Shown: one piece after another, positions 1 through 64,000 of the stretch
Position numbering within the stretch: the stretch's first letter is position 1
How the letters are laid out: each line of letters opens with the position of its first letter
Assembly: GCF_023055435.1 (NCBI RefSeq)
Contig: NW_025963868.1
Coordinates: forward strand, 2,914,001-2,978,000
Reading direction: 5' to 3'
Length of the DNA: 64,000 bases
Origin: Haliotis rufescens
Lineage: Eukaryota
The notes under the pieces: generated by a model
What the model was told of the DNA's origin: nothing
Seen by the model: only the letters and a program-made list of their open reading frames with translations
Database searches by the model: none
Made by a program: the position numbers and the translations under genes

Positions 1-133
1 TATGTATCAGCGTGTGTGACATGCACACAGCGAGCCCATTAGCTGGCCACTCCATGATGTTGATGTTCAGCATCTGATTCCATGACACAACACTGCAGCT
101 GCAACACCAGTATGACTGTCGTATCTTTGTCCT

Positions 134-490
134 CATCTACTGAAGTGATGTGTCTACACATCTACTGACCAAGAGGAGTCTGTCCAGCATCTACTGACTC
201 AGGTAGTGTCTACCATCTACTGACTCAGGTAGTGTCAACCATCTACTGACTCAGGTAGTGTCAACCATCTACTGACTCAGGTAGTGTCAACCATCTACTG
301 ACTCAGGTAGTGTCTACAATCTACTGACTCAGGTAGTGTCAACCATCTACTGACTCAGGTAGTGTGTCTCCCATCTACTGACTCAGGTAGTGTGTCTACC
401 ATCTACTGACTCAGGTAGTGTGTCTGCCATCTACTGACTCAGATAGTCTGACTACCATCTACTGACTCAGATAGTCTGTCTACCATCTAC
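134..490. repeat. 28-30 bp minisatellite (catctactgactcaggtagtgt[gt]c[t/a]ac) abutting the exon donor
   Basis: About 11 clear units from 188 to 490, degenerate back to 134. Each clear unit contains TGACTCA. Confidence 0.9.
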
Positions 491-494
491 CTAC

Positions 495-583
495 CTGGAG
501 TGGTGTCGTATCTTCATGCTGCTGCTGCTACATCGGGACTCCAGGCTGGAGGAGCTATCATACACCGGCAATATGCCTCCGCC
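495..583 (-). CDS. Internal coding exon (GGGILPVYDSSSSLESRCSSSSMKIRHHS-); the gene continues beyond the left edge of the window
   Basis: Acceptor gtgtttcAG and donor CAG|GTAGGT. 89 nt; only the phase-0 frame is open, matching the phase-0 end of the 21915 exon. Confidence 0.85.
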
Positions 584-660
584 CTGAAACACACAGACAC
601 TTACATGTATACTGACATAATGAAAACATTACATCAGTAATAGTACAAATGGTGGATACA

Positions 661-764
661 GAGTGAGTGAGTGTGTATGGTTTTATGCCGTGTTTTGGGG
701 GACACCAGAAATGGGCAGCACACATTGTACCCATGTGGGAAATTGAAACGAGCGAATGTCTTAA
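661..764 (-). mobile_element. SINE family A fragment, cut at its TTAA by the piggyBac relic
   Basis: Matches the family A tail and body (gagtgagt..ggacaccagaaatggg..cattgtacccatg) up to ttaa at 761-764. Confidence 0.75.
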
Positions 765-1371
765 CCGTTTGGCCCCGACTGCCTGTTTTATCAGGCAGCA
801 TAAACGATAGCCCAGTCCACTGATGCTCGATAAATCAGGCAGCTACTGTCCAAGTCCCTCACACGGCTGACCGCTGAATCGGGCGGCATGAACGTGTTTA
901 CAAAATCGCTCATTCTACTTCCTTTCTCGTGTGTAATCTCGTTCTAAAAATAGAAACGAGATCTAGACGCAATGACACTTCATTCCATGGAAATTCCCTG
1001 TCTTAATGGCACGAAAATCGAGGATAGGATACGTGTTTTCGCGACAGGTATATTCTCTTGCTTGAATCGGTAAATCTAGCGTAATGGCGGCCAACTACGA
1101 TTCGGATAGCGATCAGATGTCTGATAACGAATTTATCGGGAATAATAATGTGTATCCATCCCCCACCCCCCCAACTTTCAAGAATGGGAGTGGCAGAGGG
1201 ACAACAACGGTGGAGACATGAGGGATTTTGAAGAGGAGACAGGGCCCAAGAATACTTATTGACATGGTGAGTGAAGAGAGTCGTGCTATTGATTTTTTCC
1301 AACTGTTTTACAATGATTCTGTGTTTGAAAAGATTATGAGGGCGACGAATGAGAATGCAGCCGACAAGTGA
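765..1371 (+). mobile_element. piggyBac-type transposon relic (left end plus frameshifted transposase N-terminus)
   Basis: Starts TTAA|CC. ATG 1084 gives an acidic N-terminus MAANYDSDSDQMSDNEFIG; after frameshifts it reads FEEETGP/RILIDMVSEESRAIDFFQLFYNDSVFEKIMRATNENAADK*, resembling the DFFxLFxxD...I...TNxNA motif of piggyBac/PGBD transposases. Confidence 0.75.
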
Positions 1372-2132
1372 ATGAGCGATGATGTATCCCTTTTTTAAAA
1401 ATGTATTTCTCTGATCGCAATCCGAATTGTAGTTGGCCAGTTGGTCACATGTCCTTGTATTTTGCTAAATTTGAATAAAAATTGATTTCCATATTCATGT
1501 TTTTTTTCTTGTTTTTTACATCTTAGTTTAAATATTTGTAGCTTATCAGTTAAGTCCAGTGATTGATATCATGAGCATCGATCCACGCAATTGGGATCGA
1601 TGACCAATTCTAGCCCGGATCTTCACGGGTCTGTTACGCTAAAGACTACTGACAGAGCCATAGTAAAGGTCACTGACTTCATCAGGAACCCATCCCAGAG
1701 TAACACATTTCTAAAATACTGGTTAAGTTTACAAGATGGTATTTAGGGTTCCTTCAATGAGTAGTTGTGAACTGTCTTGGCTGAAACATGGCTGAAACAT
1801 TCTGTGAATAACGTCTGTGTTGTTCGACCAGCTGTAAGTAAGAAGCAATTACTGCAGTGAGATTGTGTCAAGCCCCACTCAATCTGGGTATCACCTCGCA
1901 CAGATACTGCAGCAGCCCTTAAAACAGAGTGACAGTTGTAGGGCTGATAGTATCTCAGTGTGTCACTGCACGGCTGCTGTCAGGACAACTGTACACGGTG
2001 GCAGTGAGAAAACAATTAGTTCTGCTTCTTCATGAGCCGACACAGGACTTTTGACGTCTCGAGATCCAATCTGGACATATTTCTCTGGGTTCTGTGTCGG
2101 CATGGGGCAATACGGGCAGTTGTAACTGATCC

Positions 2133-2270
2133 NNNNNNNNNNNNNNNNNNNNNNNNNNNNNNNNNNNNNNNNNNNNNNNNNNNNNNNNNNNNNNNNNNNN
2201 NNNNNNNNNNNNNNNNNNNNNNNNNNNNNNNNNNNNNNNNNNNNNNNNNNNNNNNNNNNNNNNNNNNNNN
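2133..2270. other. Assembly gap (138 N)
   Basis: Run of n. Confidence 1.
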
Positions 2271-2545
2271 GTGAGTTTTTCATAGTGTTAAGCATCATGC
2301 CACCATATGATGAATGGTCTGAATGTGGGAAATATAAAAAGGTGTTCGGTGAGAGCAGCTATTGCTGTAAAATCTGGGATACCCCATCCCTGGAAGATAC
2401 ACACTCATGTTTCATAAGAATCTGCTTATTGAGGGTTCAAATCCAATTTTACAATGACCCTTCGGTCTGCCAGCGCCATACCTGTGTTTCAGAGAGAATT
2501 TACTTTACATAACGATCCACAAAACTGTCATGGACTGGGATGCCT

Positions 2546-2742
2546 CAGCCTTGTTCCAAGGCTTACTGAATAAGTCCATGGGTGAACAGTAATTCTATCC
2601 TTGAAATAGGCAAGTCTAGATATGTGGACAAAGGACTAAGAACGCCAGTCTCATATAGACAACTTGTTCTTATTATTTATATAATCTAGAAATTATGATT
2701 TAAACTAATATTATTTTTGTCTTAGAGACTTGTGCAAGTCTC
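2546..2742 (-). mobile_element. Family E ~195-bp non-autonomous DNA transposon (AcademH-like)
   Basis: Hairpin-bearing termini. 9-bp TSD gggatgcct/ggtatgcct. Confidence 0.75.
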
Positions 2743-3948
2743 GGTATGCCTGAGCGACACCTTGTCCATGGTGGAATCAGACTGGTGTCTGGGATGGCAT
2801 TTCCATTAGAGTGAGACCCCTCAGTGAGTAAGTACACCCAGTAATATATTGCCTTGTTTGGTTCCCCGGGTTCCACACCACCCATGGAGGAGCTCCGTCC
2901 CCACCACAAGGCAGGCGATACTTGAGGAAGTGAGTGAAACAGGGCATGCTACTTTCCTGTAAACTGATCCACGCATCCTGCACTCCTCCAGAACCAAGAA
3001 AACAGGTCATACTCTAACAAAGAGATGAAACTGAACACTTGCAAACCATATTTCAAAGATTGACAACCACTTAGTGTGAAGTGTTTCTGGGGTGGATATT
3101 TATACCTTTTATCACAGATCTCATCCGTCAAAATGACAAAATAATGTTGAAACCTTTTTTTTGTCACTGCATGTTGGAAGCAGAATATTAAAAAGAAAAA
3201 AAACCTTTTTAGACTGACAATTGAAATGTTTGAATACATAAAAGTAACAACAGCATATCAAAATTGAAATATAAAAATATTTTGATCTTAAAAAGAAATT
3301 GTGAACAACAACAGTATACCATGAGAATGAAGAAAACAAGTATGAAATCAACTTCAGTTCACAAAATCAACTTTTGCTGTGACAAAGAGAGGATATTCAA
3401 GGTCCTCCAGATAATGGTGAATGTTTGAGAATACCTTCCAGTCTGGTTAAGGTAGACCTCCATGTTATATCACTTTGGGCCTACCATGTCTTGTTGCAAT
3501 AACAGGCTTGACAGAGCTGGGCGCCAAGGAATAGACCATTTCCACTCAACTGACGCACCTTTCTGAGAATAACCCTTGGCAGATACACAAATTATATCGT
3601 AGGCGTGGACAAACATTAAACTTGTATAGCTTACCATTACATACATCATAGTGCTGAGATCTGTGTCTGCCTGAGGAATACAGAATGTATCATGTGGAGA
3701 ATATCAGCTATATCACACTAGGCTGTGTAAACCAGGGAATCACTGGCTGGAATCAGTTCTTGATGACCTGCATCACTGGGAGTCATATACTATGTTGGAA
3801 CTGTTCAATAAAATCCTGGAATGCAATAATTCCTCCTTTTGACTATTTGCGACCATAGACAATAGGAACGGGCTCCTCATGAGGTAGGTCTGAGGGGAAT
3901 ACAACTGGCAATTCCTTCCAAGCTCAGGACCGGAGTCAGTCTGTCATA

Positions 3949-4161
3949 CAGACCCTGATACAAATATATCCAATACCACCCATGCAAGTCTATAATGTTT
4001 GGCAAGTCTAGATTACTGCAGACCCTGATACAAATATATCCAATATAGCCCATGCAAGTCTATAATGTTTGGCAAATCTAGATTACTGCAGACCCTGATA
4101 CAAATATATCCAACACAGCCCATGCAAGTCTGTAATGTTCGGTGAGTCTAGAATACTGCAG
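3949..4161. repeat. 70-bp tandem x3 derived from the end of a dispersed repeat
   Basis: Units start at 3949, 4019 and 4089. The sequence matches 49064-49121 in inverted orientation and contains tgcaagtcta, as in the family E terminus. Confidence 0.8.
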
Positions 4162-4489
4162 TACCAGGAAAATGAACGGAGTCTATGGGCTTCTTTTCAT
4201 TATATATACATATTAAGATAATTGTTTTTTACTGTAAGATATGTTCATTTCAGAGACTAGATGTTAGTCTAGATGGGAGTAATCACAGGGCATCCTGCCA
4301 TGACCACAGCTTCATTTCATGCCCTGGGTACAGGAAGATTTGTAATGATATTGCAGCTGTCTAAACGAACGGTCACAACCCATTACCATCCATAACACAC
4401 AGGGCAACTGCTGGATCTACTCCAAGACAGAAACATGGTTGCAGAAATAGCCTAACATGTCACACGTCAATGAAATACCTGACAACCTG

Positions 4490-4715
4490 AGTGAGTGAGT
4501 GAGTGAGTGAGTGAGTGAGTGAGTGTTTGCTTAAAGCCGCACTCAGCAATATTCAAGTTATATGACAACAGCCTGTAAAGAACCGAGTCTTTACAAGACA
4601 ATCCAGTGATTGACATCATGAGTATCAATCCGCGCAAATGGGATCCGATGACATGCATCAACTAAGTCAGCAAGCCTGGCCACCCGATCCCGTTAGTCGC
4701 CTCTTACGACAAGCA
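4490..4715 (-). mobile_element. SINE family B, 5'-truncated, with a (ctca)n tail
   Basis: Body matches the other B copies, but the tail microsatellite is of the A/D type. Confidence 0.85.
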
Positions 4716-7475
4716 CAACTATTCAGGTCCACAACAGCCACTAAGCTGGTATGACTAGTCCAGTCCATCCACTGCCTGCCCTATGGGTAATGGCCGAGAA
4801 GTGTGATCTATTCGGGCTCCTCATACCGGAGCTATTACACAGCATAGTTCCGCTATATAAAGAGTGAGTGCTAATTCAGTGGAACAGAGAGACTTGAATG
4901 TGTTGATGCGTCTAACAGAGGCAAGTATTTCCATCCCTCCCAGGCCCCAGTACACAGAAGGGATGAATCACACCCTCCCAGGCCTGGTACACTCACTGGC
5001 TTCAGGACAATCTAACCTGCAGGTGCAACACATCAACAGCCATTGTTTTATGCCGCAGTCAGCACATTTACACCGCAGTCTGTATGTCAACAAGGTCTGG
5101 ACAAGTGCTTCAGAGTGATCTCTGTCATCAGGGTAAAATGACACACAGTCAGTCAGGCCTTCCACAGTAATGACAAATTCTAACAGCTTCTTATCACAAG
5201 TTGGTTACATCAGGATATATTTGTCCAACCCACACATTATTCTCATGCCTACTTTTATGATGTCTATCTTGGGTCTTAATCAGAAATGAGATGTTTCTTT
5301 GCTGCTTACCGCCATAGTCAGCAATCCCTCCGTGAACCTCAACCTGACCACCCAATTCACTTAGTTGCCTTAAGACCAGCATAGGTTGCCAAGGGAACCA
5401 ATTCCAACCCCCCAATCCTCATGGGGACCACCCAGACGAATTTCTAAAGTAGGGCATTTAAACACAAAGGTTACATGTAGATTTATCTGCGATAAATTGA
5501 ATTTGGAACCAAACTTGCAGCATATTGCCTCACATCCTTTGAATATTGTAGTAACCACAACTTCGCATTTGCAACTTATAATTGTAGATGTAATAACTAA
5601 ATATATCTACCGACAACTGAAAAAAGTACTATTCCATGAATATTAGCTTCTGTGGTGATGCGGCTGTCAAATCAGCTGTTTCAATCAGAGGGACCTGACA
5701 ACCTCTGAATGACCAATCGGAAACAGGTAATTTTCAAATTCATGGTAGAATCATATTTAATACCTGTGAAAATGAAACAAAAGGTTTGGTGTTTTTTCCT
5801 TCACATAATACCCACAATTCCATCCAATTTGTATCTTATCCATGAAACAAACACTTAACCTTGTGGCAGCCTTCAGACAGAAGAATTAATCAGAACAAAC
5901 TTCCTCGGAATGATCATATTCAGGGATAAGTAGTCACTGGGAATTTTTTTTCCATTGATAAAAAACATATTGCACATTTTTCAGGAAAGATTAAATTCTT
6001 AAACTCTGTGACAACAACAGAATGTCTTAAAGCTGTAATCTATTATTTTCAAACACTTAAAGTTCCATTTCTCTTGTAAATAACACACACAATGACATCT
6101 TTTTCATTTAATTTGAAAAAAAATAACAAACACACTTAACCGATAAAATCACCTTTTTCTGCCATGATATAAACTCTACAAGATACTTCCAATCACTGTA
6201 CAACAAAACATATTGTTTCAATTTCATTCCAATTTAACCTGGGGTCTTAACATGTTTATACAATCTGAAACAGTTGTGAGGTCAGCAGTACCAGCATGGA
6301 ACACTATGAGTGTGTGTTACCCTGCTGCCAAGGGAGTGGGTGTCATGGAGATGCAGCCATGTCAGAGTGGGAGACTTCATCTGTTTGTTCTATCTCAAAT
6401 GGGGGTCCTACGAGTCAAGGAAACTGTGAAATCCTTGCATGGATGGAAAGTCTTGTCTGATTGGTATGTTGATAGTCCCATCTTTTGTTGTACTACAGCC
6501 CGTCTATGTAACAGCAGCGCTCTATCTGGACACAAAACCCTCCAATTGACATTTCAATGTTTATGTAATCATCTGACCTGGAGCCAAAAAATTCACCACC
6601 GAGTTTTTTGTCTCTTTCACGTTTTTTGCAGCTGGTTATTTTAGAACCTGTTTTTATAAAAAAGTAAGGTTAAGGGAGCTAAAACTACTGTTAAATGATG
6701 GTAATAAACATTTATATATATATATTTTCTGTCGATTAAAGAAACACAAACAAAAGACTTCTCCTTTACATAACCTTATTTCTATGATAAAACAGAGATG
6801 GTTGGAAATTGGCTTCGCCTTGTTCCATTTCCTGGAAAGGAGAGGGTTATCCTCACAACTATTAGACATGTGGGCAGTGGAGAGGACGTCTGTTGAAAAT
6901 CTAAAGATTTTACAATGTGACTGTCAGCCCAAACAGGTATTTATGGTTATGATATAATAGAGATTTTTAAAACTAAAATAGAAAACATACATAATAAATA
7001 ATTGACGAAGCTCGATGATTATTTCTTATTCTCTAACACAGGCTCCTAGTTGTATTATTTGTTGGTGATGTGAAATGTGGACCTGGTTTAAACCAAATGT
7101 CAACTGAGTTTCTCCTAACAACAACTTCAGTTTGATTCAAATGTATTGGTTACTCTTAGTGTAGCGGGGAGTGACTTCATGTTGAGCCTGACTGATGTCG
7201 ATCACCGATCACGACTCGTGAAACAGGAAGTTATTACTGCCTCACATCAAGTGGAGGACCTCTAGTGGCTGTTTCTAAGAGGAGCTGACTTCAATCAGAA
7301 AGTCCTATTCTCAGATATACAGACTTTCATGTATCTGTGACAGGAAGGAACTGTTAGACAAGTGACGGGACGGACAACAAGGGATGCCATCATCACACAC
7401 ATCTGTCCTTGATGTTGTGTGTATACACTGAGGCTACAAACAGTCTCTATCCCACATCAACTCATGTTATTACCT

Positions 7476-7728
7476 GACCCGTTAAGATCCAGGTAGAAAT
7501 AGGTCTTCAGCAACCCATGCTTGCCGTAAATGGCAACTATGCTTGTCGTAAGTGGCGACTAACGGCATCAGGTGGTCAGGCTCGCTGGCTTGGTTGATGC
7601 ATGTCATTGTATCCCAATTGCCCAGATCAATGCTTATGATTTCCATCACTGGACTGTCAGGACTAGATTCAATTATTTACAGACCACCGTCATATAGCTG
7701 GAATATTGCGGTGTGGCATTAACAAACA
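7476..7728 (+). mobile_element. SINE family B, full length
   Basis: Starts gacccgttaagatcc. Flanked by tcatgttatta/tcacgttatta. Confidence 0.85.
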
Positions 7729-7936
7729 TCACGTTATTATTGTGTATCATCAAAAGGTATGACAAAAACACGCTTATGATAGTTTTATTTCTCAGCAAAG
7801 AACATAATTTATATCAATCAGTGAGTTTTACTCTGCTGTTAGCAATATTCCAGTTTGGTCGTTTGTTGTTTAATGCCGCAAGGAAAAGGCGCTACATCAC
7901 TATAATCAGCTGTCTGGATGGAATGTCTAAAGTTCA

Positions 7937-8723
7937 GCTCTTACAGCAATCAACAACCACTAAGTATGACTCTGCTCTTACAGCAATCAACAACCACTAA
8001 GTATGACTCTGCTCTTACAGCAATCAACAACCACTAAGTATGACTCTGCTCTTACAGCAATCAACAACCACTAAGTATGACTCTGCTCTTACAGCAATCA
8101 ACAACCACTAAGTATGACTCTGCTCTTACAGCAATCAACAACCACTAAGTATGACTCTGCTCTTACAGCAATCAACAACCACTAAGTATGACTCTGCTCC
8201 TACAGCAATCAACAACCACTAAGTATGACTCTGCTCTTACAGCAATCAACAACCACTAAGTATGACTCTGCTCTTACAGCAATCAACAACCACTAAGTAT
8301 GACTCTGCTCTTACAGCAATCAACAACCCCTAAGTATGACTCTGCTCTTACAGCAATCAACAACCACTAAGTATGACTCTGCTCTTACAGCAATCAACAA
8401 CCCCTAAGTATGACTCTGCTCTTACAGCAATCAACAACCACTAAGTATGACTCTGCTCTTACAGCAATCAACAACCACAAAGTATGACTCTGCTCTTACA
8501 GCAATCAACAACCACTAAGTATGACTCTGCTCTTACAGCAATCAACAACCACTAAGTATGACTCTGCTCTTACAGCAATCAACAACCACTAAGTATGACT
8601 CTGCTCTTATAGCAATCAACAACCCCTAAGTATGACTCTGCTCTTACAGCAATCAACAACCACTAAGTATGACTCTGCTCTTACAGCAATCAACAACCAC
8701 TAAGTATGACTCTACTCTTACAG
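7937..8723. repeat. 37-bp minisatellite, ~21 copies (gctcttacagcaatcaacaaccactaagtatgactct)
   Basis: Near-identical head-to-tail units with no spacers. Confidence 0.97.
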
Positions 8724-8771
8724 CCATCACTTTGGGGATGCCAAGAACACATATCTAGGGTTGGTGTATTG

Positions 8772-8926
8772 CAGTGTTAGAAACTGGCACTAGTCCTGTA
8801 GTCCTTGCAAACTGCCCAAAAGTTAAGGTATCATAAGGACTAGTAGAAATTTGCCACTTTTCTGGGTTTTGCATTATGTGATCATTATAAGGACTAGTGG
8901 ACTGAAGATGTTAGTTTCTACTGCTG
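8772..8926 (+). mobile_element. Family F ~155-bp MITE with CAG termini and a 5-bp TSD
   Basis: Imperfect TIR cagtgttagaaa / tttctactgctg. TSD tattg on both sides. Confidence 0.85.
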
Positions 8927-9625
8927 TATTGGCACATAAGTCTTATCGCAATACATTGCAGTGTGGAGAGCTGTATTGTGATAGATATTGCAAAGCGTAC
9001 TGGGGCCAAAATAACATATATCTTTGCTGTCCAAATGGTACTTCTTCATTCAACTATCGAGACTTCAGATTGCGAGATGGGTGGTATGGATAAACAAGAC
9101 TACCTTGTATGTCATCAATATGTGAACAATGTTTACAGCGTGAAGCGTGTGCTGTTTACATGGTTTAGATAGGAACCCAGTCCATCAAAATGCCTCAAGA
9201 TAGTAGATATTATTTATGTAACAATATATTTATTCTTCTGTGACTGTATCAAAAAATATTGATGCACAGGGTTGTCCCCCTACGCATATCCATCATGGGA
9301 GAAACAAACCTTGGTCTTCAGTGTGATGGGTGAACACTTTACCCACTATGCTATGCACCCTACAGCCTAATACAGTAATAGAAATCTATATTTGTATCAT
9401 AACCATCAATACTTTTTTTTCTTTGGGTGTGTTAATCCCTCAGTTTTGTTACAAGTTCATCCCTTGATCGTAACAAGCTGTGTTGTTTCAAGACACAGAT
9501 TCTTCTAGTTAACCTTGACCTGTTGGTCTCTTGGATCAAAACAGCATGATGTAGGGAGGAGAAAGCAACAGCCTGGTGTTACCATGGATTGAGTGATGGC
9601 CTGGCTGGATGGCAGGCAGCTTCAT

Positions 9626-9792
9626 GTAAACACTCCTCAGTGATGTGCTCAATGTAGCACTCACTTGCTTCATCATCATCATCATCGTTGTCGTCGTCAT
9701 CACCATCATAATCACCACACCATAACCACACTATCATTGTCATCGTCACGTAAACATTCCTCAGTAATGTGCCCAATGTAGCACTCACTGGC

Positions 9793-9826
<34 letters not shown>

Positions 9827-9868
9827 CAACCATCATCATTATCATCATCATCACAACTACAATCATCA
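9626..9868. repeat. (CAT)n microsatellites inside a ~124-bp local duplication
   Basis: gtaaaca[c/t]tcctcagt..tgtagcactcact at 9626 and 9750, each followed by (cat)n. Confidence 0.85.
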
Positions 9869-10314
9869 AAATAAAAATAAAATTCTCTTGAAACTTTTCC
9901 CAAATGTTTTCTTGGCCTCTTTTTGTTATACTTCTACATACATTTTGAAAACTTGCATGTGTTAAGTAGAAGAGGTTAATGGAAGTCTTGCTCAAAACAG
10001 GTTTTAACAAACATTGAAATCTGGTTAAATTTTGGGGTAAGAAATGTCTTAAAATAATCAAATCTCCCTGTGACTTAAACCAATTTTTGAAAGGAGCTGC
10101 TCTTGAATTACCGTGACTTCAGAGACGTGCCAGTACAGCCTGCATAATGACCTCTAACTTCACCATCTCCCAGGCACAGCCCCCCAGCCCCTCCTCCAGC
10201 CCAGCCCCTCCTCCAGCCCAGCCCTCAACATCTGGGAGATGTGTGCCACCAGATGGACAACTCATCTCCCCCTCACTTCCAGCCACACTCACAGTCATGG
10301 CTGCTGTACCTCAC

Positions 10315-10329
10315 CTGGACCGAGGCAGA
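10315..10329 (-). CDS. Candidate 15-nt microexon (SASVQ)
   Basis: cttccttaacAG|TCTGCCTCGGTCCAG|GTGAGG. Phase 0/0, so it fits between the YYAK and GGGI exons. A GGG-rich tract follows in the intron. Confidence 0.35.
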
Positions 10330-10426
10330 CTGTTAAGGAAGTTTGGCTTGCTTTATGTTTAACAGCACACTAAGCTATCTGGAAATTAATGCGTCTCCAA
10401 ATTAATACGACTGCTGATCCAAAGCC

Positions 10427-11416
10427 AACAAGTATTTGTCACAGAGTGACGAAATATCCCCCGCCATATACACCATAGTACCAAATATGAAGACAATCCA
10501 GCGATTAGTTCTTGAAATATTGTGGCAACACCGTTTTCCAACTCCAAAAACAGATTTGCCTGCTGTGACCTTGAAAATGGGATCAAGGTCACCAAATCTG
10601 ACAGGTGTATGCGGTGTCTGTATATACACCATAGTTCCAAATATGAAGACAATCCAGCGATTAGTTCTTGAGATATCGCGGCAACACCGTTTTCTAACTC
10701 TAAAAGCAGATTTGCCTGCTGTGACCTTGAAAATGGGATCAAGGTCACCAAAACCGACTGGTGTCTGCGGAGTCTGTATATACACTATAGTTCCAAATAT
10801 GAAGACAATCCAGTGTTTAGTTCTTGAGATATCGCGGCAACACCGTTTTCCAACTCCAAAAGCAGATTTGCCTGCTGTGACCTTGAAAATGGGGTCAAGG
10901 TCACCAAAACCGACTGGTGTCTGCGGTGTCTGTATATACACCATAGTTCCAAATATGAAGACAATCCAGTGTTTAGTTCTTGAGATATCGCGGCAACACC
11001 GTTTTCCAACTCTAAAAGCAGATTTGTCTGCTGTGACCTTGAAAATGGGATCAAGGTCACCAAAACCGACTGGTGTCTGCGGAGTCTGTATATACACCAT
11101 AGTTCCAAATATGAAGACAATCCAGTGTTTAGTTCTTGAGATATCGCGGCAACACCGTTTTCCAACTCTAAAAGCAGATTTGTCTGCTGTGACCTTGAAA
11201 ATGGGATCAAGGTCACCAAAACCGACTGGTGTCTGCGGAGTCTGTATATACACCATAGTTCCAAATATGAAGACAATCCAGTGTTTAGTTCTTGAGATAT
11301 CGCGGCAACAAACAGGTGGGACGTACGTACGGACGGACGGACGGACGGACGGACGTACGGACGGTCGTGAATACTATATCCCCCGCTTCGCGCTTTCGCG
11401 CGGCGGGGGATAAAAA
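10427..11416 (-). mobile_element. Helentron-associated non-autonomous element (HINE/pearl/DINE-like) with an internal 156-bp tandem array (~5.4 units)
   Basis: Minus strand reads TTTTTATCCCCCGCC subterminal repeat plus hairpin, a (ccgt)n microsatellite, the 156-bp cores, GGCGGGGGAT, a 3' hairpin tatttcgtcac-tct-gtgacaaata, and ends cttgTT. Confidence 0.88.
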
Positions 11417-11931
11417 TGCAACCAAATATCAATGTGACTCCCCGACCCCATCCCCAGTGGAATGATACATATCCTTACCTTAATCCAATCAAACACAAAT
11501 AGCACAGCTCTATAGCACTGAGTAAAGCACTTCTGTATTAACAATAAACAGTGTTTTCCTAAAAACAACACACAGTTCATGTTTACTCTGTTGACTGGCA
11601 TTAAGGAAGTTCAAACGCAGTAAAATAATTGAACCGACAACATTTCACTGATTGGTATGAGGAGAAGGTGTCTTCAAGCTTCACACGAGTGGGTAGAACT
11701 TTTGACCATAGCGGTGATAACTCACCGGATGCCTATTGTGTAATTCTTATTCTTTGACTGACATTTTTATATACTTGTTACAACTGCTGCTCAATAAACC
11801 ATGTTTGTGTATATATTCAAGTTGGTATTTCCGCTATCCAAAGTGTGCAGTGGGGCCATCTTATTGTTGATAGTCGTTTGGAGACATTTTTCTCATTTAT
11901 TCACGCACTCGTTAATTTCAAGATTTACAGT

Positions 11932-12399
11932 AGTTTCCATTTGGGTATCGACGCGTAACAATTAAATCTGTGAACTCATGATGATCTAGTTGTTCCCTTA
12001 GTCCCCACACACGATACATGATAATAGTCTTTATGTCGAGCAATACCTCAGCCTTTGGGGTCTTTTGAGGTACGACCGAGCATGATCTTTCTACGAAGAT
12101 TTCAAAGAACATCATACGACTCTTGCTCAAAAGTTATTTGATCAAGGTTACAGCATTCAAGGCCCTAGTAAAGCTTTCAAAACATTTTATGGTAGACATG
12201 TGGAGGACATTTCCAAATTTGAAGCATCAATAACAAAAATGATGTCTGATGCAAATTGCATATTTTGACTTGTACCAAATGTTTCGGTGTTTTTTGAGGT
12301 GATCAATTGACTTGCATTTGCATATGTTTTTGACGGGTGCCACCGTTAGGGCAGAACAAGCTTACGTCTTTGCAAACACCTGGTAGCATCACTAGCTCG
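11932..12399 (+). mobile_element. Penelope-like retroelement relic (Naiad/Chlamys-type RT C-terminus plus 3' motif)
   Basis: Translates to FMSSN..SAFGVF/LRYDRA*SFYEDFKEHHTTLAQKLFDQGYSIQGPSKAFKTFYGRHVEDISKFEASITKMMSD. This resembles the SNIP..AYGV..LIRYARACS..DF..KL..QGY..F.KFYGRH pattern of these elements. Flanked by a 22-bp direct repeat (11910-11931 and 12400-12421). Confidence 0.8.
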
Positions 12400-12473
12400 C
12401 GTTAGTTTCAAGATTTACAGTGGCAGCCTGTGATAATGAGCCTGGATCAGACAATCCAGTGATCAATATTGTG

Positions 12474-12748
12474 TTTTGTTTGTTTGTTTGTTTGTTGTTT
12501 AATGCCGCACTCACCAATATTCCAGCTATATGACGGTGGTCTGTAAAATAATCGAGTCTGGACCAGACAATCCAGTGATTGACATCATGAGCATCGGTCC
12601 ACGCAATTGGGATCGATGACATGTATCAACCAAGTCAGCGAGCCTGAGCACCCGATCCCGTTAGTCGCCTTTTACGACAAGCATAGTTGCCCTTTACGGC
12701 AAGTATGGGTTGCTAAAGACCTATTCTACCCCGGAATCTTCACGGGTC
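12474..12748 (-). mobile_element. SINE family B, full length, nested in an older B-like copy (~12420-12880)
   Basis: TSD atcaatattgtg. Degenerate B body continues on both sides. Confidence 0.88.
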
Positions 12749-13630
12749 AATCAATATTGTGAGACAAGAATCACTGCGGTCAGGGTACGAGGACACGCAG
12801 TCAACCAAGTCAGTGATGACCTGATCCAATTTTTCGCTTCTAATGACCAGCCCAGGTTGCTGGGGACTTATTCTAATGAAGACACTGACTGCTTCTGCTA
12901 CACTGAAATTGTTGTAAGTCAGGATATCCTCCTGGGCCCCCATCCTACAGCTGACACACAGTGGAGTACAATTTTATTGTGTACAACCTGATTCAAAACA
13001 GATCCAAACCCGAGTGTGACCCTAATCCACTGGGCCACCCTGAAACATTTAAGCTGTGATTACATAGTGGTACCTTGAGTACCGATCACAGTAAGGTGCA
13101 CTCTGAAAGGTACTGACTGGGGACACATGTTTACCACAGCTATTACAGTGAGTGGGTGAATATGGTTTTACGCCGTTTTTAGCAATATTACAGCAATATA
13201 ATACCAGCCTAGTTCGGCAAGGGTGGAAACTGGACTTTTAAAGTCAGTTAACTCACTTGCCTCGGAAAGATGGCAGCCCTGAGACACAGTATGGAAATTC
13301 ACCCATCCCCGAACACTGCAGGCTCTCCTTGTGGACCAGCCGACACTCACTGCCACACGCAAGATGATGAACCACTCACACACTGTACATCACCAATGGC
13401 CTATAACCTATACATCAGAATAAACTGTTCCATCATAGACAAAGGTAATCTGATGCTTGACACCATCAACACAATGAAAGAACACTCTGGCCTCAAGGGA
13501 AGTACTACATCATACTCATGAAAAACATCTAGTCATGTACTTTACCACAGGGGAGACTGAATGTTGTAAACACCACAATCAGTATTATTTCAGTCAAATC
13601 ACGTCACCTAGAAATAATCACGACAGGACC

Positions 13631-13790
13631 AGTGAGTGAGTGAGTGAGTGGTTTGGTTGGGTGTGTGAAAGTGAATGAGAGAGTGAGTGAGAGAGTGAGT
13701 GTGTGTGTGAGAGTGAGTGAGTGAGTGAGTGAGTGTGTGGATGGATGAGTGAGTGAGTGAGTGAGTGAGATAGTGAGTGAGTGAGTGAGA
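13631..13790. repeat. (GAGT)n/(GT)n compound microsatellite
   Basis: Seen directly in the sequence. Confidence 0.9.
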
Positions 13791-15182
13791 GACGCTAGAG
13801 ATGTCCAGCAGTTTCCTGCAATACCCAATATCATAGACAAACGTTAAGTCTGAAAAGGAGCCCCAGTGAGACAGGAAATTCAGAACCTGGGGAAACTCTA
13901 GACTTGTTTTATTTAGAACTATAGCATTACAGTAAGGGCTTGGCAGAAGGGGAAATAATATGGTCCAGAGACTTTGAGACACTCTACCCCACATCACTAC
14001 ACTGCTACCACGAGCATCCCTGAGTTGAAGATGGCTCCCTGCTTCTGATCTACCAAAGGGTCATTCAGTGCAAAGGCTTGCAGGTCTATGTTAAACTACA
14101 GAAGATGTAAGATCATGCCTCTATTTATACACACTAGACATGTGATCCAATATGCTGGAGATATTGCACTGATTACTTTTATATATACGCACAGTACCTG
14201 TTTCAGCATCACATCAAGCCATGTTCCCTCCGCCCATGGTTAGCATGTCCAGTGAGATATACCTCGTAATGACCCCCATGTGTCATGTGACTGGCCAGTG
14301 GTCAAGAGTTATAGCCATTAACTCTATCAACATCCAACTACTGAACCCATGGAGGCTTGGACTGCTTAGCTCTCCTACGTCCAGAGTTAGTGTCTGACAT
14401 GAGACTCAAGAAGCTTCAGACTTGGCTACATGGAGCAAGTCTTCAGGATGATGAGGAAACAGAGGGAGGGCCATAGTCTCTCCATCACTTTCACATACGT
14501 CATCTGTGTTCATTCTACAACGTGGTATTGCCGCATCTATTTCAGTAATGACGCAAGAAATATGACCTACGTGCGCATGATTTCCCAAGCAAGTATATCC
14601 AATACCGTAAGCACAACATGCACCTATAACACAACCTCCTACACTTGCGTCTATTATTCCAGTTTTTAATAACGACACCAATGTTTTGGTGACAGAAAGG
14701 CCCCACCTTGTCCCAGATGGAATTAACACTGCCCACTCCAGATCTATATAAACATTTCCAGTAATGTAGAACTTTCAAGTTCCCACATCTACAGTGTTGT
14801 ACTAAAGGCTTCAATACTGACACTCCAGTATGATGGGAGAAGGAGCTTCATGACCATAAGCAGCTGTCTAGATGGAATGTGTTTACGCAAAATACATCTT
14901 GTCAAAAGTGTGTGAACACATGCTCCCATAAACCATTAATGTAGGTAGCTTCCAACATAGGAACACTGTCACACAGGTGACTAACCACTTGTAAAATCTC
15001 CTTCTGTCAAGTAAACTTGACTAACAACATACAACATGTACACCATGTTTACTGAAAAAGACTCCAAAACACAACTTTGGACTGGTAAACTCAAAAGTCA
15101 TTGACATACTTTGTACCTACCTTTGACAATTCTATGAATTCAGTCAAATAGTCATATCACTCCTACATGAATAAGGAAACGC

Positions 15183-15437
15183 AACAGCAGAAACTAACAT
15201 TTTTAGTCCACCAGTCCTTATGATGATAACATATAGCAAAACCCTTAAAAATGGCAAATTTCTACTAGTCCTTATGATGCCTTAACTATTGGGCAGTTTG
15301 GCAAGGACAATAGGACTAGTGCCAATTTCTAATGCTGCAAAGCCCTTAAAAATAGTAAATTTCTACTAGTCCATATGATACCTTAACTATTGGGCAGTTT
15401 GTCAAGGACTACAGGACTAGTGCACGTTTCTAACACT
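15183..15437 (-). mobile_element. Family F MITE plus partial tandem duplicate
   Basis: Inverted match to 8772-8926. A second partial unit spans 15338-15437. Confidence 0.8.
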
Positions 15438-16816
15438 TTATGGATAGCAACTTCTGGTTTATTGCATATAGCAACATTTCGATGTAGATTCTTACACTGT
15501 TATCCATAAAGTTGCCGTCTGCTTATTTACTCACCAACTTCTAGAATGCCAATCAAACGGTTACTCCATGCAAGGGTTGTGTGAAGACACAGTGTGAAGA
15601 CTCAGTGTGAAGACTCAGTAGCTTGTTGTCCCTAGAACCCTTCCTGTGCCTGCTCCACAGTGGGAGTCGTCAACATGCATCACTCCACATGGTCACAACT
15701 AGTGGGCTAACAGGGAAACTGCTCTCCAGTGAAGAAATAATGTAGCCTTGTGACCATAACCCCGGCTGTTGTAAACGAGAGTTATAGTATAGTCTATATC
15801 TCCCTGTGAGGCAGGCATGCCCAGTGTGTGATGAACCATGTATTATAGGGTTATACCCACACATAATGCATTGTGTCATGTAGCCAGTGTCAAGTACACC
15901 AGCCACATGTGGCCAGTGGATTAACCGTGGTTGTCTACAACTGACTTGACAGACGTTCATGTAACAGGGCTCAGGCCTGAGCACCGAACTGAGTGCAAGG
16001 GGTTCATCAAAACATCAACTGAGTGGAGTTTCTCCCCATGAAGCTGACCCTCAAGTAGACTATAACTGCCTGTACACTACGTACATGAGACTAACACTTA
16101 GTCAATGAAAACATGTCTTTAAAATGATAAAAAAAAAATCTTCGAAAGAACCTTTCCTCTTCTGCTGTTTATTATATCAAGCAAACTAGACTTGGTTATT
16201 TTGATCTAGACTTGCCTAGGCTTTAAGTAAAAAAACAAATACCTAAAAAATATAAATTCCACAGTTATGGTGCAAGACTATATGTACATGTACAGTCTGC
16301 GACTATTCCAACCAACAAACAAGGAGTAAAATCTACTGAAAAGAAATGCGTTTGTTTGTTGTTTAACGGCGCACTCAGCTATATTCCAACTATATGACAG
16401 CATTCTGTAAATAAATTCAGTAAATTGTCTGAACAAGACAAGTTAGTGATGACATCATGAACATCGATCTACGCATTGGGGATACTATGACATGCATCAA
16501 GCAAGTCAGATGTGAGGCTGTGAGAGATGTGAGAGTTGCATCGTTCTTCCTGGCCACCATCCAGCTAAGTACTCACAGGCGCCATCTCCCACTGTCCTAC
16601 TCAGACAATACGAACAAGAGACCTCTTGAACAAGTCTTGTACATGTCCAGGGTTTGACAACAGGACCACTGCCACAGAAACATCACTAGTCAGGCAGAAA
16701 ATGTGTCTAGATAACTGACAACAGATTTTTCACACATTCACCAAAAGAAGAAACAAAATCACCTGCCTGACCTCAAATATTTTCACAGGCTTGTCAAATT
16801 GATTTCAAAGATACTG

Positions 16817-17169
16817 GACCGCCTCCGTTGTCTAATGGTAGAGCGTCCGCCCGGAGAGCGGAAGGTCCGGGGTTCAATCCCCAGCCGCGTCATACCAAAA
16901 GACGTTAAAAGATGGTACTTGTTGTTACCCTGTCTGGCACTCGGCATTAAGGAGCTAGAACAAGGACTGGTCGGCTCGGAGTCAGTATACTGTGTCTGAG
17001 TGGGGTATTCATGTTAAACTGCGGCATGGTATCTCAGTGTGCTCGCACTATAAATCGGCATCAGTCCGGACTAATACAAGCAGCCACACACACACACGTG
17101 CATGCTCGTCACTATATAAGTGTAATCATCTTGGACGCAATGTTAAACCCCATTTCACCTCACCTCACC
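16817..17169 (+). mobile_element. SINE family C (tRNA-like head plus Meta/MESC-like central domain)
   Basis: A/B boxes, central domain gtcataccaaaagacgttaaaagatggtac..ggcattaagg, (cacct)n tail, TSD tcaaag[a/t]tactg. Confidence 0.88.
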
Positions 17170-17314
17170 TCAAAGTTACTGAAGTGTTGGTCCAGTGTGT
17201 CTGTAAAGCCTAAGTCACAACCAGGTATATGGCAACCCTTGTGGAGAAACTGACCACATTACTTCACTCCAGGGACGTACTCTGTACTGTCGTCTTGTTG
17301 TCTCTTTCTGCCCA

Positions 17315-17480
17315 GGGCGGTCTGGTAGCCTAGTGGTTAAAGCATTCGCTCATCACGCTGAAGACCCGGGTTCGATTCCCAACATGGGTACAATGTGTGA
17401 AGCCCATTTCTGGTGTCACCCCGCCCTGATATTGCTGGAATATTGCTAAAAGCGGCGTAAAACCATATTCACTCACTCAC
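17315..17480 (+). mobile_element. SINE family A (tRNA-Asp-like head, ~165 bp)
   Basis: A box tagcctagtggtt, B box ggttcgattccc, (actc)n tail, TSD tctt[t/a]ctgccca. Confidence 0.9.
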
Positions 17481-17567
17481 TCTTACTGCCCAAAATGTAA
17501 CATCTAATTTCTACGACATAGACAGTTGTCCTTGATGGCAAGCTTGAACAAGTACCTACACCACTGC

Positions 17568-17836
17568 TGGTTGGTTGGTTGGTTTGTTGGTTAACGCCGC
17601 ACTTAGCAATATTCCAGCTATATGACGGCGGTCTGTAAATAATCGAGTCTGGATCAGACAATCCGGTGATTGATATCATGAGCATCGATCTACGTCATTG
17701 GGATACGATGACATGTTTCAACTAAGTCAGCGAGCCTGACCACCCGATCCCGTTAGTCACCTCTCACAAGTATAGTCGCCTTTTACGGCAAGCATTGGTT
17801 TCTGAAGACCTATTCTACCCCGGATCTTCACGGGTC
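17568..17836 (-). mobile_element. SINE family B, full length
   Basis: Matches the B consensus, with 5' end gacccgtgaag. Confidence 0.88.
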
Positions 17837-17995
17837 CTGACTGCAAGAGATGACAGACAGACTGTACACCATGTTTTACTGACAACATCACTCAGCACTG
17901 TACACGATGGAGCCATCAGAGAGAGTGACTCACAGAGGGATGTGGGGGGATGTGGGAGTCACACACAGCAGCCTCATTAACCCACATTTACTCAC

Positions 17996-18052
17996 AATGG
18001 AACAAACATCTAGTGCAGTTCGGTGTGTGGATGCTGGCATTGGATAAAACAT
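17996..18052 (-). CDS. Candidate alternative first exon (MFYPMPASTHRTALDVCSI)
   Basis: Two in-frame ATGs, 57 nt, donor ATT|GTGAGT. Phase 0 fits the 583 acceptor. Confidence 0.3.
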
Positions 18053-18539
18053 GCTTCTTGATTCTATGATCCATGTGGTTGCTTTGAACAATATTTCAGT
18101 TGTATCATGACATGTAAGTTGGGTATAGGAGTGAGTGAGTGAGTGAGTGAGTTGGGTTTAACGCCACTTTTAACAGTATTCCAGTTATATCACGGTGAAA
18201 GTGAGACTACAAGTAACAGAGATCTGAACTGGGTGAACCTGTGGTTTGAACCTGGACAGCAAACTGTGGCCTGACAATGGCCTGACAAAAACCTCAACAG
18301 CAAAACTGGCAGGACACAAATACTGCATAAACCTCACAGTAAACTGTGTCGCCCTCCTGGGGTAGAATGAGTCATAGTGTAGGAGCTCAAAGTTTCAGGA
18401 TCATATGTAGGGCAAATCCAAGATCAGAACATTTGATCATCAGATCCTGACAGTGACAAGGTACATAACTCTGCACAGTAAAACACCTGGGACTACTGAG
18501 CTACCATACAGCAATGGAAGAATGTCTACTGCAGAGTAA

Positions 18540-18747
18540 TAAGGGTAGATGAATATTGCAGAGAGGCAAGGGTAGATGAATATTGCAGAGAGGCAAGGGT
18601 AGATAAATATTGCAGAGAGGCAAGGGTAGATGTACATTGTAGTGAGGCAAGGGTAGATGAATATTGCAGAGAGGCAAGGGTAGATAAATATTGCAGAGAG
18701 GCAAGGGTAGATGTACATTGTAGTGAGGCAAGGGTAGATGAATATTG
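18540..18747. repeat. 27-bp minisatellite (ggcaagggtagatgaatattgcagaga), ~8 copies
   Basis: Seen directly; variant units recur at 81-bp spacing. Confidence 0.92.
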
Positions 18748-19160
18748 TATGTTCAGGATATGTGGCCAGTTCTGACAGACCACCCAAACAGTCAGCCTGG
18801 CGGTTGGCACAGTAAATGTTAGTGTTAACAACTGTCTAACTCCACCAGCACAGCCATTAATTCAGGTGTGGCCGCATCCACAGACATTAACACTGATACA
18901 AGGAGAAACCAGATTGCTGGAACAATATTGCCATATAATTAGCCCCAATCCAATTTCATCCTGACATGGTCGTTCAGCAAGCAAATATATCCATGACTGG
19001 AAACTGGTTCAAGTTACAAACCTTAAAAGACAATGTTCCTTGGGCTGTTAATGGAGGCAACCAAAGGAGATTTTAGGTCATTTTCAGAACGTGTAATTTA
19101 AGATTGTAACATTACAAAATCAGCAAAGACCAACCATCTGAAACCATATTTCTCAAAGGG

Positions 19161-19518
19161 TGGTGAGTTGAGGTGAAATGGGGTCTAACGTCGCGTCCAA
19201 GATTATTGCACTTATATAGCGATGTGCATGTACGTGTGTGTGTTTGTGTGGCTGCTTGTACTAGTCCGGACTGATGCCGATTTATAGTGCTAGCTCACTG
19301 AGATACCATGCCGCAGTTTAACATGAATATCCCACTCAGACACAGTATACTGACTCCGAGCCGACCAGACCTTGTATTAGCCCCTTAATGCCGAGTGCCA
19401 GACAGGGTAACAACAAGTACCATCTTTTAACATCTTTTGGTATGACGCGGCTGGTGATCAAACCCCGGACCTTCCGCTCTCCGGGCGGACGCTCTACCAC
19501 TAGACCACGGAGGCGGTC
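19161..19518 (-). mobile_element. SINE family C
   Basis: Inverted match to the 16817 copy. TSD tttctcaaaggg. Confidence 0.9.
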
Positions 19519-19603
19519 TTTCTCAAAGGGAATTTGATACTGCACATATAGGAAACTAGAACATTGGTGCAAAAACAAAACCCCACACACATCCAATAGA
19601 AAG

Positions 19604-19755
19604 CAGCGTTAGAAATTGGCACTAGTCCTGTAGTCCTTGCTAAACTGCCCAATAGTTAAGGTATCATAAGGACTAGTAGAAATTTGCCATTTTTAATTGG
19701 TTTGCTATATGTTATCATTATCAGGACTAGTGGGCTAAAACTGTTTCTACGACTG
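19604..19755 (+). mobile_element. Family F MITE
   Basis: cagcgttagaaa...tttctacgactg with exact 5-bp TSD gaaag. Confidence 0.88.
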
Positions 19756-19935
19756 GAAAGGCAGGCCATCCAGAGCTCTTTGAGGAGTTTCAACATATGA
19801 TAGGATTGTCAGTTCCTGTTATCTCAAGCAAGTTGAAATATTTCCACAGTTCCACACTCCATCTCTATACTAGAATTACTACACATCCATGGACTTTTCT
19901 TTCAGCATAGCCGAGGAGCAAGGCGAAAAATAGTG

Positions 19936-20135
19936 CAGACTTGTCTAAGTCTCTAAGGCAATTATTATTACTTTAAATCATTTCCAGACTACCGGGGATA
20001 ATATAAAATAAGAACAAGTTGTCCCTACAAGAGACACGCATCCTTACTGTCAGCTTATCTCGACTTGCCTATTAGAAAGATAAAATTACTATACAAGCAT
20101 GGACTTATCATTCAGTACAGCCTTGAGCAAGGCTA
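19936..20135 (+). mobile_element. Family E element
   Basis: cagacttgtctaagtct...cagccttgagcaaggcta. Confidence 0.8.
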
Positions 20136-20555
20136 GGATTCCTGAGGCAGGTCCTATTACTAGGAAAACCACTCATTGACTGGTATCATTGTCCCTGATG
20201 TCAACCACGAACCTGCCTGGCATCAAGCCACCATGACTTATCCAGAACTGAAAACTACTGCATAAAACAACCTTACTCATTATATGTTATTTCAAGTTTC
20301 CCCCAAATAGCCCCAGTTGTTCTATTGGTCATGTAGTGGGTCTAATGTACAATAAATGATCTTATCTTATCGTACAGCGACAAGACCAGTCATTACACTG
20401 TCCATCCATTCTGCTACAGCAAGGATTGGTCAGCCTTGGTTTGATGGTGGTTTTCTCCACTGAGAGATGGTATCCAGGACCATCACAATCTGCTTTATTG
20501 TGTGTTTATTGTGTGTTTATTGTGTGACAGGCTGTGCTGATAGTTTCATTGTCTG

Positions 20556-20805
20556 CGAAGATCCGGGGTAGACAGGAACCCATGCTTGCTGTAAAAGGCG
20601 ACTATGCTTGTCGTAAAAGGCAACTAACGGAATCGGGTGGTCAGGCTCGCTGACTTGGTTGATGCACGTCATCGATCCCAATAGTGTGGATCGATGCTCA
20701 TGATATCAATCACTGGATTGTCTGGTCCACACTCAATTATTTACAGACAGCTGTCATATAGCTGGAATATTGCTGAGTGCCGAGTTAAACAAACAAACAA
20801 ACAAA
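20556..20805 (+). mobile_element. SINE family B
   Basis: TSD tgatagtttcatt and (aaac)n tail. Confidence 0.88.
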
Positions 20806-20959
20806 TGATAGTTTCATTATTAACTCTGGAGGTGTGAGGCCATCATGGCCACCCCACACCCTGATATTCCCACTGTCATCACATCCCTCCCATCTAGTCT
20901 ACAGAAGTGTTGTGCTGTACTGATATACAAGCTGTATGAATGCCCCTAAATTGTGTACT

Positions 20960-21217
20960 GAGTGAGTGAGTGAGTTGGGTTTAACACCACTTATAACAGT
21001 ATTCCAGTTATATCATGGCGTGTCAGCTTAATGTGCGAGGAAAACCCGAAGTGATGCAGGTCTCAGACGAGTGTGGGTATGGTTCTGAAAAACCTAGAAA
21101 CATATCGGGATGAATCGGGATTCGAACCTACAATCATAGGTTTCTGGCGTACCCAAGGGGGGCAACTCTGCACAGCGAATCCCTTCGCCTAAGACAACTG
21201 GGCCACCTGTGCCCCCC
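20960..21217 (-). mobile_element. SINE family D (tRNA-Leu-like head, V-domain-like core)
   Basis: Matches the 63250 copy. TSD cctaaa[t/a]tgtg[t/c]actg. Confidence 0.85.
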
Positions 21218-21914
21218 TAAAATGTGCACTGCATCCCACTGACTGCACTATGTCAGTAGCAGTGTTGGAAACAAGGGGGAGACCGGGGTCTTCGAGGTCT
21301 TCTCCTGTAGTTTTTGAACCTAGAAACCCCTTAAATATTTAACATTAGGACCTCTGGATCACTGTGAAGTCTTTGAATCATGCAACATTTTCAAAGTTAA
21401 TGAGCAAATTATGTAAATACGGACAAGAATTGTTGGCAACATATTTCTTGAGAAAGTTCATATATATGCAAAAGCAGAGGTCCTTGCAACAATTGTTTTT
21501 TGTGTTGTTTAATGCCGCACTCAGTAATATTCTAGATACATGATGGCAGCCTGTAAACAATAAAGTCTGGACCAGACAATATAGTGACTGATATCATGAG
21601 CATTGTTCTAAACAACATGGATACGATGACATGCATCACCGAAGTCAACCTGGCCATCCAATCTGGTCAGTTGCCTTTTATGAGCTTGGGTTGTGATGGG
21701 CATTGGGAAATATTTGTCTGTTTCTTTGTGTATGACATTGTGACAGTATGTGATATATGTCGTAACCCCCAGCAGGAAATAGTGTAGTGTTACATTGGTG
21801 TAGTGTTACATTGCTGTAGTGTTCTAGCTGGGAGTCACCATGAGCTATATATCCACCGTATCACTAGGCTCAGACTAGTGGACTAGTGGACTAGTGACTG
21901 TGTGTGACACTCAC

Positions 21915-22008
21915 CTTGGCATAGTACTGGCTGGCTCCGCCCTCGGAGCGGATGGTGCCGGCACTTGACTTGCGCTGCGGAGCATCTTCTTCTGTTAGTG
22001 GCACATTT
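21915..22008 (-). CDS. Internal coding exon (R-NVPLTEEDAPQRKSSAGTIRSEGGASQYYAK)
   Basis: Acceptor tttgtttgacAG and donor AAG|GTGAGT. 94 nt, phase 2 in and phase 0 out, open frame, GC-rich, and compatible with both neighbouring exons. Confidence 0.85.
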
Positions 22009-22227
22009 CTGTCAAACAAAGAGTCAAGAATAAAATGACCATCACGCCATCCACCAGTAACACCAAAGGATCAGGTCAATCAAATATAGGTCAAATATCA
22101 GTCAAATATCAGTCAAATGTCACAGACTCAGGCATAGATCAATATACAGATCAATTGTGACAAAATATTGCAGTTTGAAATTACTGTGTGCTGAAACATG
22201 TTCAGAGCAGTGCAGCCAAGCTGTGCG

Positions 22228-22474
22228 TGTTTGTTGTTTAACGCCGCACTCAGCAATATTCTAGCTATATGACAGTGATCTGTAAATAATTAAGTCTGGA
22301 CCAGACAATCAAGTCATTGACATCATGAGCATCAATCTATGCAATTGGGATACGATGACATGCATCAACATGTCAGCGAGCCTGACCACCCAATCCTCTT
22401 TCGACAAGCACAGTCGCCTTTTACGACAAGCATGGGATGCTGAAGACCTATTCTAACCTGGATCTTCACGGGTT
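22228..22474 (-). mobile_element. SINE family B
   Basis: Near full-length match to the family. Confidence 0.85.
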
Positions 22475-23340
22475 GCCAAGCCACAACAGTTGATGAGAAT
22501 GTATTTTCTCTTCAAGATGCTTATTTGTTACTACTGAACGATACACGAGTCAACATGAATTCAAAAGAGTTAACTAATTCCTTCATCAGTCATATACAGG
22601 AGATGTACAACACCGGGCATGCAGGCATAAAACAAGGCCACAAAGGAAACACTTCCTACAATAAACTGAAAGACAAAACAAAAAAGTGCCAAATTCAATT
22701 TGATTTGGAGATTAACTCCCCAATGTGCTGCAATCTGAATGAAACGTCTGGCAGAAGATGGAGATCTGTGTTGAAGACCTCATTCCATCAGTCAGACCAG
22801 GCAGGCATCGATTCCACGGAAACTCACGACAATAGCAGACACTAGCAGATTAGTGACATTAAATGTTGATTAAAGAGGAAGGACTTTCACAGGCTCACCG
22901 GTTGAGGGAGGTGTGTTTGCTCAAATGTTTTTCAACAGGTAGGGCAGAAACATGGCAGTTAATGAACATACCATGTGTTTATGTACCTAAACTTGCACAA
23001 ATGTTCAAGGAAATAATTATTAGCTTAAATCATCATTTCTAGATTATGTAAATGAATAAGAATAAGTTGTCCTTATAAGAGACTGGAGTCCTTACTGTCC
23101 ACATATCTTGACTTGCCTAATATATAACATATCTTAGGAGGCCTAATATTCCAGCTCTGTAAATAAACAAATCTAGACTAGACAATCCAGTGATTGACAT
23201 CATGAGCATGGATCTATCTACTGGGATACGATGACATGCATGAACCAAGTCGGCGAGCCTGACCGCCTGATCCCGTTAGTCCAAAGTACAACATGGCGCT
23301 GACGGATCAAGAATCATTGGTTCACCTTCAGATAAAAACC

Positions 23341-23567
23341 GGGGGCACTGGTGGCCCAGTCGTCTAAGGCGCCGCGGTTCACTGTGCAGAGTTGCGTCCC
23401 TTGAACACGCCAGAAACCTATGATTGTGGGTTCGAATCCTGGTTCGCCCTGATTATGTTTCTAGGTTTGTCAGCACCATACCAGTGCTCGTGGGTTTCAC
23501 CGAAGTGGTAAACATCTGAGACCTGCATCACTTCAGGCTTTCCTCCCACATTAAGCTGACACGCCGT
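23341..23567 (+). mobile_element. SINE family D, tail lost
   Basis: Head gggggcactggtggcccagtcgtctaaggcg and core gtgggtttc..tttcctcccaca. Confidence 0.85.
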
Positions 23568-24084
23568 GTACTTGAGTTACACTCTTGCAGTCAGGGAACA
23601 TGCGCAGCCTTCACATCTTGTGCCCTTGTGTCATCAGCCAGTTAAACCTCAAGGACACTGGCTGTTTTCTTCTCATGAAACTTCCATCAATTTCAAAATA
23701 TACATGACAGCCATATCCTTCTCAACACCCAGCAATCAAAACCTCCAGGAACATACACTACACTGATATGTGCAAGTGCTATCTCAGCTTGTATAGGCAT
23801 GCAGGGCATTGATATACCGGCTAGGAACACTCATATACTCGTCTAAGCCTTCCCTATATCAATCTGGGTTTATAAATATCTGAAACCTGTTTTTAGTTAA
23901 ATGTGACAAGGTGCTAGTTGTATGTAGTTCTCTCTTGGAGAATACACGCAATACTCATGGACACTGAAATGCTGATATTCTTGTTAATTCATTCATCAGT
24001 CTATCGCGGTTTATAAATATCTGAAGCCTGAACACATGTTCCTCGGTGATAATTCTGTCTGTTTGTCTGAATATTGCCTAGAGC

Positions 24085-24336
24085 TTGTTTGTTTGTTGTT
24101 AAACGCTGCACTCAGCAATATTCCAGCTATATGAAGGCAGTCTGTAAATAATTGAGTCTGGACCAGACAATCCAGTGATTGACATCATGAACATCGAACT
24201 ACGCAATTGGGATACGATGAGTGTCAGTGAGTCTGACCACCCGATCCCGTCAGTAGCCTCTTACGACAAGCATAGTCACCTTTTATGTCAAGAATAGGCT
24301 GCTGAAGACCTATTTTACCCCAGATCTTCACGGGTC
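24085..24336 (-). mobile_element. SINE family B, full length
   Basis: TSD cctagagcttgt. Confidence 0.9.
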
Positions 24337-25488
24337 CCTAGAGCTTGTAGTACAAAGAAATATCAAGCAGAATTTCATTCAGATCTGAAAACTATTTTTA
24401 GTAAAATCCTGTGACAGTTGTGAGTAGTCTCTGATAGCCTCATCAATTTCTTCATCTACGTCAATCTTAGTTAATAAATATCTGAAACCTGCTTTAAGTT
24501 TACTTGTTTGTTTGTTTGTTTGTTTGTTGTATAACGCCGCACTCAGCAATATTCCAGCTACGTGACGTCGTTCTGTAAATAATCAAGTCTGGACCAGACA
24601 ATCCAGTGATTGATATCATGAGCATAGTAATAGTAATTTATATAGTATTCATATGCTGTCACAATATTGTATCTGGTAGTTTGACCTTTGACATGTCACA
24701 TGACAGCCCCATCCAACATCCTCTCCGACTTGACACTGAGTAATTGACATCAAGTTCACATCCAGGTCACAGCACATTCTAATCTACATCACAAATATAT
24801 TACACCATATTTAAACGCCAACTTGTCTTGTAATTCACTTTTTTCCAACTGCAAATAATTTTGTCACATGCTGACGATGACCTCTCGGGTAATGCCTGTA
24901 TGTGCATAGCAACTGGTAGACAAGGTTTTGTTACGTCTCTACCTGCATAGCAACACTGCACAAGGCCTCGTTACACCTGTATGTGCATCGCAACACCATA
25001 CAAGGCCCAGTTACACCAGTTCTAGGTGCATGGAGTCCAGCAGACCTTAATTCATCTGGGTGTAAACACACCAGACATGACATAGTCGGGGAAAATTACC
25101 CAAAAAGCCTGTTGAAACCTCAGTTCAACTAATGCTCATAAATAGTGTTGAACATGTTGTCTGACTGGGAAACTCTCACCCTCAAATTCCATAAATGTAC
25201 TCATTTCCTTTTACATATTACATTTCAAAATATTTTTACAAAACTTGAGTGCATGGAAACGATTCAGCCAGTCCACAGCTTGTCTTTTCCATTTGACATT
25301 TCGTGAATAATATATGGCGCATCTCCGAACTGAAGGCAGCATCACTCAAGGTTTGAATGACGGACTGACTGAAGCGTCCGTGTGTCTGTCAGTAAAATCT
25401 CTGTGTGGATGCAGCACCAAGGCTCTCTTACTGGGTGATCGCTGATTGTCAGGTCTTGACCGACTGTCACAATTTCTTAGGTTGATTA

Positions 25489-25650
25489 GTGAGTGAGTAT
25501 GGTTTTACGCAGCTTTTAGCAATATTCCAGCAATATCACGGCAGAGGACACCAGAAATGGGCTTCATACATTGTACCCATGTTGGGACTCGAACCCGGGT
25601 CTTTGGCGTGACGAGCGAACGCTTTAACCACTAGGCTACCCGATCACCCC
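25489..25650 (-). mobile_element. SINE family A
   Basis: TSD cttagg[t/c]tgattag. Confidence 0.9.
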
Positions 25651-25683
25651 TTAGGCTGATTAGAAGTAGCAAGGTAACAAAGA

Positions 25684-26153
25684 TCAGGTTAGAAATTGGC
25701 ACTAGTCCTGTAGTCCTTGCCAAACTGCCCACCAGTTCACGTATCATAAGGACTGGTAGAAATTGGCCCTTCTTTAAGGAATTTGCTATATGTTATCATT
25801 ATAAGGTGAGGTGAAATTGGGTTTAACGTCGCGTCCAAGATTATTGCACTTATATAGCGACGTGCATGCACGTGTATGTGTGTGTGTGGCTGCTTGTACT
25901 AGTCCGGACTGATGCCGATTTATAGTGCTAGCTCACTGAGATACCATGCCGCAGTTTAACATGAATACCCCACTCAGACACAGTATACTGACTCCGAGCC
26001 GACCAGTCCTTGTTTTAGCCCCTTAATGCCGAGCGCCAGACAGGGTAACAACAAGTACAATCTTTTAACGTCTTTTTGTATGACGCGGCCCGGGATCGAA
26101 CCCTGGACCTTCCGCTCTCCGGGCGGACGCTCTACCACAAGACCACGGAGGAG
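25684..26153. mobile_element. Family F MITE (25684-25804, +) interrupted by SINE family C (25805-26153, -)
   Basis: The F body stops at ttataag, which recurs after the SINE. Confidence 0.82.
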
Positions 26154-26564
26154 GAGTTATAAGAACTGACTACAAGATATCTTGAATAGGAAAGGCATAT
26201 AAACATTTTATCAAATGGGTCCAAATGGAAAAAGTAGTTGATTAAGGTGTTGTAGGTGCATTGCATGCAGTAGAAGATTTCACCCAACACAGAGACATCA
26301 TTATAAGGGCTAGGGGGATACAATTGTCAGTTTCTCTTGCTGAAGATCTCCCCAATGAGAGTACAGTGGCCAGTCACAATACTTCATCAGTAGGACTGAC
26401 GTTCATTGACAGTATTTCATCCCTGGTGATTTTTGTGATCCACTTACAACACTATGGCCAAATGAGTTCGGTTTCTACTGTAGGAGCCAGACTGTTGATC
26501 CTATTTCTACCAGATGGTAGACCCAAGCCCTTGACTATCTTCTAAGACATCTTCTAAGACATAA

Positions 26565-26809
26565 GACCCGTGAAGATTCCGGGGTAGAATAGGTCTTCAG
26601 CAACCCATACTTGCCGTAAAAGGCGACCATGCTTGTCGTAAAAGGCAACTAACGGGATCGGGTGGTCAGGCTCGCTGACTTGGTTGATCGATGCTCATGA
26701 TATTAATCACTGGTTTGTCTGGTCCAGACTCGATTATTTACAGACCGCCGTCATATAGCTGGAATATTGCTGAGTGCGGCGTTAAACAACAAATCAACGA
26801 ACCAACCAA
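26565..26809 (+). mobile_element. SINE family B, full length
   Basis: Exact TSD tctaagacataa. Starts gacccgtgaag. Confidence 0.92.
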
Positions 26810-27609
26810 TCTAAGACATAACCTACTGGTCAACATCCAGTATATACAGAGACACAGAAACATGCAACTATTAGATAATCAGATTTTGATTCCGGTAAAT
26901 AGAAGAATGGGCTCGTGACCCTGTGTAGAGTACCATCTAAACAGGGACTGGAGAACTCATTGAGGTGATGGTCGTAGATACTTCTAATACAGTGGGCAAC
27001 TAATCCAGGTTATGCACCATCTCGGTTGCAGCGTTCTGTATTGTCCTACCGACTTCACCATGTGCCTTTTCCTGCCTAAGTGGAGCAAACGGTTCTACAC
27101 ATACCTGATGCATTAACCAGCGCATCACTGATGACTTTACTTAACCAGCAAGCATTTACCCTGCAAATCCTTAGAATCCTTCACATCACCTTGACTTATA
27201 TATGGTTTGAGCTACATTTTCCTAGTTCAACACTTTTTCATTTCTCATCAACCAACAACTTCACCCCTACAAAACAAGCCTTGATTAGTCCTTTTCCTAC
27301 AAAACAAGCCTTGATTAGTCCTTTTCCTACAAAACAAGCCACAGATGCTTTCCCTCAAAGTATCCACCCCTCAAAGTATCTACGTCCATCCTACCCATCA
27401 TCTCTGCTGTCATTCCCCCTGTATGTGCCCCACTCCTCAATCCCTCCACCCAGCCAACAACCCCCTCCCTGTTCCGTCACAACTGGTACCCTTGAACACC
27501 TACCCCCAATCACCACCATAAACTCCCCCCATCTCCCTCAAATTCCTACCCTCCTGGTAAACACCCTACCTGTTGTAAATTATGTCAGCCAACCCAAACC
27601 CTAGATCTC

Positions 27610-28330
27610 TCTCATCCCACCCCACACACTATCTCCTGCTCCCTCTCCCCTCCCTACACACCCTCATCTCCTGGTCTCTCTCCCCTCCCTACACACCCTC
27701 ATCTCCTGGTCTCTCTCCCTCCCCCACACACCCTCATCTCTTGGTCCCTCTCCCAACCCTCCCCCACACACCCTCATCTCCTGGTCTCTCTCCCTCCCCC
27801 ACACACCCTAATCTCCTGGTCCCTCTCCCAACCCTCCCCCACACACCCTCATCTCCTGGTCCCTCTCCCAACCCTCCCCCACACACCCTCATCTCTTGGT
27901 CTCTCTCCCTCCCCCACACACCCTCATCTCCTGGTCTCTCTCCCAACCCTCCCCCACACACCCTCATCTCCTGGTCTCTCTCCCTCCCCCACAAACCCTC
28001 ATCTCCTGGTCTCTCTCCCAACCCTCCCCCACACACCCTCATCTCCTGGTCTCTCTCCCAACCCTCCCCCACACACCCTCATCTGCTGGTCCCTCTCCCT
28101 CCCCCACAAACCCTCATTTTCTGGTCCCTCTCCCCACTCTACCCCACACCCCCTCATCTCCTGGTCCCTCTCCCCTCCCTCCCCCACACACCTTCATCTT
28201 CTAGTCTCTCTCCCCTCCCTCCCCCACACAATTTCATCTTCTGGTCTCTCTCCCCACCCTCCCCCACACACCCTCATCTCCTGGTCCCTCTCCCCACCCC
28301 ACCCCACCGACCTTCATCGTCTGGTTACTC
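27610..28330. repeat. C-rich 36-40 bp minisatellite (cacaccctcatctcctggtctctctccc[aacc]ctccccca)
   Basis: About 18 variable units with strong strand asymmetry. Confidence 0.9.
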
Positions 28331-29666
28331 CCCACCCAACTCTATATACTCTTCCTCCTACACAACCAGTCCCCTGGAATACCCCACCTTAAATCTTCTC
28401 ATCCCATCCTCAATATCTGTGCAACCAGTTCCACCCCCCCCCCCCCCCATAAATACCCCCATCCCCAATCTCACCCCCAACCCTCCTTCTTCCTCTACTC
28501 AACCAGCCTCCTCTCACATGTTTCCAGCATCAGTTATGCAACCCTCATGAAAGGCAATCCAGTCTGTGATGTTAACCCTTGAGAGGCTGACTCAAGTAAT
28601 AGTCTCTTCATATCTCACCATCTAGCAATGGCATAACGCTATTATACCCAACCTGCTACATAATCCTTTTGAAGTAGAACCCTTGAGAATAATATCATCA
28701 AATGTGCTACTGTTTCATCACACATGGAAACAGTTAATTCCACAACCTAAACGCAATGTCCTGATGTCTCACACACAAGGTCTGCTGTGTCTTGGGCAGC
28801 TGCTTCACGAACTCATGCAATGACATTCTCAGGAACCAAAATGTCAAATATCTGTACCCTCCAACAAATGCAGGGATGTCAGGGGACCCTAGCTTCTTGT
28901 TATCACATCCAAAGGAACCCCATTGTTCATGGTCTCACAGAACGAAATACAGTTTAATCCAACATGCAGATTTAATTGTGTCAAAACTATAGTGATATCG
29001 TGAAGAAGCTGTGAATATTTTGGCTCTGACATCTATAGAATTAGATCACAGCCAAAATATGTCGCGTGCTGGGTCTCTTATATTTAACATACAGTTCCGG
29101 GTGGTGGCAGACTGAGTTAAGTATGCAGCATTAGGAGCAGCTTATATAGTTGAGAGCACTGCTAAATCCTGAATGTTGATTTGCACACTTATGGGACAAG
29201 AAATGGATGACAAAGCAGTAACAGGGCTGGACAGACCTGTACTGGTAGAAACAGACTGTCACTTGATTTGTCCAGGGGTCAAAAGTCTGCACTGCAAGTA
29301 GTGTTGGAAATTGGCCTAGGGTCCATGTCAAATTAACCCTTTGTTAAAACAAGCGTGTCAAATAACTACATAAAAAACATCAGCATGCCCTGTTATTTTT
29401 AACAAAGAAACATCCCACCAATAATTGCTATTGAAGAGGTCAATATGCAGCCTTGGCCTGGTCAGACAAACTCAATGGTCGGTTCAGAGAGTCCTTGTTT
29501 CTACATATTGACTCGTCAAGAGTACTAATTAGTATTGTCTTAACAAACTTCACTTTAAAGTTCATGAAGCCTCTAAACTGTTCTCTATTTTGTTATGGTT
29601 ACCTGCAAACTGTGAAATGGTACTATCAGACGACATCATGTTTTCCAGCAGGTGAGAGTTAATATT

Positions 29667-30378
29667 CACCAGAGTCACACATTCCTACAGTGTCACCATA
29701 GTCACACATTCCTACAGTGTCACCAGTCACACATCATTCCTACAGTGTCACCAGAGTCACACAATTCTACAGTGTCACCATAGTCACACATTCCTACAGT
29801 GTCACCAGTCACACATCATTCCTACAGTGTCACCAGAGTCACACATTCCTACAGTGTCACCAGAGTCACACATTCCTACAGTGTCACCAGAGTCACACAT
29901 TCCTACAGTGTCACCAGAGTCACACATTCCTACAGTGTCACCAATCTCACACATTCCTACAGTGTCACCAATCTCACAACATTCCTACAGTGCCACCAAT
30001 CTTACAACATTCCTACAATGTTACCAAGGTAACACAGCATTCCTACAGTGCCATCAGTCACACAACATTCCTACAGTGTCACCAGTCACACAACATTCCT
30101 ACAGTGCCACCAGTCACACAACATTCCTACAGTGTCACCAGAGTCACACATTCCTACAGTGTCACCAATCTCACAACATTCCTACAGTGCCACCAGTCAC
30201 ACAACATTCCTACAGTGCCACCAGTCACACAACATTCCTACAGTGCCACCAGAGTCACACATTCCTACAGTGTCACCAATCTCACAACATTCCTACAGTG
30301 CCACCAGAGTCACACAACATTCCTACAATGTTACCAAGGTAACACAACCTTCCTACAGTGCCACCAAAGTCACACAGC
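29667..30378. repeat. ~27-29 bp minisatellite (cattcctacagtgtcaccagagtcaca and variants)
   Basis: Seen directly in the sequence. Confidence 0.92.
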
Positions 30379-30751
30379 ATGTCAACCAAATTTCAAGTAA
30401 TGAGTTGTTGACTATACAAATAGAAGCGACAAAAACCCTTTCATAATCATAAGAAATATCTGCTGAAACCAGAGTCCATTGTACAATTCCGACTGTAATA
30501 TGAGCATGTGTTAATGATTCCCCATCAGACAGTGATGACACCAGGTGTTCGTTCACAAAATGAAACAATCATGCCCAGATGTGTTTCCCTGTTGTTGACA
30601 GCAACGTCTTGTCCCTGACAATGGCTATGGTGAGAGCCAGATTCATACACCAGACATTGCTTACAGACTGACTGCGTTAAATTTTACACATTTGTTCCTA
30701 AACAAAAGCAACAAAACCAGCTCCAGAAAGTTAAGAATGATATTATATATA

Positions 30752-31017
30752 GACCTGTGAAGATCCGGGGTAGAATAGGTCTTCAGCAACCCATGCTTGC
30801 CATAAAAGGTAACTATGCTTGTCATAAGAGGCGACTAACAGGATTGGGTGGTCAGGCTTGCTGACTTGGTCATCATATCCCAATTATGTGGATCGATGCT
30901 CATGATGTCAATCACTGGATTGTCTGGTCCAGACTCTATTATTTACAGACCGCCGTCATATAGCTGGAATATTGCTGAGTGCAGCGTTAAACAACAAACC
31001 AACCAACCAACCAACAA
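30752..31017 (+). mobile_element. SINE family B, full length
   Basis: Matches the consensus, with an (aacc)n tail. Confidence 0.88.
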
Positions 31018-31271
31018 CTATATCTGATATGGACAGCCTAACAACAATTGTACCAAAAATGTTTGAATCTACTGGACAGAATCTAACCTTCCCCCTTTTT
31101 ATTCAAAGATTTACTCATCACACATTAGAACATATCTTTTATAACCTTCCTAGACAGAATCTATACTAGATCAGGTTTCTGTGCAGAGGCCTCGGTAGTG
31201 AGGCAGCTACTCTGACCCCCCAAATCACCATTACAGTCAGTTCAGAAGACAAACATCCCTGAATGAGTGTT

Positions 31272-31430
31272 TGAGTGAGTATGGTTTTACGCCGCTTTTA
31301 GCCATATTCCAGCAATATAACAACGGGGGACACCAGAAATGGGCTTCACACATTGTACCCATGTCTGGAATCGAACCCGGGTCTTCAGCGTGACGAACAA
31401 ACGTTTTAACCACTAGGCTACCCGACCGCC
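31272..31430 (-). mobile_element. SINE family A
   Basis: Flanking direct repeat tccctgaatgag. Confidence 0.88.
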
Positions 31431-31788
31431 TCTCCCTGAATGAGAGAGGAAGACAATGACAATCATATCACAAATGGGGCCACCAGCTAACAATCTCCTA
31501 AAACATATAACATATAATTCATTTCCTGAAGAATTGGTTTGTTATTTATTTTCTGAAGGAAATAGAAAGTGAAGAGTACTGATGAGCACTGCTATTCATT
31601 GTTACCCAAGCAGGCATCTACCGCCAGACACTTGACCTTCACTTCCTGTTAGAGTGAGCGTATCCTGGGTTAAGTCAACAAGCACACACTCTACTTCCGG
31701 GGTGGCTGATCCTGCGTAATAACTCCAGCATAGAACACTCTCCACACATTACAAAACTAGCATGTGGTCTCTGAAATTAACATATCTA

Positions 31789-31944
31789 GAGTGAGTGAGT
31801 GAGTGAGTATGGTTTTATGCCGCTTTTAGCAATATTCCAGCAATATCACGGTTGGGGGACACCGGAACATGGGCTTCACACATTGTACCCATGTAGGGAA
31901 TCGAACCCGGGTCTTCAGCGTGACGAGCGAACACTTTAACCACC
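31789..31944 (-). mobile_element. SINE family A
   Basis: Matches the consensus, 5'-truncated. Confidence 0.85.
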
Positions 31945-32270
31945 AGACTTCTGACAAATAACCTCAAGCACAGACACCATTCAATCACTCACTATCCACC
32001 TTGTGGGAGGGTTCCAGGTTACATAACACCCCTGCAGGTCAAGTCTTGGTTAAGTACATGTCGGCGTGCCCTGATGGCACAGCATGTATCTCATTATATC
32101 AATCACTGGATTGTCTGGTCCAGAAATACAGGCCACTGTCACTTAGCTGGAATTTAACTGAGTGCATTACAAGCATTATCACTAACCCTGACATTCATTG
32201 CATATTTCATACAGTTTATAGGTCTCCCTGTATTTCCTCAACGGCTTCTCATACTACCTCTTCATGCACA

Positions 32271-32493
32271 TCACTGTGCAGAGTTGCGTCCCTTGGGCAT
32301 GCCAAAAACCTATGATTGTGGGTTCGAATCCCAGTTCTCCCTGATAACGTTTCTAGGTTTGTCAGCAGCACCGAAGTGGTAAACGTCTGAGACCTGCATC
32401 ACTTCGGGCTTTCCTCCCACATTAAGCTGACACGCCGCGATATAACTGTAATACTGTTAAAAGCGGCGTAAACCCAACCCACTCACTCACTCA
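32271..32493 (+). mobile_element. SINE family D, 5'-truncated
   Basis: TSD ctcttcatgcaca. Confidence 0.88.
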
Positions 32494-32787
32494 CACACTC
32501 TTCATGCACAACCTGCTCAAAACTACCCTCAGAACTGTGCCATTGATGCAAGGAGATGGCTCACACAAATAACAGAATTACTGTATATATATAATGTATG
32601 CTTCGGAATTCCTAACTTCCAATGTACTTTTAAAATTCTTTCAATAAATTATCAAGTATTGTAAAAGAAAGATTATTCCCTTAACGTTGACTTTTATAAA
32701 TGTCCTCGGCAATGTCCACAGTCATAGGTTTATGAGAGATGTAAATGGCAAGATATTCTATTCTAATGTGTCACACAACTCCTTACG

Positions 32788-32942
32788 ATCGGGTAGCCTT
32801 GTGGTTAAAGTGTTTGCTCATCATTCCGAAGCCCCGGGTTCGATTCCCCACATAGGAACAAAGTGTGAAGCCCATTTCTGGTGTCCAATGCCATGATATT
32901 GCTGGAATATTGCTAAAAGCAGCGTATAACCATCCTCACTCA
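32788..32942 (+). mobile_element. SINE family A
   Basis: Matches the consensus. Confidence 0.85.
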
Positions 32943-33976
32943 CACCTCACGATCAGTACTCAACATATCTGGACTTACTAGAAAGCAAATTTTATCACTT
33001 GACTGTTTCATGTTACACTCAAAAAGCAATCTAGTCAAAAGAATCGGGATTATTCATACACCCTTATCATCACTAGTTTTGGATCTACAAGAAACATTCA
33101 CCGTCTGAGATTACATTATTGTTCAACAACTGTAAAGCAATAGACAGTGTTTGATGTTACGGTTAATACGGCTATGTATAGCCCAGCTGGTGAATAATTA
33201 ACTCCTACTCCATGTTATGGCACCTGGGGAGGTGTTTGGTCAGCTATTGATCCAGTGTGTACCCCATCCCTCCATGTCATCTTTTCCCTCAAGCCTACTA
33301 CACACTATGATGGTATCGGTGATGCTGAACATGTGCTCCCAGCTCAACAAAAGGTCTGAGAGTGAGCCTGGGTCGGCTATATGTCACAGTGTCACCCAGC
33401 AAGACACTGCTGACAATGACTGTACCGCACATCCTGACAATCCCACAGTGTGAAAGTAGCATGAAACACAATCACACAAGCCCATAACAATCAATAAATA
33501 ATGAAGTAAATGGATCAAGCTGACTTGGGAACGTATTACCACTATTACAGCATTACAATGCATGCTGCAGCACCTCGGCTCATCCCGGTGAATATGACTC
33601 GTATTGCCACTATTACAGCATGGCAATGCTCGGCTCTACACATGGTGAATATCACTGAAACTACACAGCCATAAATTCAATCCCTTAACACTCCCATCCT
33701 ACCTCTTCATACTGATGCCAGTCCGCTCCAACGTATGTCCACAAGTTTACATCCACAGTCAGTCATTATGGGTTCTCAGGGAGGAGAAAACAAAGAAGCA
33801 GCTCGGAGCAGGGTGTACGTATCCTCCTCTCTCCCTCCTCTGTGTGTCTACTAACTAGGCCACAACACATGCTCTGCCTCTCCAACCTGACCCCATGACC
33901 CTGATGTAATCGGCAATGGCTAATGAAGTAATTGGAAATAAATCTTCCGGAAATTACAGATGATAAATTCCTTCAC

Positions 33977-34101
33977 TTGTAGAAGAGGGGAGTTTCAAGC
34001 ATCAGGGAGAGTTCCTCGTTATACGACAGCGTGTTCAATATAGCCTGGCAGCGTTTCAGTATTCCACTGCTTCCTACAGCAGCAGCGGCAGCAGCAGCCA
34101 T
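33977..34101 (-). CDS. Candidate alternative first exon (MAAAAAAAVGSSGILKRCQAILNTLSYNEELSLMLETPLFY-K)
   Basis: ATGG start and poly-Ala N-terminus. 125 nt ending AA|GTGAAG (phase 2, fits the 22008 acceptor), but the donor is weak. Confidence 0.35.
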
Positions 34102-34768
34102 GTGAATTACACACCTCCCTGAGCCAGTCACAGATCCCTCCCTGGGGGACAATAGCAAGACACTCCTGCACTGACAGTCAAGAGTGTTTGCTTGTTCTTC
34201 AAAACCAATAAAAACAAAATAATCCAGCAATATTAAAGCATCTGTAATGGAAATGGGTCTTTAAACGATTCAAGTTACACGCAAAATTCAATTGTCTTCA
34301 TCAAGGAAACAATTAGGTTGGCAGTAAATCACTTTCATAGACCCGGCAATTCAAAAAACACAAATTGTTATAGTGTTAATCCACAAAATGTTTCAGAGGG
34401 TATTCAGGAAGTACATCACACCGTTCCCAAATCTCGAAAATCAGAATACTCCATGAGCTGTTGCTCAAAAGCTAGGACAGAACTCCCAATCCACTCATCA
34501 AGGAAACAATCGTGACCTGAGTGTTTAATATCAGTACTCCACAGTGAATATGAAAGTATATCTCCACCTCCTGCACGTCCCTTCCTCCTCTGTCTGTCAA
34601 TACATCCTGACTGGGGGATAACACGCTTGCTTTAATGTACAGTTACAGGAGGCACTCCTCGCTACTGCTAAAGAAAATTAGGCTGGCAATGAGAGCCTGT
34701 TTTGAGGGAATGCCTGCTCCCATCTGGTGGAGTTTCCCAGTCTGCTGACATCACTGCTGTTATACCAT

Positions 34769-35142
34769 TAGACTTGCACAAGTCTCTAAGGCAATAATTA
34801 TAAGAACAAGATGTCCCTATAAGAGACTGAAGTCCTTAGAATGTACTGTCCACATATCTAGACTTTCCTATTAGGATAGACTTACTACACATCAATGGAC
34901 TTATCTTTCAGTTTCCCAGTCTGCTGACATCACTGCTGTTATACCATTAGCCTTGCACATGTCTCAAAGGCAATAATTGTAAGTTTGAATTATAATTTCT
35001 AGATTCCGCAAATAATAACAAGATGTCCCTATAAGAGGCAGAAGTCCTTAGAATGTACAGTCCACATATCTAGACTTGCCTATTAGGATAGAATTACTAC
35101 ACATCCATGTGTATCTTACAGTACAGCCTTGGAGCAAGGCTG
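34769..35142 (+). mobile_element. Family E element with a 179-bp tandem duplication (34769-34911 partial; 34948-35142 full)
   Basis: 9-bp TSD ttataccat. The flank agtttcccagtctgctgacatcactgctg is duplicated together with the element. Confidence 0.85.
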
Positions 35143-36317
35143 TTATACCATGTGTGGGGGATATGGATAGCATCCCGTTATGTAACACTGGCTGATTCCC
35201 ACATCTCATCTAACAAGACAAAGCTGTAAAGCAAGCTCTGGGGCAGAGGGAAGAATTGAAATTTGTTTATTGTTGTCCAAGTGTCCCAGAATGCCTTATA
35301 CCACGTGTGAGATATGGGGAACGCTTCTTGTTATGTAACGCTGCTGCCAATGTTCAACATCTCAACTTTCATTGTAGACAAAGCTTCAGGGCAGATTGAG
35401 GCAGGTTTGAAAAAGGTTAGTTTATGACAGTCACATAATGTCCTGGGGGGCATATGGTGGTAATGCATCCTTATTTCCATGCATGCAGCCAATCAAAACA
35501 TGGCAAATATTACATTTGAAAATCTCTTGTCCAATAAAAATTGAATTAACAGATATTAAAACTGTTGGTTTAACTGACAGAATGGAAGTGGTAGAAATAG
35601 ATTGTAGATCAAATACACATATATGTTTTGGAGTAGTAGAAGTAATTGTCAAGAATTATTAATCTCTGAATCCCCACCATCTAATTCTAACTATATTAGG
35701 CTAAAAAAAATAATAGTCTTTGTTCTCAGGCACTGGCCACATCATCATAAAGTCTGCTGCTCGTTTTGTTTTATTTTCCATTTTCAAAAAAATATAAAAA
35801 TCCTAATACTTAAACACAATGCACAAAATAAATGGAAAATGGAAACAAAATGAAATGTGCAATGAACTTCATGATGATGTGGGCAGTGGCTGAGAACCAA
35901 GACTATTATTTATTTTAGCCTCAGACATATTTCTTCCTACCAGACACATGTTTATAGAATATTGTCACTGTTTCTGCATGGGACACTTGCACAACATATC
36001 TCCTTCCTTCTATCACACAAGTCAGTGCCAGCACACCCTGTCAGCCTCTGACACATGGCCAACCAGGAATGTAGAGGAACAAAGTAGATGGATGCCTCCA
36101 GATTGTATGTATGTATACTCTGATATACACAAGCAGGCCATCAAGGGGACCATTCATCAGGTCTGGTGGCCAGACTTGCCAGTCCTGGTCCTCAGTGAGC
36201 CAGGCAGAAGCCAAACTCAGTAGACTGCAGGTGGACCAGTCCTTGTGCAACATATCTGGAAGATAGGGACAACATTGCTGGGTACAGACGACTTTCTTTC
36301 TGTAGCAGCCAGACGTA

Positions 36318-36971
36318 CGCCATTAGGCAGGGGTAGATGCCATTAGGCAGGGGTGGACGGCATTAGGCAGGAGTAGACGCCATTAGGCAGGGGTAGATGC
36401 CATTAGGCAGGGGTAGACGCCATTAGGCAGGGCTAGACGGCATTAGGCAGGGGAAGAAGGCATTAGGCAGGGGTAGACGCCATTAGGCAGGGGTAGACGG
36501 CATTAGGCAGGGGTAGACGGCATTAGGCAGGGGTAAACGCCATAAGGCAGGGTAGATGCCATAAGGCAGGGGTAGATGCCATTAGGCAGGGGTAGACGGC
36601 ATTAGGCAGGGGTAGATGCCATTAGGCAGGGCTAGACGGCATTAGGCAGGGGTAGACGCCATAAGGCAGGGGTAGACGCCATTAGGCAGGGCTAGACGCC
36701 ATTAGGCAGGGGTAGACGCCATTAGGCAGGGGTAGATGTCATTAGGCAGGGGTAGATGCCATTAGGCAGGGGTAGACGCCATTAGGCAGGAGTAGATGCC
36801 ATTAGGCAGGGGTAGATGCCATTAGGCAGGGTAGATGCCATTAGGCAGGGTAGATGCTATTAGGCAGGGGTAGATGCCATTAGGCAGGAGTAGACGCCAT
36901 TAGGCAGGGTAGATGCCATTAGGCAGGGAAGATGCCATTAGGCAGGGGTTGACGCCATTAGGCAGGGGTAG
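36318..36971. repeat. 20-bp minisatellite (gccattaggcaggggtaga[c/t]), ~33 copies
   Basis: Seen directly in the sequence. Confidence 0.95.
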
Positions 36972-37091
36972 GACCCACTGGACAAGCATCAGAAGCTTCA
37001 GAGACATATACTGGGATGGCAGACAGTCCAGCTAGCCTGGACACTCATCAGAGGCTTAAGAGACATATACCAGGATGGCCCAGCCAGTCTG

Positions 37092-37258
37092 GCTGGCTGG
37101 TTGGTTGGTTGGTTTATTGTTTAACACCGCACTCAGCAATATTCCAGCTATATGATGGCGATCTGTAAATAATCAAGTCTGGACCAGACAATCCAGTGAT
37201 TAATATCATAAGCATCAATCCACGCAATTGGGATCGATGACATGCATCATCCAAGTCA
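37092..37258 (-). mobile_element. SINE family B, 5'-truncated, inserted into a ~59-bp tandem repeat (36977-37316)
   Basis: TSD ccagccagtctgg. Confidence 0.82.
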
Positions 37259-38007
37259 CCAGCCAGTCTGGACACTCATCAGAAGCTTCAGAGACATATA
37301 CTGGGATGGCAGACAGGGTAAGTAAGGATGGCATCATCAGGAGCAGGGTGAGGAGACAGGCTCAGCCAGAAATCTGGAGCTCCATTAAATATGAAATCAC
37401 ATAATGCAGACCAGATGGTGTAAGGATGGGTTCAAGATGAGAACGAGGTCTTGTGGGGCAGTAAAAATGAATGGGGAGGGGGGCCAGGGGGTGAGACCCA
37501 CCTCTGCTAGGCATCACTCCCCCTTCCAAAAGAATTCAAGGTTTTGAACATACAAATTACAGTTAGACATAAGTGGGGCGGAGAGTTACTCCAGACAACT
37601 TCCTTGACTCGGCTGGGCCATGCACTGTGAGACACACATATCCTGAAAAGGTCTGCTACAATTACTGACAGAACTGATCCATCAGTAGCCAGGCTGGACA
37701 TTGCTGTGTGAGACACACATATCCCGAGACAGGTCGATCCTGATGACAGAACCCATCTATTACCATGCTAGACTGTAGAAGTGTACCAGGTGATGGGCCG
37801 TTACTACTGCTGCCATGCTGCCATGCTGCCATGCTGCATAGAGGATGAATGTAGGCTGCCGGAGCCAGAAGGGGGTGAGAATGGAATGGCGGTGATTGTT
37901 TTATTAAATATATGCTGAGGGGTCTGGGGGAGAGGCTGCTTGCATCCACCATGTGTGCAGTGACACCCTGGATGAGGTGATCATGCCAAGCAGAGCAGCA
38001 GTTTCCC

Positions 38008-38205
38008 TAGCCTTGCTTCAAGGCTGTACTAAAGAATAAGTCCATGGGTGTCTAGTAATTCTATCCTATCTAGGAATCTATAAGTCAAGATAAGCAGACA
38101 GTAAGGATGCCAGTCTTATATAGAGACTTGTTCTTATTATTTACATAATCTAGACATTATTATATAAAAAGTACTTATTATTGCCTTAGAGACTCTGCAA
38201 GTCTA
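38008..38205 (-). mobile_element. Family E element
   Basis: Exact 9-bp TSD cagtttccc. Termini tagccttgc / gcaagtcta. Confidence 0.88.
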
Positions 38206-38853
38206 CAGTTTCCCATCATGTTTATAGGGTTAATGGTGGCTCTGCCAATGGTGTGAAGGGCCCATTAGCAGGACCCATCTCCCCTAAGAATGTAGCAGTA
38301 CTTGTCAGGTATGGCCAGGTTCTCCCATTGGTTGTGGTACAGAGTGGTATTTCTCATTCATTGGTAAAGTGTCTCATTTGTGTTTCGTGCAATGATAATC
38401 TCTTTGATCAATGCCCTGTGATCATTTGGATCTGAATTGATTTCACATTGATGACAGATTGAACCGATTCTTAAACGGTTCGTGATTGAGTAAACACCAC
38501 AATAATTCAACACAGGCTGATAAATGTAATGGATGTAGTCTCTTAACATATTTTCTTTGTTCTAGTGCCAGGAATAATGTCACACACACACACACCCCGC
38601 GCCACACCCCACCCCCCCACCCCCCCACCCCCACCCCCACGCATGTAGGGCAAGTTTTCTATGTCCTTGACCCACATTATGTCAGGGATGTAAGATTTGC
38701 CCAATGTTTGGACTTGGACATCCCCTCACTTCCTATAGGGAGATCCAGCAGCAGGATGTTTATTATAAACACCTCTCACTTAACTGCAGGTTATTTCCTG
38801 ACCCTATCTATCTGAGGACCTACACACACACTACATGCATGAGCCCCCCCCCC

Positions 38854-39104
38854 CCCGTGAAGATCTGGGGTAGAATAGGTCTTCAGCAACCCATGCTTGC
38901 CGTAAAAAGTGACTATAATTGTCGTAAGAGGCGACTAACGGGATCGGGTGGTCAGACTCGCTGACTTGGTTGATGCATATCATCGATCCAAATTACGTGT
39001 ATCGATGCTCATTAAGTCAATCACTGGATCGTCTGGTCAAGACTTGATTATTTACAGACCGGCGTCATATAGCTGGAATATTGCAGAGTGCAAGAACAAA
39101 CAAA
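38854..39104 (+). mobile_element. SINE family B
   Basis: Matches the consensus. Confidence 0.85.
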
Positions 39105-39606
39105 TCTTATGATTCATTGTGTTTTGTGAAATTTAATTATGATTCCAATGCCATGCTTGATTCAAGATTTAATGAATGTTTGTCATGATTCAATGTATGA
39201 TCCCAATGATTCAATGCCTGGTTCTGTGGGGATGCCAGAAAACCTGCATCATGTGATCTCCATATAAGGCAAGACCCTTTGGCCACTGCCTCTGGTGATT
39301 GTCAAGGCACTTCCAGCCATCCTCACTATTTAAGCAATGTTCATCAGTGACAAGGCTGTGAGTTACTGCTGGTGGGAGGGAGACAGCTCCACAAACACAC
39401 ACCTCCTTGCTGTAACCACCCACTGCAGGTGCCCCGTGCCCTGTTCATTTCCTGTAGGAAGTGCTAGGAGGGCAGGTACTGTACCTGCTCAGTGGCAAAC
39501 CAACACAGTGCATGGATATCTGGCAAGGGCAGTCCTACACAAGGAAACCTGTCCAACATCTTGTACACAGCAGCTTTAGACAAAACACATCTGGTCAGCC
39601 ATCACA

Positions 39607-40003
39607 GATAGACTTAATGCAGGTCTGGGCAGTCATTATAGCCGATAGACTTGATACAGGACTGATAGCTGATGGACTTAATACAGGTCTGGTCAGACTG
39701 CTGATAGACTTGATACAGGTCTGGTCAGACATTATAGCCGATAGACTTGATACAGGACTGATAGCTGATGGACTTAATACAGGTCTGGTCAGACTGCTGA
39801 TAGACTTGATACAGGTCTGGTCAGACATTATAGCCGATAGACTTGATACAGGACTGATAGCTGATGGACTTAATACAGGTCTGGTCAGACTGCTGATAGA
39901 CTTGATACAGGTCTGGTCAGACATTATAGCCGATAGACTTGATACAGGACTGATAGCTGATGGACTTAATACCGGTCTGGTCAGACCGCTGATAGACTTG
40001 ATA
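39607..40003. repeat. 96-bp higher-order tandem repeat x4, built of three related subunits
   Basis: Each subunit starts gat[a/g]gactt[g/a]atacagg; period 96. Confidence 0.92.
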
Positions 40004-41131
40004 TAGTGATGGAACATTAATCAAGAACCTTCATCAGTAATATCTACAAAATGTCAACTTCTTAATTGGACATTCAGAGTCATAACAAGATACAATCAGG
40101 TACAGGATACAGACATTGCATCCAAATTGCGTGGATCGATGCTCATAATGTCAATCACTGGATTGTCTGGTCCAGACTTGATTATTTACAGACCACCTTC
40201 ATATAGCTGGAATATTGCTGAGTGTGGCGTTAATAAACAAATAAACAAACAAACTCATCTACTGAATACAGAATGCCCAGTGGATGCCCAGTGACCATAT
40301 AAATATGCCACCATTTTTGTTCCAGTTCAGCGATCAGAGGTAAATCAATGACATTAAACGCGCAAGACTGCTAAATCTGATGCATGATAAGCTATGAGAT
40401 TGCAGCGTGTAAAACTGCTTTATTACCCGTAGGGTTAGAAATACTCAAGTTCATAAAAATTGTATGTGCACTGGTGCAAATATCACTTCTCACGGACCAT
40501 TTATTGTTTATGTCATCCTGATGTCTTTTGAATATTTTTGTGACTTAAGGTCGCAATGACGTCACGCTAGACACAACATTATTGCTGAAGCCAGTCATCA
40601 TCAGTGCATTTCTCTTAGGGGAGTTCAAAAGGATTAAGAAATAATGGGTAATAAAAAAATTATTAAACTCACATGTGTCGGCATACTGATTGAACGAAAC
40701 TTGTGAAAGAATTCATGTATTGCCCTTGCTTTCGCTCGGGAAACACAAGAACTCTGACACTCGTTTTGTAAAATCAGTATGAGACACAAGCTTGAATAAT
40801 AATCTCTATATATCACACAGGCGTAACAAGAAAATAGCCACTTTATTGCCTCCTCTTATCCACTCCCTCCAGTTGCCTCATACTCAGTGGGGAGTTATGA
40901 CCAATTATAACCCATGCTGTACATGTGATCCCCAGCAGGTTGTGTGGACTGCAGACACAGCAACGATACAACTAATATCTAATTTGTTAGTCATATCAGC
41001 AACACTGACTTGTACAGGAACTATGCTTGAAGACAGTGTATGTTGATCTAGATGATGTGTGCTGTGTTAAATTGAGACACTGTGTAACTAGAGTAATCAT
41101 TAACTGATTTATATACATTTGTCACAGATTG

Positions 41132-41388
41132 GAGTGAGTGAGTGAGTTGGGTTTAACACTGCTTGTAACAGTTTCCAGTTATATTGCGGCATGTCAGCTT
41201 AATGTGGGAGGAAAGCCTGAAGTGATGCACATGAAACACATGAGCACGGGTATGGTGCTGACAAACCTAGAAACATAATCGGGGCAAACCAGGATTCGAA
41301 CCCACAATCATAGGTTTCTGGCGTGCCCAAGGGACGCAACTCTGCACATCGAATCGCCATGCCTTAGACGACTGGCCCACCCGTGCCC
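41132..41388 (-). mobile_element. SINE family D
   Basis: TSD tgtcacagattgga. Confidence 0.88.
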
Positions 41389-41719
41389 TGTCACAGATTG
41401 GAAATTATAGCATGAATAAAACCCCTCAAAGTATCATGATGTAGTGTAGACCTGTAGTTAATCAATTTAATGCTAAATATGATCTAGGCTGATCCACGAA
41501 ATTTTTAAAATTGAATTTTCTGCCTTCTCATTGTCCATTCTAATCATGGTTATCTTATAAATGTAAACGTTTCTGGGGCAGTGAATTAGTACTTTTTGTA
41601 ACGATATTCATAAACTTGTATCGACACAGCATCAACATTCAAAAATTATTTATATCGCGACGTTCAAGGACATCCCTCTATTCATCACACAGTTGGCGTC
41701 AGTAGACACAGTGGTGTTT

Positions 41720-41883
41720 GAGTGAGTGAGTGAGGTTTTACACCGCTTTTAGCAATATTCCAGCAATATAACGGCGGGGGACACCAGAAATGGGCTTCAC
41801 ACATTATACCCATGTGGGGAATCGAACCCAGGTCTTCAGCATGACGAGCGAAAGCTTTAACCACTAGGCTACACAACCGCCCC
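41720..41883 (-). mobile_element. SINE family A
   Basis: TSD cagtggtgtttga. Confidence 0.9.
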
Positions 41884-42332
41884 AGTGGTGTTTGACATGA
41901 ACCTAAGTTGCGGGCACTGCCAATCTGTCCCAAGCCCCCATAACTGGTTACATCCTTTGATTATTTCCATATTCTTGCAGATGCATTTTCGTAACCTCCT
42001 GGCTGTTCCTACCACATGTATTAGTGAAAGAGTAAGTTGGGTTTAACACTGATGTGAATAGTATTCCAGTTTTATCACGGCGTGTCAGCTTGATGTGGCA
42101 GGAAAGCCCGAAGTGATGCAGGTCTCAGACGTTGATCACTTTGGCGAAAGCCACCAGCACAGATATGGAGCTTATTAGTGAAAGAAGATTGAATGAACCG
42201 GATCTCAAAAACTTTCAAAACTGAAAATTTCCATGAATGAATCCTTATGAAACTGTAACCTAAAAAAACATCAGTACCATTCATTTGAGATAAAAATCAA
42301 AAGGAATTGAATTCTGACTTCCAGACAGCAGA

Positions 42333-42506
42333 GGGGCAGTGGGGTAGCCTAGTGGCTAAAGCATTTGCACGTCACGCCGAAGATCCAGGTTCGATTCCCG
42401 ACAGGGGTACAATGTGTGAAGCCCATTTCTGGTGTCCCCCACCGTGATATTGCTGGAATATTGCTAAAAGTGGCGTAAAACCATACTCACTCACTCACTC
42501 ACTCAC
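42333..42506 (+). mobile_element. SINE family A
   Basis: Flanking repeat ccagacagc. Confidence 0.9.
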
Positions 42507-42804
42507 CCCAGACAGCCGATACTGACACAGCCATACATACACAACACTCAGCATTTAATGCAGGATTATTCAGGACAGATTCAAGTCAAGGTGATTAACA
42601 AGAGGCAATAAGGCCAGATATGGTGTAATTTATTCATGACAGTTCTCCCCTATCGGAGCAGCAGCTCCACTGATTAAGTGTGATGAATAGGTCTACTGTG
42701 CTAGGTGCTGGTACGGCTACTCTGCTAGAGGATGGTATCAGGGTCCAGTCAACAGCTGACTGCATGCCTGCCTCCCCACATGTCATTCTTCATCAACCCT
42801 AGCT

Positions 42805-43004
42805 TACACTTGCACAAGTCTCTGAGACAAAAAATAACAGTTTAAATCATAATTTCTAGATTATATAAGTAATCAGAACAATTGTCCCTGTAAGAGACTG
42901 GAATCCTGTCCACATATCTAGACTTGCCTATTCATGATTATAAGGATAGAATTACTATACACCCATGGACATTACCCATTCATTACAGCCTTGCAGCAAG
43001 GTTA
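42805..43004 (+). mobile_element. Family E element
   Basis: 9-bp TSD accctagct/acccttgct. Confidence 0.85.
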
Positions 43005-43136
43005 ACCCTTGCTCACTGTGTGAAGTTTTGTTGCTCAACCCTAAACTTTCCAGCTGTGTTTTGATGAACTCTAAATAATAAATCTGGGGCAGACAAACAG
43101 TGACTGATACTGTGAGCAACGATCCGTTGGGTTACA

Positions 43137-43338
43137 GTGAGTGAGTGAGTGAGTGAGTGAGTGAGTGAGTGAGTGAGTGAGTGAGTGAGTGAGGTTTTAT
43201 GCCGCTTTAAGCAATATTCCAGCAAAATATCAAGGCAAAATATCATAGGCTTCACACATTTTACCCATGTGGGGAATCGAACCCGGGTCTTCGGCGTGAC
43301 GAACGAACTCTTTAACCACTGGGCTACCCGACCGCCCC
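43137..43338 (-). mobile_element. SINE family A with an expanded (gagt)n tail
   Basis: TSD gggttaca[g/a]tga. Confidence 0.88.
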
Positions 43339-43437
43339 GGGTTACAATGACACACAATCAACCAAGTCACCGAGTCTGATCCAATGAGTAGCCTCTTGTG
43401 ACCCGCATTTTATTATTATTCTAACTCAGGGGATATA

Positions 43438-43612
43438 CAGTAAACTACGGTTATAATGAACACGCTTATAACGAACTGACCGATATAACGAACTTACTTG
43501 TTAGCCCCGGCCATGTGTTGCATATATGCTGTATATATGCTTATAACGAACTACGGTTATTACGAACTAAAATGGGGGGTCCCTTTGAGTTTGTTATAAC
43601 CGTAGTTTACTG
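43438..43612. mobile_element. Tc1/mariner-pogo(Tigger)-type MITE
   Basis: TA|CAGTAAACTACGGTTATAA ... TTATAACCGTAGTTTACTG|TA: a perfect 19-bp TIR with a TA TSD. Confidence 0.92.
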
Positions 43613-44014
43613 TACTTGATTAGAGGAAAGTTTATATTACACATTCCAATTATTCACACTAAACTAAACTGACAAGAAATAATTAAACTCTCTTCAACAT
43701 TATGGTAAAATAATTCAGAATATTATTAACTTATGAAGCATCTAAAGTAGTAATTTACTTCAGCAGTGCAAAAAATACTTCATTACAAAAAAATGAAGAC
43801 TAAAAATGTCTCAATTCCAATTTAAAAGAAACCTCCAAAATAGACAGATGGTAATGTGACCCTAAGAGTTCCAGAGTGATCACTTGCACAACCACAACAG
43901 CTGAAAGTGTTTCCACACTGTGTGTCCCTAGAAGCACCCTGGGCATGCATCTACTACACTACACTACAACACTCGAGGGGATCTACACACTGAGGGTTCA
44001 CGCTGAGATTGGTG

Positions 44015-44414
44015 TAGACTTGCACAAGTCTCTCAGGCAAGAATTATTAGTTTAAATCATAACTTCTAGATGATGTAAATAATAAGAACAAGTTGTTCCT
44101 AAAACTATGAGAGACTGGAGTCGTTCATCCACATATCTAGACTTGCTTATCAGGATAAGCCCACTACACATCCATGGACTTTTCTTTCAGTACAGCCTTG
44201 GAGCAAAGCTGAGAATGGTTTGGACTTGCACAAGTCTCTAGGGCAATAATTAATAGTTTAAATCATAACTTCTAGATGATGTAAATAATAAGAACAAGTT
44301 GTCCCTATAAGAGACTGGAGTCCTTCATCCACAAATCTAGACTTGCCTATTAGGAGGACAGGATTACTACACATCCATGGACTTTTCTTTCAGTACAGCC
44401 TTGGAGCAAGGCTA
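44015..44414 (+). mobile_element. Head-to-tail dimer of family E (44015-44211 and 44221-44414)
   Basis: The 9-bp target aga[t/a]tggt[g/t] is present left of, between and right of the two copies. Confidence 0.88.
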
Positions 44415-46231
44415 AGAATGGTGGAGTTACCCTGGCACCAAGCTCCATGCGTGACTCACCTCACGCACGCCTGACTCAGTGAAGGCAGACATTACTACCA
44501 GGCTCCTTCCCACTCTCAGCCTCCCGTCCACAATCCTGTTATGTTTTCATAATTCTCCCCCCTTGTTAACGGAGCCTCTGTGACAAGCCTGATAGAATAT
44601 TGAATCAGTTGTCACAGAAGACGTGACAAGCCGTGCCTAATGACCGACATGTTTTAATTTCAGCATCTCCATTTCTAACACGTTTCGGAATGCATCAGGA
44701 CTCATCATTGATGAAAAATCAATGGTTTTCACAGCAAACTTCACATGCAGACAAACTCCTCTATTGAAATTCACCCATAGAATTAAGATGAATTTATGGA
44801 TGATGTCATTATATCAATTATCTTGACTATGTGATGGTTAAGTGCTCTTGTCTCCCCAGATTCATCACACTGGGCAAGCCCTGAATTGGATTTTTCGCGA
44901 TGTTCTTTTTATGTCTTTGATGAAAAACAAACAAAAATAATTTTTGGACCAGAATTGGCCAGAGTCCATAGAAATAACTCAACGTAAATTTGAACAGATT
45001 GTCCATGCTCCAGTGGTTTTACTACACCAGTAGATGAGGATGTCAGGGTTGGAGGGGTACAAGAGGGTGAGGGTGAGGGTGGGGGTGGGGGTGGGGGTGG
45101 GGACAGTTAGGTGTATACAGTGTGGGGGATTAGGGTTGTGGGTGAGAGTCAGGGTGGATGACATTGGGTGATGGTGAGGGTGGGCACAGTTAGGTGTATA
45201 CAGTGTGGGGGATTAGAGTTGAGGTTGGGAGAGGTTTCGAGTGAGGGGTGAGGGGTGAGGGGTGAGGGGTGAAGGTGTTGGGCGGCGAGAGGAAGGGGGT
45301 ATACTGGTATATCAGGGGTTTATCTGGTGCTCTATTTGAGGGTGAGGTTTTAGGGGGTGGGGGTTGGGGGCACTTGGTGGCGAGTAGAGAAGGGCTATAC
45401 CAGTATATCTGGAGTCTATCAGGGACAGACGGGAGGAAAGAGTGCATGTCTCGAGAATCAGCTTTGCATCTCTTGTGTTGATCCCCCTGCCTAAACATGC
45501 AGCACATTCCTGATACACAGAATCTGCCCAATAGTATGCCGATGACACACTGAGTGCAGCAGCATGAACTGCATCAGTCAGCAGCGCAGCGTGACATTTA
45601 CACCAACACAGATCAGCTGTCTTCATTGTCTGCTGCAAGCATTGAATGTCAGATCAGGAAACATGGCAGAACTATACTATACTTGCATTAGAGACTGGTC
45701 ATATATTAGAGGGGGAAGGGGGTGTAGCTCGGTGGCCATCAAAAAAATAAATAAGGACACATTTTTCTTAATTTAAACATTATTTAATTAATGGTCATTT
45801 ATTATAGGGAGGGGGGTCATGAAAAAAATGTTATATGTATTTTTGGGGGTGAGGGCATGAACAAATTTAGACAAGAAAATGTCCTAAGACCCCCATCTCA
45901 CAGGACCAGTAAGTCACACAAATCCTGTACATTAATCCTAACTTGATTATACATATCAGCATGTCTGTATATCAACTCTCTCCAGTAATCACCTGAAATG
46001 TCACACACCAAAAAGAATTTTTTATCTATAAAAAGTTTCATGTCTTCAAGATAGTTTCTCTATATTCTAACATGCGTAGCCTAAACAGCACAGAGAGCCA
46101 TAGCTTTTAGCTGTACGGATGTACATTTTTTCTATCCTTAAAGTAGGCAAGTCCAGATATGTGGGACGCCAGTCCTTTATAGGGACAGCTTGTTCTTAAT
46201 ATTCAAATCAAGAAATAATGATATAAACTAA

Positions 46232-47063
46232 TAGGGCTTTACCTTGTCCCTTACAAACGTGGGAGTCCAGGGACCCCCAATATTTAATTTTAAGTGCCCT
46301 TGTGGGAAATATGAGGGTCCTGTAAAGAAATGAAATGGTATAAGGATGCCGTACATTTAGAATTACTGTTGGGAGACATGAAAGTTTGTATGCTGTATCT
46401 TAGATCAATCATTTGTTCATGAATGGTCCATTTAGTGACTTCATTTCCGTTATCCCAAACTGACATTGCCTTGTACGTAAGCGGTAGTGAGTGAGTGAGT
46501 GAGTTGGGTTTACCGCCGCTTTTAACAGTATTCCAGTTATATCACAGTGTGTCAGCTTAATGTGGGCGGAAAGCCCGAAGTGATGCAGGTCTCAGACATT
46601 TACCACTTCGGTGAAACCCACGACCACGGGTATAGTGCTGACAAACCTAGAAACATAATCAGGGCGAACCGGGATTCGAACCCACAATCATAGGTTTCTG
46701 GCGTGCCCAAGGGACGCAACTCTGCACAGCGAATCGCGGCGCCTTAGACAACTGGGCCACCCGTGCCCCCCACATCAGCAGTAGAATTTAACAGTTTTAG
46801 TCAACTAGTCCTGTTCCTGATAACATATAGTCAAACTCTTAGGAATGGCAAATTTCTACAAGTCCTAACCGTGCCCCTGAATTACTTTAGAGCTTGGGAT
46901 ATATCAAAGATATGAGACCCCCATAACTGTTCTTGATGCGATGAACCTGTTGTTACAATTAATATTATTGTACATCCCTTGGGAGACAGTATATTATTTT
47001 TCTGTGTCCAAACTCAACAGTTGTGCGTACTGGGCGCTAATTCGCGCATCGTGTAAAACCCTG
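46232..47063. mobile_element. hAT-like non-autonomous element inserted in a family E copy (~46077-47101, -) and carrying a captured 500-bp segment
   Basis: Termini tagggctttac / gtaaaaccctg (imperfect TIR). The two halves of E flank it. TSD not clear. Confidence 0.6.
46487..46770 (-). mobile_element. SINE family D, full length (part of the duplicated segment)
   Basis: Matches the consensus. Confidence 0.9.
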
Positions 47064-47945
47064 AAGCAATAATTATTGACTTAGAGACTTGTGCAAGTCT
47101 AAGAGAGGGAGTTTGCTGAGAGTCGTGCACTGACAGCCATATTCCTGCTGCCTGGAAAGTCTATCACAGCTTGTGCATCCCGTCCAGGTAACATGGAGAA
47201 TTCCACCCTCCACGTCTTACTCACCTACTCTCATGCTAATGTCAACACTGTTATTGTCCATAGGATAACAGCGCCATGGGTTAAGAAAAACACTGTGTAG
47301 TTTAACTGCTCCATCAGTTTTTACATCACATTTTCCTGTTTCGATCCCTACTTCATTGTCTGAGCATAGCTCCTGTCTGGTGCTCCCAAGTGTTCCCACT
47401 GAGACGTGATCAAACACTTGGATCTAACACTAAGTCAGGAAAATATTTATTACACATTTAGTTTATCTGTTAAAAAACTCAACTGCTCTCTTTTGAGGGG
47501 GGCTAGCTAGACTTAACCAATTTGTCTACTGGTTCCGAGGCCTGTAATTAAATAGAGTGCAGTCAGGGTGTAGGACTGGGGATGTCAGGCTGTATCTTGA
47601 TATCGATGTATTGGTAAATGTTTAATGTCGATGCTGTAAGAATACACGTTTCTGAATATTAACACTATATTAACATTTTACTGTCACAGAAACATTTACA
47701 TTTATCATTTGTTTAGGTTTGTTTGTTGTTTAAGGCCGGACTCAGGAATATTCCAGCTATATGTAAGAACATCTCATGACATATTTCAACTCTGTCCTGG
47801 GACTTTCAAGGGTTTGCAGTAGTCGTTACTGTACCTCAATCTTATGATCCCCTAATGTTTCAGTTAGGATCATTACAAGGACTCAGACCCAGCTGAGAAC
47901 TAATCTGTGCAAACAACAAAATTAAAGTTAGGATCAAAGTCATTA

Positions 47946-48104
47946 TAGCAGCAGGGAAACTAACATATTTAGACCACTAGTCCTCATAACTATAACTTAC
48001 AGCAAACCCTTAAAAATGGCAAATTTCTACTAGTCCTTATGATATCCATTAACGCTTGGGCAGTTTGGCAAGGACTATAGGACTAGTGCCAATTTCTAAT
48101 GCTG
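47946..48104 (-). mobile_element. Family F MITE
   Basis: Inverted match to the 8772 copy. Confidence 0.8.
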
Positions 48105-48215
48105 TTTTAGTATTTGACAACCTACCAAAAAGAAGACAAATTTTGGACTTATTGATAATTTTTCTAAGCAGTTGCTACAAAATGCTAAGCAAAATGTGTC
48201 AAACTGCTGTATATA

Positions 48216-48370
48216 CAGCGGTAGAAACTAACATTTTTAGTCCACTAGTCCTCATAATGATAAGATATAGCAAAACCCTCAAAAAGGGCAATTTCTACTA
48301 GTCCTTATGATACCTTAACTATTGGTCAGATTGGCAAGGACTACAAGACTAGTGCCAGTTTCTCATGTTG
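48216..48370 (-). mobile_element. Family F MITE
   Basis: 5-bp TSD atata. Confidence 0.85.
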
Positions 48371-48520
48371 ATATACATGACAATCCATATGATCGACATC
48401 ACATAATTGGTAAAACTTAAGACCTCAAAGAAGCATTCAGGGCCTGGGTTTGGTCAAGGTGGGGTGAGGCCATACCCCATCGTTTATACTACTAAAGGTA
48501 TTTTGAGAAACACTTGCTTA

Positions 48521-48775
48521 CACTTTTCTCATATCAATATTGGTCATACATTTTCTCATATCAATATTAGTCATACATTTTCTCATATCAATATTGGTCA
48601 TACATTTTCTCATATCAATATTGGTCACACATTTTCTCATATCAATATTGGTCAAACATTTTCTCATATCAATATTGGTCATACATTTTCTCATATCAAT
48701 ATTGGTCACACATTTTCTCATATCAATATTGGTCATACATTTTCTCATATCAATATTGGTCATACATTTTCTCAT
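48521..48775. repeat. 27-bp minisatellite (cattttctcatatcaatattggtcata), ~9 copies
   Basis: Seen directly in the sequence. Confidence 0.95.
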
Positions 48776-49562
48776 CGGCCACTTATGATACACCAAGGTA
48801 ATACAAGCAACTGATTCGTGCCAATGTGTCTGGCAGACCAAGGGGGATAACTCCTCCCACCCCATGAGCTGACATGCACACACAGTATAAGGCAGCCAGT
48901 GTGAGCAACCAGCAGCTGGCTCTGACTGACTCTGTGTTGTAGACTAACATCTAGTCTCTGAAATAAACATATTTTACAGGAAAAAACAGAAGTCAACGTT
49001 CATTAATAAAATATAACAAAATAAAGCCAAGAAACTTCATTTTCAGACCTGCCCACTATTATATATAGACTTGCATGGGCTGTATTGGGTATATTTGTTT
49101 CACCGGGTCTGTATGACAGACTATCTGTGTTGCTGTAGCTGTGCGAGAAGTCAGATATCACAGAAAACCAGCATGTTATCCCCTGTTACCTTCCTTTTAC
49201 AACACGTGTGCCTGCAAAGTAAGCGGTGTAGAGAATGTTGAAAAAATAAACATATAACCAAAAATTGTGCAAAACATTTATTCCACAACATGCTAAATTT
49301 GATATACACCATGCATGATACACAACAAAGACTGCAAGCAAATTATGAGGAAAAATTTCAAGTCTAGGACATTTATAACTGATGCAATGGATATGAATGG
49401 ACTTTGGACACTAATGCAGTGTTGAAATAGTCAGCTTGTTTGGAAACACTCCAAAGCCATTTAACCTGAGTTTCGAACACTGATGGCGGTGATGAAGATG
49501 AAGTAATGACAACACTGATAAGCTACGTCTACTACAGATGACAACAACCAGGGTAAAATAGA

Positions 49563-49878
49563 CTGAAATACTAACTTCAGCTGAACAGGAACTTCAGCAC
49601 TTTGGCTGAAATACCAATATCAGCTGAACAGGAACTTCAGCACTTTGGCTGAAATACCAATATCAGCTGAACAGGAACTTCAGCTCTTTGGCTGAAATAC
49701 CAATATCAGCTGAACAGGAACTTCAGCTCCTTGGCTGAAATACCAATATCAGCTGAACAGGAACTTCAGCTCTTTGGCTGAAATACCAATATCAGCTGAA
49801 CAGGAACTTCAGCTCTTTGGCTGAAATACCAATATCAGCTGAACAGGAACTTCAGCTCTTTGGCTGAAATACCATCAG
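49563..49878. repeat. 43-bp minisatellite (ctgaaataccaatatcagctgaacaggaacttcagctctttgg), ~7 copies
   Basis: Seen directly; lies ~160 bp into the first intron. Confidence 0.93.
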
Positions 49879-50039
49879 TTGAGCATGAACATGCGCCGTT
49901 CAGCTGAAGTCAGTGTGTGAGAATACAGCTATGCACAAGGCCAGGTTACGACAGTTCAATCCACAATGCAGGAAGTTGGTGAGCATGCAACACACTGGCA
50001 GGAAGTGAGGAATTCTGGGAGGGATACATGTACGAGTAC

Positions 50040-50155
50040 CTGAGGTCTATTAACGTCATTCGTCTTGGTCGAAGACATGGTCGCTTGCGTGGTATTTGTG
50101 GTGTGCCATAGATGTTCTGGACGTCGAACATGCTGGACGCGGGTTCCATCAACAT
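50040..50155 (-). CDS. First coding exon of an unidentified large-intron gene (MLMEPASSMFDVQNIYGTPQIPRKRPCLRPRRMTLIDL-R)
   Basis: ATG at 50155, with a second in-frame ATG at 50149 and in-frame TAG TGA upstream. Ends AG|GTACTC after 116 nt (phase 2), which completes the AGA codon with the 22008 exon. The region is CpG-rich compared with the introns. Confidence 0.7.
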
Positions 50156-50683
50156 GGGCGTTGGTCTGCACCTTCTCCTTGAAAGTAATCCACGGGATAT
50201 GACCCTGATCCAACTCGCAACAAATCCTCCTGTCTTGGACAACTGTTGATACCTTCACTAAGCCATTCAAATCCTGCGCACAGCCGTTCCACAAAAACTA
50301 GTTCTTTCAATAACACATCTCTCCTCGTTAGTCTCACTTCCTCATCTCTGTACACAAGGTATCCAATATAACGATGAGGTTCGGCAAATCAGTTATTCTG
50401 CGTCATCTTCGCCGACTTTCTTGTAGAAAGCTCGGTTATTGAGGAGTCAAAAACACGATATTCTTCCTCCTCCAACACGAATAACAATCCTTCCTTGCCA
50501 TACGGTCAAAATCAGGTTTTAGCGAAAGTGTATTCAATCAATTGAAACTTTTTGTACAAGTTGTTGGGTGGTATCAGATTGATACACATGTTAGCTGAGG
50601 CGTACGAGGAGCTGCCTCCGCCAGGGATTCCACCTCGGCCATATTGATCTATCCCACGATCCTCTATTCCTCTCTTTTAGACA
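50156..50683 (-). promoter_or_regulatory. CpG-rich putative 5' leader/promoter-proximal region with multiple uORFs
   Basis: High CpG retention compared with the introns. Seven upstream ATGs, including aatATGG at 50642 (22-aa uORF ending 50574). Possible acceptor ccattgcAG at 50685-50684. Confidence 0.4.
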
Positions 50684-51280
50684 CTGCAATGGTGGACACA
50701 CATTTACATCAGGATATCAACCAGCCCCACAATCAACTATTTGGGGGCAATTTTGAAATAAAGCAATCTTTCAACTGTGATTTACGATAACGCATTATGA
50801 CAGAACGTAGTTGAACGTTGTTGACTTGGGGGCAATTGCGATTTCCCGGCACATGTGACTCAGTGTAACCTAAAAGTGTTTCTGAAATAGAGTTTTACAG
50901 TAATGTGTATCAGTAAGAATTACTGTGGAAGTGTTGTGTGTTTTAAACAAGAGAATCGTGCATGCGAACCTACCCTTGCAGCTGATTCTTCAGGGAATGT
51001 TTTATACACAGTACCTGTCTTAGTCTTTCAACTGATTGGGAATGATTTGTAAGGCAGTCTGTGCCAAACTGTTTGAGTCAACTAACTGAACTATCCGTAT
51101 CATTTTGAGGAGATTTTAGTGATAATATATACACGATTTTAAACAGCTGAGCTTACCAGACCTAACAGCATTTTACTTGACTGTGTATGGCTGAAGTGAC
51201 AGACCATACTGAATATATAAATAAGCAGAGTGTACAATTTGTAACATGCAGAAAACATATTTCAAAAAGTACTTCAGTCA

Positions 51281-51442
51281 GTGAGTGAGTATGGTTTTAC
51301 AGCACTTTTAGCAATATTCCAGCAATATCACGGCAGGGGACACCAGAAATGGACTTCACACATTGTACCCATGTGAGGAATCGAACCCGGGTCTTCGGCG
51401 TGTGGAACAAACGCTTTAACCACTAGGCTACCCCACCGTCCC
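51281..51442 (-). mobile_element. SINE family A
   Basis: TSD aaagtacttcag. Confidence 0.9.
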
Positions 51443-51673
51443 AGAAAGTACTTCAGGGGCTACTACTATAATAGGCCTTGATTTAACTTGCACCAGGTGC
51501 AAGTTGGCATGAAAACCTGGTTGCACCAGACAAAACCAGGTTGCCTCAGGTCCTATATATTTATCAAAGTTCAAACATGTGAAGGGTATCTTCATAACCA
51601 GCATCATTGCATCCATCATTGCCATTATTTTATGACACAATACATTAATTATTCGATTTGCATCCAAAGTTTA

Positions 51674-51838
51674 GGGGCGGTCGGGAAGCCTAGTGGTTAA
51701 AGCGTTCGCTCGTCACGCCGAAGACCCGGGTTCGATTCCCGACATGGGTACAATGTGTGAAGCCCATTTCTGGTATTCCCCACCGTGATATTGGTGGAAT
51801 ATTGCTAAAAGCGGCGTAAAACAATACTCACTCACTCA
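51674..51838 (+). mobile_element. SINE family A, near-consensus young copy
   Basis: Exact TSD catccaaagttta; CpGs retained. Confidence 0.93.
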
Positions 51839-51972
51839 TCCAAAGTTTAAAATAATATGTTCCTCAACAAGTTATTGAGGAAATCTGTATAAATGAACTG
51901 TTGATGGATTTGACTCACATGAAGTATGAATGTGTGATAGGACAAGGTATGTGGTGGATTTCATCAAGCTGG

Positions 51973-52129
51973 GGGGTAGCCTAGTGGTTAAAGCGTTCGC
52001 TCGTCACGCCTAAGACCCGGGTTCAATTCCCGACATGGGTACAATGTATGAAGCCCATTTCTGGTATCCCCCACCGTGATATTGCTGGAATATTGCTAAA
52101 AGCGGCGTAAAACCATACTCACTCACTCA
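51973..52129 (+). mobile_element. SINE family A
   Basis: Exact TSD tcatcaagctgg. Confidence 0.92.
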
Positions 52130-52193
52130 TCAAGCTGGATTTTTCTCATCTTACATGGGGACAATAAAATAATGTGAGGTCAGATGTCTGGTA

Positions 52194-52369
52194 CAGTTAA
52201 GTATGTTTATATCGATCATGCTTATAACAAACTGACAGATATAACAAACTGTTTTTTTTGGTCCTGGCCATTTGCAGTATATTTGCTGTATATCTGCTTA
52301 TGATGAACTACGGTTATAATGGACTAAAATTATTGGTCCCTTTGAGTATGTTATAACCATAGTTTATTG
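52194..52369. mobile_element. Older copy of the pogo/Tigger-type MITE
   Basis: Aligns by eye to 43438-43612, with TA flanks. Confidence 0.78.
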
Positions 52370-54844
52370 TACTTTTATTATTGCCATATGTATAATCCTT
52401 ATTATATATAACAATTGATTTGCAGAAATAACTGACCTACCTATTCATTCCTGATACGCCTGGTAGGGAAGAGAAGCACACTTTAAGGACGACGTCAAAC
52501 TACTGCCTGTCCAGTACAACCCCCATTACACCAATACTGTCAATACCCACATTTAACTACTGTACGCAATGTCTCGCTGGGGACTCCAGTCAGCTATAAA
52601 CACAGATTTAATATGGTTTCTGTTACGTAAAAGGCCTGCTTGAAGCTCATTCTGTTTCAAAGCATCTCAATAAAAGACCTCTATTTTACCTTTTTTCCTT
52701 CGAAATTAAATTTGGGACACAAAGATGGAAACATTTCCAATCTTCATCCATGCTTCTAGAAGACAAAGGTTTGGTTGATGCGATGGCATTCACAGTTGTC
52801 TATCCAGAGCAAAGATACAACAACCTTGTCCTGGGAGGAAATAGTTAACACTTTGGTCCAAACTAGAATAAGAGGTATCTAATCTATAGTTAGACTACTT
52901 CAAATTAAGCACTATAGCTCAAAGAGATATCGATTGGTTGTTCTTAATTCTCATCTAAAGCATGCCATTCACAAATGAGACAATTTTGAAAAGTTACCAA
53001 ATAGAATATATTTCCTAAAGGAAACTAATACTATTTCATCTTAAGGAAATTACTGTTCATGTCTTTACATTTTATTACATTCTTAGAAATGAAATGAAAT
53101 TTTATCATTTATAAGTCATATGAAATTTACAATATTCCTTCAAGATCATTAGCGAATTTAACTAACAGAATACAACTTTCAGATGCCAAAATTAACTGGA
53201 ACATTACTTTAACAGATGACGTCCAATAATTTCTAATTAATTCTTGAATATTTAGAATGTTCCCTTTATTAGAAGGAATGTAATTTTGTGTTGATTTATC
53301 CATGTTACTTTACATGACACACAGTAATGACAGGGATACCTCCAGCTCAAGGCCAGTCCATGTGTCGGTGTGGCATGGCAGGTATCATGACACCAGGCAG
53401 ACAGCTCCTTATGTCAGGACAAACATTAACAGCTCAGCTGACCATCTGGCTCCCGGATGGCGGCTCCCTAACCACACTGACCTCTGTCAGGAAACAGTCA
53501 GGACCGGACCAGGAGGAGAACCCATGTCCCATCACCCACTGATGAATGGGAGGGTCTGGGGTCTCCCTGCTTGTGTTATTCATTGTCAGATGGTCTGTAT
53601 TTATCTTACAGAAAGAAAGGGCAAGACTGGAGTGTCAGAAACTTGGAAGGTCCTCAGGTTCTTGAGGAACTTGACTGAAGTAGTTATTGAAGGGGCCCTA
53701 AATCACTTTTAACATTAGGCTATGATGTTTACCCTTGAATTTCATCCTTATTTTGAGCACTGCATGAATCATTCTCTCTTGAATAAATATGAATGTCATA
53801 CAGGTAATTTAGTAATTGTATGCTGACAATTGACTTCAATGGTAGCTGGAAGGTTAGATGGATTATCAGTGCATTTCAACTTTAGTGTTTACCATACACT
53901 CAGGTTTTTATCATAAATCACTTGATTCCAAAAATGATACAGTGAGTACAAAGGTGATTGGTGAATGCATAACATATATCACCTTGTGATTGACCAATAT
54001 AACAGGTCTCATCAGAGAGTGCAACAATATTAGTAAATAACCTCCTCCTTTTCCAACTGGGTGTTAGATAACAAGATGGTTGGTGAATATTTACCGTCTG
54101 TTATAGTGGGGGGCATCAATGGCAGCCAGTGGTGCTCCAGTGTTTTGTACTTCCAGCATTTCTTGTCAGCCCTGCAGGTCGGACCACAGACCTTCGCTTC
54201 AAAGCATATTTCTGGTACAATATTCCAATGGCACATTATCCTTTATCGAATAACACTGTCTGCCCATGATAAAACTTTCTCAGTGAAATAAATCCTCTTC
54301 AAGAGCTCAAATTCGGTACTAATCCTGAATTTCCAACATGGCGGTCACTGACGTCTGCTTGTGTCTTCCAGTTCTGGTTACATGTTTTACACACTGGGAA
54401 CTAAGTTCTGAAAGAGATGAATTATGATGATGTGACAACAAAGCTGACAAAAGTGCAAAACAAAACAATTAAAAATGACAAATCAAGAAATAACGTGAGT
54501 GTGCAAAAAAACATATTCAAGGACATAATAAAAGGCTTTTTCCATTCTTATCCAAATCAAACCAAACACAAGAAAGTTTAATTTGGCTTTTGAAATTATT
54601 ATTGATCTTTCAAACAGAATTTGAAAGACATTGGAATTACAATATTATCAGCTTCCTGCCTGCATTAACATGCCAACTTCATTCAATACATCAACTAACA
54701 CTTCGAATCAAGCACCCTTCACGATTACCATCCACATACACCACCGAGTTGCAATCAATCAACCATGAACACAAATGAACCACAGAACACTCAGCACAGA
54801 AAATCAGATCTGATCAAGAGTCATGGATAAAAAAAGACTTGAAG

Positions 54845-56297
54845 ATGCATGGATGAATAGCGACAGAGCCAGAACAGTACATGGATGTATAGCTGCAGAG
54901 CCAGCACAGTACATGGATGTATAGCTGCAGAGCCAGCACAGTACATGGATGTATAGCTGCAGAGCCAGCACAATGCGTGGATGTACAGCTGCAGAGCCAG
55001 CACAATACATGGATGTATAGCCGCAGAGCCAGCACAATGCGTGGATGTATAGCTGCAGAGCCAGCACAATACATGGATGTATAGCTGCAGAGCCAGCACA
55101 GTACATGGATGTAGAGCTGCAGAGCCAGCACAATGCGTGGATGTACAGCTGCAGAGCCAGCACAATGCGTGGATGTACAGCTGCAGAGCCAGCACAATGC
55201 GTGGATGTATAGCCGCAGAGCCAGCACAATGCGTGGATGTATAGCTGCAGAGCCAGCACAATACATGGATGTATAGCTGCAGAGCCAGCACAATACATGG
55301 ATGTATAGCTGCAGAGCCAGCACAATACATGGATGTATAGCTGCAGAGCCAGCAGAGGAAAAGGATGTATAGCTGCAGAGCCAGCACAATACATGGATGT
55401 ACAGCTGCAGAGCCAGCACAGTACATGGATGTATAGCTGCAGAGCCAGCACAATGCATGAATGTATAGCTGCAGAGCCAGCACAATGCGTGGATGAATAG
55501 CGACAGAGCCAGAACAGTACATGGATGTATAGCTGCAGAGCCAGCACAATACATGGATGTATAGCTGCAGAGCCAGCACAGTACATGGATGTATAGCTGC
55601 AGAGCCAGCACAATGCGTGGATGTACAGCTGCAGAGCCAACACAATGCGTGGATGTATAGCCGCAGAGCCAGCACAATGCGTGGATGTATAGCTGCAGAG
55701 CCAGCACAATACATGGATGTATAGCTGCAGAGCCAGCACAATACATGGATGTATAGCTGCAGAGCCAGCACAATACATGGATGTACAGCCGCAGAGCCAG
55801 CACAATGCGTGGATGTATAGCCGCAGAGCCAGCACAATGTGTGGATGTATAGCTGCAGAGCCAGCACAGTACATGGATGTATAGCTGCAGAGCCAGCACA
55901 ATACATGGATGTATAGCTGCAGAGCCAGCACAATACATGGATGTATAGCTGCAGAGCCAGCACAATACATGGATGTATAGCTGCAGAGCCAGCACAATGC
56001 ATGGATGTATAGCTGCAGAGCCAGCACAATACATGGATGTATAGCCGCAGAGCCAGCACAATACATGGATGTTTAGCCACAGAGCTAGCACAATACATGG
56101 ATGTATAGCTGCAGAGCCAGCACAATGCATGGATGTATAGCTGCAGAGCCAGCACAATGCATGGATGTATAGCTGCAGAGCCAGCACAATACATGGATGT
56201 TTAGCCACAGAGCTAGCACAATACATGGATGTATAGCTGCAGAGCCAGCACAATACATGGATGTATAGCTGCAGAGCCAGCACAATACATGGATGTA
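54845..56297. repeat. 32-bp minisatellite (atggatgtatagctgcagagccagcacaatac), ~45 copies
   Basis: Seen directly; it is the source of the 420-489 aa pseudo-ORFs. Confidence 0.97.
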
Positions 56298-57461
56298 ATG
56301 CACATAATCACAGAACAATATTGGAACCTACAGCTCACTGCAATCAATCTGCAGTGTGATGATTAAGTAAACATCACAGTAATCTCCCAGCTAACTGGTC
56401 CAGTGCTTGGCTTGTTTTCCTCTATTCCCCAGAGGGCAGGAGGTGTTAGGAGCAAGGTTTGATGTGGTCACGGCTCGGTGAATCCCTCACACACCTCACT
56501 GATCACAACCACTTGTCCTACCTCTGGGACTGTCTAATACACCTGACCCATTGTCTGGCATGTGAGATATTGCTTTGTACAGTCTGGGAGATATCAACAA
56601 TAACGCACTGACTTCTGCTGCTCTTCAGTGACACATGAGTAACCTACTGCCATGATGGGATCTACTGTGGAAATCAAACTATCAAAGCACCAAATGATAA
56701 CCATCCACTGATCATTGAATCATCATTACATTCATCTTCATCAGCAAATCAAATTATCCTACAGGGAAATGTGTGTTTTAATTTCAAGGCATACTTCATT
56801 ACACAAACTGACATTCTACAACTATTTTCAGTGGCATGCAAATACATGTTTCTGAAGACAATTAGTGCTATCTCCCCACAAACACTTTCCAACCAATAAA
56901 CTTAGGACGAAACATTCTACCAGAATCTATTAATCATATTTTGCTCTGCTTTCACAAAATGCAACAGGCAATGACCAGTTATCAGATGTTACTTTGCACC
57001 GTAAAATCATTCATTCAGAAAAAAAAATCAAATATGACTACACGTTAAGAAGCAGTTTGGCGCTTCACACCATGTATCTCCCCATCTCCCAAGCGGGAGA
57101 GTTCCTTATCCAAGCCTCTCGCTCTGGGAGGTAAGTGACAGCTAATAGTCTTGTTATCTTTATTAGGGGATCCTGTTAACATGGGATGTACATAAACTGG
57201 CTAAGTGATTGAAAAACCTGGACTCATCATACAGAGACACGCAGACTCGATCAGCTTCAACACTGAAGCAGACGGCATTGGCTGCCATCTTGTTTTCTCA
57301 TTCAGATTGTGGAAAATAATATTTGGTTTCAGATTTATGTCGTGTTGGGAGACATGAAAGTTCGTATGCTGTATCTTAGATCAATCATTTGTTCATGAAT
57401 GGTCCATTTAGTGACTTCATTTCCGTTATCCCAAACTGACATTGCCTTGTACATAAGCGGT

Positions 57462-57907
57462 AGTGAGTGAGTGAGTGAGCTGGGTTTAACGCCACTTTTA
57501 ACAGTATTCCAGTTATATCACGGCGTGCTAGCTCCATGTGGGAGGAAAGCCCCAAGTGATGCTGGTCTCAGACGTTTACCACTTCGGTGAAACCCACGAC
57601 CATGGGTATGGTGCTGACAAACCTAGAAACATAATCGGGGCGAACCGGGATTTTGAACCCACAATCATAGGTTTCTGACTTGCCCAAGGGATGCAACTAT
57701 GCACAGTGAATCGCAGCACCTTAGACGACTGGGCCACCCGTGCCCCCACATCAGCAGTAGAATTTAACAGTTTTAGTCCACGAGTCCTGTTCCTGATAAC
57801 ATATAGTCAAACTCTTAGAAATGGCAAATTTCTACAAGTCCTAATCAGACCTTAATAATCGGGCAGTTTGGCAAGGACTACAGGACTAGGCCCAATTTCC
57901 ACCACTG
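57462..57907 (-). mobile_element. SINE family D (57462-57748) inserted at the end of a family F MITE (to 57907)
   Basis: SINE TSD acataagcggtag/acatcagcagtag and MITE TSD tacat/tacat. Confidence 0.85.
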
Positions 57908-57970
57908 TACATGAACCTTTCTGCTTCTCTGAGTTATTTATCAATGAAGGAACATTGAAAAAAGTGATTA

Positions 57971-58117
57971 TAGCAACGGTAGAAACAAACAGTTTTAGTC
58001 CACTAGTCCTAGTAATGATAACATAGCAAAACCCTTGAAAATGGCAAATTTCCATGAGTCCTCATGATACCTTAACTATTGGGCAGTTTGGCAAGGACTT
58101 ACAGGACAGGTGCCAAT
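57971..58117 (-). mobile_element. Family F MITE
   Basis: Matches the family. Confidence 0.78.
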
Positions 58118-59768
58118 TGATCAATGTACACAAGACTTATTTATTCGCGTATAATACGGACTCGTGTGTTATATGCACCTTAATTATGAGCAATTAAATT
58201 CTGGAAAAATATATCTCTCGCATATAAACATTTCAGGCTGTCAGCATAAACCACGAAATTTATCTTTCAACTATTCTTTCACCAAAATAATATTCTAAAA
58301 AGAGCCCACTATTTCTAATTTTGAGAGCTTTACGTCGAATACGGTATTGAAAACACGTCAGCATTGAAAGAACTATGACTTGATGCCAGATCTGTTACAA
58401 ACATCACATAGTTGCACAGTTTTATATTTTCATAATCATGTTAAAGTGTTCCAGAATCAACAAGTCTGTGTTATGAATCGTTATATTTCCCTCCGATGGT
58501 GTGTGGAATTCCCTAAACAATCACACTCAACACCCTCACAGTCAGTAGTATCAATACTTTACAAATCTCTCTCGTGAAAACTGCAAATAAACTGCCAACT
58601 ATTGATTTAAAACACCCTCAAAATTTGCTCTATTTGGAATGGCAGGATTCAGATTCATGTTCGTCACCAATTTATTGAACAGACTGATCTGAACCAAAGA
58701 AGGTTCAGTTTTAGCCAAACTACCCAATCACTGCAGGTATCATGATTGCTCCCTGTTGTTAATTAAATGCCCCACATCAGCTGAGATCCCCCTCAAGGTG
58801 ACCACGAACAATATTGATCAGTTCTCCCTGGGGACCAGTCATTGTTGTATTTTGTCTGGAGCTGCAGCAGTTTCAATCAATGTTACAAATAGACGTAATG
58901 AAGTCTCCCTGTTCCGTAGACTGTGGCCACAGTAGCTGCAAGCCTCTTGGTTAATAGTGAATGAGAAATCGAGATTCATTTAGATTGCTGTTAACTTGAG
59001 CCAAATGTCCATTATCAACCACTGTTTGATACGAGATCCAAGAGAGACATTATAAATAGATTAATTTCCATATCTCATCTCATTAACATCCCCCTGTGAT
59101 GATAATGGTCGTAACAACCTTGTGAGAGCGATGAAAAGACACATGTTACGAATCCTTCATACCGAATCTGCAAACATAATCACTCCCCTACATGAACACA
59201 TGAATGTGCATCCCGACAGAAAGATTTTTTATGACTTTCTTGAAGTGATATTAATCTGGGAACATAAAGACCCCACATGAATAACACAATTATTTGACAA
59301 CAAATTGTCAAAACCAAATCATATTTTATGATGACATCAATGTTTCCAGGCAGACATTATTTATTTTATTCATTTGAAACATGAACTTTTCGCCAACCAG
59401 CTGTTCTAATGTTCCTTGCTCTTTCCTTCACAAGTCAAAGGTTTATCTGAGTGCAAGACATCAGTTAAAAGTCTTGTATTCAGTAGCATGAACTCGTATT
59501 ACAGTTTATATGATTTACTTCAAATGACACCATGCCTCTTAAATTAAACTAGTAAAAGTAATCAGTCAGCGCCCATCACCTCCCGGGCTACCCACAATGC
59601 AGTGGAGGCTTCAGTGGTCACAAGCAGACGCCCTAATGAATACAACAGCAGAAGACATTTCAGTGTCAGGTGGAACCAACAGATTGTTTCTATAGCTGAT
59701 TACAATGTCCAGAATTTGAGATGATACTTGCTGTAGTTGATGATACTTATAAGTTTGATAAATTCTTA

Positions 59769-60000
59769 AGTGAGTGAGTGAGTTTGGAGCTTTGAACAGT
59801 AAGTCAATTATATAACAGTCTGTCAGCTTTACGTGGGAACAATGCTTGAATTGCTGCAGATCTTAGATGCTTACCACTTTGTGGAACCTATGGGCATTAA
59901 TATGGTGCTGACCCACCTAGAAACCTGGCAAATCTGGAACTCAAACACAGCATCATAGCTTGGGCTCTGGCACACCAAGGGGAAGCAACTCTGCACAGCC
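59769..60000 (-). mobile_element. Old, diverged SINE family D
   Basis: Recognisable tail, core and caactctgcacagc. Confidence 0.7.
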
Positions 60001-60727
60001 AATGACAGTCTGCAACTCCAGCTATTAGTTTTATGCCCGATTTGAGTAAAATTTCTTCTGGTGTATTATTACTCTTAAGATCAGTTTATGCTGGTCCAGA
60101 TACTAAGACGATAATCACATCATAAAACAAGTTCTGTGGATATTAACAAAAACATTTGCTTACCTTCTTTGGCAGTTGACATGAGTGATAGTAAAATGTC
60201 TGTTTTGGTAAGTTAAAATTTTATTTCGTCGTAATTGTTTATGTAAGATGTTATCAATGACACAATTTTCATAACAATAATCATGAATATTTCTTCCCAT
60301 CGACGATAATTCTGATCATTGATTCTTATAGCCAGCCCTAATTACAATAGTGATGCAATAGTATTTTAAACAATCACAATAGCTAAACAGACGGCTCAAT
60401 AGTCACCTTTGATGCACAGACAATATAGCACCGTATACCACACTTCTCCAGCCTGTATTCCCATGATTCCATAATGAGAGCAGGGAGACCAGGACTGTTA
60501 AAGACTCCACACCAATTAGTCCATTATGTGCTGAGCTGGACGGACTCCAGTAGTGTGTGCTAATTTCTTAGGAACGAGTACAGGGATGTGAATGAGCTGC
60601 TTCGGAAATCAGTTTCCCAAACCACATTCACTGATGTCCAGTGCAAGTAAACGCAAGCCCAAAGAATAAAGTTCCTTCTGAACAGACTTTCACAAGTCTG
60701 TAAGGCAATACTTATTAGTTTCAATCA

Positions 60728-61586
60728 CAGTGTCCAGTCCAGAATTGAAAATCAAGGGGGGACCTGTCCCCCCATTATGTAGAAAATAGGGGGGATTTTG
60801 AAAAAGTAGGGGGGATAACTGTTTTCTTCAAAAATGTCTTATTTTGTATTATGTACAGGAACATCATCATATAAAAGTGTAACAGATCAGAATAAAGAAC
60901 TGCTTTTTTGAGTCACTAGGACCGGGATCGATTTCCCCTTCAGTTTGAGAAGTAATTACAGTGACAGTGGTTTCATCATTGTCTTTTTATAGCAACTATT
61001 TTGATTTAAAAAGTCTGTATTTTTTTTTTTTTCGCGACATTTTCACTATTCAAAAGATCGTCTGCAATGTCAGTCGGCGATTCATATTGTGTGATTTCAG
61101 AAACGAAACTAAAACAAGCTAAAATGCTCAAAAATATTTCTAGAACTATTCAATATAGAATATTTATTTGTCTTTTAACATCTTGTCAAAGGTTTCTGAT
61201 TACTAAACAACAAAATACAACATAATTTTGATCAAAGTTTTGATACGCTTTATACAAAAGTAAAGTAAATTTCGTTTCCTATGCAAATCCTGTCGATAAT
61301 TTATTCAGCAACCCAAGGGACGTATAACTCGTGTTCGAACTTCCGGTTATTATCGATCGGTCTTCGACAGTTGTTTACAATGTTTGCTGTGAACTGTCTT
61401 TCTTTGTTAATTGATTAAAGATTTAGTGAGTATTGAATCTAAAGGTAGGGATAAACAGCTGATAAAGTAAGTGACTGTACATGAAATAACTGTGCGCGAC
61501 AGATCGCTCTTTGAGTTTTTAATGAGGGGCGATTTGATTTTTTGTTAGCGTCAATCGCGCAATCGCGCGGTCTGGGTTGGACACTG
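60728..61586. mobile_element. 859-bp hAT-like non-autonomous element with a 6-bp TSD, splitting a family E copy (60683-61732)
   Basis: TIR CAGTGTCCA[GT/AC]CCAGA (14/16 match) and exact flanks caatca|...|caatca. The two halves of E rejoin across the insertion. Confidence 0.85.
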
Positions 61587-62576
61587 CAATCATAATCATA
61601 TTATGTAAATAATAAAAACAAGTTGTCCCTATAAGAGACTGGAGTCCTTACTGTCAAGACTTGCCTATTTGGAGGATAGAATTACTACACATCCATGGAC
61701 TATTCTTTCAGTACAGCCTTGGAGCAAGGCTAAGCAGACCTCTCCACCCCTTGAATGTAGTTCTTACATATCTTATAACATACCAAAACATAAACAACAA
61801 CCATTGTCCCTATGCCAAGAATCAAACAAATAACTGAATTAACCTGAGTTTGAAGTCAAGGTAGACAAACAAAAATGAATTATTTGTTTTGACAAATGGC
61901 CTTTTGATACATAACGTGAAGGGCCCCAGGGAATCTCTTCCTGAGGTTGAAGATGACTTTCCAACGTAGTGTTGTGTTTTTTGACATTCTTGCTTCTTGG
62001 TCTGTATGAGACTAGTCAGGGTCTTAAACCATTTTTGGGAAGGTAGAAGAAGCCTGATAGTGTAGGTCTCTAAGAATAGGAGTCAGTGTGACAAGCAGGT
62101 GAGGATACTCTGTGTATTATTATTCCTGTTGCAATGGAACAGCAGGGGACACCAAGAATGGGATCACACATTACAGCCATGTAGGGAATCAAACCCGAGG
62201 CTCTGGTGTAAAAAAACAACATTTAACCACCCTATGGACAAAAGCACCACGACATATTTCACGATCTTTAACTAGAACTGACAATATCTCACTCTCTGTA
62301 ATGGCCACTGAAATTGAAGCCAAGAATTATGTTGTGATTTCTGATCAATACGGTGAGATTCCTAGACACAATGACTCACTCACATCCATCATTTCCTGGA
62401 TAAAGCTGCCCACCATGTTTAGGACATAAATTCCCTTCTTTCAATTATCTGGCCCTACATGGCCTCACTTAACAGTCACAGGACACCTTCCATGACCCTT
62501 CACATAAACTGTCATTCTGCTCCTTCAGTTCCCCTTAATCATGATATCTGATTCTGAATGTGCAGTAACAGATAAA

Positions 62577-63100
62577 CATCAGTCTAGGACATCTTCAAGT
62601 TCAGACCAGTGAACTCTGCTAAGATCCTTTTATAATCCTGCAACTTTATACCATAACTAGATCTGTGCTGCTAGCTCCACAACATCAGTCTATGACAGTC
62701 TTCAAGTTCAGACCAGTGAACTCGTCTAAGATCCTTCTATAATCCTGCAACTTTATACCATAACTAGATCTGTGCTGCTAGCTCCACAACATCAGTCTAT
62801 GACAGTCTTCAAGTTCAGACCAGTGAACTCTGCTAAGATCCTTCTATAATCCTGCAACTTTATATGATAACTAGATCAGTGCTGCTAGCTCCACAACATC
62901 AGTCTATGACAGCCTTCAAGTTCAGACCAGTGAACTCTGCTAAGATCCTTCTATAATCCTGCAACTTTATACCATAACTAGATCTGTGCTGCTAGCTCCA
63001 CAACATCACTCTAGGACAGTCCTCAATTTCAGACCAGTGAAGTCTGAGTGAAGTCTGATATTATCCGACAACTTTATATGATAACTAGATCCGTGTGGCT
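62577..63100. repeat. 107-bp tandem repeat, ~5 copies
   Basis: Units start at 62577, 62683, 62790, 62897 and 63004. Confidence 0.93.
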
Positions 63101-63249
63101 AACTACGTGATGCTAGACCCATGTTGCTTGCTGAATTCAGTCCTGCAATCAGCTTCAAGATGACTCAGATCATGGCATATATGCTCACATGAGGCCAACC
63201 CACAAAAACTCAACCACCTCTTATAATAGTATGATTCTATTCATTACCA

Positions 63250-63525
63250 GGGGGCACGGGTGGCCAAGTCGTCTAAGGCGCCGCGATTCGCTGTGCAGAG
63301 TTGCATCCCTTGGGCATGCCAGAAACCTATGATTGTGGGTTGGAATCCCGGTTCACACTGATTATGTTTCTAGGTTTGTCAGCACCATACTCGTGCTCAT
63401 GGGTTTCACCGAAGTGGTAAACGTCTGAGACCTGCATCACTTCGGGCTTTCCTCCCTCGTTAAGCTGACACGCCGTGACATAACTGGGATACTGTTAAAA
63501 GTGGCGTTAAACCCAACTCACTCCC
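63250..63525 (+). mobile_element. SINE family D, full length
   Basis: TSD ctattcattacca, tRNA-Leu-like A box gtggccaagtcgtctaaggcg, V-like core. Confidence 0.9.
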
Positions 63526-64000
63526 TATTCATTACCAAACTAAACTTCTTGTAGACATGATTGAACAGACATCTTTCTGACCATAACAAATGTTCATGAA
63601 ACTAATCAGAATTAAATTGAAGTTGTTTTAGCCCCTACTTACCTAGTTCTGAAACACATTAGAGTACATCCTCACCGACATACTTGTAAGGATGGACCAC
63701 TACAGAAGCTGTAGTCCTGTAATGCTACAAGCCCAGACTGATGTCAGGCTGAGGACCTTCGAAATGACAGAAATAAATCATAACACCATTACCTTCACCT
63801 CATTCTATGCATTCATAATCAAGTGAGTTTGCACAGTGAGTTTACTGTTGTGGAAGATCAACAGATCCAGCAAATATCCCTGGACAATGTGAGAGCACAC
63901 TGATGACGGAGTGGCATCTGCACCTCCACAAACACCAGGCTCTGTCAACACAAGGATTACCCCTCATCAGGCAATTCCCAAATCCCATCAGCACACATAG

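Follow-up and report, generated by a model that had tools for sequence, protein, structure and literature searches.

A decayed Naiad fragment in Haliotis rufescens: a TGA at a conserved cysteine that is most likely neutral decay, and a conserved pseudoknotted RNA fold at the 3′ end of its family

The TGA codon that interrupts a Penelope-like reading frame in the 64,000-nucleotide stretch of Haliotis rufescens DNA analysed here (the window) is most likely the product of neutral decay in a cysteine-coding copy, and the tail of the same element holds a decayed copy of a conserved RNA fold, which by prediction forms a dimer and has roughly even chances of being a ribozyme. We hold this combined reading with good confidence. 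The original prediction had taken the TGA for a possible selenocysteine codon.

The insertion is a 5′-truncated, frameshifted fragment of a high-copy, cysteine-coding Naiad family within the Penelope-like elements (PLEs). By homology to other copies it occupies positions 12030 to 12394 on the + strand, decayed, truncated at its 5′ end and clipped at its 3′ end, and contains the C-terminus of the reverse transcriptase (RT) and part of the 3′ UTR; patchy homology upstream of 12030 may extend to about 12002. A search of the 1.33-Gb genome with the window stretch gave 6080 candidate places, and among the best 40, which were scored, the other matches are 79–86% identical to it. Copies of the family share a common 3′ end and are truncated at many different points on the 5′ side, and the fragment differs from the column majority at 40 of 331 columns. 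Direct repeats of 27 nt bracket it on the + strand (11905 to 11931, with a second copy at 12395 to 12421; 89% by repeat comparison) and are possibly a target-site duplication.

The deletions and frameshift claimed just upstream of the TGA are present. Pairwise alignment to a well-kept copy (L011) places two deletions within 12045 to 12064 (+ strand), 9 nt after 12045 and 13 nt after 12063 (frameshifting), so the frame holding the TGA is cut off from any upstream RT frame. The stop at 12266 to 12268 had been read as that of the element, but it is the product of a 1-nt insertion within 12253 to 12255 (+ strand); the family frame continues ...DAIPYFDLYH. The true stop of the family, from the column-majority translation and length counts, is a TGA that likely maps to 12300 to 12302 (+ strand), its exact position being uncertain because the preceding T-run varies between copies. 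A Pfam scan of the 83-aa read-through frame matched 0 families.

The assignment to the Naiad type was borne out by family copies, in which an N-terminal GIY-YIG, the CX4CxxC, CxC and DKA motifs and a C-terminal RT were all found. A GIY-YIG endonuclease domain lies at the N-terminus in locus L218 and in 26 genomic copies, two Cys separating its GIY from its YIG, and L218 also has the 3′ end of the window element at 78% identity. Upstream of the GIY-YIG, the majority of 9 copies have a CX4CxxC finger, which falls within the CX2-5CxxC definition used for Naiads, and long genomic copies show the CxC motif as TCGCQ and DKA as TDKAS (DKG changed). The RT is C-terminal, without an endonuclease behind it, and the ORF ends about 70 codons past the Cys, as it does in homologs P0001–P0005; the protein search used a 176-aa open piece of copy L013 as query and gave 9 longer proteins among 328 candidates. 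Of the own-genome loci matching the 3′ end, 10 of 69 have a second match, several of these being split pieces of one copy. The domain order and motifs are those of the Naiads described in the accessible part of Craig et al. (2021, PMC8557442), such as Naiad_CGi, Naiad_Sglo, Naiad_Olur, Naiad-2_Skow and Naiad-2_Pfla. As far as that part goes, heavy 5′ truncation and high copy number are likewise common to non-Sec Naiads and the window family, whereas the window copy, set against a published non-Sec consensus, is a dead fragment. By its sequence features, the window element is an ordinary member of the Naiads and not a Sec-Naiad.

Behind the reading frame, TGAC-GGGTG at 12331 to 12339 and CACC-TGG at 12377 to 12383 had been noted, and both are present, 63 nt behind the stop at 12266 to 12268. 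The suspicion that 12331 to 12383 is special held up, in that the stretch is part of a conserved RNA structure, but the proposed SECIS or kink-turn core is ruled out, since this structure has a different fold and gives no SECIS match. The motif consists, in order, of an outer stem, a GGGUG/CACCU helix, a 10-nt palindrome, GCAG, a 5-bp pseudoknot, GCUYAC and a second palindrome. The family sequence runs as outer stem arm, C, GGGTG, CCACCGGTGG, G, GCAG, GATAC, GCTCAC, a short pyrimidine run, TTCGCGAA, CACCTG, GTATC, a hairpin and outer stem arm.

Family alignment places a decayed copy of this 3′ motif at 12320 to 12394 of the window, on the + strand as are all of its parts. The 5′ arm of the core helix, GGGTG at 12335 to 12339, has CACCT at 12377 to 12381 as its partner, the first pair being G-U; covariation does not bear on this helix, because the letters of both arms were fixed by the search pattern. 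There follow palindrome A at 12340 to 12349 (family CCACCGGTGG, with two changes in the window copy); GCAG, the 5′ arm of the pseudoknot (12355 to 12359; family GATAC, window AACAA) and GCTTAC, together at 12351 to 12365; palindrome B at 12369 to 12376 (family TTCGCGAA, window TTTGCAAA); and the 3′ arm of the pseudoknot at 12383 to 12387 (family GTATC, window GTAGC). The copy ends inside the last hairpin and so lacks the outer stem's 3′ arm. Because 1 of 5 pseudoknot pairs survives and the 3′ end is missing, the window copy of the motif is almost certainly non-functional.

Outside the window, the motif is found well beyond this family. The Naiad supplement of PMC8557442, searched with four 8–9-letter terms, contains at least 10 consensus records in which the same layout recurs with other palindromes and other complementary 5-mers, including Naiad_CGi, Sglo, Olur, 2_Skow, 2_Pfla and Cmel (names taken from the following header and table order), none of them Sec. 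Metagenome contigs were scanned with a pattern that fixes the junction letters only, the palindromes and pseudoknot being N, and gave at least 122 matches. In 25 of them a Naiad RT lies on the same strand, no more than 600 nt upstream; by profile search there are 1 further same-strand case and 2 RT-linked cases on the opposite strand. Invariance of the core letters is fixed by the pattern, and is independent only in the supplement matches and the own-genome copies.

Palindrome A, in all five of its pairs including the centre, and the 5-bp pseudoknot covary between families. Matches were grouped into clusters by their flanks, the first member (not the best) being taken from each. Across the 13 RT-linked clusters, the palindrome A pairs are Watson-Crick in 11, 13, 13, 11 and 13 (3.7–7.0 when shuffled) and the pseudoknot pairs in 11, 12, 13, 12 and 11 (4.4–7.4 when shuffled); the palindrome centre and the middle pseudoknot pair each score 13/13, vs 4.2 and 4.4 in shuffles. 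The 35 clusters formed from 103 AT-rich matches (GC up to 55%) give 28–32 of 35 for the palindrome pairs and 23–33 of 35 for the pseudoknot pairs, with a second palindrome of at least 6 nt in 21/35 (11% in shuffles) and an outer stem more than 2 kcal/mol better than shuffles in 21/33. The remaining 19 matches, GC-rich and without RT (15 clusters), have no pairing signal and served as a chance control. In 25 rows chosen by hand as diverse and well formed, the cells that pair make up 94.6% and the covariation score is 0.723, vs 0.167 shuffled and 0.09–0.13 slid. All four pair types are present at several positions, and the relatedness of the rows inflates the shuffle tests. The G-U pairs point to the + strand as the RNA. 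When a model built from the 25 rows was run on 34 own-genome loci selected solely for their RT likeness, 20 proved to contain the motif; in the window, whose own row is part of the model, it makes a single match. The motif lies 3′ of the Naiad RT on the sense strand, with palindrome B and the outer stem over-represented, and the double-palindrome pseudoknotted RNA of Naiad 3′ ends is well supported as a conserved structure.

The matches also include several other arrangements. Among the metagenome records (L044–L164), 97 of the at least 122 matches have no Naiad RT in the fetched flank, and two large clusters, of 33 and 36 rows, resemble short high-copy elements around the motif. A second family of the H. 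rufescens genome (L166–L194) has the same RNA motif with palindrome CTACCGGTAG and pseudoknot GACAT/GTGTC; most of its copies share 100–350 nt only, with no RT nearby, and represent either severely truncated copies or a non-autonomous element. Together, the two own-genome motif families give 582 matches. Two full copies of the motif lie close together in few own-genome loci, and one locus has motifs of two different families on one strand, 535 nt apart (L207: 800–901 and 1335–1437). At L056 a well-formed motif (1272–1320, − strand) is antisense to, and downstream of, a GIY-YIG-like open frame (318–999, + strand) with no Naiad RT match; this locus may represent another PLE clade or an inverted copy. 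Viral contigs gave 1 match, GC-rich and without the palindrome, which we read as chance.

By the features compared, the fold is not a hammerhead, a twister or an HDV-like ribozyme. A search of Rfam with 20 good motif examples gave no family match (E≤10), which bears on each of the comparisons here. A hammerhead is rejected, the CUGANGA and GAAA core with three helices being absent from the alignment; the motif further differs from the hammerheads of PLEs in having two palindromes rather than one, and a pseudoknot. Twister ribozymes have a U-A cleavage step, a catalytic G-A step and two pseudoknots formed from the P4 loop; a single pseudoknot was found in the motif, and both steps are absent by inspection, so that twister is rejected as well. 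HDV-like ribozymes are characterised by a G1-U wobble, a nested double pseudoknot, L3 and a catalytic C in J4/2; the motif has a G-U first pair followed by G, but the order of elements is different, and this class too is rejected.

There is a partial resemblance to twister-sister-like ribozymes, for which the consensus was taken from the accessible part of PMC11620745 only. Their catalytic loop, G7-C8-U9-C10/A11-A12 with G36-C37-N38-A39-G40, resembles the GCUYAC and GCAG of the motif. The class is characterised by an internal loop between two stems, GCUC/A(A,U) facing GC(N)AG, which the motif matches partly in sequence and with a different connectivity. In the motif a 5-nt pseudoknot loop connects the two strands, in the twister-sister-like RNAs a stem. 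The motif also lacks the extruded N38, has C at position 12 and varies at the first base of GCAG; the change A12C nearly abolishes the twister-sister-like ribozyme of LINE-1 (same part of PMC11620745).

For PLEs other than Naiads, the available text of PMC4209133 and PMC6765202 describes hammerheads, with palindromic loops or a palindromic helix III, whose working form in tandem transcripts is a dimer. These minimal hammerheads of the pLTRs occupy the same region of the element as the motif, and share with it a loop-less palindromic helix that needs a second copy. Naiads, on the other hand, are reported without canonical hammerheads in the part of PMC8557442 at hand. A description of the motif was not found in the literature searched, which extended neither to subscription papers nor to bioRxiv supplements and supplement figures, and the RNA fold is for that reason only provisionally called undescribed, as it appears to be. 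The accessible portions of 10.64898/2026.07.22.740005, PMC10085705 and PMC5737381 do not describe it, nor do text sections 6, 15 and 20 of PMC8557442.

Other 3′ ends in File S5 of PMC8557442 look different by eye: Naiad_Scon, Naiad_Mmer, Naiad_Smim and two further records have twister-like motifs with two adjacent palindromes (clams) or a hammerhead-like core (spider). The double-palindrome motif was not seen, again by eye, in the last ~630 nt of the clam Sec-Naiad and spider Naiad sequences, and a 19-mer of the clam twister-like type has 0 matches in the H. rufescens genome. The 3′ ends in File S5 suggest that the ribozyme-like RNA of this region differs from one Naiad branch to another.

How might such an RNA function? 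We infer an RNA dimer because the centre pair of a 10-nt palindrome without a loop covaries, and because the motif occupies the region of the dimer-dependent hammerheads of other PLEs. In all 14 sequences tested, the predicted homodimer is more stable than two monomers, by 5–17 kcal/mol, the comparison being with monomers and not with shuffled sequences. The palindromes would pair two copies of the RNA, either within one tandem transcript that has two pLTR copies or between separate transcripts, and the short conserved junction strands (C-GGGUG, GCAG, GCUYAC and CACCUG) would form the core. There is about an even chance that the motif would act as a self-cleaving ribozyme. The candidate cleavage site would be GCUY/AC, by analogy with twister-sister-like loops, or alternatively C/GGGUG, which we presume from a likeness to HDV-like ribozymes. 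Self-cleavage, if it occurs, could cut read-through RNA of tandem copies into units, as has been proposed for the dimer-dependent hammerheads of other PLE clades. A broader version of this proposal, to which we give somewhat less than an even chance, is that a candidate new class of small self-cleaving ribozyme occurs throughout a large branch of Naiads, which takes in cnidarian-order records, bivalves, hemichordates and fish, and that this RNA, with a pseudoknotted core and two loop-less palindromes, cuts only as a pair, sits in the hammerhead slot of other PLEs and is present in thousands of genomic copies.

Alternatively, the 3′ fold could be a real RNA structure that is not catalytic but acts as a dimerisation or packaging signal, or as a binding signal for the RT or endonuclease that sets the start of reverse transcription; we consider this a serious competitor, with chances that fall a little short of one in two. 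The covariation data fit it equally, and the lack of a ribozyme family match fits it as well. The 97 of at least 122 matches without a nearby RT are what is expected for a 3′ cis signal kept by every truncated copy, and, according to the part of PMC11167929 available, a Poseidon PLE starts reverse transcription inside an RNA stem-loop. Read evidence points in the same direction. A sequencing-run search with L058, which belongs to a related family and not to that of the window, listed no run containing it that is on record as RNA; four raw RNA runs from 2026 with the same species label were mapped on L058, and the reads come from both strands and span the motif with no pile-up of starts or ends. 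The missing pile-up is weak evidence, however, because most copies are decayed and because a proven PLE hammerhead likewise gave none (PMC11167929, in the same part). Against a purely structural role are the position of the motif, where other PLE clades have their hammerheads, the twister- or hammerhead-like 3′ motifs of some Naiads that do not have this one (~630 nt, by eye), and the compact, fixed junction strands and pseudoknot, which resemble small ribozymes. The reads on L058 also have a sense/antisense imbalance near 800–890, where a few loci can dominate.

It is improbable that the palindromes act instead in double-stranded DNA as binding sites for dimeric proteins, of which loop-less palindromes are typical, because the palindrome sequence is free between families (27 distinct perfect 10-mers among the matches) with the symmetry kept, and because the palindromes are embedded in a covarying pseudoknot and in stems with G-U pairs.

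The motif touches on a stated open point, since Naiads are reported, in the available part of PMC8557442, to thrive without the hammerhead of other PLEs; a conserved, covarying and dimer-shaped RNA in the hammerhead slot suggests that the slot may be filled by another structure. If the RNA cleaves, animal genomes would gain a further class of natural ribozyme, together with a two-palindrome switch that counts copies. If it does not, the motif would still be a defined cis element for the Naiad RT.

With regard to the TGA, the original prediction gave the frame and its coordinates correctly. The codon, at 12083 to 12085 (+ strand), stands in the frame tac gac cga gca TGA tct ttc tac, which stays open for 60 codons up to the TGA at 12266 to 12268. 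The codon falls on a conserved Cys, which is kept in 7 of the 8 homologous proteins that reach the site in frame (Cys in P0002–P0008, Ser in P0001). That Sec-Naiads with UGA at Cys positions and SECIS elements exist is published (PMC8557442, in the part available). What failed was the inference that the parent family encodes selenocysteine. A genome-wide census with an exact 24-nt pattern, N at the third codon base, matched 343 places; the family state is TGC, and TGA, far from being the consensus, occurs in 12/343, the other 331 not being TGA. A by-eye count of the first 100 matches listed gave 88 TGC, 6 TGT, 5 TGA and 1 TGG. The chance mutation that had been offered as a caveat is therefore the favoured reading, namely a TGC-to-TGA decay at the Cys of the RYNRAC motif of the family. 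A cysteine-coding Naiad copy would have inserted, and the TGA would have arisen afterwards by neutral mutation.

The rate at this codon is slightly above background. With N at every C of the pattern, C-to-A changes number 5 here vs 3, 0, 1 and 2 at four neighbours, and C-to-T changes are also highest here (9 vs 4–6; both by eye in the first 100 of 746 matches). Background non-CpG C-to-A change is 33/1619, or 2.0%, in 28 copies; against this, 12/343 has p=0.05, or p=0.09 when one tandem duplicate is removed. Off-frame TGC triplets have similarly low rates of decay to TGA. The codon site is at most a mild mutation hotspot. Six of the closest 29 copies have TGA, but ranking by likeness to the window favours TGA, and 3 of the 6 are one local duplication. 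A codon tree of 38 rows, with the codon masked, duplicates L025, L033, L035 and L037 left out and 200 bootstrap trees, is a star in which 15 TGA rows need 8 changes and a single TGA clade occurs in 0% of bootstrap trees. The TGA label is weakly clustered (12/500 shuffles). A TGA subfamily is rejected, the TGA rows being scattered over the tree.

The published UGA sites of Sec-Naiads, in the accessible part of PMC8557442, are the Cys before GIY-YIG, the first CCHH Cys, DKA+8 and CX2-5CxxC. In the window family, TGA is found at the Cys before GIY-YIG in 0/26 rows (12 TGY, the others gapped or different), at the first CCHH Cys in 0/26 and the second in 2/26, at DKA+8 in 1/29, at CxC in 0/15 and at the CX4CxxC Cys in 0/9. 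Naiad_Scon, Naiad_Mmer, Naiad_Sdum and Naiad_Smim (same source and part) share with the window copy only the UGA on a conserved Cys; they have 3–4 consensus UGAs at zinc-finger and DKA Cys positions and a grade-A SECIS, whereas the window family has Cys at those positions and no SECIS. Rfam found no SECIS in the window stretch (E≤10) or in 10 copies (E≤5), although a genome-wide SECIS_1 control was also empty and sensitivity is not demonstrated; a home-made SECIS pattern matched 1/42 copies vs 1.3% in shuffles. Since the family state is TGC and no SECIS was found, the combination fixed beforehand as decisive, the selenoprotein reading is refuted. That the family or a subfamily encodes selenocysteine at 12083 to 12085 is hardly credible: the conserved Cys, the known Sec-Naiads, the slight excess over background and the TGA among the closest copies speak for it, but nearly all copies differ, those with TGA form no clade, the known Sec sites are Cys, and the Cys of the RT thumb lies outside the published Sec sites (PMC8557442, as far as available). 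The claim was an ordinary false alarm, for which the copy census provides a model screen in similar cases.

Other repeats flank the fragment. Directly downstream, positions 12420 to 12740 are another interspersed repeat, with many matches in the fetched own-genome loci. Upstream, 10440 to 11420 contains a tandem array whose units are ~148 bp long; behind it come a (GACG)n microsatellite and, at about 11380 to 11410, a GC-rich hairpin. We take this array to resemble a Helitron-derived non-autonomous element.
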